The notes under the pieces: model-generated
What the model saw: only the letters and a program-made list of their open reading frames with translations
The model's database searches: none
What the model was told of the DNA's origin: nothing
Part shown: piece after piece, positions 1-64,000 of the stretch
How the letters are laid out: every line of letters starts with the position of its first letter
Position numbering within the stretch: position 1 is the stretch's first letter
Assembly: GCA_965207385.1 (NCBI GenBank)
Contig: CBDBLZ010000005.1
Span: forward strand, 8,276 to 72,275
Direction: 5' to 3'
DNA: 64,000 bases
Source of the DNA: Rhodothermales bacterium
Lineage (GTDB): Bacteria > Bacteroidota > Rhodothermia > Rhodothermales > Bin80
Made by a program: the position numbers and the translations under genes

Positions 1-1571
1 TGAAGGCGAACGGCGTGCAAAAGGGGGACCGGGTAACACTGTACTTGCCCATGATTCCCGAAGCCGCAGCATCCATGCTCGCCTGCAGCCGTATCGGGGC
101 CATTCACTCTGTCGTCTTTGCAGGCTTTTCGCCGGATGCGCTCGCCGACCGCATACTTGACTGCGACTCCACTTTCGTTATTACGGCCGACGAAGGCGTG
201 CGCGGCGCGCGGAGAGTGCCGCTCAAGGCAAACACGGACAAGGCGCTGGAGCGCTGCCCTGACGTGCGCAACGTCCTGGTGGTGCAGCGAACGGGCGATT
301 CGGTAGGATGGCAGCCCGGAAGGGACCTGTGGTACCACCAGGAGATGGAGGAAGCAAGCGCCGAGTGCCGGCCGGAAGCCATGGATTCGGAGGCCCCGCT
401 CTTCATACTCTATACGTCCGGCTCAACCGGGCGGCCCAAGGGCGTGCTGCATACCACGGGTGGCTACCTCGTGTACACGGCGCTTACCCACCAGTACGTT
501 TTTGACTACCACGAGGGCGACGTTTTCTGGTGCACGGCCGACGTGGGGTGGATTACAGGCCACTCGTACATTGTGTACGGCCCCCTCCTGAACGGGGCCA
601 CGCAGGTTTTTTTCGAGGGCGTCCCCACGTATCCCGATGCCTCGCGCTTCTGGCGCGTGGTGGATCGGCACAAGGTTACACAGTTTTACACCGCCCCGAC
701 CGCCATTAGGGCGTTAATGCGATACGGCGACGACTTTGTTGAGAGAACGAGCCGGAGCTCGCTTCGCCTTCTCGGCACGGTGGGAGAGCCCATCAATCCG
801 GCAGCCTGGCGCTGGTACCATGACGTGGTAGGGCAGGGGCGATGCCCCATCGTGGACACGTGGTGGCAGACGGAAACCGGTGGCATCATGATTGCGCCGC
901 TGCCGGGTGCTGTGCCTGCAAAGCCGGGTTCGGCCACGCTGCCGTTCTTCGGGATTCAGCCGGAAATACTCGACGAGCAGGGCAACGTCCTTGAGGGAGA
1001 GGCCGAAGGACTGCTCGCCATTTGCGACTCGTGGCCAAGCCAGGCGCGGACGGTCTACCGGGACCACGAGCGATTTGTGGACACGTACTTCAAGGCCTTC
1101 GAAGGAAAGTACTTTACCGGGGACGGCTGCCGTCGGGACGCCGACGGATACTACTGGATCACGGGCAGGGTGGATGACGTGCTCAATGTATCCGGGCATC
1201 GAATGGGAACCGCCGAAGTCGAAAGTGCGCTTGTCTCGCATGACCTCGTGACAGAGGCGGCAGTCGTGGGCTTTCCGCATCCCATCAAGGGGCAGGGCAT
1301 CTATGCCTATGTGACGCTGGCGACAGGCGCCGCATCCGACCAGACCAGAAGAGCGGAACTGGTACAGCACGTGCGCCAGCGCATCGGTCCGATAGCCAAG
1401 CCGGACTTCATCCAGTTTGCTGCGGCTCTGCCCAAGACGCGTTCCGGCAAGATCATGCGGCGCATCCTGCGCAAGATCGCCGGGAATGACTACAAAGACC
1501 TGGGAGACACGTCAACGCTGGCTGATCCTTCGGTCGTGGCACTCCTGATAGAAGAGCGTCAGAACCGGTAG
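1..1571 (+). CDS. acs: Acetyl-CoA synthetase (AMP-forming), 5' end outside window
   Basis: Frame of ORF 15..1571 stays open to the window edge. The translation has the AMP-binding signature [19 protein letters not shown] and the C-terminal [17 protein letters not shown] typical of Acs. Confidence 0.9.
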
Positions 1572-1574
1572 GGC

Positions 1575-2489
1575 CTACGGCGCCGAACGAAGGCGTTCGG
1601 CCATGGCTATGGCGCCTTCGAGCGCATCCGCTGCGGGCTTGCACAGCTTCCACCCCGGCAGTACGTGCTGAAGCGCAGCCGCGAAGGCGTCTGCATAGTG
1701 GCTGGAATTGGCCAGGCCGCCGCACAAGGCAAGCTTCGGCTCTACCGGCGGCGAGCGCTCGACCAGGCGCGCCGCCTGGCGCGTCAGTGCATCCGCTTCC
1801 TGGTCCACGATGTGCCGCGCCACGGGGTCTCCGTTTTCCGAGGCCTCCAGCACCAGACGCGCCATGTGTTGCACAGGCCACTTTTCCTGGTAGACGCGGT
1901 GCAGCAGGTCGCTGCCTCGCCCGATTCCGTGTCGTTCGGCTGCCAGCGCCGAAAGCGCGGTCTCCGCGCCTTCGTCGAAGGCCTGTGCGACGGCATGCAA
2001 TCCCCGGACTCCAATGGCATGGCCGCTGCCTTCGTCGCCGATAAGGTAGCCCCATCCGCCGGCGCGCAGCATGGATCCGTCGCTCGCCCGGCCGTAGACG
2101 ACCGATCCTGTGCCCGCGATAACGAGCAGTCCGCTATGGCCGCCAAAGGCGCCCTCAAGGGCCGTGGCGCCGTCGTGTACGATCTTGACTGGCAAACTCG
2201 ACAGGACGGGAAGCAGCAGGCCGAGGCGCTGGCGCAGGGCCCGTTGCGCCCGGCGAGTACCGGCGCCGGCCATGCCTACACATACGGCGCCCAGCGTGTG
2301 GCCGGGTCTCAGCGGCAGCGCTTTGCGAATGAGGGAAACAAGGACGGAGCCGGCACGGTCGGCTCCAGCGCGGAGCAAATTGGCGGCAGGCCCCTCAAGC
2401 CGGACATCCGTATCGCAAACCGGACTGCGAGCGGCAAGCCGGGTCCGGGTTCCTCCGGCGTCTATGCCGATGATGAGATCAGGGCTCAA
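1575..2489 (-). CDS. BadF/BadG/BcrA/BcrD-type ATPase (N-acetylglucosamine kinase-like)
   Basis: The N-terminal phosphate-1 motif LIIGIDAGGTRTR sits 5 codons after an in-frame TTG at 2489. A second GTGS motif (LLVIAGTGSVVYG) is present. The ORF-track extension to 2846 overlaps the upstream gene and was trimmed. An 11-nt overlap with the stop of the upstream acylase gene suggests coupling. Confidence 0.65.
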   Translation of the reverse strand: MSPDLIIGIDAGGTRTRLAARSPVCDTDVRLEGPAANLLRAGADRAGSVLVSLIRKALPLRPGHTLGAVCVGMAGAGTRRAQRALRQRLGLLLPVLSSLPVKIVHDGATALEGAFGGHSGLLVIAGTGSVVYGRASDGSMLRAGGWGYLIGDEGSGHAIGVRGLHAVAQAFDEGAETALSALAAERHGIGRGSDLLHRVYQEKWPVQHMARLVLEASENGDPVARHIVDQEADALTRQAARLVERSPPVEPKLALCGGLANSSHYADAFAAALQHVLPGWKLCKPAADALEGAIAMAERLRSAP

Positions 2490-4374
2490 GGTAGGTGGTA
2501 TGGCGGATTTCTGACAGGAGCTCGCCCGGCGTGAGCAATTCGGGCACCCGGTGGATGCCGAGAAACGCATGCGGGTCGATGCTGCGCTTGCGTACCGTAA
2601 CGGATCCCCAGGAGTCCGATTGGTGCCAGGCTTCCCAGGCAGCGCTCGGAACGGGCGCAATCGCATGCGGTGCCGGATGCCATACAAGACTGGTCCTGTG
2701 ACCGTGGCCAGGCCATTCCATGGCGTCCAGCCAAGGGCTTCCGCTGCCTGAACCGTACGGGAACCGGCGCCGGTCGACATGAAGTTGCTCCCAGCGCCAC
2801 TGGCTTTGGTCCGGCCCGAACTGACTTTCAAGGCTTTGCACGGCACGCGCCAGGGCCAGGCGCACGGCGGCAGTGTCTGTCAGCGCCGCGCGCAGTGCTG
2901 CATCCGGAAGCAATGACCTCATTTCGTCACCGGGCAGGTGACGGATCCACGCTTCAAGAATGGAGGGGGCTATGCTCGCTCCGGCATACGTATAATCCCA
3001 ATTCTGGAGATAGGTTATAGCACTCTGCAGGCCGGGTGAATAGTCGCCGTCGAATGCCACGGTCTGCAGCAATTGCGGCGCAATGCGGGCAGCCCAACTG
3101 CTGTAAGCCGCGCCTAGCCAGGACTCCAGGTCAATTTCCTCCTGCTCCGTCAGAAACTCGGCTACGTAGGCCGATTCCGGCGACAGGCCAACTAGTACTC
3201 CATCGCCTGGAAGGCGCATCATATTGGGAGCGCCCAGTACGGTCCATTCGCCGCCGCGGGCCATACGGAGTCCGCTCCCGTCCAGGAGGCGGAAGCTGCG
3301 AGCTTCTCCGCTCTGCAAGCCCCGCCAGGCTGCCACGTCCGAGGTGGCTGTAAAGCCTGGCCAGTACAGCGTCCACCGCGGGTCCTCGCCGTCTTCCGGC
3401 ACCACTATTCGGGTGCCGCTTGCATCCGTGGGCTGGATGTATTCCCGGCCGCTTGCCGATATGATTCTGTCATGGGAGTATCCGCCGCCTCTTGCCGTAT
3501 CCGGGGCGGTTTCGAATGAGACCTGTGCGCTTGGAAAGAGGGCCCAGGCACCTTCGTTCGTGATGCCGAACGGCAGAAACGGCGTGCCCGGGATGGAGGC
3601 CCCCCGCACGAAGCGGCCGTGACCCGCGATTATTTCCAATTCTTGCATGGGATTTAGCGCCGTATTGCCGTAGACGAACCGCCAGTAGAGCGTTCTTTGG
3701 TCGCCGCTTCCGTGTATCCAGGCCAGGCTGTGCTCGAAACCGTGCACATGGAGCCAGGCGCGAAGCTGGCTGTCGGCCTCTGCTACGAAGGCAGGCGCTG
3801 CAGCCCCAAGCCTCTCCTCCGGCACTGCAAGCCAGGCGAGAAGCCGCTCAACGGCGAGCGTGTGCCAGGCTTGCCACGGATCCGGGACTATCCCGAAGCG
3901 GAGAAAGTCGTGGCGCAGGGCCAGCTTCGGATCCACCAGGGCGGCATTGAGCCCCGCGGCGTATGCCTTCAGATATGCCATGTCATCTGGCGGCAGGGCC
4001 TGGGCCGCGGATTTGGATCGGGGCTCCAGACCCAACAGCCGCGTGAGTCGGTCGATGGCTACGGCATCGTCGCCGAATACCTCCGCCAGTCGCCCCAGGG
4101 CGGCCCGCCGCCAGAGGACCACGGTCCACGCGTGGTTCCATCCGTGCGCGTAGCCGAGCGCGAGCACGGCATCCTGGTCGTTAGCCGCCCTTATTTGAAC
4201 GTCGCCATCTTCGCCCCAGTCCAGGGTTACGGATTCCCTCAGTCCCGCAATCTGGACGGTGCCGGCAGGACGTGGGTTACGGTGATAGGAAAGGTACCAG
4301 ACGGGGAGAGCCGCGCATACTATGGCGCCTGCGAAGAGCGTAAGGATAATTCTTGTTCGCAAAGACCTGAGCAC
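2479..4374 (-). CDS. Penicillin/AHL acylase family (Ntn hydrolase) protein with N-terminal membrane anchor or signal
   Basis: The N-terminus is hydrophobic (IILTLFAGAIVCAALPVWYL). The alpha-subunit-like block LALGYAHGWNHAWTVVLWRRAALGRLAEVFG...AIDRLTRLLG...LKAYAAGLNAAL matches the penicillin amidase pattern. HSLAW is a possible nucleophile Ser site. The protein is shorter (631 aa) than typical family members. Confidence 0.55.
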   Translation of the reverse strand: MLRSLRTRIILTLFAGAIVCAALPVWYLSYHRNPRPAGTVQIAGLRESVTLDWGEDGDVQIRAANDQDAVLALGYAHGWNHAWTVVLWRRAALGRLAEVFGDDAVAIDRLTRLLGLEPRSKSAAQALPPDDMAYLKAYAAGLNAALVDPKLALRHDFLRFGIVPDPWQAWHTLAVERLLAWLAVPEERLGAAAPAFVAEADSQLRAWLHVHGFEHSLAWIHGSGDQRTLYWRFVYGNTALNPMQELEIIAGHGRFVRGASIPGTPFLPFGITNEGAWALFPSAQVSFETAPDTARGGGYSHDRIISASGREYIQPTDASGTRIVVPEDGEDPRWTLYWPGFTATSDVAAWRGLQSGEARSFRLLDGSGLRMARGGEWTVLGAPNMMRLPGDGVLVGLSPESAYVAEFLTEQEEIDLESWLGAAYSSWAARIAPQLLQTVAFDGDYSPGLQSAITYLQNWDYTYAGASIAPSILEAWIRHLPGDEMRSLLPDAALRAALTDTAAVRLALARAVQSLESQFGPDQSQWRWEQLHVDRRRFPYGSGSGSPWLDAMEWPGHGHRTSLVWHPAPHAIAPVPSAAWEAWHQSDSWGSVTVRKRSIDPHAFLGIHRVPELLTPGELLSEIRHTTYLEP

Positions 4375-4495
4375 TTTGGCAGTGAAGGCTGGGCTCCGCC
4401 GGCTTTCCAGTCAGGCCGGGCGCAGTCTGACAGATGGATCCTGCGCCGGCTGGCGTTTGTAACAATACAGTTTAGGTACAAGACCTGTCTGTTGC

Positions 4496-6208
4496 ATGCC
4501 GAAGGGAAAGACTGTTAGCGGTGCACTGATTCTGCTTCTTGCCGGGTTGCTGTTGGGGCTCGGACTGGATTCTTCCTCAAGCGCGGACGCGCTGCGGAAG
4601 CTGGAAAGGGCTTTTCGGCTGATCGAGAACAACTATGTCGAGGAGCTGGACGCAGAAGAGCTGGCCGAGAGTGCACTCAGAGGGATGCTGGAAAAGCTTG
4701 ATCCCCATTCGGTATATATCAGCGCGGACCAGATGCGCAGGGTGCGCGAGGATTTCAGCGGTGGTTTTGAGGGCATAGGCATCTCGTATGAATTCATCAC
4801 GGTGCCGGAAGGTAAGGACACGCTCGCGGTTTTGAGTGTCATTCCTGGAGGTCCCAGCGAGGAGGTCGGACTGATGTCGGGTGACCGGATCGTGGAAGTG
4901 GATGGTGAAAGTGTCCTGGGGTTCGAGAGTGCGGACGTGCAGCGCACGCTCAAGGGACCGCGCGGCACGAGGGTAACGCTGGGCGTGGTCCGGCCGGGCT
5001 ATGAGGCACCGCTGACATTTGACATTACGCGTGACCGCATCCCGCTGCATTCGGTAAGCGCTGCGTACATGATAGATGATGTGACCGGCTACGTAAAGGT
5101 CGGCCGATTTTCCCGCACGACACACGACGAATTCAGGGAGGCGCTTAGGACGCTTAAGCAGCAGGGCATGCAGCGCCTCATGCTGGATCTGAGGGGCAAC
5201 CCCGGGGGCTACATGGAAATGGCGGTCCGCATGGCCGATGAGTTCCTGGGCGGTGACAGGCTGATTGTGTCCCAGCGGGGCCGGGGCACAGGTTCCGGCC
5301 GCGATTTTCGCGCGCGCCGTCGCGGAGAATTTGAAGATCCGCCCGTGATAGTGCTGGTAAACAGCGCGTCAGCCTCCGCCAGCGAAATCGTTTCCGGTGC
5401 GCTGCAGGATCACGATCGCGGTCTGATTGTAGGCCGGCAGACGTTCGGAAAGGGCCTGGTGCAACAGCAGTACCCGTTGCCGGACAGCAGCGCCATCCGC
5501 GTTACCATTGCGCACTTCTATACGCCTTCGGGGCGCCTCATCCAGACGCCGTATACGAAGGGGCAGGACGCAGCGTATTACGAATTCAAGCAGGAACTGC
5601 AGCTGGAAGCCGTGCTGCGGAGCACGGAAGAGATCGTAGGCAAGGTCCCTGACTCATTGAAGTACAAGACCGCTGCGGGTCGCACAGTCATAGGCGGGGG
5701 CGGCATCCTGCCTGACTACGTGGTGCCGGCAGATTCGGCCTCGCCGTTTGTCGCCCACGTATTCTCGCGCAATCTGCCCAATATCTATGCACGCAACTGG
5801 TATGACGCACACAGCGCAAGCCTGCGGCAGACCTGGGGCCAGGACCGTCAGGCGTATTTCCGCGAATTCCTGGTGAGCGATGACATGCTGCGCGAGTTTC
5901 TGGCAATGGCAGAGCAGCAGGGCATAGACCTGGATTCGCTGGAGAATTCTTCTGGCGAGGAAACGTCACCGTCGTCTTCTGTGGCGGAGGAGAGGACGGA
6001 GACCGGATTGGAGGAGGCAGAACGTACTGATTTGGCCAGGATTGCAGGCGACCGCGCGTTCCTGCAAGCCTACATCAAGTCGCGCATCGCAGTGCGCCTC
6101 TTTGACCTTGAAGCGGGATATCCCGTCATGAACAGCGTCGATCCCGTATTCCAGAAAGCGATGGCATTGTGGCCGGAGGCCGAGGCGCTGGTCTTGCCCG
6201 GAAACTAG
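4496..6208 (+). CDS. S41 family C-terminal processing peptidase with PDZ domain
   Basis: Signal/anchor N-terminus; PDZ-like segment (GGPSEEVGLMSGDRIVEVDG); S41 catalytic block NSASASASEIVSGALQDHDRGLIVGRQTFGKGLVQQ. Confidence 0.9.
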   Translation: MPKGKTVSGALILLLAGLLLGLGLDSSSSADALRKLERAFRLIENNYVEELDAEELAESALRGMLEKLDPHSVYISADQMRRVREDFSGGFEGIGISYEFITVPEGKDTLAVLSVIPGGPSEEVGLMSGDRIVEVDGESVLGFESADVQRTLKGPRGTRVTLGVVRPGYEAPLTFDITRDRIPLHSVSAAYMIDDVTGYVKVGRFSRTTHDEFREALRTLKQQGMQRLMLDLRGNPGGYMEMAVRMADEFLGGDRLIVSQRGRGTGSGRDFRARRRGEFEDPPVIVLVNSASASASEIVSGALQDHDRGLIVGRQTFGKGLVQQQYPLPDSSAIRVTIAHFYTPSGRLIQTPYTKGQDAAYYEFKQELQLEAVLRSTEEIVGKVPDSLKYKTAAGRTVIGGGGILPDYVVPADSASPFVAHVFSRNLPNIYARNWYDAHSASLRQTWGQDRQAYFREFLVSDDMLREFLAMAEQQGIDLDSLENSSGEETSPSSSVAEERTETGLEEAERTDLARIAGDRAFLQAYIKSRIAVRLFDLEAGYPVMNSVDPVFQKAMALWPEAEALVLPGN

Positions 6209-6390
6209 GGCCTCGCCCCTTGACTCGCGACAGCTTGAATCCGCCTCCGCGCTTGACATTTCCAGCCTTATTAAATAACGTTAGCCCGTTCGGATCAACG
6301 GCAACATAACGCATTGCATGCGCAGGGATGGTTATATTCCTCCCTGTACTCTTCTAGTCACCTGACATCACTTATCTGGAGGATCTGTCC

Positions 6391-7080
6391 ATGAAGCTCT
6401 TAGGCACACTTATGATGCTGCCGCAGGAGGCCGGCGAAGAAGGCGTAATCAACCTTCTGGTACGTTACTTTAACGAAGGCGGCGACTTCATGTGGCCGGT
6501 TCTCATTATCCTGATAGTTGGTCTTGCCATTGCGTTTGAAAGGGTTATCTCGCTCAACAGGGCGGACGTCAATACGCGCAAATTCATCGTAGGCGTTAAG
6601 AAAGCCCTTGACGAAGGCGGAGTGGCAGCTGCGGAGGAGGTTTGCGCCAATACGCGGGGGCCCGTTGCTTCCGTTTTTCAGGCCGGGCTCTTGCGCGTTG
6701 ATGAAGGCATTGACGCGGTAGAAAAGGCTGTAGTGGCTTACGGCTCCATCGAGATGAGCTTTCTTGAGCGCGGTCTCGTGTGGCTTTCGCTATTTATCGC
6801 GCTTGCTCCCATGTTCGGCTTCCTCGGCACGGTAATCGGGATGGTTGCCGCCTTTGATGCCATTGAGGCTGCTGGCGACATTTCTCCGAGCCTGGTTGCC
6901 CGCGGTATCAAGATTGCCTTGCTTACGACCGTGTTCGGCCTAATCGTGGCCATCATCCTACAGTTCTTCTACAACTATGCCGTCTCCAAGATTGACCGCA
7001 TCGTGGTCGAGATGGAGGAGGCTTCGATTGAGCTGATCGACTCGCTCGTGCTGATGAAGGGCGGACAGTCGGCAAGCTGA
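6391..7080 (+). CDS. exbB: MotA/TolQ/ExbB proton-channel protein
   Basis: Three-TM topology with the family motifs APMFGFLGTVIGM and IKIALLTTVFGLIVAI. Followed by two ExbD genes. Confidence 0.85.
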   Translation: MKLLGTLMMLPQEAGEEGVINLLVRYFNEGGDFMWPVLIILIVGLAIAFERVISLNRADVNTRKFIVGVKKALDEGGVAAAEEVCANTRGPVASVFQAGLLRVDEGIDAVEKAVVAYGSIEMSFLERGLVWLSLFIALAPMFGFLGTVIGMVAAFDAIEAAGDISPSLVARGIKIALLTTVFGLIVAIILQFFYNYAVSKIDRIVVEMEEASIELIDSLVLMKGGQSAS

Positions 7081-7150
7081 GCCTGGCAGAATCCAACGAC
7101 CCAGTTTAGCGGATGACGTATAGTCTTCTGTTCAAATCAGGTACCTGAAC

Positions 7151-7414
7151 ATGGTTATTCTTGCAATCTACATCGTGCTCGGCCTCATGGGCCTTGGTCT
7201 GCTGGCAATGGTGGCCTTCGGCCTCAGAAGCGTGGCCTCCGGCAAGGTCAACGTAATGACCATGGGCATCGTCGTGCTGCCCATGGTTCTGCTTCTGATC
7301 CTGGGCCTTGTGATGCCGACCTGGGCGCAGGCCGGCATTTATACCATTGCCATCACACTGGCTGGCGCCTTACTGGCGCTTCTGGTCACGGGCCTGCGAG
7401 GCCTCTTCTCCTAG
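7151..7414 (+). CDS. Small hydrophobic membrane protein (about 3 TM), unknown function
   Basis: 87-aa ORF made almost entirely of hydrophobic helices. It lies between exbB and exbD on the same strand, 20 nt before the next start. Confidence 0.5.
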   Translation: MVILAIYIVLGLMGLGLLAMVAFGLRSVASGKVNVMTMGIVVLPMVLLLILGLVMPTWAQAGIYTIAITLAGALLALLVTGLRGLFS

Positions 7415-7433
7415 AATACCAACGCCTTGAATC

Positions 7434-7997
7434 ATGGGTGTACTTGCAAAGAGAAAGCAGCGGCGCGAAGCGGAGATACCGACGTCGTCCATGGCCGACA
7501 TCGCGTTTCTTCTGCTCATCTTCTTTCTGGTTACCACGACCATTGACGTGGACACGGGCATCGGGATGACACTGCCGCCGGAGCTGGATCTGGAGGTGGA
7601 GCCACCGCCTGTCCGGGAACGTGATATGCTTACCATACTGATCAACGCGCAGGGACAGGTGCTGCTGGAGGACTTGCCGTCGAGCGTGGCGCAGATTCGG
7701 AGTGAGGTGCGCACGCACGTCACCAATTATGGTCAGGATCCCCGGTACGCCACGAGTCCCGGCAAGGCTGTCGTCTCCATCAAGACGGACCGCCAGACTC
7801 CGTACAGCCTGTACATCGCCACAATGGACGAGGTATGGATGGCCTACTTCGAAATTTGGGACACGGAAGCCCGTTCCTTGGGCTTTGTCGACTACCAGGA
7901 TTACAGGAGTTCGCTGGAAGAGGACGAGGTAAACGTGATCCGGGATGAGTGGCCCGCCCAGATTTCGCTCGCCGAGCCCGATCCGGGCGATGCGTAG
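7434..7997 (+). CDS. exbD: ExbD/TolR biopolymer transport protein
   Basis: N-terminal basic stretch followed by the TM segment MADIAFLLLIFFLVTTT carrying the conserved Asp. Periplasmic domain ending in the VSIKTDRQTPYSLYIATMDEV pattern. Confidence 0.85.
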   Translation: MGVLAKRKQRREAEIPTSSMADIAFLLLIFFLVTTTIDVDTGIGMTLPPELDLEVEPPPVRERDMLTILINAQGQVLLEDLPSSVAQIRSEVRTHVTNYGQDPRYATSPGKAVVSIKTDRQTPYSLYIATMDEVWMAYFEIWDTEARSLGFVDYQDYRSSLEEDEVNVIRDEWPAQISLAEPDPGDA

Positions 7998-8036
7998 CCC
8001 GTCTCAGTCCAATCGCATAACCGCCTGAACGGAACT

Positions 8037-8489
8037 ATGGGGCATTTCACCAAGAAGAGCAAGGCGAAGCCGGAGATTTCGACTGCTTCGCTGCCCGACA
8101 TCATCTTCATGCTGCTCATCTTTTTCATGGTCACGACGGTGCTCCGTGAACAGGAAGTGCAGGTCAGGACCATCTTGCCCTCTGCAGAGGCCCTGACGAA
8201 GATTGAGCAAAAGCGATACGTATCGTATATCTGGGCCGGCCCGGAAAGGCTTCCCGGCAACAGGTTCGGAGAAACCAAGGTACAGATAGACGACGCCGTG
8301 ATTGAGGACATGACCAACATCCGGAGCATCATGTACCGCAAGCTTACCCAGGAGCCGCGCCTGATTGTGTCTCTGCGGGTGGACGAGGAATCGGAGATGG
8401 GCGTGGTCACCGATGTGCAGCAGGAGCTGCGAAAGGGCGGCACGCTGCGCATCAACTACTCCTCCAAGCGCGACATATCGAACCTCTAG
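8037..8489 (+). CDS. exbD: ExbD/TolR biopolymer transport protein (second copy)
   Basis: TM segment LPDIIFMLLIFFMVTT with the conserved Asp; C-terminal VSLRVDEESEMGVVTDVQQELRKGG pattern. Confidence 0.85.
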   Translation: MGHFTKKSKAKPEISTASLPDIIFMLLIFFMVTTVLREQEVQVRTILPSAEALTKIEQKRYVSYIWAGPERLPGNRFGETKVQIDDAVIEDMTNIRSIMYRKLTQEPRLIVSLRVDEESEMGVVTDVQQELRKGGTLRINYSSKRDISNL

Positions 8490-8514
8490 GGCGTCCTCCG
8501 GCGATGATGCCCGG

Positions 8515-8557
8515 CCAAAGGCTCCGCTTGCATTGAGCGGAGCCTTTGGTGTTTTTT
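8515..8557 (+). terminator. Intrinsic terminator of the exbB-exbD-exbD operon
   Basis: Perfect 14-bp stem (ccaaaggctccgct at 8515-8528 and agcggagcctttgg at 8536-8549), 7-nt loop tgcattg, followed by tgtttttt (8550-8557). It starts 26 nt after the exbD stop. Confidence 0.85.
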
Positions 8558-8572
8558 CAGCCAGCCTGCATC

Positions 8573-9598
8573 GTGGCCCATACAGTTGCGCTCCTTCCGG
8601 GTGACGGCATTGGTCCCGAGATTGTGGACGCCGTGCTGCATGTTGTGGAGGCAACCGGCGTGCAAATCACGTGGGACCGCCACGAGGCCGTGGGCCAGGC
8701 GGGCGTTGATGCGTGCGGAGAACCGCTTCCCGCAGCTGTCGTCGCGTCCATTCGCCGCCACGGCGTGGCGCTCAAGGGACCCGTTACCACGCCACTTCGG
8801 AAAGGATTCAGGAGCGTCAACGTCACGCTGCGGCGCCAGCTGGACCTGTTTGCCAACGTGCGGCCCTGCAGGACGTTGCAAGGGGTCCAAAGCCCTTTTT
8901 CGGACGTGGATCTCATCATTTTCCGGGAGAACACGGAGGGACTGTACTCGGGAATCGAGAACTATGATGCCCGCCTTGAGATTGCGGACTCCATAGCGCG
9001 CATTACCAGGCACGGGTCGCGGCGCATCATTCGCTTTGCGTTCGAGTACGCCCGCAAACACGGCAGACGAGCGCTTACCCTGGTGCACAAGGCCAACGTT
9101 CTGAAGGCGACCACGGGCATGTTCCTGGAGGAAGGCCAGGCCATGGCCGCGGCCTATCCGGACATAGCATTCAATCATCGCATCATTGACAACATGGCGA
9201 TGCAACTGGTCATGGCGCCGCAAGCGTACGACTGCATAGTGACCACGAACCTCTTTGGTGACATACTCAGCGACTTGTGCGCGGGACTTGTCGGTGGACT
9301 GGGCGTGGTGCCCGGCGCAAACCTGGGTGACGGCTGCGCGGTGTTCGAAGCCGTGCACGGAAGTGCGCCGGACATAGCGGGCGGGGGCGTCGCCAATCCT
9401 ACGGCGCTCTTGCGTTCGGCTGCCATGATGTTGCGCTACCTGGGAGAGGGCCGCGCTGCAGCGGCTGTAGAACGCGGCGTCAGGGACCTTTATGCAGAGG
9501 GCAAGCATCTGACACCCGACGTAGGCGGCACCTGCACGACCTCGCAAGTCGCCCGGCGGCTTGCCGGCTGCGTGCGTCAAAATATGGAAGCAGCATGA
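8573..9598 (+). CDS. Isocitrate/homoisocitrate dehydrogenase (beta-decarboxylating dehydrogenase family, NAD-IDH-like)
   Basis: VALLPGDGIGPEI N-terminus, GFRSVNVTLRRQLDLFANVRPC, IFRENTEGLYSG, NLFGDILSDLCAGLVGGLG. The start was moved to the GTG at 8573 because the ORF-track TTG at 8546 lies inside the upstream terminator hairpin. Confidence 0.8.
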   Translation: MAHTVALLPGDGIGPEIVDAVLHVVEATGVQITWDRHEAVGQAGVDACGEPLPAAVVASIRRHGVALKGPVTTPLRKGFRSVNVTLRRQLDLFANVRPCRTLQGVQSPFSDVDLIIFRENTEGLYSGIENYDARLEIADSIARITRHGSRRIIRFAFEYARKHGRRALTLVHKANVLKATTGMFLEEGQAMAAAYPDIAFNHRIIDNMAMQLVMAPQAYDCIVTTNLFGDILSDLCAGLVGGLGVVPGANLGDGCAVFEAVHGSAPDIAGGGVANPTALLRSAAMMLRYLGEGRAAAAVERGVRDLYAEGKHLTPDVGGTCTTSQVARRLAGCVRQNMEAA

Positions 9599-10008
9599 TT
9601 CAGCGAATTCAGACGGGACACCTGTTGGCGGGAGCGTCGTTCCTGGCGGTGTTTTTGTCGTTGCCAGAGGCGCGCGCACTCGGCGCGGGCACGCTCGGTT
9701 CGGCCGCCATAGTGGCATTGGGCCTTGCCGCCCTGATCGCTTCACTGGTATCCGTCGCTCTGTTTAGGAGACGGCGCCTCCAGCGCAAGCTCATTGTTGT
9801 GGCACAGGTCCTGACCGTAGGACTCCTCGCCGTTCTCTACGGCTCCTTCTACGTGCAGGGCGGGGCCGTGCGCACGGCCGAGGGGATGAACACCGGGCTT
9901 CTGGTGGCCTTGGGCTTGCCACTGCTAGCTTACGTGGCCCTGTTTTTCGCCCGCAGGGCGGTTACGCGGGATATCAGGCTGGTCCGCTCCATGGACCGCC
10001 TGCGGTAG
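9595..10008 (+). CDS. DUF4293-like four-TM membrane protein
   Basis: The MIQRIQT N-terminus and the C-terminal VRSMDRLR match my recollection of the Bacteroidota DUF4293 family. ATGA start/stop overlap with the upstream dehydrogenase gene. Confidence 0.55.
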   Translation: MIQRIQTGHLLAGASFLAVFLSLPEARALGAGTLGSAAIVALGLAALIASLVSVALFRRRRLQRKLIVVAQVLTVGLLAVLYGSFYVQGGAVRTAEGMNTGLLVALGLPLLAYVALFFARRAVTRDIRLVRSMDRLR

Positions 10009-11019
10009 CGGGCTTCGGAAACGGCGCGACGGGAGACGGACAAACGAACGTCGGCCAAACAGGTACCGGTCTGCGAGGATGCTGCCGGCGTAGGAGGGCA
10101 GGGCGCCTCCCCGGTGCTCGTAGTGCCGGGCCATGCGGTGCGCATCGCGGTAGGCACGCAGAACGGCCAGGGCGTGGCGTGGCTTGCCTAGACACAGCTG
10201 TAGGAGCATGGCGGACGCATCAAGCGCGATGCGTTGCGGCAATACCCGGCGCCAGCGGCTTGCTGGGAGATTCTTGTATAGCATGACGAGGTTGTTGCGG
10301 AAGTTGTAGTACAGCTTCTGGAAGCTGTCCGCATCCAGCGAGCCGCCGCCGATGTGGAAGACGCGGCTTGCCGGCTGCGCCAGGATCCGGTACCCCGCGC
10401 TGCGAAGGCGCCAGCACAGGTCAACCTCCTCCATGTGCATCTCGAAGCGCGCGTCCAGCAGTCCGACTTCTTCCGCAGCTGTGCGGCGAAGCAGCAGGGC
10501 TGCGCCGGTTGCCCAGTCCAGCTCGCATACGCCATCATACTGGCCGGCATCCGTTTCCACAGAACTCACTATGCGTCCCCGGGCAAACGGATACCCCAGC
10601 CGGTCCAGGAAACCGCCGGCTGCGCCGGCGTACTCAAACCGGCCCCGTTCCGCGAAATCCAGGACCTTGGGCTGCACGGCCGCCACCGAGGGGTCTGATT
10701 CCGCCAGGGCAACCAGCGGATCCAGCCACCCCGGCGGCGTTTCCACGTCGTTGTTCAGCAGCACCACGTACTTTCCGGAGCAATGCCTCCAGGCCGTGTT
10801 GTTGCCACCGGCAAACAGGAGGTTGGTCGGCAGCCGGAGAACCTTTACGCGGGGGAAATTCGACGCCACCCAGTCCGCCGAACCGTCCTCGGAAGCATTG
10901 TCTGCCAGGATGATCTCCAGATTGGGATATGCCGTCTGCGCCACCGAAGGAAGGCACTGCCTCAGAAGCGGGAGCGCATTCCAGGTTACGACAATGACGG
11001 AGACCGTGGGGAAGCTCAT
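9925..11019 (-). CDS. Family 2 glycosyltransferase
   Basis: The GT2 N-terminus VSVIVVTWNALPLLRQCLPSVAQTAYPNLEIILADNASEDGS begins right after the internal ATG at 11019. LLNNDV and the later DLCWRLR motif are present. The upstream 73 codons of the ORF track were rejected. Confidence 0.8.
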   Translation of the reverse strand: MSFPTVSVIVVTWNALPLLRQCLPSVAQTAYPNLEIILADNASEDGSADWVASNFPRVKVLRLPTNLLFAGGNNTAWRHCSGKYVVLLNNDVETPPGWLDPLVALAESDPSVAAVQPKVLDFAERGRFEYAGAAGGFLDRLGYPFARGRIVSSVETDAGQYDGVCELDWATGAALLLRRTAAEEVGLLDARFEMHMEEVDLCWRLRSAGYRILAQPASRVFHIGGGSLDADSFQKLYYNFRNNLVMLYKNLPASRWRRVLPQRIALDASAMLLQLCLGKPRHALAVLRAYRDAHRMARHYEHRGGALPSYAGSILADRYLFGRRSFVRLPSRRFRSPLPQAVHGADQPDIPRNRPAGEKQGHVS

Positions 11020-11194
11020 GCCTGGATCGGGGCCGGCGCCCGAGGACGTTTCGCCGGCAGGGTAGCATCGTGACGCGAATACTATCTTGAAATCGCCATT
11101 TGGGTCCCGATCTGCCTTCCCTGAGCATGCGGCAACCATCCTGTGACAGGTTCTGCACGCACGCAGCCGCACGCCTCCTCCAGGTCCTTGCGGT

Positions 11195-12958
11195 ATGCGC
11201 GAGAGAGCACCGCGTACGACGTCCGTGAAGACTGCCACTCTTGACGATGCACGGACGCTGCTGTGGTTCCATTGGGGACACGCAGGTTTTCGTCCTGGTC
11301 AGTCCGAGGCGATCGAGGCGGCACTCGCGCATCGAGATGTGCTGGCCGTGCTTCCCACCGGCGCGGGCAAGTCCGTATGCTACCAGGTGCCGGCCCTTCT
11401 CCTTGGCGGGACGACCCTCGTAATATCTCCGCTGGTGGCCCTGATGCAGGACCAGGTGAACGCGCTCCGCGCGCGAGGAATATCCGCCACCTGCATCACG
11501 GCCGGCCTCCCGGCCAGGGAAGTGGATCAGCGGTGGACGGACGCCGAATTTGGTCGCTACAGCCTTTTGTACGTTTCGCCTGAGCGGTTGGGATCCGAGA
11601 TGTTCCAGGCCCGCGCCGAGCGGTTCAGGATTTCTCTCCTGGCCATTGACGAGGCCCACTGCATCAGTACGTGGGGGCACCAGTTCAGGCCCGCATACCG
11701 GCAGATTCGGACGGTCTATCCGCTTATTGGCCGTCCGCCGGTCATGGCCGTTACTGCCACGGCCACGCCGGAGGTGCGCCGTGATATCGAATCGAGCCTG
11801 GAACTGCGTCGGCCGAGCGTGATCGTCAGGGGATTCGACAGGCCGAACATCCATTGGGCCGCAACCGAAACCGCCGAAACCCGGAAGGCGGTAATTGAGG
11901 CGGCCGGCGGCATAGAGAGCAGCGGCATCGTATACGCGATGACCCGGCAGAAAGCGGAGGCCATGGCCGGCTGGATCGGGCAGGGGGGCCAATCGACGCA
12001 AGTATACCACGCGGGTCTGGCGCCCGGGGCGCGCAAGATTGCGCAGGAAAGATGGCTCTCCGGCCAGGCCCGGATCATGGTTGCCACCAGTGCCTTCGGC
12101 ATGGGCATCGACAAGCCGGATGTCCGCCTTGTCGTGCACGCGGGCCTGCCGCCGTCACTGGAAGCCTACTACCAGGAAGCGGGCAGGGCCGGCCGCGACG
12201 GCCAGCCTGCCCGGGCGCTTATTCTCAGGGGTCCGGGCGACGAATCGCGCAGGCGGTTAATGACCGATAACAGTTACCCGGACAGGCGCCAGATCAGGAT
12301 CGTGTACGAGGCCGCCTGCAATATGGCACAGGTCGCCGTCGGGGATAATCCGGCGGGTCCCCTTCTCCTGGATGTCCACGCGGTCTCTGCCGCCACGGGG
12401 CAGCCGCGATCCATCGTGCAAGAGGCGGCCGATCTGTTGGCGGCGCAGCACGTATGGCATGTATCGAGTCCCGGCCCGGGAGCGGCGCTGCTGCGCTTTA
12501 CGGCGGAAGCCGGCGCACTGCGGTCCTGGGCCCGCAAGGTCAGTAACCGGTCACTGGAGAGCTTCGTGCACTCACTACTGCGCCGGATTCCGGCAGAAGC
12601 GTTCCGGAGCTGGCGAGCCATAGACCTTGAGCGTCTCGCAAGAGGACTAGGAATTCAGCGCAAAAGGCTGGAAGCGGGCCTTGAATTCCTGGCACAACGG
12701 GGTCTGCTGCAGTGGAAGAAGGAGGAGGGGGCGCTCCAATTGCAACTGTGCTTTCCCCGGACAGATCGCCTTGCGGTTGACGACAAAGCCGTTCGCGAGG
12801 GCCTGTTCAGGGCCCGTCAGCGCTTCGACCAGGTGGCGCAGTACCTGCGTACCAGGGAGTGCCGCCGCCGCTTCCTGCTTCAATACCTGGGCGAACGCTC
12901 TGCCAAATCCTGCAATCAGTGTGACCGGTGTCAGCGGGATGCACGGGGCGCCGCATAG
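11195..12958 (+). CDS. recQ: RecQ-family ATP-dependent DNA helicase
   Basis: FRPGQSEAIEAAL, LPTGAGKSVCYQVPALL, DEAHCISTWGHQFRPAY, VATSAFGMGIDKPDVRLVVHAGLP, QEAGRAGRDG, and a C-terminal Cys cluster (CRRRFLLQYLGE...CNQCDRC). Confidence 0.85.
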   Translation: MRERAPRTTSVKTATLDDARTLLWFHWGHAGFRPGQSEAIEAALAHRDVLAVLPTGAGKSVCYQVPALLLGGTTLVISPLVALMQDQVNALRARGISATCITAGLPAREVDQRWTDAEFGRYSLLYVSPERLGSEMFQARAERFRISLLAIDEAHCISTWGHQFRPAYRQIRTVYPLIGRPPVMAVTATATPEVRRDIESSLELRRPSVIVRGFDRPNIHWAATETAETRKAVIEAAGGIESSGIVYAMTRQKAEAMAGWIGQGGQSTQVYHAGLAPGARKIAQERWLSGQARIMVATSAFGMGIDKPDVRLVVHAGLPPSLEAYYQEAGRAGRDGQPARALILRGPGDESRRRLMTDNSYPDRRQIRIVYEAACNMAQVAVGDNPAGPLLLDVHAVSAATGQPRSIVQEAADLLAAQHVWHVSSPGPGAALLRFTAEAGALRSWARKVSNRSLESFVHSLLRRIPAEAFRSWRAIDLERLARGLGIQRKRLEAGLEFLAQRGLLQWKKEEGALQLQLCFPRTDRLAVDDKAVREGLFRARQRFDQVAQYLRTRECRRRFLLQYLGERSAKSCNQCDRCQRDARGAA

Positions 12959-12985
12959 CGCCGCGCGCGCCGACGCCTGCACGAA

Positions 12986-13339
12986 TTACTCAATGGCCGC
13001 ACCCGGAGGGACGTAGTCCGGAATCTCTCCCTGCCTGTGGCGCTCTTCGGAAAGGCGGTCCATTACCTCCTCGTATACCTCAACCAGGGCTTCCGGGTGA
13101 GCGACGTAGTAGTCCTCGAGCCGGGCGTACGTAGAAGAATCGAGGCCGTAGCGGGCTAGAACGGAATCCTGGGCGTTAGGGAGCGCCGCGAATTCCAGTC
13201 CCCGGCGCGCCTGCGAAAGGTGTAGTTCCACCAGGACATCGACCATCAGGTCGCGCTCGGGATCGCTTCCCTGTGAGCATCCCGCAAGGGTCGCTGCAGT
13301 CACCAGCGGGAGGACAAGGGCACAGTAGCGCGCGATCAC
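12986..13339 (-). CDS. Small lipoprotein, DUF4296-like
   Basis: Lipobox LAGCSQ after a signal peptide. The MVDVLVELHLSQA segment resembles the DUF4296 core. 4-nt overlap with the upstream gene. Confidence 0.45.
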   Translation of the reverse strand: MIARYCALVLPLVTAATLAGCSQGSDPERDLMVDVLVELHLSQARRGLEFAALPNAQDSVLARYGLDSSTYARLEDYYVAHPEALVEVYEEVMDRLSEERHRQGEIPDYVPPGAAIE

Positions 13340-14463
13340 GTTGCCTCAGAGCGGGCAACATCCTCCCGCGTCCGGAACGTATAGGCAATGACCTCCAGCT
13401 GGCGCAGGAATTCCCGTTTCGGGAAGTTGGGCGCGAAGACCATGCCGTCCACCACGTACAGCCTGCGTGTGGGCTCGTCGTAGAAGGCATACGTCAGAAA
13501 CGGACCGCCCATGCCATAGGGCACGATTCTGCCGCCCTGTTCGCCAACCATGTGCCAAAGGCCGCGTACCTCGTAGGCAAAGCGGTCCTTGAAGCTGATT
13601 TCCTCGGATTCGATCAGTTGCCGGCGGTCGATTTCGACCCAGCCTCCCAGGCTTCCCTGCAGGTGCATTTCAGAGAGCGAGTCCCGCGTATCAACCACCC
13701 ATTCGGGCGTCAGCAGGCCGGGATCCGCATTCTCCTTGTAGTAGACGAACAGGCTTCTCCACGTGTCCGACAGCGTGCGACGCAGCCAGACGAACCGATT
13801 GGTGTCGACCGCCACCACGTAGTCGTGCTGGCCGTGCACGGCAAAGCCGTGGTTGTCCATCAGATATTCTTCGATGTTGCGCTGGCGTCCGATGTCGAAC
13901 ATTTCCCGGTGCAGCCGCAGCCGCGTGGCCAGATTCAGCTGGTATACGATATCCTCCGCGTTCGCATCGACAGTTTCAATCAGGGCGCTGTCTGTGGGCG
14001 CCATGACGTAGAACACCTGTTGCCGCTGCCGCCACACATTCTCCCTGGACACAACGGCGCCATCGCCCTCCATAATGGCCTGGACGGCTTCAGCGCTCAG
14101 GATGCTGCGCACAAATCGGGACTCCGTGCTGGCGGTGTCCTCGATGGCTGCCACGAACAGAACGCTCTTGCGTGCCTTGGCGATATCGAATGCCATTTGC
14201 GACTGGAGATTGATCACGTCTATTTCGAACCGGGGCTCCCTCGAGGGAAGAGTCCCGATGGGCGCCGCGATGGTTTCGCGGATCTTGTCGCCGACGGCTC
14301 CTCCCCAAAGCGAGGAATCGATTACGAGGGCAAGGCGTCCTTCCTCGCCCACGGCCTCAGGTCTGAAGTCCGTTCCCGAGAGGAAGCGGTCCGAGCAGCC
14401 GGACAGGAATATCGTGGCGGCGGCCAGCCCGTATAGCGGCAGCCCGATCTGGCGTGGTTTCAT
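13336..14463 (-). CDS. Lipoprotein of unknown function (possibly DUF4837 family)
   Basis: The internal ATG at 14463 gives MKPRQIGLPLYGLAAATIFLSGCSD, a signal peptide plus lipobox. The 115 upstream codons of the ORF track are Arg/Pro-rich and were rejected. The family guess is from memory only. Confidence 0.45.
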   Translation of the reverse strand: MKPRQIGLPLYGLAAATIFLSGCSDRFLSGTDFRPEAVGEEGRLALVIDSSLWGGAVGDKIRETIAAPIGTLPSREPRFEIDVINLQSQMAFDIAKARKSVLFVAAIEDTASTESRFVRSILSAEAVQAIMEGDGAVVSRENVWRQRQQVFYVMAPTDSALIETVDANAEDIVYQLNLATRLRLHREMFDIGRQRNIEEYLMDNHGFAVHGQHDYVVAVDTNRFVWLRRTLSDTWRSLFVYYKENADPGLLTPEWVVDTRDSLSEMHLQGSLGGWVEIDRRQLIESEEISFKDRFAYEVRGLWHMVGEQGGRIVPYGMGGPFLTYAFYDEPTRRLYVVDGMVFAPNFPKREFLRQLEVIAYTFRTREDVARSEAT

Positions 14464-14666
14464 GGTTTCGGCCGTTGTTGGAGATTCTGACAATTCTGGC
14501 GCACGGGAAAAGATGCCGCGCAGCCTACCCCGATAGCGAGGCAGCTGTTTCGGGCGGCGGTCGCCCGCCGGCACGCTTGTGGAAGTAGCAAGGCGATGTT
14601 TCTGGGGCCGAGGCCATGCACCGGCACCCTTTGCACTCGGTACGGTCCTGGGACGCAGTCCTACAT

Positions 14667-15476
14667 TCATGATCCGTATTTCAGTTCGGCAGCAAATTCG
14701 CGCAGTTTCTGGCAGCGCCCCTGCAGGGTGAGCGATTCGTCGTGCCACAACTGCTCTATTCGCGTAACAAGGGCGGAGCCCACGATGAAGCCGTCCGCGT
14801 GGCGGCACACGCGTGCGGCGTCTGCGTGGGTCTTGATGCCAAAGCCCACCATAAGAGGGTTCCTGCGTACAAGGCTGCGCGCATGGCGAAGGTAGCGCTC
14901 TACCTGTTCCATCCGGTTCGTCAGCCTGATCCCGGTCACTCCTGTAACGGATACGGCATAAACAAAGCCGGAGGAGCGTGCATCGATCTCGCGGATGCGG
15001 TCCGGCGGAGTATTGGGCGCCAGGAGGTAAACGATGCCCAGGCCGGCCTCGGCTGCGTGTCCGGCCAGCACGCCGTCTTCCTCTGGAGGAAGATCCGGAA
15101 TGATCAGGCCTGCCACGCCGGCGTGGCAGGCCGCCATGCAGAATTGCCGGGGCCCGTAGCTCAGGATGGGATTGATGTACCCCATGAGCAACAGCGGCGC
15201 AGCATGACGCTGCGTGAACGCGTGCGCGAACCGGAAAGTGTCTTGCATGCGGACTCCGCCGGATAGTGCGCGCGCGCTCGAGCGCTGAATGGGCGGGCCT
15301 TCCGCAAGGGGGTCGCTAAAGGGCATGCCGAGCTCGACAAAGTCGGCGACCTCGCCCAGCGCATCCAGTACAGGCGGCGTGTCGGCCATGCTGGGGAAGC
15401 CGCTGGTAAGAAACAGCCCCATGGACTTTTCTCCACGCGCGCAAGCCGCCCGAATCCTTTGCGACAGTCTAGACAC
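14667..15476 (-). CDS. trpA: Tryptophan synthase alpha chain
   Basis: ELGMPFSDPLAEGPPIQ, GYINPI and VSVTGVTG motifs. Start abuts the trpB stop. Confidence 0.92.
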   Translation of the reverse strand: MSRLSQRIRAACARGEKSMGLFLTSGFPSMADTPPVLDALGEVADFVELGMPFSDPLAEGPPIQRSSARALSGGVRMQDTFRFAHAFTQRHAAPLLLMGYINPILSYGPRQFCMAACHAGVAGLIIPDLPPEEDGVLAGHAAEAGLGIVYLLAPNTPPDRIREIDARSSGFVYAVSVTGVTGIRLTNRMEQVERYLRHARSLVRRNPLMVGFGIKTHADAARVCRHADGFIVGSALVTRIEQLWHDESLTLQGRCQKLREFAAELKYGS

Positions 15477-16658
15477 CTATGTTCCCGACTCAGTGATAGA
15501 CGCCATGTCCTTGTCTCCACGGCCTGAACAGTTCAGCACCACTACACCGCTTAGCCGGCCCGACAGCTTGGCCAGGGCCGCAACGGCATGGGCGGTTTCG
15601 AGCGCGGGGATAATGCCCTCCGTGGCTGCCAGGAGTCTGACCGCATCAAGCGCATCGGCGTCCGTTACGGCGTGGTACTCAACGCGGCCAAGATCCTTCA
15701 GGTAAGCGTGCTCGGGGCCCACGCCCGGATAATCCAGTCCAGCGGAGATAGAATGCGCCAGCTTGACCTGGCCGTCGCCGTCTTGTAGCAGGTAACTCAT
15801 CGCTCCATGGAGGACGCCGGGTGAACCGCGGCTGAGCGTAGCCGCGTGCCGCCCCGAAAGACCCTCTCCCGCGGCTTCCACGCCGATCAGGGCAACCCGG
15901 CCATCATCCATGTACGGAAAGAAAATCCCCATGGCATTCGAGCCGCCTCCCACGCAGGCTATGATAGCCTCGGGAGAAGGTTGTCCCTCGCAGTCCTGCA
16001 GCTGGCGCCGGGTCTCTTCGCCGATGACGCACTGGAAGGTGCGAACCAGTTCAGGGTAGGGATGCGGGCCGACAACAGAGCCGATGATGTAGAAAGTATC
16101 AGCGGGATTGGAAACCCAGTCCCGGATGGCTTCGCTGGTGGCGTCCTTGAGCGTCCGGCTGCCGCTGGAAACCGGGTTGACGGTCGCTCCCAGGAGCTGC
16201 ATCCGCTCCACATTGAGGCGCTGGCGCCGGGTGTCCTCCTCGCCCATGTAGACGACACACTTCAGCCCGAATTTGGCAGCTACAGTCGCCGTGGCCACGC
16301 CGTGCTGGCCGGCGCCTGTTTCCGCGATGATGCGCGATTTTCCCATTCGCCGCGCCAGCAGAATCTGGCCGACCGTGTTGTTGATCTTGTGCGCGCCCGT
16401 GTGACACAGATCTTCGCGTTTCAGGTAGATCCTGGGTCCGCCCAGCCTTGCCGTCAACCGGTCCGCAAACGTAAGCGGGGTCGGGCGTCCAACATACTGT
16501 GTCAGGATGTCATGGTACTCGGCCTGAAAGTCCTCCCGGGGCCAGTACTCCCTGAAGGCAGCATCAAGCCTGGACAGTTCCGGGATCAGAATCTCCGGGA
16601 CGTAGGCCCCGCCGTAGGGACCGAAGCGACCGCTCTTGTCAGGAGCCCGGTATGCCAT
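15477..16658 (-). CDS. trpB: Tryptophan synthase beta chain
   Basis: [44 protein letters not shown]. Confidence 0.95.
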
Positions 16659-16661
16659 GCG

Positions 16662-17291
16662 TCAACCGCTGGAGCTGCTCTGAAAGACTGCCTCGACCAG
16701 GGCATAATCCTTCCTCCCAGGCGCGGTCTCCACCCCGCTGGACATGTCCAGGGCCCAGGGGCGCACCTGTCGCAGGGCATCCGAAATGTTGTGGGGACCA
16801 AGTCCGCCCGCGAGGAACACCGGGAATTCGCGGCAGATGGCGCCGGCCATCGACCACTCAAAGGTCTTGCCCGTCCCGCCGTGCAGCACCGGGTGATAGG
16901 TATCCAGAAGGAAGAAGTCTGCAACCTCGGCGAAAGCCTCCATTTGCGTGCGCAGCAGCACTTCCGTGCTGGTTTCCGCGACGCGGAAGGCCTTGATGAC
17001 GGGCGCACTTATTTCGGCGCAGTAAGGGGGCGGTTCCGCACCGTGCAGCTGAACCAGATCAAAGGATGCGACTTCCGCGGCGCGGTTGACGCTGTCTGCA
17101 TCTTCGTCGACAAAAACGCCCACGGTCTTTGCGCCGTGGAGCCAGGAGCGTATTTCACCCGCGAGCTCGGCAGGCACGAACCGCGGACTTCGCGGATACT
17201 GGATGAAGCCGAGATAGTCTGCCCCGGCGGCTGCACAGAAGCGAGCGTCCGCCAGATTGGTGATTCCGCAAATCTTGATCCTGTGGGCCAT
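16662..17291 (-). CDS. trpF: Phosphoribosylanthranilate isomerase
   Basis: IKICGITNLADA N-terminus, VQLHG, GGTGKTFEW, LAGGLGPHNI. Confidence 0.9.
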   Translation of the reverse strand: MAHRIKICGITNLADARFCAAAGADYLGFIQYPRSPRFVPAELAGEIRSWLHGAKTVGVFVDEDADSVNRAAEVASFDLVQLHGAEPPPYCAEISAPVIKAFRVAETSTEVLLRTQMEAFAEVADFFLLDTYHPVLHGGTGKTFEWSMAGAICREFPVFLAGGLGPHNISDALRQVRPWALDMSSGVETAPGRKDYALVEAVFQSSSSG

Positions 17292-17293
17292 CC

Positions 17294-18091
17294 CTATGCT
17301 GCCAGAGAGCGTGCCAGCTGGTTGCGCAGCTGTCGCAGGGCCGCGCCGCTGTCCCTTGCCACCATGAATGATTCTCCAATGAGCACGGCGTCAATGCCGC
17401 CGCGGTGGAGGTGTGCCAGTTCCGCGGCCGATCCCAGACCGCTCTCGGACACGCGGAGAATGCCGCGGGGCACATGGGAGAATACCCGAAGCGAATGATT
17501 GATGTCGACGGAGAAGGTCCTGAGATCGCGGTTGTTTACGCCGAGGATGGAGGTCATCGTGAAGTCCAGCTTGGCCAGCTCCTCCTGCGCATACACTTCC
17601 ACCAGGCACTCCAGTCCGAGCTCGGAGGCTGCAATCTGCAGCTCGGCCAGCTGCGTGCTTTCAAGTGCGGTCGCTATCAGCAGCACCGCGTCAGCACCAT
17701 AGGCTCGCGCCTCCAGGAGCTGGTAGGGATCCACTATGAAGTCCTTTCGGAGCAGGGGCAGGGAGGTGCTCTCGCGGGCCGCCGCAAGATCATCAAGGGA
17801 GCCCTCGAAATGACGCTCCTCCGTAAGAACACTTATAGCGGATGCGCCGGCCTCTTCGTAGGCAGCGGCAACGGCGACCGGGTCCGCGTCCGCGCGCAGC
17901 GGACCCTTTGACGGCGATGCCCGCTTGAATTCGGCAATGATGGACAGCCCTTCGGCGGCCAGCGCGAGGGCCAGCGACCGGGTGCGGCCGCGCTGCTGCG
18001 CCAGCTCAAGCAGAACCGCAGGACTCACTGCCTGCCTGCGCTGCTGAAGGCGCCGGCGCGTATCGCCAAGGATCTGCTGCAGGATGTTCAT
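17294..18091 (-). CDS. trpC: Indole-3-glycerol-phosphate synthase
   Basis: IIAEFKRASPSKG, LRKDFIVDPYQLLEARAYGADAVLLI, LGVNNRDLRTF. Confidence 0.92.
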   Translation of the reverse strand: MNILQQILGDTRRRLQQRRQAVSPAVLLELAQQRGRTRSLALALAAEGLSIIAEFKRASPSKGPLRADADPVAVAAAYEEAGASAISVLTEERHFEGSLDDLAAARESTSLPLLRKDFIVDPYQLLEARAYGADAVLLIATALESTQLAELQIAASELGLECLVEVYAQEELAKLDFTMTSILGVNNRDLRTFSVDINHSLRVFSHVPRGILRVSESGLGSAAELAHLHRGGIDAVLIGESFMVARDSGAALRQLRNQLARSLAA

Positions 18092-19101
18092 GCGTTCGAG
18101 CCTTCGCGCAGCCGCTCAAGACTGTCCCGCGCTGCTCCGGAATCGATGCTCTCCCTGGCAGCGGCAAAGCAGGCATCCAGGTCTGCGAAGCGCCCGCTGA
18201 CGCTGAGTCCGAAGGCACTGTTGAGCAGCACAACGTCCCGGCTGGGACCCGGTTTGCCATCGAGGATATCCCTGATAATGTCCGCGTTGGTGGCCGCGTC
18301 GCCTCCTTGCAGTGCCTTCAGGTTGCATCGCGAAAAACCGTATTCCTCCGGTCGAATGGTGAAGCGGTGGATCCCCGGCCTTCCGTCCACATGCTCGAAG
18401 GCTTCCGTGGCTTCGCACAGCGAAACCTCGTCCAGTCCGTCCCGGGCTGCCACGGCAATGACGTGTTTGGCCCCCAGGCGACCGAGGATGGTGGCCATGG
18501 TAGCGGCAGCGCGCGGACTGAAGGCCCCCACAAGCTGGCGCTTGATCTGTGCAGGATTGCACATCGGACCGAGAATATTGAAGCACGTCCGAACACGAAG
18601 AATGCGCCTGACGGGCGCGATGTGCCGCACCGCCGGGTGATACCGCACGGCAAACATGAAGCCGACACCCGCCGTCTCAAGACAATGCTGCACTTGTTCC
18701 GGTCCCAGGTCAATGGCCACGCCAAGTGCGTCCAGCACATCGGCCGATCCGCACTGGGAAGACACGCTGCGGTTGCCGTGCTTGGTGACCGTTACTCCGG
18801 CGCCTGCGCAGACGAGCGCCGTGGCCGTGGAAATATTGAATGTGCCGAGACCATCTCCGCCCGTGCCGCACAGGTCTATGGCGTGAGCGTCGCTGCACTG
18901 CACCCTGACAGCATGCTCGCGCATCGCTACGGTCAGGCCGGTGAGTTCGTCAACGGTTTCTCCCCGCGCACGAATGGCCATCAGGAAGCCGGCCACCTCG
19001 CATGGATCGGCCTCGCCTTGCATCATGAGATGCATGGCCTCCTCTGCCTGGTCCGTGGTAAGCGTTTCCTGTCGTGACAGGATGGTCAGAAAAGCATTCA
19101 T
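18088..19101 (-). CDS. trpD: Anthranilate phosphoribosyltransferase
   Basis: DLCGTGGDGLGTFNISTA, KHGNRSVSSQCGSADVLEALG-type block. The internal ATG at 19101 forms an ATGA overlap with the trpG stop, and the 3' end has an ATGA overlap with the trpC start. Confidence 0.92.
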   Translation of the reverse strand: MNAFLTILSRQETLTTDQAEEAMHLMMQGEADPCEVAGFLMAIRARGETVDELTGLTVAMREHAVRVQCSDAHAIDLCGTGGDGLGTFNISTATALVCAGAGVTVTKHGNRSVSSQCGSADVLDALGVAIDLGPEQVQHCLETAGVGFMFAVRYHPAVRHIAPVRRILRVRTCFNILGPMCNPAQIKRQLVGAFSPRAAATMATILGRLGAKHVIAVAARDGLDEVSLCEATEAFEHVDGRPGIHRFTIRPEEYGFSRCNLKALQGGDAATNADIIRDILDGKPGPSRDVVLLNSAFGLSVSGRFADLDACFAAARESIDSGAARDSLERLREGSNA

Positions 19102-19697
19102 GAGGCGCTTACCGGTTCGGGGTTCCACTTGTCGACGAGAGCCACCCAGTTGGCTATGATCCGGGGTCCGGCGACCGTCAGTACGCTTTCCGGGTGGAAT
19201 TGTACGCCTTCGAGTGGCCACCGGCGGTGCCGGAGGCCCATTACCGTACCGTCCGGCGTTTCCGCGGAAACCTGGAGCATGGCCGGGACCGTGCCACGGT
19301 CTACGACCAGGGAGTGGTACCGGGTGGCCGTGAATTCCTGGTCAACGCCTTCGAAGATGGTATTGCCGTCGTGGCGAACCGCGCTCGTCTTGCCGTGCAT
19401 CAGGCTGGGGGCATATGTGATGGTGGCGCCGCTGGCCTCAGCGATTGCCTGGTGGCCGAGGCAGATGCCAAGCATCGGAGTCGCAGGGCCGAGATGCGCA
19501 ATGACATCCTTGCAGATTCCGGCATCATTCGGTCTTCCGGGCCCCGGAGATATAAGTATGCCATCCGGCCTCATGGCTTCGATATCGCGAAGGGAGAGCG
19601 CGTCGTTTCGACAGACCGTGACCTCGGAGTGGTATTGCCCGACGAGATGCACGAGGTTGTACGTAAAGGAGTCGTAGTTGTCCAGAACCAGTATCAT
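19098..19697 (-). CDS. trpG: Anthranilate synthase component II (glutamine amidotransferase)
   Basis: MILVLDNYDSFTYNLV, ILISPGPGRP, GICLGHQ, VQFHPES. The internal ATG at 19697 forms an ATGA overlap with the trpS stop. Confidence 0.9.
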   Translation of the reverse strand: MILVLDNYDSFTYNLVHLVGQYHSEVTVCRNDALSLRDIEAMRPDGILISPGPGRPNDAGICKDVIAHLGPATPMLGICLGHQAIAEASGATITYAPSLMHGKTSAVRHDGNTIFEGVDQEFTATRYHSLVVDRGTVPAMLQVSAETPDGTVMGLRHRRWPLEGVQFHPESVLTVAGPRIIANWVALVDKWNPEPVSAS

Positions 19698-20692
19698 GAC
19701 GGTATGCTGGTAAGCAGCCCGGTGGCTTCGCGCACTTTCTCCATGCAGGCTTCTGCCCGGGTTCGCGCCGCCAGGGCGCCCTGGCGGAGCACGTCCCATA
19801 CATAATCCGGTCGCTGCTCCAGCTTGCGCCGCCGCTCGCGTGCCTCGGCGAAGTAGGCCAGCACCAGTTGCTCAAGCTTCTTTTTTGCGTGGCCGTAGCC
19901 GTAGCCGCCGGCCAGATATGCCGAACGGAGTTCCGCCAGCGTTTCCGGATCCGCAAAGAGCTTCAGGAGCGCGAAGACATTATCCGTGTCCGGATTCTTG
20001 GGTGCTTCAAGCGGCGTTGAATCCGTAACAATGGCCCGGATGCGGCGCCTCAGCTGCTTGCCTTCGTCGAATATGCCGATCGTGTTGCGATAACTCTTGG
20101 ACATCTTGCGACCGTCAATGCCGGGCACAATCGCAACATCTTCGACGATATACGGCTCCGGCACGGGAAAAATGGGAGGATCGGCCGGATAGGCGGCATT
20201 GAAGCGCTGCGCGATGTCGCGCGTGATTTCGAGGTGCTGCTTCTGGTCCGCCCCGACAGGGACGAGGGTTCCGCCGTAAATGAGAATGTCGGAGGCCTGC
20301 AGAACCGGATAATTGAGCAGCCCCGCGTTTGCACTGAGTCCCTGTGCAACCTTGTCCTTGTAGGATACCCCCTTTTCAAGCTGCGAGACCGGAGTGAGGC
20401 AGAAAAAGATCCAGGTCAGCTCCTGGAGCTGCGGCACGTCGCTCTGCAGAAACAGGTTGGCCTTGTCCGGGTCGAGGCCCAGTGCAAGGTACGTGACGGC
20501 CGCATCCAGGGTATGCCGCCTCAGCGTATCCGCATCGCGCATGGTAGTCATCGCGTGGTAGTTCACGATGAAATAGAAGGACTGCTGCCGTCCCTGCATG
20601 GAGATATGCTGGCGGATGGCGCCAAAGTAGTTGCCTATGTGCAGGGCTCCAGAGGACTGGATGCCCGAAACGACAACGGTGGGCGAATTCAT
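19694..20692 (-). CDS. trpS: Tryptophan--tRNA ligase
   Basis: Class I signature in GIQSSGALHIGNYFG (HIGH-type) and KMSKS (GRKMSKSY). The overall TrpRS layout lies between trpE and trpG on the same strand. Confidence 0.9.
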   Translation of the reverse strand: MNSPTVVVSGIQSSGALHIGNYFGAIRQHISMQGRQQSFYFIVNYHAMTTMRDADTLRRHTLDAAVTYLALGLDPDKANLFLQSDVPQLQELTWIFFCLTPVSQLEKGVSYKDKVAQGLSANAGLLNYPVLQASDILIYGGTLVPVGADQKQHLEITRDIAQRFNAAYPADPPIFPVPEPYIVEDVAIVPGIDGRKMSKSYRNTIGIFDEGKQLRRRIRAIVTDSTPLEAPKNPDTDNVFALLKLFADPETLAELRSAYLAGGYGYGHAKKKLEQLVLAYFAEARERRRKLEQRPDYVWDVLRQGALAARTRAEACMEKVREATGLLTSIPS

Positions 20693-20704
20693 GGCTGGTA
20701 TCCC

Positions 20705-21181
20705 CTATGATTGGCGGCGAAGCCGCAATTCTCTCACCGCGCCCCGTGCATGTTCGAGTCGAGCTTCCGCATTCTCTTCCAGCCTGGCCAGCACGGCTCG
20801 GGTGCGCATCTGGTGCTCGAATTGCCGCTCGCGTCTGAGCGCCTCCGCGTAGGCGCTTTCCAGATCCACTACGTCCAGCAGCGGAGCCGGACCCGTTGGC
20901 AGCGGATCGCGTGCCACGCCTGCATGGGCTGCAGCCCCGCAGCTGAGGATGGTCTCCGAGAGCTTGTCCGCATCCATGCGGGCCGTCTTGAGCAGCGCGG
21001 CCGATGACGCAGCCAGATCCGGGTCCTCGCATTTCTCGATGGCCAGATCCCAGGCGCGATTCAGTGCAATAAGCTGCTTGAGAAGCGGGTTGAGCCGGTC
21101 CGCTGTATCGGCTCGGGAGAGCGTGCGACCGGCCCATCCCTTCTTGAGAACGGCAGCCTTGATTTCCTTCAGAGGCATCAT
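20705..21181 (-). CDS. Hypothetical all-helical protein embedded in the trp operon
   Basis: 158-aa ORF with 12 nt to trpS and 29 nt from trpE. No motif recognised. The overlapping 253-aa ORF 20376..21137 is Arg/Pro/Gly-rich and was rejected. Confidence 0.5.
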   Translation of the reverse strand: MMPLKEIKAAVLKKGWAGRTLSRADTADRLNPLLKQLIALNRAWDLAIEKCEDPDLAASSAALLKTARMDADKLSETILSCGAAAHAGVARDPLPTGPAPLLDVVDLESAYAEALRRERQFEHQMRTRAVLARLEENAEARLEHARGAVRELRLRRQS

Positions 21182-21210
21182 AACGTAGGGGTCAAAGGGT
21201 CCAAGAGGCG

Positions 21211-22695
21211 CTACAGGAGCCCCTCGGCTGCCATGAGCAGCGCCATTTTCAGGGCGCGCGCCTTGTTTTCCGTTTCCTCAAATTCGCGCGAGGGCTGGCT
21301 GTCTGCCACAATCCCCGCACCAGCCTGGATGAAAATATCATTGCCGCGCACGACCATCGTGCGAATGGCAATGCAGGTGTCCATATTGCCGGAGAAATCC
21401 ACGTAGCCTACGGCGCCTGCATAGACGCCCCGCTTTGCAGGCTCCAGATCATCAATGATCTCCATGGCGCGCACCTTGGGAGCGCCGGAGACCGTTCCGG
21501 CAGGGAAGCAGGCCTTCAGCACGTCCATGGCGCCCAGATCGGAGCAAAGCGTGCCGGAGACTGCGCTGACTATGTGCATGACGTGGGAGTAGCGTTCGAT
21601 ATAGGCGTAGCGGTCGACTTGCACGGACCCGGTCTTGCACACCCGGCCCAGATCATTGCGGCCAAGATCAACAAGCATGAGATGTTCCGCCCGTTCCTTG
21701 TGATCCTGCAGCAATTCCTGTGCCAACGCTTCGTCCTCCTCCGGACTGGCCCCTCGTGCTCGCGTTCCGGCAATCGGCAGCAGCTCTGCCTTGCCGTCTT
21801 CGACACGCACCAGCACCTCGGGTGAGGAGCCGATCAGCGTTACCCTGCCAAAATCGAGATAGAACAGGTAGGGCGACGGGTTTATCTGCCGGAGAGCACG
21901 GTAGAGATTGAAGGGATCACCTCCAAACGAGAGCGTGAAGCGCTGTGACAGGACGACCTGGAATATGTCTCCCTCGAAGATGTGGCGCTTGGCCCGACGC
22001 ACGGCGTCCTCGAAGTCCTCCCGCCTGAAGTTGGATGCCATCCTGTCGCCGGAAAGTGTTACGGGGGCGGGTGCATTTATGGAGGCTCGCAATTCCCGCT
22101 CCAGAAGGGACAAGCGCCGCGAGGCGTCCTGGTACGCCTCTTCCACCTGCGTGTCGGCACTAAGGAACGCACTGGACATCAGCACAAGCTGGTGCCGCAC
22201 CTGATCGAACGCCACGACGGTATCGTAGAAGCACCATACGGCATCCGGCAGATCCAGGTCATCCTGCGGCATATCCGGCAGCCGCTCGATCAGGCGGACA
22301 TTGTCATAGCCAAAAAACCCTACAGCGCCGCAGGTGAACCTTGGCAGCCCCGGCAGGCGCACTTCCCTGTACGCATCCAGGTAGTGCTGCAGTACCTCGA
22401 AAATGTCGCCGGCCGGCGCATTCTCGTCGCGTGCGCCGCGAACGCAAATGCCGTCCTCCGTTGCCTCCAGTATGCGATAGGGATTCTTGCCGAGGAAGGA
22501 GAATCGACCCAGCTTGTCTCCTCCCTCGACGCTTTCAAGAAGAAAGGCAAACGATCCCCTCTCCCGGAGCAGCAGGAACGCGCTCACCGGCGTCAGCAGA
22601 TCGGCGCTGAGCCGCTTGGTGACAGGCACCAGGAAGCGTACGCTGCCGCGCGCGCGCTCCTTTTTCACCAGCTTGCTGAATTCGCGAAACGTCAT
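21211..22695 (-). CDS. trpE: Anthranilate synthase component I
   Basis: LLESVEGG, PSPYLFYL, GTRARG, and the C-terminal GAGIVADS block. The start was set at the ATG at 22695, because the ORF-track GTG at 22713 lies inside the attenuator hairpin. Confidence 0.92.
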   Translation of the reverse strand: MTFREFSKLVKKERARGSVRFLVPVTKRLSADLLTPVSAFLLLRERGSFAFLLESVEGGDKLGRFSFLGKNPYRILEATEDGICVRGARDENAPAGDIFEVLQHYLDAYREVRLPGLPRFTCGAVGFFGYDNVRLIERLPDMPQDDLDLPDAVWCFYDTVVAFDQVRHQLVLMSSAFLSADTQVEEAYQDASRRLSLLERELRASINAPAPVTLSGDRMASNFRREDFEDAVRRAKRHIFEGDIFQVVLSQRFTLSFGGDPFNLYRALRQINPSPYLFYLDFGRVTLIGSSPEVLVRVEDGKAELLPIAGTRARGASPEEDEALAQELLQDHKERAEHLMLVDLGRNDLGRVCKTGSVQVDRYAYIERYSHVMHIVSAVSGTLCSDLGAMDVLKACFPAGTVSGAPKVRAMEIIDDLEPAKRGVYAGAVGYVDFSGNMDTCIAIRTMVVRGNDIFIQAGAGIVADSQPSREFEETENKARALKMALLMAAEGLL

Positions 22696-22697
22696 TC

Positions 22698-22735
22698 CAA
22701 AGAAAAAGCCCACTGCTATTGTGAAGCAGCGGGCT
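22698..22735 (-). terminator. trp attenuator: intrinsic terminator immediately upstream of trpE
   Basis: The minus-strand RNA is AGCCCGCUGCU (22735-22725), loop UCACAAU, AGCAGUGGGCU (22717-22707), then UUUUCUUU. That is an 11-bp stem with one G-U pair, and the U tract ends 3 nt before the trpE ATG. Confidence 0.75.
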
Positions 22736-22776
22736 CGTCATCCTGTGCAATCGATATCTTATGCCGCGCCCGCCGC
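22726..22776 (-). promoter_or_regulatory. Candidate antiterminator pairing of the trp attenuator
   Basis: GCGGCGGGC (22776-22768, the last codons of the leader ORF) is complementary to GCCCGCUGC (22734-22726), the 5' arm of the terminator: 9 bp with one G-U pair. The two structures are mutually exclusive. Confidence 0.55.
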
Positions 22777-22827
22777 CGGTGTGCGGAAAGGCCACCAATT
22801 CCGATATGCGCTCAATTTGCAAGTCAC
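22759..22827 (-). CDS. trpL: Putative trp leader peptide with tandem Trp codons
   Basis: Reading from the GTG at 22827 (alternative TTG at 22815) gives (M)TCKLSAYRNWWPFRTPAAGAA then stop. The TGG TGG pair is at 22797-22792 and the TAA at 22761-22759, 23 nt before the terminator stem. The start codon is uncertain. Confidence 0.55.
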   Translation of the reverse strand: MTCKLSAYRNWWPFRTPAAGAA

Positions 22828-22833
22828 GCGCGC

Positions 22834-22862
22834 AATATACAGCGCCAAATGCCGGGAGGCAA
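22834..22862 (-). promoter_or_regulatory. Candidate sigma-70-type promoter of the trp operon
   Basis: On the minus strand: TTGCCT (22862-22857), a 17-nt spacer, then TATATT (22839-22834). The predicted start lies near the leader ORF start. This is a motif match only. Confidence 0.35.
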
Positions 22863-23245
22863 TGCCATTGCAAATAATGAGGAATGGTTTTCCCGCGTAG
22901 CGTACCTTACGCACGTGCTTGCCCTGGAGGCAAGGCTGAGCCGGCCGGGCGAGCTTGCTGAATTGACCAGCGCACAGCGCAGTTCTCATGCCGCATAGCA
23001 CGGTTCCGGACCTGGGAGTTGTCCCGTTCTCTTCGGGAATGCCGGTGCAATTCCCGGGTGCGATGCGCGCTCCCGGCAAGAATGGCCTGGCTGTCGGCAT
23101 AGCTTGCGGCAAGCGCGCCCGGCCGGGCTCAGCGGGTCGATTCCATACTGAATGGCGTGTGTCACCTGCTCACGCCAATCCACCCGCCAGCGAGATCAAT
23201 TCCAGTTATACGTTCTTCCTGCTAAAGCTCAACAGAAGGCAAGAC

Positions 23246-24460
23246 ATGGCAAGACAAGTGCACGCCCGCTCAGGGGCACTATTTCGTCCATCCGTTGAAC
23301 GGCTGCTGTTCATACTGGCGCTTCTGGGTATTCTTCTGACGGTACATCTCGCCTTTTGGTATGGCGGCAGAACCGCGGCCTCGGACCCGGTTTGCGGCGC
23401 GGGGTTCGACTGCCAGGCGGTTCTGGCGAGTGATCCGGCGCTCCTGGGCGTCTCCAGCACCTACTGGGGAATGCTCTTCTATGTGGCGGTTGCGGGCATG
23501 GGACTTGGAATTCTGATGCTGGGCGGAAAGGCCGTCAGCCTACTGTACACGTTGCGGCGCCTGGCTATTGGAGCAGGGTTTTTGTACTCCGCCTTCCTAA
23601 CGGCACTGCAGTACATGGTCTTGTCGGACCGCTGCCTGCTCTGCCTGATATCGGCTGCCATAGTTGCGTGCATGACGGCCGTGCTGGTGCTGGAAAAGCG
23701 CATTGGCAGCATGGCAGTTCCGGCGATAGCACGCGAATTGCGCTTCCGCGGGGTGCTGGCAGTGGCGGCCCTGGTAGTTGCCTTCGCGGACTTTGCCTAC
23801 TCGGGATCCAGTGCGGGCGAGGCCGAAATGGCGGTGCTCGGCCCGGTCGAGGCTGCAGATGCCTCGCAGTGCATATACGATCCGGACAGGCCGTACTTCG
23901 CCAATTTCGAAAGGCTGGTCGAAGACTACGATCCGATCGTCGGCAGGCCGGATGCGCCGGTTACCATCGTCGAGTTTCTGGATCCCAACTGCAATCACTG
24001 CAGGGACCTGCATCCGGTGATGCAGCGCCTTCTCAGTCTGCACAGGGACAACGCGCGCATCGTCTACAAGCCGGTCACGCTTGTCGGAGGCCCGTCCCAT
24101 TCCCTCGACGAGGTCATGGCCCTGTGGCTGGCCGAAGAAAGCGGCCGCTTTGAGGAAATGATGGAGCTGCAGTTTCGTCACCAGAACGGTTCGACGGGCC
24201 TCAGCGTGGACCGCCTGACGCAGTTCGCGGACGATATCGGCATGAACGCCGACAGGTTTCGGCAGGATTTGCTGGATGGCCGCCTCGCAAGCCGGGCGCG
24301 GCGCGTCATGCAGATCTTCAGCGGCCTGGGCCTGACGGGAGTACCGGCCGTCATTATCAACGGGCGCCTGATCCATAATTCGTCCCGTTCCATCGGATGC
24401 CTGAATTATTTTGTCGAGCAGGCAGTGGCTGCGGCAAATCAGCCTGGGCCAAATGAATAA
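23246..24460 (+). CDS. VKOR-domain membrane protein fused to a DsbA/thioredoxin-like domain
   Basis: The internal ATG at 23246 precedes the first TM helix. Loop cysteine pair CGAGFDC, a membrane-embedded CLLC in the multi-TM N-terminal half, and CNHC ([14 protein letters not shown]) in the soluble C-terminal half. Confidence 0.75.
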
Positions 24461-26492
24461 CAGAACAGGAGTGGATGGCGCGGCTGCCGCCGGCGACAGG
24501 CTGGAAGCCGCCTGTATCAATACCATTCGATTTCTGGCCGCTGACAGCGTTCAGAAAGCACTCAGCGGGCATCCGGGTATGCCGATGGGAGCGGCGTCCA
24601 TGGCATACGTCCTATGGACGCGGTTTCTGCGGCACAATCCTGGGGACCCCGGCTGGGCCAACCGGGACCGCTTTGTGCTTTCGGCCGGGCATGGCTCCAT
24701 GCTTTTGTATGCGCTGCTGCACCTCACGGGGTATGACCTCCCGATGGAGGAGCTCGAATCCTTCCGGCAGTGGGGCAGCAAGACACCGGGTCACCCCGAA
24801 TCCGGCCTGACGCCGGGGGTAGAGACGACGACCGGGCCGCTTGGCCAGGGCTTCGCCAATGCCGTGGGCATGGCCCTGGCGGAGAGCATCCTGGCCGATA
24901 CGTTCAACAGGCCGGGCCATGCCATCGTTGACCACCGGACTTTTGCCGTCCTCTCGGACGGTGACATGATGGAAGGCATCTCTCACGAGGCGGCATCGCT
25001 GGCCGGACATCTGGCGCTGGGCAAGCTGCTCTGTCTCTGGGACGACAACCAGATTACCATTGACGGCAGCACCGCGCTGGCGGTAAGCGACGACGTGGAA
25101 GCCCGCTTCAGGGCGTACGGCTGGCACGTTTCAAGCGTCGAAGACGGCAATGACCCGGAAGCCGTGGAAGCTGCCATAGCGAAGGCCTTGGAGAAGACCC
25201 GCCAGCCGTCGCTGATCCGCGTGCGGACCATCATCGGATTCGGCTGCCCGGTCAAGGCGGGCTCCGAGAGTGTGCACGGGGCCCCGCTCGGCGAGGAGGA
25301 ATTAAGGGCGGCCAAGCGCAATCTGGACTGGCCTGAAGACAGGCCGTTCCATGTGCCCGGCGAGGTTCGCATCGCTATGGACGCGGCCGATCGTGGCGGG
25401 CGCCTGCAGCAGCAATGGGACCTGGCGTTTGAACGCTACCGGGCGGCATACCCGGATGAAGCGGCCACGCTTGAATCCTGGCTGCGCGGAGAGCTGCCTG
25501 AGAACTGGCAGGGTTTGCTGCCGTCCTTTGAAGCCGGACTGCCGATGGCTACCAGGGCCGCAAGCGGCAAGGTGGTGGACCCCCTGGTCAAGGCCATGGG
25601 AAACCTGGTGGGAGGATCAGCCGACCTGACGGGCTCGAACAAGACACGCGGCACCACTCAGGTCGATTTCCAGAAGGACGCTCCGCACGGACGGTACCTG
25701 CGGTTTGGAGTCCGCGAGCACGCCATGGCGGCAATCTGCAACGGCCTGGCCCTGCACGGCGGGATTCGCCCCTATTGTGGTACGTTTCTGGTCTTCAGCG
25801 ACTATCTGAGACCGGCGCTCAGACTGAGCGCCCTGATGCACCAGCCCGTGGTGTACGTGTTCACCCACGACTCCATTGGAGTGGGCGAAGACGGCCCTAC
25901 GCACCAGCCTGTCGAGCACCTGATGGCGCTTCGCGCCATTCCCAACCTTGTACTGATCCGGCCTGCTGACGCAAACGAGACCGTATACGCCTGGCGTGCA
26001 GCCCTCATGCGCAGAGAGGGTCCCACCGCGCTGATACTCACGCGGCAGAAGCTGCCGCCCGTTTGCACGGCCCGTCAGGCGCAAGGCTTGATGCGGGGGG
26101 CGTACGTGCTGAGTGGCGCGGAGGGACCGGCTGATATCATTCTGATCGCGTCCGGCAGTGAGGTCCACCTGGTGGCGGAGGCTGCTGAAGTCCTGCGCGA
26201 GGAGGACGCCGTGCGGGTCAGCGTTGTAAGTATGCCTTCCTGGGAACTCTTTTCGGCCCAGCCTGCTTCCTATAAGGACCGCGTCTTGCCACCGCACATC
26301 ACTCGCCGCGTCGTGGTTGAGGCCGGTGTTACACTGGGATGGGAGCGCTATGCAGGATCCGGGGGCGTCATTGTCGGCATCGACCGCTTCGGGGCGTCGG
26401 CACCCGGCAACGTGTTATTCTCGCAATTCGGCTTTACCGTGGACAGGATTGTGGAGACGGCCCGCGGTGTACTGGCTCACGCGCACGCGTAG
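24453..26492 (+). CDS. tkt: Transketolase
   Basis: [72 protein letters not shown]. The internal ATG at 24453 overlaps the upstream stop by 8 nt. Confidence 0.95.
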
Positions 26493-26883
26493 CTGCCTGA
26501 GCCTCTTCCTGTGGATAGCAGTGGTTGTGGCGGGCCACGGCCGCGGAGCCGCAGCTCAGGAGCTTGCCGCAGAGCGGGCCTTCAAGCCCATTGTGGAAAA
26601 GGGCGGCCTGTCGGTCAAGTACGTGCTGTATCAGAAGGCCGACGGCGCAAGAAACGGCGTAGTCATTTTCCTGCGCAATACGAATGACTTTGCCATCTCG
26701 TACCGCTTCTCGGCAGTCTTCCGCAGTGAGGACGAGGAGAAGACGGGATTCGCCGAAGGGCACCTGGGCCCGTGTGAGGCCAAGACGGGCGATAGAGACG
26801 GGCTTTTCTGGATCCCGTTTGACGATGACAGGCCCATAGTCGAGATTGGCGTCCGGGGACTTGTCGTGGAATCCAGGGAGTAG
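26467..26883 (+). CDS. Small secreted protein, unknown function
   Basis: The GTG at 26467 gives a signal peptide ([31 protein letters not shown]). It overlaps the tkt 3' end by 26 nt. No motif recognised and the start is uncertain. Confidence 0.4.
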
Positions 26884-26905
26884 TCCGGGCCACAGCCCAC
26901 CAGCC

Positions 26906-28597
26906 ATGCTTGATCGTCGCAGGTTTTTGTCCACGTGCTCCTCGCACGCGCTGGCGGGAACGTTGCTTCCGGGCGCGCTATACGCGCTGCTTGAGCAGGG
27001 CAAGCCGGTAACGGCGGAAACCATCGCATGCGCTGAAGAGATTGCGGGTCTCTCCTTCACCGACGAGGAGCGGAGGCTGCTTGTTGATGACCTTAACGGC
27101 CAGGTTGAGGACTATGCAGAACTGCGCAGCCTGAAGATCTCCAACAGCGTAGCGCCGTCGCTGGCTTTTGATCCGGGACTCGGCGATGCGCTGCGTCCCG
27201 CGGAGCAGGGCGCGCTGCGCTTTGAGCCCGTCGCACTCCGGCGTCCGCCGGATCCGGACTCCCTGGCTTTCATGGGAGTGGCGCAGCTGGCCCATCTGCT
27301 CAGGTCCCGGCAGGTTACGTCGGTAGAGTTGACGGAATTGTACCTGTCCAGACTCCGGCAGCATGATGCATTGCTGCAGGCCGTAGTCACATTCACCGAG
27401 GAGACAGCGCTTGAGGAGGCGGCCAGGGCGGATGTAGAACTGGATGCCGGAATCTGGCGCGGACCGCTGCACGGAGTGCCGTACGGGGCCAAGGACCTGC
27501 TGTCGGTCAGGGGATATCCCACCACGTGGGGAGCGGAGCCGTACCGGGACCAGGTTATTGAGGAGGACGCGGCTGTCGTAGAACGCTTGCGCGCGGCGGG
27601 CGCCGTGCTGGTTGCCAAGCTGACGCTGGGAGCGCTGGCCTGGGGCGATGTCTGGTTTGGCGGCAAGACGCGCAATCCGTGGAATCCGGACGAAGGCTCC
27701 AGCGGGTCGTCAGCCGGACCGGGTGCGGCCGTCGCAGCCGGGCTCGTGGGCTTTGCCATAGGCTCCGAAACGCTGGGATCCATCGTGTCTCCTTCCACGC
27801 GCTGCGGCGTGACGGGGCACCGGCCTACGTTCGGCCTTGTAAGCCGTCACGGTGCCATGACGCTGGCTTGGTCGATGGACAAGCTTGGCCCCATGGCCCG
27901 GTCGGCGCTGGATTGTGCGCTCATCTTCGACGTAATCCGGGGGCGGGATCCGCGCGATGCCGCCACGACAGCGGCGGCGTTTCCGTTCGATGCCTCCATG
28001 GACGTGGCATCGCAGCGCGTTGGCTACCTGGCAGAGGACTTTGACAGGGAGTACGCCAACAGGGACGCGGACAGGCAGGCGCTGGAGGTTCTCCGCGGCC
28101 TGGGGATCGAGCCTGTTCCGATTGCGCTGCCGGATGGCTTGCCGCTCGATGCCATGCTGCTGACACTGGGGGTGGAAGCGGCTGCTGCCTTCGATTCGCT
28201 TACCCTGGAGAGGGGCGTGGATACGATGGTACGGCAGGGGCCGGACACATGGCCGCACGAGTTTCGGCGCTCGCGATTCGTTCCGGCAGTCGAGTTTGTG
28301 CAGGCGGCGCGGGCAAGGACGCTGCTCATGCGGCGCATGCACGAGCTCATGCGTGACCTGGACTGCTTTGTTTCGCCCACCTTCGGCGGTTCCACGCTAA
28401 GAATAACAAACCTGACAGGGCATCCGGCGGTCTGCGTTCCCAACGCATTTCACGCGGTGGAGGACAGCCCCGGACGGCGGAGGCCGGGAAGCATCACCTT
28501 TGTGGGAGGCCTCTACAAGGATGCGCAGGCGCTGGCGCTGGCGTGGGCATTTCAGCAGGCGACGGACTTCCACCTCAGACGTCCGCCCATCGATTAG
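26906..28597 (+). CDS. Amidase-signature family enzyme with twin-arginine signal
   Basis: MLDRRRFLSTCSSHALAGTLLPGA Tat-type N-terminus at the internal ATG 26906. GPLHGVPYGAKDL and GSSGSSAGPGAAVAAGLVGFAIGSETLGSIVSPS amidase signature. Confidence 0.85.
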   Translation: MLDRRRFLSTCSSHALAGTLLPGALYALLEQGKPVTAETIACAEEIAGLSFTDEERRLLVDDLNGQVEDYAELRSLKISNSVAPSLAFDPGLGDALRPAEQGALRFEPVALRRPPDPDSLAFMGVAQLAHLLRSRQVTSVELTELYLSRLRQHDALLQAVVTFTEETALEEAARADVELDAGIWRGPLHGVPYGAKDLLSVRGYPTTWGAEPYRDQVIEEDAAVVERLRAAGAVLVAKLTLGALAWGDVWFGGKTRNPWNPDEGSSGSSAGPGAAVAAGLVGFAIGSETLGSIVSPSTRCGVTGHRPTFGLVSRHGAMTLAWSMDKLGPMARSALDCALIFDVIRGRDPRDAATTAAAFPFDASMDVASQRVGYLAEDFDREYANRDADRQALEVLRGLGIEPVPIALPDGLPLDAMLLTLGVEAAAAFDSLTLERGVDTMVRQGPDTWPHEFRRSRFVPAVEFVQAARARTLLMRRMHELMRDLDCFVSPTFGGSTLRITNLTGHPAVCVPNAFHAVEDSPGRRRPGSITFVGGLYKDAQALALAWAFQQATDFHLRRPPID

Positions 28598-28741
28598 CGA
28601 GCTTGTCCGCCAGGGTTCGACTTCTGCGAACTATTCTCCGCGAAGGCGTGTATACCCGGACTGGCAACTGGTGCGGGGCAACTGGCCCATCAAGCCCGGC
28701 ATGACCTGTTGGCCCAATGTACAGGCAAATTCGCCCATGGC

Positions 28742-29788
28742 ATGAAACTGTCCGAATTCCGTTACGAGTTTCCCGATTCGCTGGTCGCGAAATACCCCGC
28801 CGAGCCGCGCGACACCTCCCGCCTGATGGTGCTCAACCGTGCGGAAGGCACCATAGAACACCGGCGTTTCAGCGAAATCGTGGACTACTTCGGCGCAGGG
28901 GACGTACTCGTGTACAACAATACCAAGGTCTTTCCTGCTCGGCTGAACGGAGAAAAGGAAAAGACCGGAGCCCACATTGAGGTATTCCTGCTTCGCGAGC
29001 TCAATCCGGAGAGTAGGCTCTGGGACGTAATAGTCGATCCTGCCCGCAAGATCAGAATCGGTAACAAGCTATTCTTTGAAAACGGACTGGTGGCCGAGGT
29101 CATAGACAACACGACCTCGCGCGGTCGCACCATTCGCTTTGTATTTGCGGGCAGCAACCAGGATCTGTATGCGAAGATCGACGAAATCGGCCAGACGCCG
29201 CTGCCTCCCTATATCAAGCGGTTACCCGAGCCGGAGGATCGCGATCGCTACCAGACCATATTTGCTGCACATCGCGGCGCGGTCGCGGCTCCGACGGCGG
29301 GCCTGCACTTTACGCCGCAGCTTCGGGACCGCCTGGCAGACAAGGGTGTCCTCCTTGCTCCGGTGACGCTGCACGTGGGCCTGGGAACGTTTCGGCCCGT
29401 GGACGTGGAGGATTTGACCAAGCATCGCATGGACTCCGAAAGCTATGCGATTTCGGATTACACGGCCAATGCGGTCAACGGGGCCCTGAGATCACCGGAT
29501 TGCTCGGTTACAGCACTCGGCACGACGGTTGTGCGGGCCATCGAAACAAGCCTGTCGGTGGACAACATGCTGAAGGGCCGCAGCGGCTGGACGGACAAGT
29601 TCATTTATCCGCCCTACGAGTTCAGGATCACAGAGCGGCTGATCACCAATTTCCACCGGCCCAAGAGCACGCTGCTGATGCTGGTGTCGGCATTTGCCGG
29701 ATATGATTTTGTGAAGCACGCATACAGGGAGGCGATGGAGGAGGAGTATCGCCTCTTTTCGTTCGGAGACGCCATGCTCATCGTCTGA
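28742..29788 (+). CDS. queA: S-adenosylmethionine:tRNA ribosyltransferase-isomerase
   Basis: [56 protein letters not shown]. Confidence 0.93.
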
Positions 29789-29796
29789 GGTCGCCC

Positions 29797-30477
29797 ATGA
29801 CAAGGCGTGGGCGCGTGGCCGCCGTTGTGCCGGCTGCAGGGCGCGGCAGCCGTCTCGGCGGCGACAGGAAGCAGTTCAGGATGCTGGGCGATGCCCCGCT
29901 CCTGGTGCAGACGCTGCGCATGCTCGAGCGACACGCCGAGATTGATCATTACTGCGTGGCCCTGCCGGCGTCCGCCGCCGGTATCCCGTGCCGGGACGAG
30001 CTCCACAAGCTCCGGGCCGTCGTAAAGGGAGGTGCCACGCGCAGCATCTCGGTGGCCAAAGCCCTTGCAGGCACGGATGCCGACCTCATTCTCGTGCACG
30101 ATGCCGTGCGGCCGTTTGTGGAGCCGGCGCTTGTGTCGAGCGTCATAGCCCTAGCGCGCAGGTTCGGCGCCGCGGCTCTTGCCCTGCCGGTTGCCGATAC
30201 GGTCCGGTATGGCGACAGCGGCTGCTTTGCCCGCGCAGTTTCCAGAGAGGATCTGTTCCGGATGCAGACGCCCCAGGGCTTCAGGAGGCCCCTCCTGGAA
30301 GCCGCCCTTGGAGCAGGCGGCGAGGCCACCGACGAGGTAGAGCCGGTGATGAATATGGGGCATGCCGTGCACATCGTGCACGGAAGCGCCTGGAATTTCA
30401 AGATCACTACGCCCGAGGACTGGGCGCTGGCAAGGGCGCTCTGGCCGAGATGGCAGGAGGAACATCCATGCGCATAG
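29797..30477 (+). CDS. ispD: 2-C-methyl-D-erythritol 4-phosphate cytidylyltransferase
   Basis: AAVVPAAGRGSRLGGDRKQF N-terminus, VHDAVRPF, TPQGF. Confidence 0.9.
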   Translation: MTRRGRVAAVVPAAGRGSRLGGDRKQFRMLGDAPLLVQTLRMLERHAEIDHYCVALPASAAGIPCRDELHKLRAVVKGGATRSISVAKALAGTDADLILVHDAVRPFVEPALVSSVIALARRFGAAALALPVADTVRYGDSGCFARAVSREDLFRMQTPQGFRRPLLEAALGAGGEATDEVEPVMNMGHAVHIVHGSAWNFKITTPEDWALARALWPRWQEEHPCA

Positions 30478-30944
30478 GACTGGGATACGACGTGCATCGC
30501 CTTGTGCCGGATCGGCCGCTCATGCTGGGTGGCGTCCGGGTCCCGCACAAGCTGGGTCTTGAGGGGCATTCCGATGCGGACGTGCTGCTGCACGCCGTTT
30601 GCGACGCGATGCTGGGCGCCGCCGCCCTCGGAGATATCGGATCGCATTTTCCGGACACGGACGGCACCTGGCGCGGGGCGGACAGCCGCAGTTTGCTGCG
30701 CGCCGTTTCGGGCATGGTTGCCAGGAAGGGATTCAAGGTCAGCAACCTGGACGTTACCATTGCACTGGAGCGCCCGCGGCTGCGGCCCCTGATTGACGAC
30801 ATGCGGCTTTCGATTGCGACGCTGCTGGGAATCGATGTCGACCGTGTCTCGGTCAAGGCGACCACGAGCGAAGGCATGGGCTTTGTAGGTCGGCGCCAGG
30901 GCGTCGCGGCCTGGGCCGTGTGTTTGCTGGAGGAGGCTGGGTGA
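30468..30944 (+). CDS. ispF: 2-C-methyl-D-erythritol 2,4-cyclodiphosphate synthase
   Basis: MRIGLGYDVHRL, GHSDADVLLHAVCDAMLGAAALGDIGSHFPDTD. This is the last 159 codons of ORF 29988..30944, with a 10-nt overlap with ispD. Confidence 0.93.
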   Translation: MRIGLGYDVHRLVPDRPLMLGGVRVPHKLGLEGHSDADVLLHAVCDAMLGAAALGDIGSHFPDTDGTWRGADSRSLLRAVSGMVARKGFKVSNLDVTIALERPRLRPLIDDMRLSIATLLGIDVDRVSVKATTSEGMGFVGRRQGVAAWAVCLLEEAG

Positions 30945-31561
30945 TGGAAGTCCAGGTGAGCGAAATGGTCACGCGCCTGGCCGAGCTGCCGCCGATTTCC
31001 GTGTATCTGGTCGTGGCCCTGATATCGTTTCTGGAATACCTGCTGCCGCCGGTGCCAGGGGACGCCGTTGTAGTCTTTGCCGGCGCCATGGCCGGGCTGG
31101 GACTGGTGAACGGGCCGTTGGTGGTGCTGCTTGGCGCCACAAGCGGCGCCTGCGGATTCATGACCGTGTACTGGCTGGGCAGCCGGCTGGGAAATATGGC
31201 CGAGAGCCGGCGATCCGTGCTCTTCTTTTCCGCTGATGACATTGAGCGGGGCCGGCGATGGATTACCCGGTGGGGATCGTGGCTCGTGGTAACCAATCGC
31301 CTCTTTAGCGGCATCCGGTCCGTAATTGCACTGGTGGCGGGCATGGGCGCCATGCCGAGGCGTCTGACTGCGACGCTGAGCTTTGTGGGTGCGCTTGCAT
31401 GGGCGGCGCTGCTCGTGGCAGCGGGCTACCTGGTCGGAGATCGTTGGGAAGAAGTCTCAGGCTACCTTGCCAGGTACGGCCTGGCGGTGATGGCTTTCGT
31501 GCTGGGCTATTTCGTGCTGCAGATGTGGCGCCGCCATCGCAGAATCCGCGGGGAGCCTTGA
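30944..31561 (+). CDS. DedA/SNARE-associated family membrane protein
   Basis: LEYLLPPVPGD, VVTNRLFSGIRSVIALVAGM, multi-TM. The ATG at 30944 overlaps the ispF TGA by 1 nt. Confidence 0.75.
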   Translation: MEVQVSEMVTRLAELPPISVYLVVALISFLEYLLPPVPGDAVVVFAGAMAGLGLVNGPLVVLLGATSGACGFMTVYWLGSRLGNMAESRRSVLFFSADDIERGRRWITRWGSWLVVTNRLFSGIRSVIALVAGMGAMPRRLTATLSFVGALAWAALLVAAGYLVGDRWEEVSGYLARYGLAVMAFVLGYFVLQMWRRHRRIRGEP

Positions 31562-31587
31562 CAGGATATCAGTTTAGATCGTATACT
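31558..31587 (+). promoter_or_regulatory. Strong sigma-70-type promoter for the tRNA-tuf transcription unit
   Basis: Perfect TTGACA (31558-31563), an 18-nt spacer, then TATACT (31582-31587), 31 nt upstream of tRNA-Thr. A second copy of TATACTTTA lies at 31595-31603. Confidence 0.6.
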
Positions 31588-31617
31588 TTAAGGCTATACT
31601 TTAGCTGATGCTACTGT

Positions 31618-31690
31618 GCTGGCGTAGCTCAACCGGTAGAGCAGCTGATTTGTAATCAGCAGGTTGGGGGTTCGAGTCCCTTCGCCAGCT
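31618..31690 (+). tRNA. tRNA-Thr (anticodon UGU)
   Basis: Cloverleaf read by eye: acceptor GCTGGCG/CGCCAGC, D arm GCTC..GAGC, anticodon stem GCTGA/TCAGC with loop TT-TGT-AA, T arm GGGGG-TTCGAGT-CCCTT. Confidence 0.9.
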
Positions 31691-31760
31691 CTTCACGTTA
31701 AATTCGCTGGCCCTGTTGGCACTGCACCCCTGATGGCCCATATAACCATGCTGCGATGAC

Positions 31761-31842
31761 GGGCAGGTACCCAAGCGGTCAACGGGGGCAGACTGTAAAT
31801 CTGCTGGCTAAGCCTTCGGAGGTTCGAATCCTTCCCTGCCCA
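31761..31842 (+). tRNA. tRNA-Tyr (anticodon GUA), long variable arm
   Basis: Acceptor GGGCAGG/CCTGCCC, anticodon stem GCAGA/TCTGC with loop CT-GTA-AA, a long variable arm, T arm GGAGG-TTCGAAT-CCTTC. Confidence 0.9.
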
Positions 31843-31883
31843 CCCATACGAACTGGAACACTTGCCCCAAGCATCCGGGCGAT

Positions 31884-31956
31884 GCGGGAGTAGCTCAGTT
31901 GGTAGAGCATCAGCCTTCCAAGCTGAGGGTCGCGAGTTCGAATCTCGTCTCCCGCT
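31884..31956 (+). tRNA. tRNA-Gly (anticodon UCC)
   Basis: Acceptor GCGGGAG/CTCCCGC, anticodon stem TCAGC/GCTGA with loop CT-TCC-AA, T arm GCGAG-TTCGAAT-CTCGT. Confidence 0.9.
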
Positions 31957-32001
31957 CCTTTGATGCCGGTTCCCCGGAGCCGCACATAGGGTTTCGATCC
32001 T

Positions 32002-32076
<75 letters not shown>

Positions 32077-32108
32077 GAACATTCTTGTACAATAGGCGAG
32101 CATAGGAC

Positions 32109-33299
<1,191 letters not shown>

Positions 33300-33309
33300 C
33301 AGCCGAAAA

Positions 33310-33385
33310 ACGGGCGTAGCTCAACTGGCAGAGCGGCGGTCTCCAAAACCGCAGGTTGTGGGTTCAAGTCCTACCGCCCGTGCCA
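33310..33385 (+). tRNA. tRNA-Trp (anticodon CCA), CCA encoded
   Basis: Acceptor ACGGGCG/CGCCCGT, anticodon stem GCGGT/ACCGC with loop CT-CCA-AA, T arm GTGGG-TTCAAGT-CCTAC, then GCCA. Confidence 0.9.
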
Positions 33386-33424
33386 ATCCCAGGCTCTCCG
33401 CCATATTCTGACGAAAGACGGACA

Positions 33425-33622
33425 ATGACGAAGATACCAGCCAAGATCAGCGGCTATCTCAGTGACGTGACGACTGAGATGCGCAAGGTTACCTGGCCCA
33501 AGCGGAAGGAGCTTGTCAACAACACCGTTGTTACGCTCCTGGCAAGCGTGGCACTGGCGCTGTTCATTTTCGGGGCGGACCGGGTAATAAGTTTCATACT
33601 GGATATCATTTATCCGGGGTAG
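33425..33622 (+). CDS. secE: Preprotein translocase subunit SecE
   Basis: 65-aa protein from the internal ATG; EMRKVTWPKRKEL followed by a single TM helix; canonical position before nusG. Confidence 0.85.
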   Translation: MTKIPAKISGYLSDVTTEMRKVTWPKRKELVNNTVVTLLASVALALFIFGADRVISFILDIIYPG

Positions 33623-33628
33623 CGGGTT

Positions 33629-34177
33629 ATGGAAAGCAACGCCGACGCTAGGTGGTACGTGCTCAGGACGTTTTCCGGGCACGAGAAGAAGGTCAAGAAA
33701 TTTCTCGAAAGCGAGATCGAGCGGCTTCATCTAGAGAGCCGGCTGACCGATATCCTGATACCGACGGAAACGGTATTCGAGATGCGCAGCGGCAAGAAGC
33801 GCACGCGCGAAAAGCGGTTCTTCCCCGGCTACATACTGATACAGGCCCTTATGGACAACGAGCTTCAGCACGTGGTCTCCGGCCTGCCCTCCGTGATCGG
33901 ATTCCTGGGTGGGCGAGACCAGGCCACCCCCCTTCGGCCGGAAGAGGTGGCGCGCATCATGGGGCGCGTGGAAGATGCCCGCGATTCCGGCGAAAAGCCT
34001 GCCATGCCCTTTGCGAGCGGAGACGCGGTCAAAGTGGTGGATGGGCCGTTCAACAACTTCACGGGCTTTGTGGACGAGGTATTCCCGGACAAGATGAAGG
34101 TCCGCGTAATGGTATCAATATTCGGCCGCAAAACGCCCTTGGAGCTGGATTATCTGCAGATTGAACTGGAGCAGTAA
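33629..34177 (+). CDS. nusG: Transcription termination/antitermination factor NusG
   Basis: RWYVLRTFSGHEKKV N-terminus and the C-terminal KOW block GDAVKVVDGPFNNFTGFVDEV. Confidence 0.95.
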   Translation: MESNADARWYVLRTFSGHEKKVKKFLESEIERLHLESRLTDILIPTETVFEMRSGKKRTREKRFFPGYILIQALMDNELQHVVSGLPSVIGFLGGRDQATPLRPEEVARIMGRVEDARDSGEKPAMPFASGDAVKVVDGPFNNFTGFVDEVFPDKMKVRVMVSIFGRKTPLELDYLQIELEQ

Positions 34178-34270
34178 ATTCCCCGAGGGGATTGGAACCA
34201 TCCACTTTCTGGAGCATTCCACAAGGCTGCAACGTTCCGGCTCGGTCGCACACACCCCAAGATCGACTGT

Positions 34271-34705
34271 ATGGCAAAGCCTGTTGATAGCCTGATCAAG
34301 CTGCAAATCAAGGCCGGGCAGGCAAATCCGGCTCCGCCCATTGGTCCCGCCCTGGGACAGCACGGAGTCAACATCATGGAATTCTGCAAGCAGTTCAATG
34401 CTGCCACGCAGGATCGGCAGGGACTGGTGCTGCCGGTGGTCATTTCCGTCTACGCGGACAAGACCTTCAGCTTTGTTGTCAAGAGTCCTCCGGCAGCCGT
34501 GCTGCTATTGAAGGCCGCCGGAATCGAGAGCGGAGCCCGGGACTCCCTGAGGGAGCGCGTGGGCTCCGTTACCTGGGATGCCTGCAGGGACATAGCCCAG
34601 CAGAAAATGAATGACCTCAATGCCTTCGACCTGGATCGCGCTGCCAGCATGATTGCCGGAACGGCCCGCTCCATGGGCATTCGCGTGGAGGGCCGCCCAA
34701 GCTAA
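34271..34705 (+). CDS. rplK: 50S ribosomal protein L11
   Basis: [34 protein letters not shown]. Confidence 0.97.
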
Positions 34706-34717
34706 CAGCAAATAGCC

Positions 34718-35428
34718 ATGCCAGGGAGAGGCAAGCGTTACGATCGTGCGAAGCAGGCGCTCCAGGAGTTGGGACCCGGTCCCTATACGCTGGAGGAGGC
34801 GACTGACGCGGTCAAGTCCGTTGGACTTGCCAAATTCGATGAATCCGTAGACATGGACCTCAGGCTGGGCGTCGACCCGCGACACGCTGATCAGATGGTG
34901 CGGGGCAGCGTAGCCCTGCCGCACGGCACGGGCAGGCAGGTACGCGTGCTTGTATTGGCCAATGAAGCCAAGCAGCAGGAAGCGGTTGCCGCCGGCGCCG
35001 ACCACGTGGGGCTCGACGACTATATCCAGCGCATCCAGGAGGGCTGGACGGACATTGATGTCGTGGTGGCTACGCCGGACGTGATGGCCAAGGTAGGGCG
35101 GCTGGGGCGCATTCTTGGACCGCGCGGGCTCATGCCCAATCCCAAGAGCGGCACGGTGACCATGGACGTAAGCGAAGCGGTTCGCCAAGTCAAGGCGGGC
35201 AAGATTGATTTTCGCGTGGATAAGCAGGGTAACCTCCACACCGGTATTGGCCGCGTTTCGTTCACGTCATCGCAGCTTCGGGACAATGCCCGGGCCTTTT
35301 TGCTGGAGGTACTGCGCCTCAGGCCGGCCTCGGCCAAGGGCACATACGTGCGCTCCATTACGCTCTCTACCACGATGGGGCCCGCGATCGAGATATCCCG
35401 CGCCGAGGTTCTCAACATTGCGCGCTAG
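34718..35428 (+). CDS. rplA: 50S ribosomal protein L1
   Basis: [42 protein letters not shown]. Confidence 0.97.
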
Positions 35429-35432
35429 AGAC

Positions 35433-35951
35433 ATGCCGTTGACGAAAGCAGAGAAAGCCTCCCAAATCGCCGAAGTTGCCGAGCAGCTGGACGAGGCGGC
35501 GGCCGTTTACCTTACCGAATACAAGGGACTCAAGGTTGACCAGGTGGAGGACCTGCGCGGCCGCTTTCGCGCCTCGGGAGTGCGCTACCGCGTGGTCAAG
35601 AACACGCTCCTGAGGAGGGCCATGGAGCAGGCCGGCGGTTACGACAGCCTCTTCGAATACCTTCACGGGCCGACTGCGGCCGCCTTCAGCGTCGAGCCAG
35701 CCTCGGCCGCCCGTGTGATCAAGGAGTACGTAAAAGCCAATCGCAATTCTCCGCTCGCGCTGAAGGCCGCGTTTGTGGACGGCGCCGTGTACTCCGGCCA
35801 GGAGATTGACACCCTGGCTTCGCTCAAGTCCCGGGATGAATTGCTGGGCGATATCATCGGACTTCTCCTGTCGCCGATCAGAAACGTGGTCGGCGCTGTG
35901 CAGAGTCCGGGCGGAACTCTGGCCTCCATGCTGGCGGCCTTTCAGAAATAG
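35433..35951 (+). CDS. rplJ: 50S ribosomal protein L10
   Basis: The internal ATG 4 nt after the rplA stop gives MPLTKAEKASQIAEVAEQL...YKGLKVDQVEDLR...VVKNTL. Confidence 0.95.
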   Translation: MPLTKAEKASQIAEVAEQLDEAAAVYLTEYKGLKVDQVEDLRGRFRASGVRYRVVKNTLLRRAMEQAGGYDSLFEYLHGPTAAAFSVEPASAARVIKEYVKANRNSPLALKAAFVDGAVYSGQEIDTLASLKSRDELLGDIIGLLLSPIRNVVGAVQSPGGTLASMLAAFQK

Positions 35952-36027
35952 TACATCCTATCACCAACCTTAAAGTGCGGCGCAGCCCGATGCGGGGCCA
36001 AGACCGTCGCCGGAGGACACATTCACC

Positions 36028-36408
36028 ATGGCAAAAGTAAAGGAACTCGCAGAACAACTCGTTTCCCTGACCATCAAAGAGGCCAGCGAGCTGGCCCAGG
36101 TCCTGGAAGCGGACTACGGTATTCGGCCTGCGGCCGCGGCCGTGGCAGCCGTGCCCGCGGGCGCCGGAGGCGAAGCGGCCCAGGAGGAGGAAGAGCAGAC
36201 CGAATTCACGGTCATCCTCACGGGCTTCGGAAGCCAGAAGATCGCGGTTATCAAGGAAGTGCGGGCCATTACGGGGCTCGGACTGAAGGACGCGAAAGCG
36301 CTGGTGGACGGCGTTCCGAAGGAGGTCAAGGAAGCTGTCTCCAAGGAAGAAGCCGAGGAACTCCGCACCCGCCTGGAAGGCGTGGGGGCGGAAGTGGAGA
36401 TAAAGTAG
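36028..36408 (+). CDS. rplL: 50S ribosomal protein L7/L12
   Basis: The N-terminal dimerisation helix, an Ala/Glu hinge and the C-terminal [25 protein letters not shown]. Confidence 0.97.
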
Positions 36409-36483
36409 GCAGGCCGCCATGCATGCCGCCGACCGCGCGCGTGCCTTCGCTGCTGTGTTTCAACAACCTGTGTGATTCCGTCT

Positions 36484-40314
<3,831 letters not shown>

Positions 40315-40369
40315 GCTGTTTGCCGCCAGATAGCTCGCTTCTCTTCCTTCCAAACAGGTTCGCTTGATT

Positions 40370-44677
<4,308 letters not shown>

Positions 44678-45074
44678 GCCGCAGAGGTATTCTCCCGCTG
44701 CCAGTCCTGCTTCGGCTGGGTACGTACAGGGTGGGGCACTCCCGAAGTGTCGCATGACGTGCGGGCTGACTCGGAGCATCGGTGCCATAATCGTGTCTGT
44801 GCGGCTCAGATGAATCGGCCCTTGGCCGCCGGAGCTCTGGCCACGCGGATTCAGCTGGGGGAGCATCGACTTGGCCAAAACGGTAATGAATTTGCTTCCT
44901 GCCGCTGCTGCTGCGCTGCCCGCCTCCAGGGATCAGGGAAACCAACGCACAGCAAGGCAGCAGTTGCGTGATTGCCGGTCCGTTCGGCGAGTATCCCGTG
45001 GTGCACCTGTGCTCAGCCGGTCAAGCCAGTCACGCTGCAGACACCTACTGTTTAGGCTCTATCACACGGCGATC

Positions 45075-46835
45075 TCAATTGCCGGACTCACGGATCTGGA
45101 CCGTCAGGACCTGCACGTCGTGATAGCGCTCATGGCGAACGGATGAAGCGAGGTGGCGCAGCATTCTGAGGGAGAGCTCTTTCTCTTCGGGAGTGACGTT
45201 GGCATGGTCGGCTAAAAGGGCAATGCGGTCCTGAATGTTCTCCGAACTCACGCACCCGATGAATTCAAGCACGGCCCCGGTATCCGTCTTGCGAGCCGTC
45301 AGCACCAGCTTGTTCAGCCTCGGACTGTCGGCTTCCGCCTCATCCTGCATCAGGATCAGAATCACTTCTTCCGCCGCGCCCTCCATGCGAAGGACCATCT
45401 CCTGTTCCCATCGATACCTGCTGGAAAACTCTCGCAGAAAGGCCATTACTTCGGGTAGCGTCTGCGGGCCCAGAACGGTTTCGAGGCTGCGGGCGCGAGG
45501 CCGCAGCAGGTCAACGGCAAGTGTCATGACAATGGCGGCCAGACCACCTGCCGTCATGCCGTTGGCCAGGAGGCCACCGGCAAACTCTTCGAAGAACCCG
45601 GGGAATATGCGACTTTGTTCGAAGCCTGCTCCGAGCCAGAATGAGACGCCTGCAATGATTCCCGTGCGGTGGCCCAAACCAGCCGCGACCACGACTCTCA
45701 TGCCGAGAACAAAGAGCATGGCAACCAGAACTGCGAGATAGGCGCCCACGACGGGACCAGGTATGGCGAGGACCACGGCAAGCGCCTTGGGCACGAAGGC
45801 CAGCAAGACGAAAAGCGCGCCTACAGCCACGCCGACACTCCGGGCCGCTACTCCCGTAAGCTCCGTCATCGAAATGGAAGACGAATATGTGGTATTGGGG
45901 ACGGTCCCCAGGAGGCCGGACAGCAAGTTGCCGGTTCCGTCCGCAGCAATGGCGCCCTGGACGGACTGAAAGTCCACGGCGCGCGGTCGTCTCCAGGAAA
46001 CGCGTTGAATGGCCACCGTATCTCCCAGCGTCTCTATCGCTCCGATGAGCGTCAGGAATAGGAACGTCGGCAAGAGCGTCCAGAATACCCGGTCGAATCT
46101 GAAGTCGATGCCCGGCCAGCCGCCACTTGGAAGACCTAGCCACGCCGCGGCATGCAGTCCGTCGGTATCATATACCCCGTAAAGGCCTGCAGCGACAGAG
46201 CCGCATACAACACCGGCAACAGGAGACCACAGCCGCAGGATGCCCTTTGCCTTGATGGCCATGCAGGCAATAACCAGCACCGTGACGGCTGCGCAAACTG
46301 GCGCGGCTGAATCGGGCGCCGAATCTGGCACATCATCGAGCACCTCAAAGATCACCGGCATCACGGTTACGGAAATGAGCATGATTACCGTGCCCGAAAC
46401 CGTAGGCGTAAGGATCCGCCTGAACAGCGGCAGCCGACTGGCCAGGAAGAACTGAAACAGAGCAGAAATGACGATGAGCGTCGCGAGCAGCTGCGGCCCC
46501 CCGCTCGACAATGCGGCAATGCATGCCGCAATGAAGGCTCCGGAGCTACCCATTAGGAGAACGTATCCTGCTCCCACGCGCCAGACCCGGACGGCCTGGA
46601 CAATGGTCGTCGTGCCGCTTACAATTACGGCCGAAAACACGGCCCACTGCAGAAACTGCTCGCCGGCTCCTGCCGATCGAACTACGATAGCGGGAGTAAG
46701 CACAATGCCGGCAATCGACAGCAGCGCGAGCTGAAGTCCCAGGCCGACTGAAAGCAAAGGCGGGGGATTCTCGTCCGGCTGGAAGCGAATATCAGCTGTG
46801 CGCGAATCCTCTAGCATTGGCCACAAGCGCCGCAT
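45075..46835 (-). CDS. NCS2 (xanthine/uracil/purine) family permease with about 150-aa C-terminal cytoplasmic extension
   Basis: Multi-TM core with GLGLQLALLSIAGIVLTP and an IPGPVVGAYLAVLVAMLFVLG NCS2-like signature. The soluble tail after LLRPRARS has no motif I recognise. The start could instead be the ATG at 46817. Confidence 0.65.
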   Translation of the reverse strand: MRRLWPMLEDSRTADIRFQPDENPPPLLSVGLGLQLALLSIAGIVLTPAIVVRSAGAGEQFLQWAVFSAVIVSGTTTIVQAVRVWRVGAGYVLLMGSSGAFIAACIAALSSGGPQLLATLIVISALFQFFLASRLPLFRRILTPTVSGTVIMLISVTVMPVIFEVLDDVPDSAPDSAAPVCAAVTVLVIACMAIKAKGILRLWSPVAGVVCGSVAAGLYGVYDTDGLHAAAWLGLPSGGWPGIDFRFDRVFWTLLPTFLFLTLIGAIETLGDTVAIQRVSWRRPRAVDFQSVQGAIAADGTGNLLSGLLGTVPNTTYSSSISMTELTGVAARSVGVAVGALFVLLAFVPKALAVVLAIPGPVVGAYLAVLVAMLFVLGMRVVVAAGLGHRTGIIAGVSFWLGAGFEQSRIFPGFFEEFAGGLLANGMTAGGLAAIVMTLAVDLLRPRARSLETVLGPQTLPEVMAFLREFSSRYRWEQEMVLRMEGAAEEVILILMQDEAEADSPRLNKLVLTARKTDTGAVLEFIGCVSSENIQDRIALLADHANVTPEEKELSLRMLRHLASSVRHERYHDVQVLTVQIRESGN

Positions 46836-46935
46836 TCGGGCACTCCGAAGTGCAGCAACGCGTTACTTGGACTAGTCGTTTGCCAATAAACTACAAAGTT
46901 TGCCCGCGTATTCCAGCCGGGACGGAGCGGCCCTT

Positions 46936-47721
46936 GTGCAACTGCATAGCATTTACATTTATCCTCTGAAGGCGGCCCGGCGCGTGGCTCTGGCCAGCGC
47001 CCGCGTGGAGGAGCGCGGACTTCAGCAAGACCGAAGGTGGATGGCGGTAGATGCAGGTGGCCGTTTTCTGAGTCAGCGGGAAGTACCAAACCTTGCGCTT
47101 GTGCGCGTCCGGCTCGACTCGGGTGGCCTGATGCTGGAGGCACCGGGCATGCGGGGCGTTGCTGTTCAGGTGCCTTCCGCGGATGCGCCTACGGCGCGGG
47201 TGAAGATCTGGAATGATTCGGTGCAGGCCTCGCTGGCAGCCCCGGAGGCCGAGGCCTGGATGACCGCCTACCTTGGAAGGCCCTGCCGGATTGCGTATAT
47301 GCCCGAAAACTCATTCCGGCAACTGAATCCGGACGTTGCTTCCGGTATCGTCAGCTTTGCGGACGGATACCCGCTACTCCTGACAACACTGGCGTCCCTG
47401 CAGAATCTGAATTCCCGCATGGGAGCGCCCGTCGAAATGACCCGCTTTCGGCCGAACGTCGTGATTGCCGGCAGCAGACCCTATGAAGAGGACAGTTGGA
47501 AGAGGATTCGCGTGGGCAACGTGCGTCTCCGGGTGGTGAAGCCGTGCGATCGATGTGTTGTCACCACTATCGACCAGGAAACGGGAGAGCAGGGGAAGGA
47601 GCCATTGAAAACCCTCGGCCGGTATCGCAAGCGAGGCTCAGGCGTCTACTTCGGGCAAAACCTGGTACCGGAGACCCGAGGAGAGATCCGTCTCGGCGAC
47701 AGGGTCGAGATTCTGGAATAG
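46936..47721 (+). CDS. MOSC domain protein (YcbX-like: MOSC_N beta-barrel plus MOSC)
   Basis: IYIYPLKAARRV near the N-terminus, as in YcbX; FADGYPLLL; C-terminal KPCDRCVVTTIDQETG with the conserved Cys. The GTG at 46936 is preferred to the TTG at 46900. Confidence 0.75.
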   Translation: MQLHSIYIYPLKAARRVALASARVEERGLQQDRRWMAVDAGGRFLSQREVPNLALVRVRLDSGGLMLEAPGMRGVAVQVPSADAPTARVKIWNDSVQASLAAPEAEAWMTAYLGRPCRIAYMPENSFRQLNPDVASGIVSFADGYPLLLTTLASLQNLNSRMGAPVEMTRFRPNVVIAGSRPYEEDSWKRIRVGNVRLRVVKPCDRCVVTTIDQETGEQGKEPLKTLGRYRKRGSGVYFGQNLVPETRGEIRLGDRVEILE

Positions 47722-47868
47722 GCGCCTGATGCGGCTTGCCGCTCCCCGAAAGGCATGTTTCGGATAAATCTGCCATGCCTTAAATTTGGGCCAACCCAGA
47801 CGGATTGCAGACTTCCCACAGCGTTTCTTCCACATAGGGGATCAGTTTCACCGGCACATTTCGCGGCT

Positions 47869-48369
47869 ATGAATGCGTATGTGCTGGTTCTGAATCAGGA
47901 CTTCAGTGCCCTTACCGTCTGCAGTGTGCAAAGGGCGGTTGTGCTTGTGCATCTGCACAAGGCGGACGTGGTAGCCTCGTTGCCCAGCCGTCGCATGCGT
48001 TCCACCAGTGTTTCTCTGCCGTGGCCGAGCATAGTCCGGCTCCGCTATTACGTCCGCGTGCCTTATCGGGGCATCATGCTTTCACGAAAGAATATCCTGC
48101 GACGAGACGCACACTGTTGCCAATACTGCGGCACGCGGGAGCGGTTGACCGTGGATCATGTTCTGCCGAAATCGCGCGGAGGAAAGCATGCCTGGAAGAA
48201 TCTCGTGGCAGCCTGCATCCGGTGCAACAACAAGAAGGGCAATCGTACTCCGGATGAGGCTGGCATGGCGCTTTCGCGTTCCCCCTTTCGGCCAAGCCAC
48301 GTCATGTTTATCCGGGACTATGTCGGCACCCTGGAGGATACGTGGAAGCCATACCTGTTCATGAACTGA
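47869..48369 (+). CDS. HNH endonuclease
   Basis: CQYCGTRERLTVDHVLPKSRGGKHAWKNLVAACIRCNNKKGNRTP (HNH with two CxxC pairs). Internal ATG at 47869. Confidence 0.85.
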   Translation: MNAYVLVLNQDFSALTVCSVQRAVVLVHLHKADVVASLPSRRMRSTSVSLPWPSIVRLRYYVRVPYRGIMLSRKNILRRDAHCCQYCGTRERLTVDHVLPKSRGGKHAWKNLVAACIRCNNKKGNRTPDEAGMALSRSPFRPSHVMFIRDYVGTLEDTWKPYLFMN

Positions 48370-48376
48370 CGCGGGT

Positions 48377-48826
48377 ATGTCAGGCCGTGTTATTCGCCTG
48401 TCTTGGCTGATTCCCGTGGTGCTGGCCGGACTGGCTGCAAACCAGGCCAAGGTAGCCTGGGATCTGAACAGCACCTGGCGAAACGGAGTGAGCGCAAGGG
48501 CGCAGCTGGTGGCCTACGAGCGCTCGAATCGGGCCGATGTCACCTACGGTTACGTCGGCCTCGTGGTACCGCTAGCCGATGGCGCGCGGCTGGAAGAGGA
48601 GAAGTTGTCCCTGCCGCACAGTCTGCTTCCGCGTCTCGAAGGCGTCGACTCCGTGGATGTGAAGGTTCGGCCGGGAGCTGCCCAGGAGGTGGTCATTGCC
48701 TCCATCATGCCGGCCCATTTCTGGATTGCGCTTTCAAACGCGGGCATGAGCCTGGCCGGCATCTTGCTGTTTCTCGGCGTAGCGTTTGTGCTGGCAAGAA
48801 GACGCCAGGACCGGATCGCTGACTGA
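48377..48826 (+). CDS. Two-TM membrane protein, unknown function (DUF3592-like topology)
   Basis: N-terminal and C-terminal TM helices flank a region of about 90 aa. It starts 7 nt after the HNH gene stop. No motif recognised. Confidence 0.4.
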   Translation: MSGRVIRLSWLIPVVLAGLAANQAKVAWDLNSTWRNGVSARAQLVAYERSNRADVTYGYVGLVVPLADGARLEEEKLSLPHSLLPRLEGVDSVDVKVRPGAAQEVVIASIMPAHFWIALSNAGMSLAGILLFLGVAFVLARRRQDRIAD

Positions 48827-48841
48827 CACGTTCCGCAGATA

Positions 48842-49879
48842 CTACCGTATGACGGGACCCGTCGGCTCGCGCGGCTCGTCCGGATACAGGCTGCCTACCC
48901 ATTTATCGTAGCCATTGAACAGCTGTGTAGGCAGGCGCTCTTCTACGCCTTCCCTCGGCAGAAACCGTTCCGTAGCCTGGCTCCAGCGCGGATGGGGCAC
49001 ATTGGGATTGACATTCGACAGAAAGCCGTATTCGTTGGGTTGCAGCTCATTCCAGAAGGTCTTGGGCTGCCGCCTGACGAATTCCATTCGTACAATGGCC
49101 TTGGGTCCCTTGTAGCCGTACTTCCACGGAAGCACAAGTCTGAGAGGTGAGCCGTTTTGCTTGGGCAGGGGCTCGCCATACATACCCGTGGCCACAAAGG
49201 CCAGCTCGTTCATGGCCTCCTCCATACGCAGGCCTTCGAAATAGGGCCAGGGATACCATGGTGAAGTGGCCTGGCCCGGGAGTTGGTTTTTCCTTTCCAC
49301 GCAAACGAAGCGAACATGCGTGGCCTCACTCCGGGGCTTGCAGCGCTCTATCAGCTTTGCGAGCGGGAATCCGGTCCAGGGTACTGTGAGTGACCAGGCT
49401 TCCACGCACCGGAACCTGTAGAGCCGCTCTTCGAGGCCTATGGATCGGATCAGGTCCGGCACGTCAAGCTCCAGTCGCCGGTCCTCGACCAGGCCGCGTA
49501 CCTGAATCGACCACGGAAAGGGCTCGTAGGCCTCTGTCAGCGGCCAGACCCGCTTCAGGTCACCCTGGTTTATGAACTCATAAAAATTGTTGTAGGAGGA
49601 CGCAATTAGCCGATCGCTTACCGGACGCTCGGGTACCGTATAGGCATCGGAGCGCGGCGCGGGAAGCCCGTCACGCGGCGCATTCGCGGGTATCGTGTCC
49701 AGAGGACCGTCGGGGCCACCGTGTGCACCGGAGCTGCGGCAGCCGAGCAGCGACGCGGCAAGTCCAATGCTACCAAGTCCCAGGGACTTGACAAATGCTC
49801 GCCGATTCTTGTATGCGCCCTGGCTTGAAGCATGGCATTCGCGAAGTTGCCAGGCTGCGGGAATGATTATATTGGCCAT
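48842..49879 (-). CDS. msrP: Protein-methionine-sulfoxide reductase catalytic subunit MsrP (YedY, molybdopterin)
   Basis: Tat motif NRRAFVKSLGLGS; SSYNNFYEF, RFRCVEAWSLTVPWTGFPL, NGSPLRLVLPWKYGYKGPKAIV, HPRWSQATERF; co-linear with E. coli MsrP. Confidence 0.9.
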   Translation of the reverse strand: MANIIIPAAWQLRECHASSQGAYKNRRAFVKSLGLGSIGLAASLLGCRSSGAHGGPDGPLDTIPANAPRDGLPAPRSDAYTVPERPVSDRLIASSYNNFYEFINQGDLKRVWPLTEAYEPFPWSIQVRGLVEDRRLELDVPDLIRSIGLEERLYRFRCVEAWSLTVPWTGFPLAKLIERCKPRSEATHVRFVCVERKNQLPGQATSPWYPWPYFEGLRMEEAMNELAFVATGMYGEPLPKQNGSPLRLVLPWKYGYKGPKAIVRMEFVRRQPKTFWNELQPNEYGFLSNVNPNVPHPRWSQATERFLPREGVEERLPTQLFNGYDKWVGSLYPDEPREPTGPVIR

Positions 49880-49956
49880 CGTAAGTTGCTATAGCGGCGG
49901 ATAATTATTGTACGGACTCTGGCCACGATTCGTTCACTGCGCCCGGGTTCAGAAAG

Positions 49957-50733
49957 ATGTCGTGCGAATCGAATCGGGTGGCCTTTCCCGCCGAGGATGC
50001 CATGATCGACACAAGTGCATTTGACTTTGACGCCGACTACGGGCGCGACTATGACGAGCTGGTGGTACGGGTCATACCCGGCTATTCGCAACTCTTCCAG
50101 GCGACGCTGGCCGTGCTGCGGAGTGTGCTGGGGCGCAAAGCCGAACTCCTGGTGGTAGGGTGCGGCACGGGCAGGGAAATCGAGACATTTGCTCCACCTG
50201 AGCCGGGATGGACCGTAACAGGTGTGGACCCCAGCATCCGGATGATCGAAGCCTCCGCATCGCTTGTAAAGTCCCTGGACCTCGAGAGCCGCGCGAGACT
50301 CGTGCACGGCACTGTAGATGACCTGGCAGCACGGCCCGCCTACGACGCCGCAACCATTATCAATGTGATGCACTTCCTGCCGGACGATGGCGCCAAGGAG
50401 AACCTGATTCGCAGTGTGGCTTCCCGCCTAAAGGAAGGAGGCTACCTGGTACTGTTCGATCTTCATGGTGAACAAGGCGCGTTGCGCTTTGAGCTTCTCT
50501 GCGGTGCGTGGAGGGATTTCGTTCGGCAGCGCGGAGTAACCGGCGCGGCGCACGACAGGTTTTTCAGTCGAATCAACGCAGGCATTGCATTTGTATCTGA
50601 ATCGCGGATAGTCGAAATTTGCTCTCGTGCCCGACTGGGACTTGTTTGCCGATATTTTGCGGGGCTTTGCTACGGGGGGTGGCTCTTCCGGCTCTGTTCC
50701 GGTGATGCTGCCGATCTCGGTGTGGACACGTAG
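49957..50733 (+). CDS. Class I SAM-dependent methyltransferase
   Basis: Motif I LLVVGCGTGREI preceded by VIPGYSQL (CmoA-like N-terminal region). The substrate is unknown. Confidence 0.7.
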   Translation: MSCESNRVAFPAEDAMIDTSAFDFDADYGRDYDELVVRVIPGYSQLFQATLAVLRSVLGRKAELLVVGCGTGREIETFAPPEPGWTVTGVDPSIRMIEASASLVKSLDLESRARLVHGTVDDLAARPAYDAATIINVMHFLPDDGAKENLIRSVASRLKEGGYLVLFDLHGEQGALRFELLCGAWRDFVRQRGVTGAAHDRFFSRINAGIAFVSESRIVEICSRARLGLVCRYFAGLCYGGWLFRLCSGDAADLGVDT

Positions 50734-50816
50734 CAGCGCGTGTCACTGGCTGGATTGCCGCCTGCCGGATTCGCACGCACCGGCCTGGCTGATTCATCCG
50801 GGAGGTCGCTTCTCGT

Positions 50817-50857
50817 GCAACCAGTTGCTTTGTTTTGACAACGGACGGCAAAGCAAC
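50817..50857. repeat. Inverted repeats upstream of the divergent motor operon
   Basis: GCAAC-CA-GTTGC (50817-50828). The longer GTTGCTTTG (50824-50832) pairs perfectly with CAAAGCAAC (50849-50857) across a 16-nt spacer that contains TTGACA. The element ends 55 nt before the ATG at 50912. Confidence 0.5.
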
Positions 50858-50911
50858 GGCAGAGCGGGAACACTTCCTGAGAAACTACATTAACTAGAAT
50901 GCACTTTCGCT

Positions 50912-51658
50912 ATGGAATTTAGCAAAATGCGTACTTCGGGAGCGGGATGTCGAGGACTGCTCAAGGGTACGGTATGGGGTTGTTCGACATTCGCGGTACT
51001 TGCCTTGCTACTGCCGGTTGCGGCACTGGCCCAGACTGCCACAGTATCGCAGCGGGTATTGCCGGTGGCGGAGCTGAAGGACCTGGACTTTATTCGCCAA
51101 TTCCTGGAAGACCAGTTGATCAACCCACGGTACCCCGACTTCGCATCGGCAGCATTTCTGGACGTAACGCGTGATGGGTTTGGCACGAACGATCTTCTCA
51201 TCCTGTATCCGAGCCAGGAGCATTTCCTGTTGAGCGGGTATTTGCCTGAGCGGATGACCGACGTCCTTAGCGCTCAGAATCTGGCAACAGACTACAATCT
51301 CACAACTGTGAGAGACCTCAGCAGGGTAATTGCCGATGAGGCCGAGGATGAAGAGGATCCCAAGAAAGCGTTGGCGGGGGCCGTGCTTCGCTCTCTGCTC
51401 GTATATTACCCGGCAGGCAATTTTCAAGGCTATATCGACCAAGTAGGAGAAGCCGTGCGGATCAGTTTCTGGGGCTACGAAGACGCTCTGTGGCAATTCG
51501 AACCCGAGGCAACCCGGTGTATTCAGCCGGACGAAGATCCGCTTATACTTGTTGTTCACAAACAGCCGCAGATTCAGTCGTTCCTGGACGTGGATGGTTG
51601 CGTGGTTATACAGGCATCCACTACGGGCGCCGAGGTTTCATCCCGTGTTTGCGAGTGA
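50912..51658 (+). CDS. Secreted/periplasmic protein, unknown function (gene 1 of divergent motor operon)
   Basis: Signal peptide ...STFAVLALLLPVAALAQTA; the mature part has no recognisable motif; three Cys near the C-terminus. The next gene starts 6 nt after the stop. Confidence 0.55.
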   Translation: MEFSKMRTSGAGCRGLLKGTVWGCSTFAVLALLLPVAALAQTATVSQRVLPVAELKDLDFIRQFLEDQLINPRYPDFASAAFLDVTRDGFGTNDLLILYPSQEHFLLSGYLPERMTDVLSAQNLATDYNLTTVRDLSRVIADEAEDEEDPKKALAGAVLRSLLVYYPAGNFQGYIDQVGEAVRISFWGYEDALWQFEPEATRCIQPDEDPLILVVHKQPQIQSFLDVDGCVVIQASTTGAEVSSRVCE

Positions 51659-51664
51659 GGCCCC

Positions 51665-52057
51665 ATGAAGGAGGACCGGTCAGACTTGATGCTTTTCATA
51701 GACCTCGGATTCATTCTCCTTGTCGGGTTTCTTGTGCTGTCGGATACCACGCCCAAGGAGAATGTGCCTTTGCCAGCCGGGGAAGAGGAGGAGCAGCCAG
51801 AGATTCCGGAAGAGGATAGGCAGGTTTTTGAAGTGCTCTTTACCGCCGATTTGCAGTTTCTGGTATTGGCCGTTCGTGAGCAGTCGCAGGTTTGTGCACC
51901 GGTTGGACTGGATGCGTTCGTATCGTGCCTTGCTACTGTCGCGTCTTCCAACGCGATCTTCGTGTTCGCCCCTCAGGGTCTTGCCACGGTGCAGCAGCTG
52001 GTATCACTCCTTGATCTATGCCATCGCAACCAGTGGCGATGCACGGTGAACAGCTAG
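51665..52057 (+). CDS. Divergent ExbD/TolR-like protein
   Basis: Short cytoplasmic N-terminus; a single TM helix (LMLFIDLGFILLVGFLVL) with Asp at the position conserved in the canonical ExbD copies of this window (MADIAF, LPDIIF); an acidic linker; a periplasmic domain of about 70 aa ending IFVFAPQGLATVQQLVSLLDL, like the ExbD C-terminal pattern. Confidence 0.55.
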   Translation: MKEDRSDLMLFIDLGFILLVGFLVLSDTTPKENVPLPAGEEEEQPEIPEEDRQVFEVLFTADLQFLVLAVREQSQVCAPVGLDAFVSCLATVASSNAIFVFAPQGLATVQQLVSLLDLCHRNQWRCTVNS

Positions 52058-52070
52058 GCGAGGGCTGGGA

Positions 52071-53144
52071 ATGACTACGGCGTTTTCCGAGTATGAAGAC
52101 AAGGGGGGGCGGCGAACCTCCGTATCGATATTCCTTGTGCTGACGGCCTTGCTGGTTACGGCCTTCAGTGTCATCCCCCTTCCCAGCCGGGACTATGCGG
52201 AGCGGACGGTGGCGGTGATCATGATGGAGCAGATGGAATTCCAATCGCTCGCTGATGTGGTGTCGGACGATGAGGAATCGGAGGAGGATTCAGAGCCGCC
52301 TGAATCGGAAGAGATGGAGACGGTAGAAGAACAGCCAGAGGTCGTAGACCTTTCAGAGTACATGGAGGTTTTCGAGGCGTTTTCGCTCACGGAACCGGAT
52401 TTCGATGAGGCTGAGTTGCTGGAGAATTCTGCAACGGAGGCTCCCTCCGTATTGGCCCAAGGGGATCTGGACATTGAGGCGGGTGACATCTTGGGAGAAT
52501 TCACTGGTCGCGACCTTGATCTGACGTCCAATTTGGTGACGCGGGACAGCGATGTCCGAAGCACGCGGACATTGCGCTCAGGCCTGTTCACCGACAGGGT
52601 TTCGGGGCAAGGGCGCCCCGGCTTTCGGCGCAGATCGGGATCCGATGATGTCGGCGGTATCGAATTCAGGGAGCAGAGTCGGGATGGCCCGGATCTGCTT
52701 GGATCATCCAGGGAAGAGGTGCAGCCCGAACAGCGTGAAATCGATTTTACCGTCCCGACCAATGCGCTGGCTGAATGGATGAAGCTTAACCAGGGGCCGC
52801 TTGATCCCACCATTCGTGCACTGTTCCGGTATGCCGCCAATGATATCACGGCAAAGACGGTGATAACGGTGGACGGAAAGCCCTACGGGTTACAGTTGTT
52901 GCATTCGCCAGGAAGCGGGGCCACGCACATCGCCCTTCTGGACGGCAATGTCCTTTTCTACTTTATAAACTCCGGCTCGCAGGATCGAGCCAATTACTTC
53001 CAAAAGGGTAAAGTCAGGCGAGACGATCAAGCGCTCGTGAATCTCGTAGAATCGGAAGATCTCTCGCCGCGAGGCCCTGAAGCGGTGAGATTCTTCGAGA
53101 TCTTCCTTACCTGGTGGGAAGAGGAAGAGCGCAAGAGTCAGTGA
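52071..53144 (+). CDS. TonB/TolA-topology protein: N-terminal TM anchor, acidic linker, C-terminal globular domain
   Basis: TM segment VSIFLVLTALLVTAFSVI; a highly acidic stretch DDEESEEDSEPPESEEMETVEEQPEVVD; a C-terminal domain of about 130 aa with no TonB_C motif that I can recognise. Confidence 0.45.
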   Translation: MTTAFSEYEDKGGRRTSVSIFLVLTALLVTAFSVIPLPSRDYAERTVAVIMMEQMEFQSLADVVSDDEESEEDSEPPESEEMETVEEQPEVVDLSEYMEVFEAFSLTEPDFDEAELLENSATEAPSVLAQGDLDIEAGDILGEFTGRDLDLTSNLVTRDSDVRSTRTLRSGLFTDRVSGQGRPGFRRRSGSDDVGGIEFREQSRDGPDLLGSSREEVQPEQREIDFTVPTNALAEWMKLNQGPLDPTIRALFRYAANDITAKTVITVDGKPYGLQLLHSPGSGATHIALLDGNVLFYFINSGSQDRANYFQKGKVRRDDQALVNLVESEDLSPRGPEAVRFFEIFLTWWEEEERKSQ

Positions 53145-53145
53145 A

Positions 53146-53514
53146 ATGGACGAATCTCTCGTAGACATTGTGCTCATTCTTTTGGCCGCGCTAGTGGCGG
53201 TAGCCGTCATTCCCGCCTTTGACGTGGAGCCGCCCACGAGCCTGGAGATCGAGGCCAGCGAAATGCAGCTGAATCCGTTGCAAATCGCCATTTCCAATAC
53301 GGGCCAGTTCCTTTACGCGCAAACAACGGCGGACCACGCCGTAGTCAGCCTGTCTGCACAGGATCTCTACGATCTGGTAGCAGACACGCATCCTGACCGG
53401 ACGGTGGAATTCACAGCCGACAGACTGGCGCCCGCCAACATTCTGATTGAGGCGAATCGTGTGGTCCAGGAAGCAGGACGCAATGCGGTATTCCTGGTAA
53501 TTGTTGGATCATAG
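53146..53514 (+). CDS. Divergent ExbD/TolR-like protein (second copy)
   Basis: Starts 1 nt after the upstream stop. TM segment LVDIVLILLAALVAVAV with the conserved Asp. The periplasmic domain ends VEFTADRLAPANILIEANRVVQEAGRNAVFLVI, matching the ExbD pattern (aD..v.y..v..v...l..aG...v.l). Confidence 0.6.
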   Translation: MDESLVDIVLILLAALVAVAVIPAFDVEPPTSLEIEASEMQLNPLQIAISNTGQFLYAQTTADHAVVSLSAQDLYDLVADTHPDRTVEFTADRLAPANILIEANRVVQEAGRNAVFLVIVGS

Positions 53515-53530
53515 CAGCTGGGCAAATTCC

Positions 53531-55135
53531 ATGGCATGCCAGACAATAAGCGCAGAGGATTTTCCGTGGTTCCGGGTCGCGGTCGCGGGGATCTCGGTGT
53601 TCGTGCTATTCGGATGTGCGAGTAGCGAGCCGGTTGTGGTGGCTCCTCCGCCGGAGCCGACCGGGTTCGTGGAAGGACCGCTGCCTGGCGTAGACCAGAG
53701 CGTAATCGAGGACGTCACGAATACATTTGACAGTACGTTTGTCATTGCCGATGCCGAAATCCAGGCGCAGAAGGATTATCTAGAGGGTGCCCTGCTGTTC
53801 GAGCGGGTGGACAGCCTTCTGACGGGCCTGGTCGGACCTTCTGCCTTGCCGGACTCCGACGCGGATAGCGAGGCTGGCAGTTCGGCGGAATTCGACGAAG
53901 TTAGAAATGAGGCGCGCGAGGTGCTCATGCGTGCGGCGGAGGCTCAGCAGTCGGAGGACAGTCTACTTGCTTTTTCGCTTCTGGGACAGGTGCAGGGGCT
54001 GTTCGAGCGTGTCTTAACGATGAATCCGTTGCACGAGGAATCGCGATACGAGTTGGCCCAGGTGTATGGGATCCGGGCCAGGAGTTTTAGGGAAACCGGT
54101 GCCTGGGAGCAATACCTGGCGGTTTTGCGGGAACTGGTCAAGTTGCGCGCGGACGCGCACGCGCTGTGGGCGGAGATGGCTATAGCCCTGGACAGCCTGG
54201 AGCGGCCTGCCGCCTCTGCGCTAGTGTGGCGCCAGGCGGCGCAGGTTGTACTGGACGATTCGCGCCTGGCATTCGAAGCAAGCCCGCCGCCCGTGGACAG
54301 TGCATATATGTTCAACTACAACCATCAGGCCTACCGGGCCTTTGCCCTCAGCCGTGACAGCGATGGCGTCAGGCGATCCCTGGCGGATGCATGGGAATTT
54401 GCGAGGACAGCGGAAGAAAGCGAGTTCGCAGAGCGTGAATTGATATGGGCCCAGTGGGACTACCACAATTTCGAAAGCAGGCTGGCCTTTGACAGTTTGC
54501 GAGCGGCGGCCCAGCACGATCCGCTCGGTGCGCGCGACGGGTTGGGCGTGCTCATCGGGGCACTTGCCCGGCCCAGTGCACGCCTCGAGGCGAGCTACAA
54601 TCATGCCGTGCTGTCGTATGACAACGGCTTCGAGGATCCTGCCCTGGATACGCTACAGGCCCTTTGGCATGCCGTTACGGCCCTGGAAGAGCCGGGCGAT
54701 GCCAGGGCAGTGCCAGGACGGCAGCGCAGCTTTGCAACAGCGGCTGACAGTCTGGCGTTGGACCCGTTGCCATACGCAGAATTTCGTGAGGACCTGCGTG
54801 CGGCATATGCCACGTTTCTTCTTGAAAGGGCGTATGCCCATATTCAGTCAGGGGCCTCGGCCCTTGCGGTTACCTACCTGCTTCAGGTAGCAGAGACCGG
54901 CAGCGAGTATACAGGCAGGGCCTACGTGGAGGCGCTGAGGTTGTCTCGGTACAATCCCGAGCAGGCGCTGAAGCTTGAACCACGCATTGAAGCGATCTTT
55001 TCCGGACTGGAGACCCAGGATCAACTCGATTACCTGATGCAAATGGGAAATTTATACCGCAGACTCGGGCTAAACGACAAAGTAGCTTCGTTCCTGGAGC
55101 GCTACAGGGCGCTGCGGAACTCCGTACCGGACTAG
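53531..55135 (+). CDS. All-helical (TPR-like) lipoprotein
   Basis: The ATG at 53531 gives the signal plus lipobox VFVLFGCASS. The remainder is helical repeat-like sequence rich in A/L/E/R/Y. No enzymatic motif seen. Confidence 0.5.
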   Translation: MACQTISAEDFPWFRVAVAGISVFVLFGCASSEPVVVAPPPEPTGFVEGPLPGVDQSVIEDVTNTFDSTFVIADAEIQAQKDYLEGALLFERVDSLLTGLVGPSALPDSDADSEAGSSAEFDEVRNEAREVLMRAAEAQQSEDSLLAFSLLGQVQGLFERVLTMNPLHEESRYELAQVYGIRARSFRETGAWEQYLAVLRELVKLRADAHALWAEMAIALDSLERPAASALVWRQAAQVVLDDSRLAFEASPPPVDSAYMFNYNHQAYRAFALSRDSDGVRRSLADAWEFARTAEESEFAERELIWAQWDYHNFESRLAFDSLRAAAQHDPLGARDGLGVLIGALARPSARLEASYNHAVLSYDNGFEDPALDTLQALWHAVTALEEPGDARAVPGRQRSFATAADSLALDPLPYAEFREDLRAAYATFLLERAYAHIQSGASALAVTYLLQVAETGSEYTGRAYVEALRLSRYNPEQALKLEPRIEAIFSGLETQDQLDYLMQMGNLYRRLGLNDKVASFLERYRALRNSVPD

Positions 55136-55254
55136 CTTGCGGGGAATGAAACAAGGGCGGCGGCAGCGTGCAACCGGCAATATTGCCGCCAAAGAGTGGC
55201 AATACCGTTGACAAGCATGTATTCTTAGCTACCAGAGAATTGGAGCGAAGCTAG

Positions 55255-57813
55255 GTGCTAGGGCCCGGGACTAACTGCAGACAGACTTCGATCGTCTTTC
55301 CTGGCTTTAGGGCCGGGCTGTGGCTGGTTCTCGCAGGGGCCGTAGCCTGCCTTGCATCTCCTTCGCTTGGACAGGAAGCGCCTGAGCGTGAGCGGCCGAT
55401 TCGGGTCATGCAGGAGACGCCGTGGACCATCAGCGTTATGTCCGGAGTCGTGCCTTCCCTGCGCCCCGTGCAAGCCTACTGGGATCAGCGAACGGCCACG
55501 TACTTCCTGGATCTGGTGACGTTCTTTCAGACGCTCGATCTCGCGGTGGAGATTGAGGGGCGGACCGTACGGGCTCGGGATGATGCCGGAGCGTACGTCG
55601 TTGATTTCGAGGAAGGAACGATGCAGTATGTTGTTAGAGGGCAGGTTCGGCGCCAGGAGCAGATGCTGGAGGGAGGCTTCCTTCACAACGGCGAGGATTT
55701 CTTGCTAACTCCTCCGAATGTCCAAAAGGTATTTGCTCCCGGTGCCCTGGAATATGACAACGCGACGCTGAGTATCCGCCTGTCGAGCTCGGTCTTTCCG
55801 CGCGACCCTTCGCCTTTCCGGCTAAGGTCTGTTTCTCCGACCCACGCTCGCGGCCCGCTTCTTTATGGTCGCACACGAAAGTTTCTGGGTGGCACCCAGA
55901 TGAGTTACAGGGTGACGCGCTCCCAGCGCCAGGAGCGCGTCATCAATTACAACGGATTCATGCAGCTTCGGGCGAGTGCGTTCGGAGGACGCATTAGTGC
56001 TGACGGGACGCTTTCTCGCAGTGCATCGGGCACTGTCAATACCGGGATCCGCGCCATGAGCTACATGCTGGACTTTCCCGAGTCTTCGACCGTGACCAGG
56101 GTCGAAATCGGGCGTAACAGCCTGTACCAGTGGCCCGTGCGCCGGTCATTCGACGGGGTGCGGCTCAGCAACCTGCCTCTGTCCACGCGCAACCTGCAGC
56201 ACGAAGCTGAGATCAAGGGCGCAGCAGAGCCCAATGCCCTCGTATCGGCAAGCGTTGGCGGAGTGGTTGTGGACCGAGTACAGGCGGACGGGCAGGGGCG
56301 CTACGTCCTTCGCATTCCGGCTTACTACGGAACGTCACGGGCAGACGTGGAAATAGTGCCTGCAGGAGGCGGGGTGCCGACGGTCGAGACCCGCTACCTG
56401 TTCATCACGGAAGAGCTGGCCCCTCCCGGCACCTTCTACTGGGATTTGCAGGCAGGAAGGGATCGCTTCGACCAGTCGAGGTTCGGGTTTGCGCAAGTGC
56501 GCTACGGGCTTTCGCAGAGCCTTTCGGCCAATAGCAGCTTTGTGTTCGCGGATACCCTTCATACCGCGACGCTTGGCGTCACCAAGAATCTATGGGGCGT
56601 CGTCACATCCGGCGCCGAAATGTCTTATCCCGAATTGGCGGGACGGGGCACCCTGCGGCTCTATTACGGCAATGTGCGCCTTCAGGGGGAAGTTGAGATC
56701 GCGGACAAACCGGGCTTTTCGTACTACCGCCGCAGGCTGCAGGGACAGTTCGGTGCCAGCTTTTCGCGGCTAAGCATTTTCTTCAATGCCAGCGACCTTG
56801 AGTCTTTCGGAGGCAGCGAATTCACGAGTCTGAATGGTTCCACCACCCTGCGAATTTCGCGAAGACTGAACTTGCTTCTTTCCGGTGGCCGGACTATGAC
56901 GAGGTCCCCGCTGGGCATCCAGCTTGAGCCCCGCCCACAGTGGAAGAGTGTTCTTACACGGTACCTCGCCCTCGGCCGATTGCGTGGCCGGATTGGCGTG
57001 CAGGGTGACGGAGGACGGTACGAAGACATCGACTTTGCAGGCTTGACCGTATACTCGGCCTATCGATCCGTCACCTTCGGGACGCGCGTAGGCTACGATT
57101 TTCCTGCCGAGACGATTGCCGCGACGTTTACGCTCCGCATGGATGCTCCCTGGGTGAGCTTCAACGGCCATTCTTCTCTTGATCCCGTAAATCCGTACCA
57201 CTTGCAAAGCATGTACGGCTCCATGGAGTTGAGTCGGGGGGTACGGTTTTCGAGGCAATCAAGGGCCTACAGCAGCGCTCTGCTGCGAGCCTATGTAGAT
57301 CTGGATCGCGATGGACGCAAGGACGAAAACGAGCCGCCGTTGCCGCAATTGGACATAGACGTCGTAAAGGCGCGCGTTGAACACGCACAGGATGGCGGAG
57401 TAAGAGCGGATTTTCTTGTTCCGAGCACGCAATACCAGGTGGTTATCGATCCGCGTTCCATCAGGGGGCCGGACCTTGATCTGCCCACCGGAACCACGTT
57501 CAGCTTCATGTCCGATCCTGGCGAGACCAAGCAAATCGACATTCCAGTATACAAGAACACCATCATTGAGGGAGCCGTGGAAGATTTGCCGTTGAGTTCC
57601 CCTACGCTGGCCGTGGTCATATTTTATCAGGGTCGGGAAGAGGTAGTCAGGGCCGCCGTTTCCCAAGAGGGCCGGTTTACTGCCTTACTGGCGCCCGGAT
57701 CTTACAGGGTCGAGGTATTGGACCTCCTGGGCCAGGAAGGACTGGATGAGTTCACCTCTACCGTAAATGTGCAGGCGGTCGATAGTCAGTTCCTTCCAGT
57801 TCAACCAAATTAG
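55255..57813 (+). CDS. Large signal-peptide protein, predicted outer-membrane beta-barrel with C-terminal beta-sandwich domain(s)
   Basis: The GTG start precedes the signal LWLVLAGAVACLASPSLGQEA. Long runs of alternating-polarity strands (e.g. RVINYNGFMQLRASAFGGRISADGTLS). The C-terminal region IIEGAVEDL...GRFTALLAPGSYRVEVLD resembles a carboxypeptidase-regulatory/Ig-like fold. Confidence 0.5.
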   Translation: MLGPGTNCRQTSIVFPGFRAGLWLVLAGAVACLASPSLGQEAPERERPIRVMQETPWTISVMSGVVPSLRPVQAYWDQRTATYFLDLVTFFQTLDLAVEIEGRTVRARDDAGAYVVDFEEGTMQYVVRGQVRRQEQMLEGGFLHNGEDFLLTPPNVQKVFAPGALEYDNATLSIRLSSSVFPRDPSPFRLRSVSPTHARGPLLYGRTRKFLGGTQMSYRVTRSQRQERVINYNGFMQLRASAFGGRISADGTLSRSASGTVNTGIRAMSYMLDFPESSTVTRVEIGRNSLYQWPVRRSFDGVRLSNLPLSTRNLQHEAEIKGAAEPNALVSASVGGVVVDRVQADGQGRYVLRIPAYYGTSRADVEIVPAGGGVPTVETRYLFITEELAPPGTFYWDLQAGRDRFDQSRFGFAQVRYGLSQSLSANSSFVFADTLHTATLGVTKNLWGVVTSGAEMSYPELAGRGTLRLYYGNVRLQGEVEIADKPGFSYYRRRLQGQFGASFSRLSIFFNASDLESFGGSEFTSLNGSTTLRISRRLNLLLSGGRTMTRSPLGIQLEPRPQWKSVLTRYLALGRLRGRIGVQGDGGRYEDIDFAGLTVYSAYRSVTFGTRVGYDFPAETIAATFTLRMDAPWVSFNGHSSLDPVNPYHLQSMYGSMELSRGVRFSRQSRAYSSALLRAYVDLDRDGRKDENEPPLPQLDIDVVKARVEHAQDGGVRADFLVPSTQYQVVIDPRSIRGPDLDLPTGTTFSFMSDPGETKQIDIPVYKNTIIEGAVEDLPLSSPTLAVVIFYQGREEVVRAAVSQEGRFTALLAPGSYRVEVLDLLGQEGLDEFTSTVNVQAVDSQFLPVQPN

Positions 57814-58586
57814 TGTCGAACATGCCCATTCCCGTAGTATGGTCTGGAACCGCGGACGCAGTACAAGCGGTAGCAGATACTGTCGAGGTTGTCTCGCCGG
57901 CTGCGCTTTCGGTAGAGCCCGGAGCGCAGGAGGCAGCAGAGTCCGTAGGGGGCAGTTTCCTGCCCGGATCGCTTTGGGACCTGATCGGATATGCGCAGGG
58001 ATTCGAATGGCCCCTCGGCTTCGTGTTCCTGCTGGGGCTTTTCCTTTTGACGTCCGCCTACGTCCGCTACTTCAGGCAGTGGCGCGGTAGCCGCGACTTG
58101 CTGCAGCTGGACCCCCAGACGATAACGACACGAGACTTCGCAGCCGCCATCGGCAGCACTGAGCCGCGTAATCCGTACCGCCTATCCGGTGCAAGGCTAT
58201 TGGAGGAGCTGGGAAGGGGAGGATCAGCGCACTCCATGATAGACTATGCCACGCGGTACATTGATTTTGATCACGACAACTACAAGGAAATAGACAGGTA
58301 CATTACGGCGGCCGTCTACATTGCGCTCAGCCTGGGACTGCTCGGAACGCTGCTCGGCATATTTGTCCTGTTCATGTCCGGCAGCCGGCATGAAGCGTCG
58401 GACCTGGTAGGATTGGGCATTGCCGTCGTATCCACGATGCTGGCGCTGGTGGTCCGTCTAATTCTCTGGCCCGTCAACATATTCTTGCAGGCATCGGTGC
58501 GCGGCAAGTACAAGATGCTTAAGCAGTGGACTGTCGCTTTTGCGTATGCCCTGGCGCCGCTGGGCAGCGAGCAGCAGGACGGATAG
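57813..58586 (+). CDS. Divergent MotA/TolQ/ExbB-like proton-channel protein
   Basis: Overlaps the upstream stop by 1 nt (GTG at 57813; alternative ATG at 57822). TM1 (PLGFVFLLGLFLLTSAYV), a long cytoplasmic loop, then SLGLLGTLLGIFVLF and GLGIAVVSTMLALVVRLILWPVN. These parallel the canonical copy motifs APMFGFLGTVIGM and IKIALLTTVFGLIVAI. Confidence 0.6.
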   Translation: MSNMPIPVVWSGTADAVQAVADTVEVVSPAALSVEPGAQEAAESVGGSFLPGSLWDLIGYAQGFEWPLGFVFLLGLFLLTSAYVRYFRQWRGSRDLLQLDPQTITTRDFAAAIGSTEPRNPYRLSGARLLEELGRGGSAHSMIDYATRYIDFDHDNYKEIDRYITAAVYIALSLGLLGTLLGIFVLFMSGSRHEASDLVGLGIAVVSTMLALVVRLILWPVNIFLQASVRGKYKMLKQWTVAFAYALAPLGSEQQDG

Positions 58587-58752
58587 TCTTGAGGCAAGTA
58601 TTCGCTGAACGGGCTCGTACAAACGCCAGTCGCAGCGCTGAGGCAGTCAGCCAGGTACTGCGTGAATGCAAGCGGGCTCACCTGATGGATTTCTGGGCCG
58701 CCGGGGCTTCCGTGCTGAATTAAGAGCTTGAGCACGGTTGGGGAGCGCCGTG

Positions 58753-60045
58753 CTACGAGCCCGGATACCTCCAGGGGGCACGGTAGGGACGGCGCATGAG
58801 GGCCGTGGCGGCCGCGTCGTCCAGGATGGTCTGGGCATCGCTATCCCACCGAAGGCTTCGGCCGAGCTTCAGCGATATCATGCCAAGAAGGCACATGTTG
58901 GTTGCGCGGTAACCGTGCTCGATGTCGCAGACGGGAAGCCGGTCCTCTTCAATGCTTGCAATCAGATCGTCCCACAGACCAGCGATATTCTGGTCGTCCG
59001 GCTTGTCGAGCCTGGGCTCTTCGTGCACTTGGGACTCGGAGTTGCTGCTAGGATAAAACGTCCAGCCATCTCTCCATCCCAAATGCAGCGTACCCCTCGT
59101 GCCGTAGAAGTAACAGCCAATGTTCGACTTCTCCGCATTGTTTGCGGCATACAGGCGGTGCTCCCACGTCGCCGTAAAATTCTCAAACGCGAACGTCGCG
59201 ACCTGCGTGTCGGGAGCATCCGTGCCGTCCCGCTTGATATGCCGGTCCCCCGTGGAATAAACGGTATGCGGAAATGGCTCCTCGGTCCACCACAGGATCT
59301 GATCCAGCCAGTGGATGCCCCAGTCGCCAAGCTGGCCGTTGGCAAAGTCCAGGTATTGACGGAATCCGCGGGGGTGGATGCGCGGGTTGTACGCCCGCAG
59401 CGGCGCGGGGCCGCACCAGGCATCCCAATCGAGGCCATCCGGAATGTCCGCATCGGGCGTAGGCGTGCCAGGACCACCGCCGTAGTGCACGAAGGCCCTG
59501 ACCATGCCTATGTCGCCGGCTCCGCCGGACTTCAGAAACTGCATCGCGGAGACATTGTGCGCAGATACGCGCCGGTGTGTCCCTACCTGTACCTTGCGTC
59601 CCGCAGCGCGCGCAGCAGCAAGAATGGCCTTGCCTTCGTCAATCGTGTGAGATATCGGCTTCTCGAGATACAGATGTGCGCCGGCTCCCATGGCTTCAAT
59701 GGCAGGCAGCGCGTGCCAGTGGTCGGGCGTGGCTATAATGGCGATCTCCGGACGCTCCAGCTGCAGTAGTTCGCGATAGTCCGTATAACGGCCAGGCACC
59801 GTCCCGGTCAGCTCCACTACTTCGTTTGAAGCCGCGTCGAGCTGCCGCGCGTCCACGTCGCACAGTCCAACCACCTGTGCGGTACCGGACGCCAGCGCGG
59901 TGCGCAGTATGTTCATACCCCACCATCCGGAACCTACAAGGACGGTGCGGTAGGGTCTGCCTCTTGTTCGGGTAGACGGAACTATAGCACCCGCGCCTAG
60001 CGCAAGCGCTCCACCGGTTGCCGCCAAGAATTCCCGCCTGTGCAC
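58753..60045 (-). CDS. Gfo/Idh/MocA family oxidoreductase with Tat signal
   Basis: MHRREFLAATGGALALGAGA Tat-type N-terminus; Rossmann VLVGSGWWG; IATPDHWH...EKP motif. Confidence 0.85.
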   Translation of the reverse strand: MHRREFLAATGGALALGAGAIVPSTRTRGRPYRTVLVGSGWWGMNILRTALASGTAQVVGLCDVDARQLDAASNEVVELTGTVPGRYTDYRELLQLERPEIAIIATPDHWHALPAIEAMGAGAHLYLEKPISHTIDEGKAILAAARAAGRKVQVGTHRRVSAHNVSAMQFLKSGGAGDIGMVRAFVHYGGGPGTPTPDADIPDGLDWDAWCGPAPLRAYNPRIHPRGFRQYLDFANGQLGDWGIHWLDQILWWTEEPFPHTVYSTGDRHIKRDGTDAPDTQVATFAFENFTATWEHRLYAANNAEKSNIGCYFYGTRGTLHLGWRDGWTFYPSSNSESQVHEEPRLDKPDDQNIAGLWDDLIASIEEDRLPVCDIEHGYRATNMCLLGMISLKLGRSLRWDSDAQTILDDAAATALMRRPYRAPWRYPGS

Positions 60046-60072
60046 GCGTTGACTGGCCGTTCGCGGTTGCTG

Positions 60073-61371
60073 TTAGTCGTCCCAGACCTGGACACTGGAA
60101 ATGTCGGGCTGGCCCCAAGTCTCGCCGTTCCAGCCGTTAAACCCATCCATGCGGAAGGTCCAGAACCCCGTAGTCATGTCAGATATCGCAATGAGTCCGT
60201 CGGCATTTCGCACATCCACGCCGAAGGCTCCATTGATGACGGATATCCATTCATCCGTATCCGGGCCCACGTAGGTATCGTAATAGGCCACGGTTCGCGG
60301 GTTGAGGGGATCGTCCAGCGTGAAAACCTGCAGCCCGTCCAGATAGCCGGACACGAAGACGAACGGCCACCGGACTTCGTGGTTGTGCACCAGGTTTTTC
60401 CAGTCCGCCGTCCAGGCCGAGATAGGCCGGCGGATATTGGTGCGCTCACCGCGCAGTGCGGGCTCAAGGTCAAATATGCGAAGCGGCGCATACTGGTACT
60501 CCGCCTCTGCCACCACGTAGCGCCCGTCGGGGCTCGGAGTAAAGGTATGGCCCCAGTCCACGCCGGACACGTTTGTGAGGGTAATGCGCAGCTGCGGATC
60601 GGCAAGGTCCGAAATATCGTAGATATAGTAGCCTCCCGTGCCGCCGCCGTAGAAGCGGTCCTCGCCCGTGGACGGGTGGAAGGCGGCATACATGTCGTGG
60701 TAGGACGTGTAGCGGTTGCTGCGACCGGGAACCTCGGGCAGGGGAATGGTAGCCACGAGCGCGTTTTCGACCTCACCCTCCGCCACCATGCCCAGGTCGT
60801 ACACGTTGGCCCTTCCCGTCCGGACCGTCGTCAGGAGCAGAGGGCGGCCGTTGGAATGCTTGTATATGAATATGTTGTGGAAGCCCCCGGGGAATTCGGG
60901 GATCAGAATACGGGCAACCTCTTCCACGGCCTCGGGGTCGGGCAGCCCGGTCACGTCAAAGACCACGGCGCCCAGGTCGCTTCCCGGCCCCTGCGAGAAT
61001 TCGAACGACTGCACCACATAGTAGCGGCCTGCCCACTTGAAATACTTGACATCCATTCCGCCGCGATTCATGTACAGATCCTGGTCCTGGAGTCGCCACT
61101 GCAACAGAACCCGAGGACTCGAGGGGTCGCTGATGTCAATAATGTCCATGCCTTTGGGGCCTTCCTCCAGGATGGAGGCGCGACCCACATAGGCGTAGGG
61201 CCGCTCAAGCTCCTGTTCCATCTCCATATCCGTGACGGTCATGCGCCCCCCCAGGGGCTCGTGCCCGAGGACCGTTATGTTGTCAGAGCCGGGATTCTGG
61301 GGCGTCCACTGTGCCTGAACTGTAGCAGCAGACACCAGGACTGCAGAAAGAAGGAGAAAGAGCAGCTTCAT
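60073..61371 (-). CDS. Secreted LVIVD-repeat (beta-propeller) protein
   Basis: Signal peptide MKLLFLLLSAVLVSAATVQAQ. Repeated units of the type GMDIIDISDPSSPRVL, VVFDVTGLPDPE, YYIYDISDLADPQL, LQVFTLDDPLNPRTV. Confidence 0.6.
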   Translation of the reverse strand: MKLLFLLLSAVLVSAATVQAQWTPQNPGSDNITVLGHEPLGGRMTVTDMEMEQELERPYAYVGRASILEEGPKGMDIIDISDPSSPRVLLQWRLQDQDLYMNRGGMDVKYFKWAGRYYVVQSFEFSQGPGSDLGAVVFDVTGLPDPEAVEEVARILIPEFPGGFHNIFIYKHSNGRPLLLTTVRTGRANVYDLGMVAEGEVENALVATIPLPEVPGRSNRYTSYHDMYAAFHPSTGEDRFYGGGTGGYYIYDISDLADPQLRITLTNVSGVDWGHTFTPSPDGRYVVAEAEYQYAPLRIFDLEPALRGERTNIRRPISAWTADWKNLVHNHEVRWPFVFVSGYLDGLQVFTLDDPLNPRTVAYYDTYVGPDTDEWISVINGAFGVDVRNADGLIAISDMTTGFWTFRMDGFNGWNGETWGQPDISSVQVWDD

Positions 61372-61385
61372 CGTGGGGCGGATGG

Positions 61386-64000
61386 TTACAGGCGCAGCCG
61401 CATGCGCGCATAATAGAACACTCCGTTCATGCCGAATTGCGTGACGCGACGGCTGTACGGAAATCGTCCCGAACTATAATTTGCACACGCATTCTGCGGC
61501 CCAGCCATATTGTGGCAGTGCTTGTCCGGGAAGGTATTTAGCAGATTGTTGGCGCCAAGTGCAAGCGTAATCTGCTCGCTGATGGCATACGCGGCGCTGA
61601 CATCAATAAGGGTCTTGGCACCAAATGTTTCGTCGTTGTCCGCATTGGTCGGTTTGTAGTCGACACCGCCAAAGTAATTGGCGCGCGCCGTGAAGGAAAC
61701 CTGCCCCCTTTCGTACCGGATAGCCAGGTTGCCCTTCCGCCTGGGCAAGGCGTCTTCCAGCCGGTTTCGCTCCTCACGATTAAAGAGGGTGTTGCTTACC
61801 GCGTCCAGGTCTCCGCCCGTAAAGATGGCAGCCATCTGCGGCGGGATCTTGGTATCCGTTACGGTGGTCGATGTGGCATTGGCAGCGATGGTAATCGTCA
61901 GGCGCCCGACTCCTACCGGGGCGGTGTACGCCGCAACCACGTCCACGCCGTTGGTAGCGGTATTGACCGCGTTCGCGAAAAACTGTGCCTGACCGACACC
62001 TTCGCTCTCGAAGGGGGCCAGAATACGGGCCACGATCGGGTCGCTGTTGCTGAAGCGGCTGGTAAGTGCGATGCGGTCTTCGATTGTAATGCGGTAATAG
62101 TCTGCCGTGATGGAGAGATTGCCGAGTGGCCGCGCCACAAAGCCGGCACTGAAGTTAACGGAGGTCTCTTCTTTCAGCTCGGGAACGCCGAACGCCCTGG
62201 TCACCGGCGAATTGTTCTCTCCTGTCAAGACTCGGGCAGGTTCCAGGATGCCCCGCTCGTTGAGCACGAATTGGATGCTGACGTTGTTGAACCACAGCTG
62301 GTGCAAGGACGGAGCACGAAGTCCTGTGCTCAGGGCGCCGCGCACCGCCAGGGCATCGCTTACCTTGAATCGCGCGGCCGCCTTGCCCGTGAGTGCCGAG
62401 CCGAAGTCACTGTAATTCTCGAATCGCAGGGCTCCGGTGGCAAGCACCTCGTCCGATATGTCTGCCTCGAGCTCTGCGTACCCGCTTACGCTGTAACGGT
62501 AGCGGTCCACCTCGTTGGAGGGCTGGAAGCCCGGAAAGACCTGCGATCCCGGATTCTTCGGGGAGCCGCCGGGTTGCAGCGCAAAGTCTACACCCGGTAT
62601 TGGTCCCCCGTTGCCCAGCGAATAGGATTCAAATTGACCTGCTTCAATGGAGTAGTTCTCCACCCGGAATTCCGATCCGACAGCCAGCGCGAGTGCATTC
62701 ATCCCTGCGGCGGGCAGCGCCCGGAAGGCGTCCAGGTTGCCGGTAGTCTGCCGGAAGCCCAGCGTTCCTGCATCGAACGAAGTCGGGCTGGCGCTGCCTA
62801 CGATAGAGGCATTGATCGAGTTCTCGATATTGAACTGGAACGAATTGCCGCCTGTGGTTGCGCTCATGTCCGCGATCCATCCTCCGAGCGATCCCTTCAG
62901 TCCGGCAGTCAGGCTTCTGTCTCCGATAACACTGTGAATCTGCGGCAGAAACCCGTTCGGGTACACCTCGAGGTTGTTGCGGTCATGCTGGTTGGGACGC
63001 CGCACGAAGCCCGTGGCCTCGCCCTTGCGGTGTGACGCACCTCCGCTGGCGTAAAACTGGGCGCCGCGTCCCAGCGGAACGCGGCTGTTGAAGAATACCG
63101 CGCCCATGGTGGCATGACCCTGGCCAGTCTTCATCTGGATATCCTGCCGCGTGAGTCCGCGACGCGTCAGCTCGGCATCCGTGGCTGCATCTCCGCTAAT
63201 GCCCGGAAAGTAGTCCCCAATGTAGGGGTCGCTGCGATTGGTCCGGCTTCGGTCCAGGAATTCACCCGTCACGTTGAAGAATCCTCCCGTACCGACAGGC
63301 ACTCCGTAATTGGCGGAGATCTGGACCTGCTCGCCGTCCCCTTCGCCTGTCTGACCCACGCCGGCATCCAGCAACAGTGCGTCGGTCTGATCCTGCAATT
63401 CCACGTTAATTACGCCCGCAATAGCATCGGAGCCATACTGGGCAGCAGCCCCGTCCCGCAGGACCTCAATGCGCTTTACGGCTCCCTTGGGAATGGAGTT
63501 CAGGTCAACGCCCACCGTGCCGCGCCCGAAGGTGCCGTTGACATGTACAATGGCCGATGTATGCCTCCGCTTTCCGTTGACCAGTGTCAGCACCTGGTCG
63601 GGTCCGAGGCCGCGCAGGCTTGCCGGGTTGACGTGGTCGGTGCCATCGGCAATGGTCTGGTGCGAGGCGTTAAAGGAAGGAGCCAGGTAATGAAGCGATT
63701 GGTTGATTTCCTGCACGCCGAGCTGGCCAAGTGCCTCGGCTCCAATAACGTCCACCGGTACAGGCGTATCGGTGGCCGTTCGCTCCGTGCGTGAGCCCAG
63801 AACCACCACTTCCTCGCCGAATTCGGAGATTGTTTCCTCCAGCATAAACGATTGATTCGTGGTCTGACCGGCGACAACCGTTATCAGGGCCTCCTCGGTG
63901 GTAAAGCCGACAAAGCTGGCACGCAGGACGTAAGCGCCGGCCGGAACGGACAGGGAGAAATAGCCGGCTTCTATGTTTGTTGCTGTACCGATTAGCGTAT
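61386..64000 (-). CDS. TonB-dependent receptor with N-terminal carboxypeptidase-regulatory-like domain, 5' end outside window
   Basis: I translated the frame beyond the ORF-track ATG (63845) to the window edge with no stop. It gives ...GYFSLSVPAGAYVLRASFVGFTTEEALITVVAGQTTNQSF (CarbopepD_reg-like), then the plug (VVVLGSRTERTATDTPVPVDVI, RGLGPDQVLTLVNGKR) and a beta-barrel ending ...FYYARMRLRL. Confidence 0.88.
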   Translation of the reverse strand, partial: TLIGTATNIEAGYFSLSVPAGAYVLRASFVGFTTEEALITVVAGQTTNQSFMLEETISEFGEEVVVLGSRTERTATDTPVPVDVIGAEALGQLGVQEINQSLHYLAPSFNASHQTIADGTDHVNPASLRGLGPDQVLTLVNGKRRHTSAIVHVNGTFGRGTVGVDLNSIPKGAVKRIEVLRDGAAAQYGSDAIAGVINVELQDQTDALLLDAGVGQTGEGDGEQVQISANYGVPVGTGGFFNVTGEFLDRSRTNRSDPYIGDYFPGISGDAATDAELTRRGLTRQDIQMKTGQGHATMGAVFFNSRVPLGRGAQFYASGGASHRKGEATGFVRRPNQHDRNNLEVYPNGFLPQIHSVIGDRSLTAGLKGSLGGWIADMSATTGGNSFQFNIENSINASIVGSASPTSFDAGTLGFRQTTGNLDAFRALPAAGMNALALAVGSEFRVENYSIEAGQFESYSLGNGGPIPGVDFALQPGGSPKNPGSQVFPGFQPSNEVDRYRYSVSGYAELEADISDEVLATGALRFENYSDFGSALTGKAAARFKVSDALAVRGALSTGLRAPSLHQLWFNNVSIQFVLNERGILEPARVLTGENNSPVTRAFGVPELKEETSVNFSAGFVARPLGNLSITADYYRITIEDRIALTSRFSNSDPIVARILAPFESEGVGQAQFFANAVNTATNGVDVVAAYTAPVGVGRLTITIAANATSTTVTDTKIPPQMAAIFTGGDLDAVSNTLFNREERNRLEDALPRRKGNLAIRYERGQVSFTARANYFGGVDYKPTNADNDETFGAKTLIDVSAAYAISEQITLALGANNLLNTFPDKHCHNMAGPQNACANYSSGRFPYSRRVTQFGMNGVFYYARMRLRL

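Follow-up and report, generated by a model that had tools for sequence, protein, structure and literature searches.

The trp operon of a Rhodothermaceae bacterium (Bacteroidota sensu lato), in the order trpE-orfX-trpS-trpGDCFBA, is predicted with high confidence to be governed by transcription attenuation of the ribosome-mediated, leader-peptide type, with charged tRNA-Trp as the signal sensed. Upstream of trpE on the minus strand of the 64,000-nt stretch of DNA analyzed (the window) lie a short ORF with adjacent Trp codons (WW) and a switchable terminator, and at low charged tRNA-Trp this leader very probably switches the operon on. The mechanism is the classical, textbook one, and established knowledge is not overturned; attenuators of this kind are already known, and it is in the order Rhodothermales that they were previously uncatalogued. 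Leader-peptide attenuation is thereby extended to the Rhodothermales and Balneolales, and because no current Rfam model detects the element there, annotators gain a new cis-regulatory family comprising ~40 sequences whose helices are defined. Sequence elements, geometry, conservation, and covariation were computed directly.

The leader ORF and its predicted promoter

The elements of the leader are as follows.

22857-22862, minus strand: -35 box, TTGCCT (promoter scan)
22834-22839, minus strand: -10 box, TATATT (promoter scan), its 3' end 6 nt ahead of the leader start codon
22759-22827, minus strand: leader ORF (trpL-like), GTG TCKLSAYRNWWPFRTPAAGAA TAA, 22 codons plus stop, probably leaderless (sequence reading)
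22792-22797, minus strand: tandem Trp codons TGG TGG, the putative regulatory codons 11 and 12 (sequence reading)
22783-22797, minus strand: segment 1, the Trp codons plus downstream bases, able to pair with segment 2 (folding)
22762-22778, minus strand: segment 2, the antiterminator 5' strand, with core GGCGGCGGGC at 22777-22768 (folding and covariation)
22725-22736, minus strand: segment 3, the terminator 5' arm and also an antiterminator strand (folding)
22706-22717, minus strand: segment 4, the terminator 3' arm (folding and covariation)
22699-22707, minus strand: U-tract UUUUUCUUU, the first two U of which double as the last two stem pairs

An initial annotation, made from the sequence, had proposed a trp attenuator at this site, and re-reading of the minus strand showed all of its coordinates to be correct, including the end of the ORF (...Y R N W W P F R T P A A G A A), its TAA at 22761-22759, and the TGG TGG at 22797-22792. 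The hexamer TGGTGG is common by itself, with 59 occurrences over both strands of the window. Across 39 leaders (38 related loci plus the window), the ORFs are 16-32 codons long and clustered Trp codons, 2-5 per leader, are kept, with C as the base after the last TGG in 35 of the 39. An A-CAYAY-like motif is found ahead of the Trp codons in the Rhodothermales/Balneolales leaders. The peptide sequence itself drifts, whereas frame, start position, Trp cluster, and the placement of the stop codon relative to segment 2 are conserved, a pattern for which translation of the leader appears to be the only explanation.

Immediately upstream, a promoter scan identified TTGCCT-17 nt-TATATT (9 of 12 matches), which is predicted to be a sigma-70-like promoter. 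All 39 leaders have a TTGnnn -35 box separated by 16-18 nt from the -10 box, and in all of them 6-10 nt lie between the -10 box and the leader start codon; as a control, TTGnnn-N16-18-TAnnnT at that spacing precedes 0.32% of ATG/GTG positions in the same sequences. Because the -10 box ends so close to the start codon in every leader, the ORF probably sits at the very 5' end of a leaderless mRNA, with the transcription start site expected at or adjoining G22827. The leader ORF has no Shine-Dalgarno (SD) sequence. GTG is the sole conserved start in the three closest genomes (the window, L001, and L002), and in the remaining leaders ATG stands in its place at the same distance from the promoter.

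Competing structures and their conservation

The terminator has a 12-pair stem, 7 of the pairs being G-C, and a 7-nt loop; its folding energy is -23.1 kcal/mol with a z-score of -4.67, a stability matched by none of 200 shuffles (all folding was at 37 °C, which may differ from the growth temperature of the organism). It had been described as an 11-bp GC-rich hairpin (22735-22707) followed by a U-tract that stops 3 nt short of the trpE ATG, a description that holds, with the stem extended to 12 bp (22736-22706): the U-tract ends at 22699 and is followed by GGA and then by the ATG at 22695. The hairpin sequence occurs a single time in the window. A terminator could be found in all 39 leaders, with energies of -17 to -28 kcal/mol in the relatives, and every stem is followed by a canonical U-tract (5 U or more). 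The distance from hairpin to trpE varies from 7 to 94 nt in the relatives, yet hairpin and U-tract are always retained. Because there is no upstream gene on the same strand, the neighbor being a divergent VKOR-DsbA gene, the terminator does not serve another gene. A scan of the window for attenuator-like terminators gave as its strongest candidate a site at 8551 on the plus strand, which was rejected as the terminator of the preceding ExbD-like gene.

The competing helix was likewise found as first described, with GCGGCGGGC (22776-22768) complementary to GCCCGCUGC (22734-22726) through pairs that include one G.U, and in RNAfold predictions the helix grows to 10 contiguous pairs with further pairs on its flanks. 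The duplex of segments 2 and 3 has an energy of -26.6 kcal/mol (z -2.7) and is present in the minimum free energy structure once segment 4 is removed. Segment 2 lies inside the leader ORF, its end reported 1 nt before the end of the stop codon, and in the window it pairs with the whole terminator 5' arm. It begins 14-15 nt downstream of the Trp codons, in agreement with the ~15 nt originally estimated; across leaders the pairing segment begins about 7-13 nt past the Trp cluster, and its end falls where a ribosome at the stop codon would cover it. When the alternative structures were folded with a ribosome mask, placing the A site on the first Trp codon gave the antiterminator, and placing it on the stop codon gave only the terminator. 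Since at equilibrium the ribosome-free truncated leader favors the antiterminator, the default state would depend on folding kinetics. The ground state of the full leader is the terminator conformation (-47.2 versus -38.8 kcal/mol).

Segment 1 can also pair with segment 2. This 1:2 hairpin (transcript nt 31-45 with nt 52-66) has an energy of -15.6 kcal/mol with a z-score of -0.09, no better than shuffles, and the mean z-score across loci is -0.3 to -1.2; an equivalent hairpin is the RNAalifold consensus of 14 Salinibacteraceae leaders, without covariation. A role as anti-antiterminator or pause hairpin is plausible, although statistically unsupported in the window. The fold of the whole leader of the window is also no better than shuffles (z -1.7), and at ~60% G+C the z-scores of the whole leader and of the 1:2 hairpin are uninformative.

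From these elements we infer the following course of leader translation, transcription start, termination, and response to tryptophan. Transcription would begin at the TTGCCT-17-TATATT promoter, at or a few nt from the GTG at 22827, and a ribosome would load on the 5'-terminal start codon without an SD interaction. When charged tRNA-Trp is scarce, the ribosome would stall at codons 11-12 (UGG UGG) and cover segment 1, leaving the core of segment 2, 14-15 nt downstream, free to pair with segment 3 before segment 4 is synthesized; with the terminator thus blocked, RNA polymerase would read into trpE. When charged tRNA-Trp is ample, the ribosome would reach the UAA and cover segment 2, and segments 3 and 4 would form the 12-bp hairpin ahead of the U-tract, so that transcription would stop at about 22699, just before the trpE ATG.

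In the related genomes, a short WW or WWW ORF with antiterminator and terminator was found in 38 of 44 trpE upstream regions from the Rhodothermales and Balneolales, with six loci lacking the element, whereas a short WW ORF was absent from all 34 trpE upstream regions of Thermodesulfobacteriota, Acidobacteriota, and Caldilineaceae. The comparison of relatives supports the proposed attenuator: leader ORF, antiterminator, and terminator are present and properly placed, the Trp codons and both stems are conserved, and both stems show compensatory changes. Both sides are changed in 9 of 12 pairs of the antiterminator and in 7 of 12 pairs of the terminator, counts reached by none of 500 shuffles, and sliding the partner columns by 1-3 positions lowers pairing far, to only 31-51% of cells. 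Three-way covariation occurs at positions of the 5' arm (e.g. G/A at core position 3). Duplexes formed by a locus' own segments 2 and 3 average -25.7 kcal/mol, compared with -21.0 kcal/mol for segments mixed between loci. The helix core (CCCGCUGC / GCAGYGGG) is highly conserved, and so only a minority of positions contribute to the covariation; predicted pairs served as anchors for extracting the segments, a choice that favors the structure somewhat. Pairs were counted in fixed-offset segments anchored on the CCC/GGG core, a MAFFT alignment of the leaders having been dropped for this purpose with the terminator 5' arm out of register. The overlap of segment 2 with the terminator 5' arm is complete in the window and in most Rhodothermaceae-like leaders, and in the Salinibacteraceae segment 2 competes for 4-13 nt of a 9-13-nt arm.

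The operon and its relation to known attenuators

The genes downstream of the leader are listed below.

21211-22695, minus strand: trpE, anthranilate synthase component I (Pfam Chorismate_bind 2e-98, Anth_synt_I_N 1e-32)
20705-21181, minus strand: orfX, a conserved helical protein between trpE and trpS (sequence conservation)
19694-20692, minus strand: trpS, tryptophan-tRNA ligase, inside the operon (Pfam tRNA-synt_1b 2e-56)
14667-19799, minus strand: block of trpG, trpD, trpC, trpF, trpB, and trpA (maximal ORFs)
19098-19799, minus strand: trpG (maximal ORF; Pfam GATase)
18088-19221, minus strand: trpD (maximal ORF; Pfam Glycos_transf_3)
17294-18091, minus strand: trpC (maximal ORF; Pfam IGPS)
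16662-17291, minus strand: trpF (maximal ORF; Pfam PRAI)
15477-16658, minus strand: trpB (maximal ORF; Pfam PALP)
14667-15476, minus strand: trpA (maximal ORF; Pfam Trp_syntA)

The true starts of trpG and trpD probably lie downstream of those of the maximal ORFs. The window TrpE is 96% identical to that of a Rhodothermaceae MAG, and the ATG at 22695 is confirmed as its start by an M-T-F N terminus conserved in homologues. The assignment of trpS is supported by TIGR00233 (287 bits against a cut-off of 177), and its position within the operon, as given in the initial annotation, was confirmed at 20692-19694. The order trpE-(orfX)-trpS-trpG is conserved among relatives. No second attenuator was found before trpS in 17 loci, where the orfX-trpS gaps are short and featureless when TrpS N-terminal extensions are counted, and an internal promoter-like motif at 21204-21177, overlapping the orfX start, was judged likely to be a chance occurrence.

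The orfX product occupies the same position in most Rhodothermales loci, with 33-86% identity. It has no Pfam or NCBIfam match at default thresholds, only a weak DUF2383 match (E 0.02), and no PDB relative by sequence; a match to a sperm Na+/H+ exchanger (E 0.006) was rejected as helical-composition noise. An AlphaFold2 model made without an alignment is all-helical (pLDDT 67, pTM 0.32) and too uncertain for fold comparison. Three features, namely orfX, the promoter abutting the start codon, and the 1:2 hairpin with the Trp codons, are absent from the initial annotation.

In this arrangement, one tRNA-Trp-sensing leader would govern the biosynthetic genes and also TrpRS and a conserved protein of unknown function. 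With trpS inside the operon, a cell short of TrpRS would have less charged tRNA-Trp and would induce the operon, and the circuit would therefore steady the level of charged tRNA and not just that of tryptophan. In Firmicutes, a T-box upstream of trpS couples TrpRS synthesis to charged tRNA-Trp, and a ribosome-mediated attenuator of Streptomyces coelicolor trpS1 was reportedly described by Vecchione and Sello in 2010. These systems likewise tie TrpRS synthesis to charged tRNA-Trp, but each trpS is a separate transcription unit with its own leader, whereas here trpS is internal to the trp operon and shares one attenuator with trpEGDCFBA.

The closest parallel in design is the proteobacterial trpL leader (RF00513; E. 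coli, Yanofsky), which has a short ORF with tandem UGG codons, the same order of 1:2, 2:3, and 3:4 pairings, a G+C-rich terminator (GCCCGC...GCGGGC and a U-run) immediately ahead of trpE, and a stall site and stop codon placed so that the position of the ribosome selects the fold. The leader ORF of the window differs in having 22 codons instead of 14, no SD sequence, and a GTG start abutting the promoter, and the operon adds trpS and orfX. Since the phylum differs, the likeness may be convergent. The RF00513 (Trp_leader) model aligns end to end with the window but scores only 21.0 bits (E 0.13), below the gathering cut-off of 41 bits, as do three relatives (L043, 29.5 bits and E 2.7e-4; L046, 15.3 bits; L028, 20.0 bits).

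The initial annotation was right that computational predictions of such attenuators exist for a few other phyla; the precise case is the Bacteroid-trp leader (RF01692), predicted for Bacteroidetes in 2010 upstream of trpE/trpB with at least two UGG codons, according to the supplement (Weinberg et al. 2010, PMC2864571). With RF01692, searches of the window, L043, L046, and L028 returned nothing at E up to 10, and 20 loci gave no gathering-score match. By eye, the RF01692 seed sequences resemble the present family in peptide style (e.g. M..NTYWWW), in a promoter box a few nt before the AUG, and in an A-CAYAY-like motif ahead of the Trp codons. The published motif is "a loosely conserved hairpin" (PMC2864571), whereas the Rhodothermales family is ~60% G+C with a defined antiterminator and terminator. 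Recognizable accessions in part 1 of 2 of the RF01692 alignment are from Bacteroides, Parabacteroides, Flavobacterium, and Cytophaga (PMC2864571), and none from Salinibacter or Rhodothermus was recognized in that part.

Leaderless leader peptides with experimentally mapped start sites are known from Deinococcus deserti trpEGD and aminoacyl-tRNA synthetase genes (PMC4007540) and from the polycysteine sORF attenuators of mycobacteria (bioRxiv 10.1101/834739). As is predicted here, the regulatory ORF begins at the transcript 5' end (start site at 0 or -1), is enriched in cognate codons, and lies upstream of amino acid biosynthesis or aminoacyl-tRNA synthetase genes. Those leaders belong to other phyla, and the start site in the Rhodothermales is instead deduced from promoter spacing; the mycobacterial sORFs may act by translation coupling or Rho, in contrast to the intrinsic terminator predicted here.

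Alternative readings of the leader

A chance meeting of a WW ORF with an ordinary terminator might be entertained given the frequency of TGGTGG in the window and the ease with which G+C-rich RNA folds, but its probability is negligible: chance is excluded by the comparative data (the arrangement is present in 38 of 44 related loci and in 0 of 34 unrelated ones, and a hairpin sequence found once in the window), both helices covary, and no upstream same-strand gene requires termination, so that this reading is effectively refuted. Control by a TRAP-like protein, by uncharged tRNA (T-box), or by a small molecule, with the WW ORF incidental, is very improbable. In its favor, the trp operons of other phyla use TRAP or T-box elements, and the leader ORF lacks an SD sequence. 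Against this, no T-box (RF00230) or other riboswitch match was obtained around the leader even at E up to 10, nor a gathering-score T-box match in the window; a TRAP site, taken as 9-11 (G/U)AG triplets 2-3 nt apart and overlapping the antiterminator, is absent because the 130-nt leader has only two GAG triplets; and the conserved coding features of the drifting peptide point to a translating ribosome. It is also improbable that the hairpin acts mainly on translation, blocking 30S access to trpE, with termination secondary or absent. The hairpin ends 10 nt before a trpE AUG without an SD sequence, with the U-tract 3 nt from the ATG, and the stability of the terminator conformation in the full leader means that readthrough transcripts could refold. 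The variable spacing to trpE in relatives, with hairpin and U-tract always kept, argues otherwise; in the window, translational occlusion may reinforce termination, but the function that is conserved cannot be this one.

Within the attenuation reading, it is tentatively proposed, at slightly less than an even chance, that the Trp leader peptide of the Rhodothermales, and probably of Bacteroidota generally including the Bacteroid-trp motif, is made from a leaderless transcript that begins within the start codon. The same attenuator with transcription starting further upstream and SD-independent initiation on a leadered ORF is rather unlikely. SD-independent, leadered initiation is typical of Bacteroidota, and GTG, a poor leaderless start in E. 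coli, would be unusual in this role. A published survey of 37 Bacteroidetes/Chlorobi genomes detected leaderless genes in only 1 of them (PMC3160421), and a weaker promoter-like motif, TTGCCT-18-TAAGGT, with its -10 box ending at 22904, lies 70 nt upstream. That motif comes from a search of the window, whereas the proximal promoter precedes the leader start in 39 of 39 loci, far above its control frequency, and the Bacteroid-trp seed sequences likewise have, by eye, a TAnnTTTG box 5-8 nt ahead of the AUG. Were the leaderless proposal true, a lineage without SD recognition would obtain tight transcription-translation coupling through direct loading of ribosomes on the nascent 5' end, and one attenuator would set the levels both of the seemingly housekeeping TrpRS and of the helical orfX protein, the latter a possible new player in tryptophan metabolism or in the handling of tRNA-Trp. 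The leader offers a natural test case for attenuation, with its need for prompt ribosome loading, in bacteria not using SD sequences; the solution suggested by the conserved abutment of promoter and start codon is leaderless initiation.

Leader anatomy and alternative folds

The initial annotation placed a ribosome-mediated attenuator ahead of trpE, and all of its coordinates proved correct on reading of the minus-strand sequence. The leader ORF ends ...TAT CGG AAT TGG TGG CCT TTC CGC ACA CCG GCG GCG GGC GCG GCA TAA, with the tandem TGG codons and TAA stop as described. Downstream genes were identified by Pfam and NCBIfam.

Features of the trp leader and operon in the window (transcript nt counted from G22827)
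22797-22792, minus: two TGG codons (sequence; transcript nt 31-36)
Transcript nt 51-60, minus: segment 2, antiterminator 5' strand
22761-22759, minus: leader ORF stop TAA (sequence; transcript nt 67-69)
22736-22725, minus: segment 3, terminator 5' arm, shared with the antiterminator (transcript nt 92-103)
22717-22706, minus: segment 4, terminator 3' arm (transcript nt 111-122)
22695-21211, minus: trpE
21181-20705, minus: orfX, 158 aa
20692-19694, minus: trpS
Between trpS and trpA, minus: trpG, trpD, trpC, trpF, trpB
Ending at 14667, minus: trpA
22988-24460, plus: VKOR-thioredoxin/DsbA fusion gene, divergent upstream neighbour

As had been claimed, the leader codons GCGGCGGGC (22776-22768) pair with GCCCGCUGC (22734-22726); one of the pairs is G.U. 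The terminator, likewise confirmed together with its T-run reaching to 3 nt before the trpE ATG, has a stem of 12 pairs (7 G-C) and a loop of 7, followed by UUUUUCUUU to 22699, GGA, and the ATG at 22695. Folded in isolation, the hairpin reaches -23.1 kcal/mol (z -4.67), an energy that none of 200 shuffles equalled. Because the upstream VKOR-DsbA gene is divergent, this hairpin cannot terminate a preceding gene. The VKOR-DsbA gene and the trp leader promoter have a 160-bp intergenic region in common.

Folding of the window leader was simulated with a 30-nt ribosome mask, and gave the antiterminator or the terminator according to ribosome position. With the first Trp codon in the A site and segment 4 unmade, the sole strong structure was the 2:3 antiterminator (-23.4 kcal/mol); with the stop codon in the A site, segment 2 was masked, the antiterminator was absent and the 3:4 terminator appeared in the minimum free energy structure. 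At equilibrium the full leader favors the terminator state (-47.2 versus -38.8 kcal/mol), and therefore the decision must be kinetic, as in the classical model. A possible 1:2 hairpin pairs the Trp codons (nt 31-45) with nt 52-66 at -15.6 kcal/mol, and its equivalent is the RNAalifold consensus of 14 Salinibacteraceae leaders. An anti-antiterminator is plausible on these models rather than proven, because the hairpin is no better than shuffles and is invariant in the Salinibacteraceae.

Conservation and covariation in related leaders

The window TrpE shares 96% identity with its counterpart in an uncultured Rhodothermaceae MAG, and the close relatives of the window protein all belong to Rhodothermales, Salinibacteraceae, or Balneolales. 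Upstream regions of trpE were compared from 80 fetched loci, including 44 from Rhodothermales/Balneolales with usable upstream sequence. A short ORF with a Trp cluster, a strong hairpin, and a U-run were found in 38 of these 44; the WW leader was absent from the other 6 (L032, L033, L034, L036, L040, and L042). No short ORF with clustered Trp codons was found in 34 trpE upstream regions of Thermodesulfobacteriota ("Deltaproteobacteria"), Acidobacteriota, and Caldilineaceae. The 38 related leader ORFs span 16-32 codons containing WW, WWW, or W-x-WW, and their terminator hairpins (-17 to -28 kcal/mol) are followed by a U-run; with the window included, 22 of 39 leaders have three Trp codons. Peptide sequences drift freely (e.g. 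VTCKLSAYRNWWPFRTPAAGAA, MTTNRTYFGFWWWHPVHAAGRSSVLA, and MIDKDSVTSMRWWLWRPFSRVESPWYA). Conserved despite this drift are reading frame, Trp cluster, and cluster-to-stop distance (mostly 10-16 codons).

In every leader, a segment soon after the Trp cluster, typically starting 7-13 nt past it and ending 0-17 nt from the stop codon, pairs with the terminator 5' arm. This arm is covered wholly in most Rhodothermaceae-like leaders, including that of the window, and partly in the Salinibacteraceae. The Salinibacteraceae antiterminator uses a shifted register (GGGUCGAGAGCC with GGCUCUGGACCC) that still overlaps the terminator arm. Segment 2:3 duplexes average -25.7 kcal/mol for own segments versus -21.0 kcal/mol for cross-locus combinations. 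Arm differences are matched by changes in both partners: at core position 3 the partner in both helices is C or U where the arm has G, and U where it has A, and matching changes in segment 2 and the 3' arm occur in L039 (CCCGCCGUCUC), L011 and L016 (CCCACUGUUC), and L043 and L046 (CCCGCUUC). Covariation was scored on gapless segments cut at fixed offsets from the CCC/GGG core. The antiterminator had 80% of cells paired with both-side changes at 9 of 12 pairs, and the terminator 88% with 7 of 12; 0 of 500 shuffles reached this in either helix, a control that is generous because the sequences are related, and predicted pairs had served to set the register. When the partner columns were slid by 1-3 positions, pairing fell to 31-51%. 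Anatomy, masked folding, and the conservation and covariation of the Trp codons and both helices in relatives together bear out the attenuator proposed initially; it is real, and we infer all of its functional steps.

In 35 of 39 leaders a C comes directly after the last cluster TGG (window 22792-22791), irrespective of the next amino acid (P, H, R, S, or Q); this could reflect a codon-context or RNA-pairing constraint. L032, L033, L034, and L036 have in common, at about 2400-2500, a conserved GCCTTAAT...AAGGC hairpin in place of the WW leader, followed, about 50-100 nt ahead of trpE, by the palindrome CGAAATTTCG and a T-run; these may belong to a different regulator or simply to an upstream gene on the same strand, as its terminator and promoter.

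A probable leaderless start and relation to known families

A consensus scan found TTGCCT-17-TATATT upstream of the leader ORF, with the -10 box at 22839-22834 and the start GTG at 22827 exactly 6 nt past it. This GTG is the only in-frame start common to the three closest genomes (window, L001, and L002); the other leaders have ATG. TTGnnn-N16-18-TAnnnT ends 6-10 nt before the start codon in 39 of 39 leaders, a figure slightly favored by choosing the start among candidates where several existed; 35 of the 39 have a 17-nt spacer. Across these sequences as a whole, only 0.32% of ATG/GTG positions have the motif in front of them. No SD-like sequence precedes the leader ORF. The simplest reading of these sequences is that the ORF probably begins at the transcript 5' end or a few nucleotides at most from it, as a leaderless mRNA. 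Precedents are the leaderless D. deserti trpEGD leader, with its transcription start at -1 (PMC4007540), and mycobacterial polycysteine leaderless sORFs that act as attenuators (bioRxiv 10.1101/834739); in a published survey of 37 Bacteroidetes/Chlorobi genomes, leaderless genes turned up in only one (PMC3160421). In nearly all Salinibacteraceae leaders (L018-L041), a conserved GAATTTCAAA(C/T)C precedes the -35 box by about 15-25 nt; the window has the AT-rich stretch CATTATTTGCAAT at this place. The conserved element may act as an UP element or bind a transcription factor.

At Rfam 15 gathering thresholds, no match was found in the window or 20 related loci. Under permissive settings, RF00513 (Trp_leader) aligned end to end below its 41-bit threshold with the window (21.0 bits), L043 (29.5), L046 (15.3), and L028 (20.0). 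The best match, Balneolales leader L043 at 2380-2485 (E 2.7e-4, 271-nt search), spans the 1:2 hairpin and a GCCCGC/GCGGGC terminator, a likeness that reflects either a terminator sequence reached convergently or distant homology. RF01692 (Bacteroid-trp), described by Weinberg et al. 2010 (PMC2864571), gave no match to these four leaders even at permissive settings. In the first of the two parts of its alignment, recognizable accessions are from Bacteroides, Parabacteroides, Flavobacterium, and Cytophaga, with none recognized from Salinibacter or Rhodothermus. By eye, seeds there carry a Bacteroidetes -7 box (TAnnTTTG) 5-8 nt before the leader AUG and ACAUAU right before the UGG run (UGGUGG), and these peptides may also be translated from leaderless transcripts. 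Of 39 Rhodothermales/Balneolales leaders, 29 have CAYAY (often read as His-Thr) 8-27 nt 5' of the Trp cluster, versus 15% expected. Common descent with RF01692 is therefore possible, given the like promoter box and CAYAY/ACAUAU motif. The window copy is CATAT at 22804-22808, in GCGCATATCGG; CAYAY may be the base of a long 1:2 hairpin (in the window, pairing with GAUAU just past the stop codon) or a mark of common descent. The predicted mode of action of the window element is that of the classical trp attenuator, and the element falls outside both RF00513 and RF01692 by their membership criteria. It is uncatalogued and belongs to a well-known kind of regulator, modestly novel in its probable leaderless ORF and in the predicted co-regulation of trpS and orfX.

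Operon content

As annotated initially, the operon contains trpS. The order trpE-orfX-trpS-trpG-trpD is kept throughout Rhodothermaceae-like and Salinibacteraceae loci, and trpE-trpS-trpG without orfX occurs in Balneolales (L043 and L046) and in L028 and L029. No second attenuator was found before trpS in the 17 loci searched. If TrpRS answers to charged tRNA-Trp in this way, the charging level would come under negative feedback. The orfX product is helical and conserved at its position in most Rhodothermales loci (33-86% identity); it had no NCBIfam match, a weak DUF2383 match as its sole family signal (E 0.02), and a low-confidence AlphaFold2 model. As a conserved gene inside a trp operon, orfX may encode a new Trp-related factor. 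A promoter-like TTGGAC-16-TATGAT lies at 21177-21204 (minus), its -10 box overlapping the orfX ATG; it is probably due to chance, although it could allow trpE-independent expression of trpS. A cluster of five tRNA genes lies elsewhere in the window at 31618-33382 on the plus strand (Rfam tRNA, 56-75 bits).
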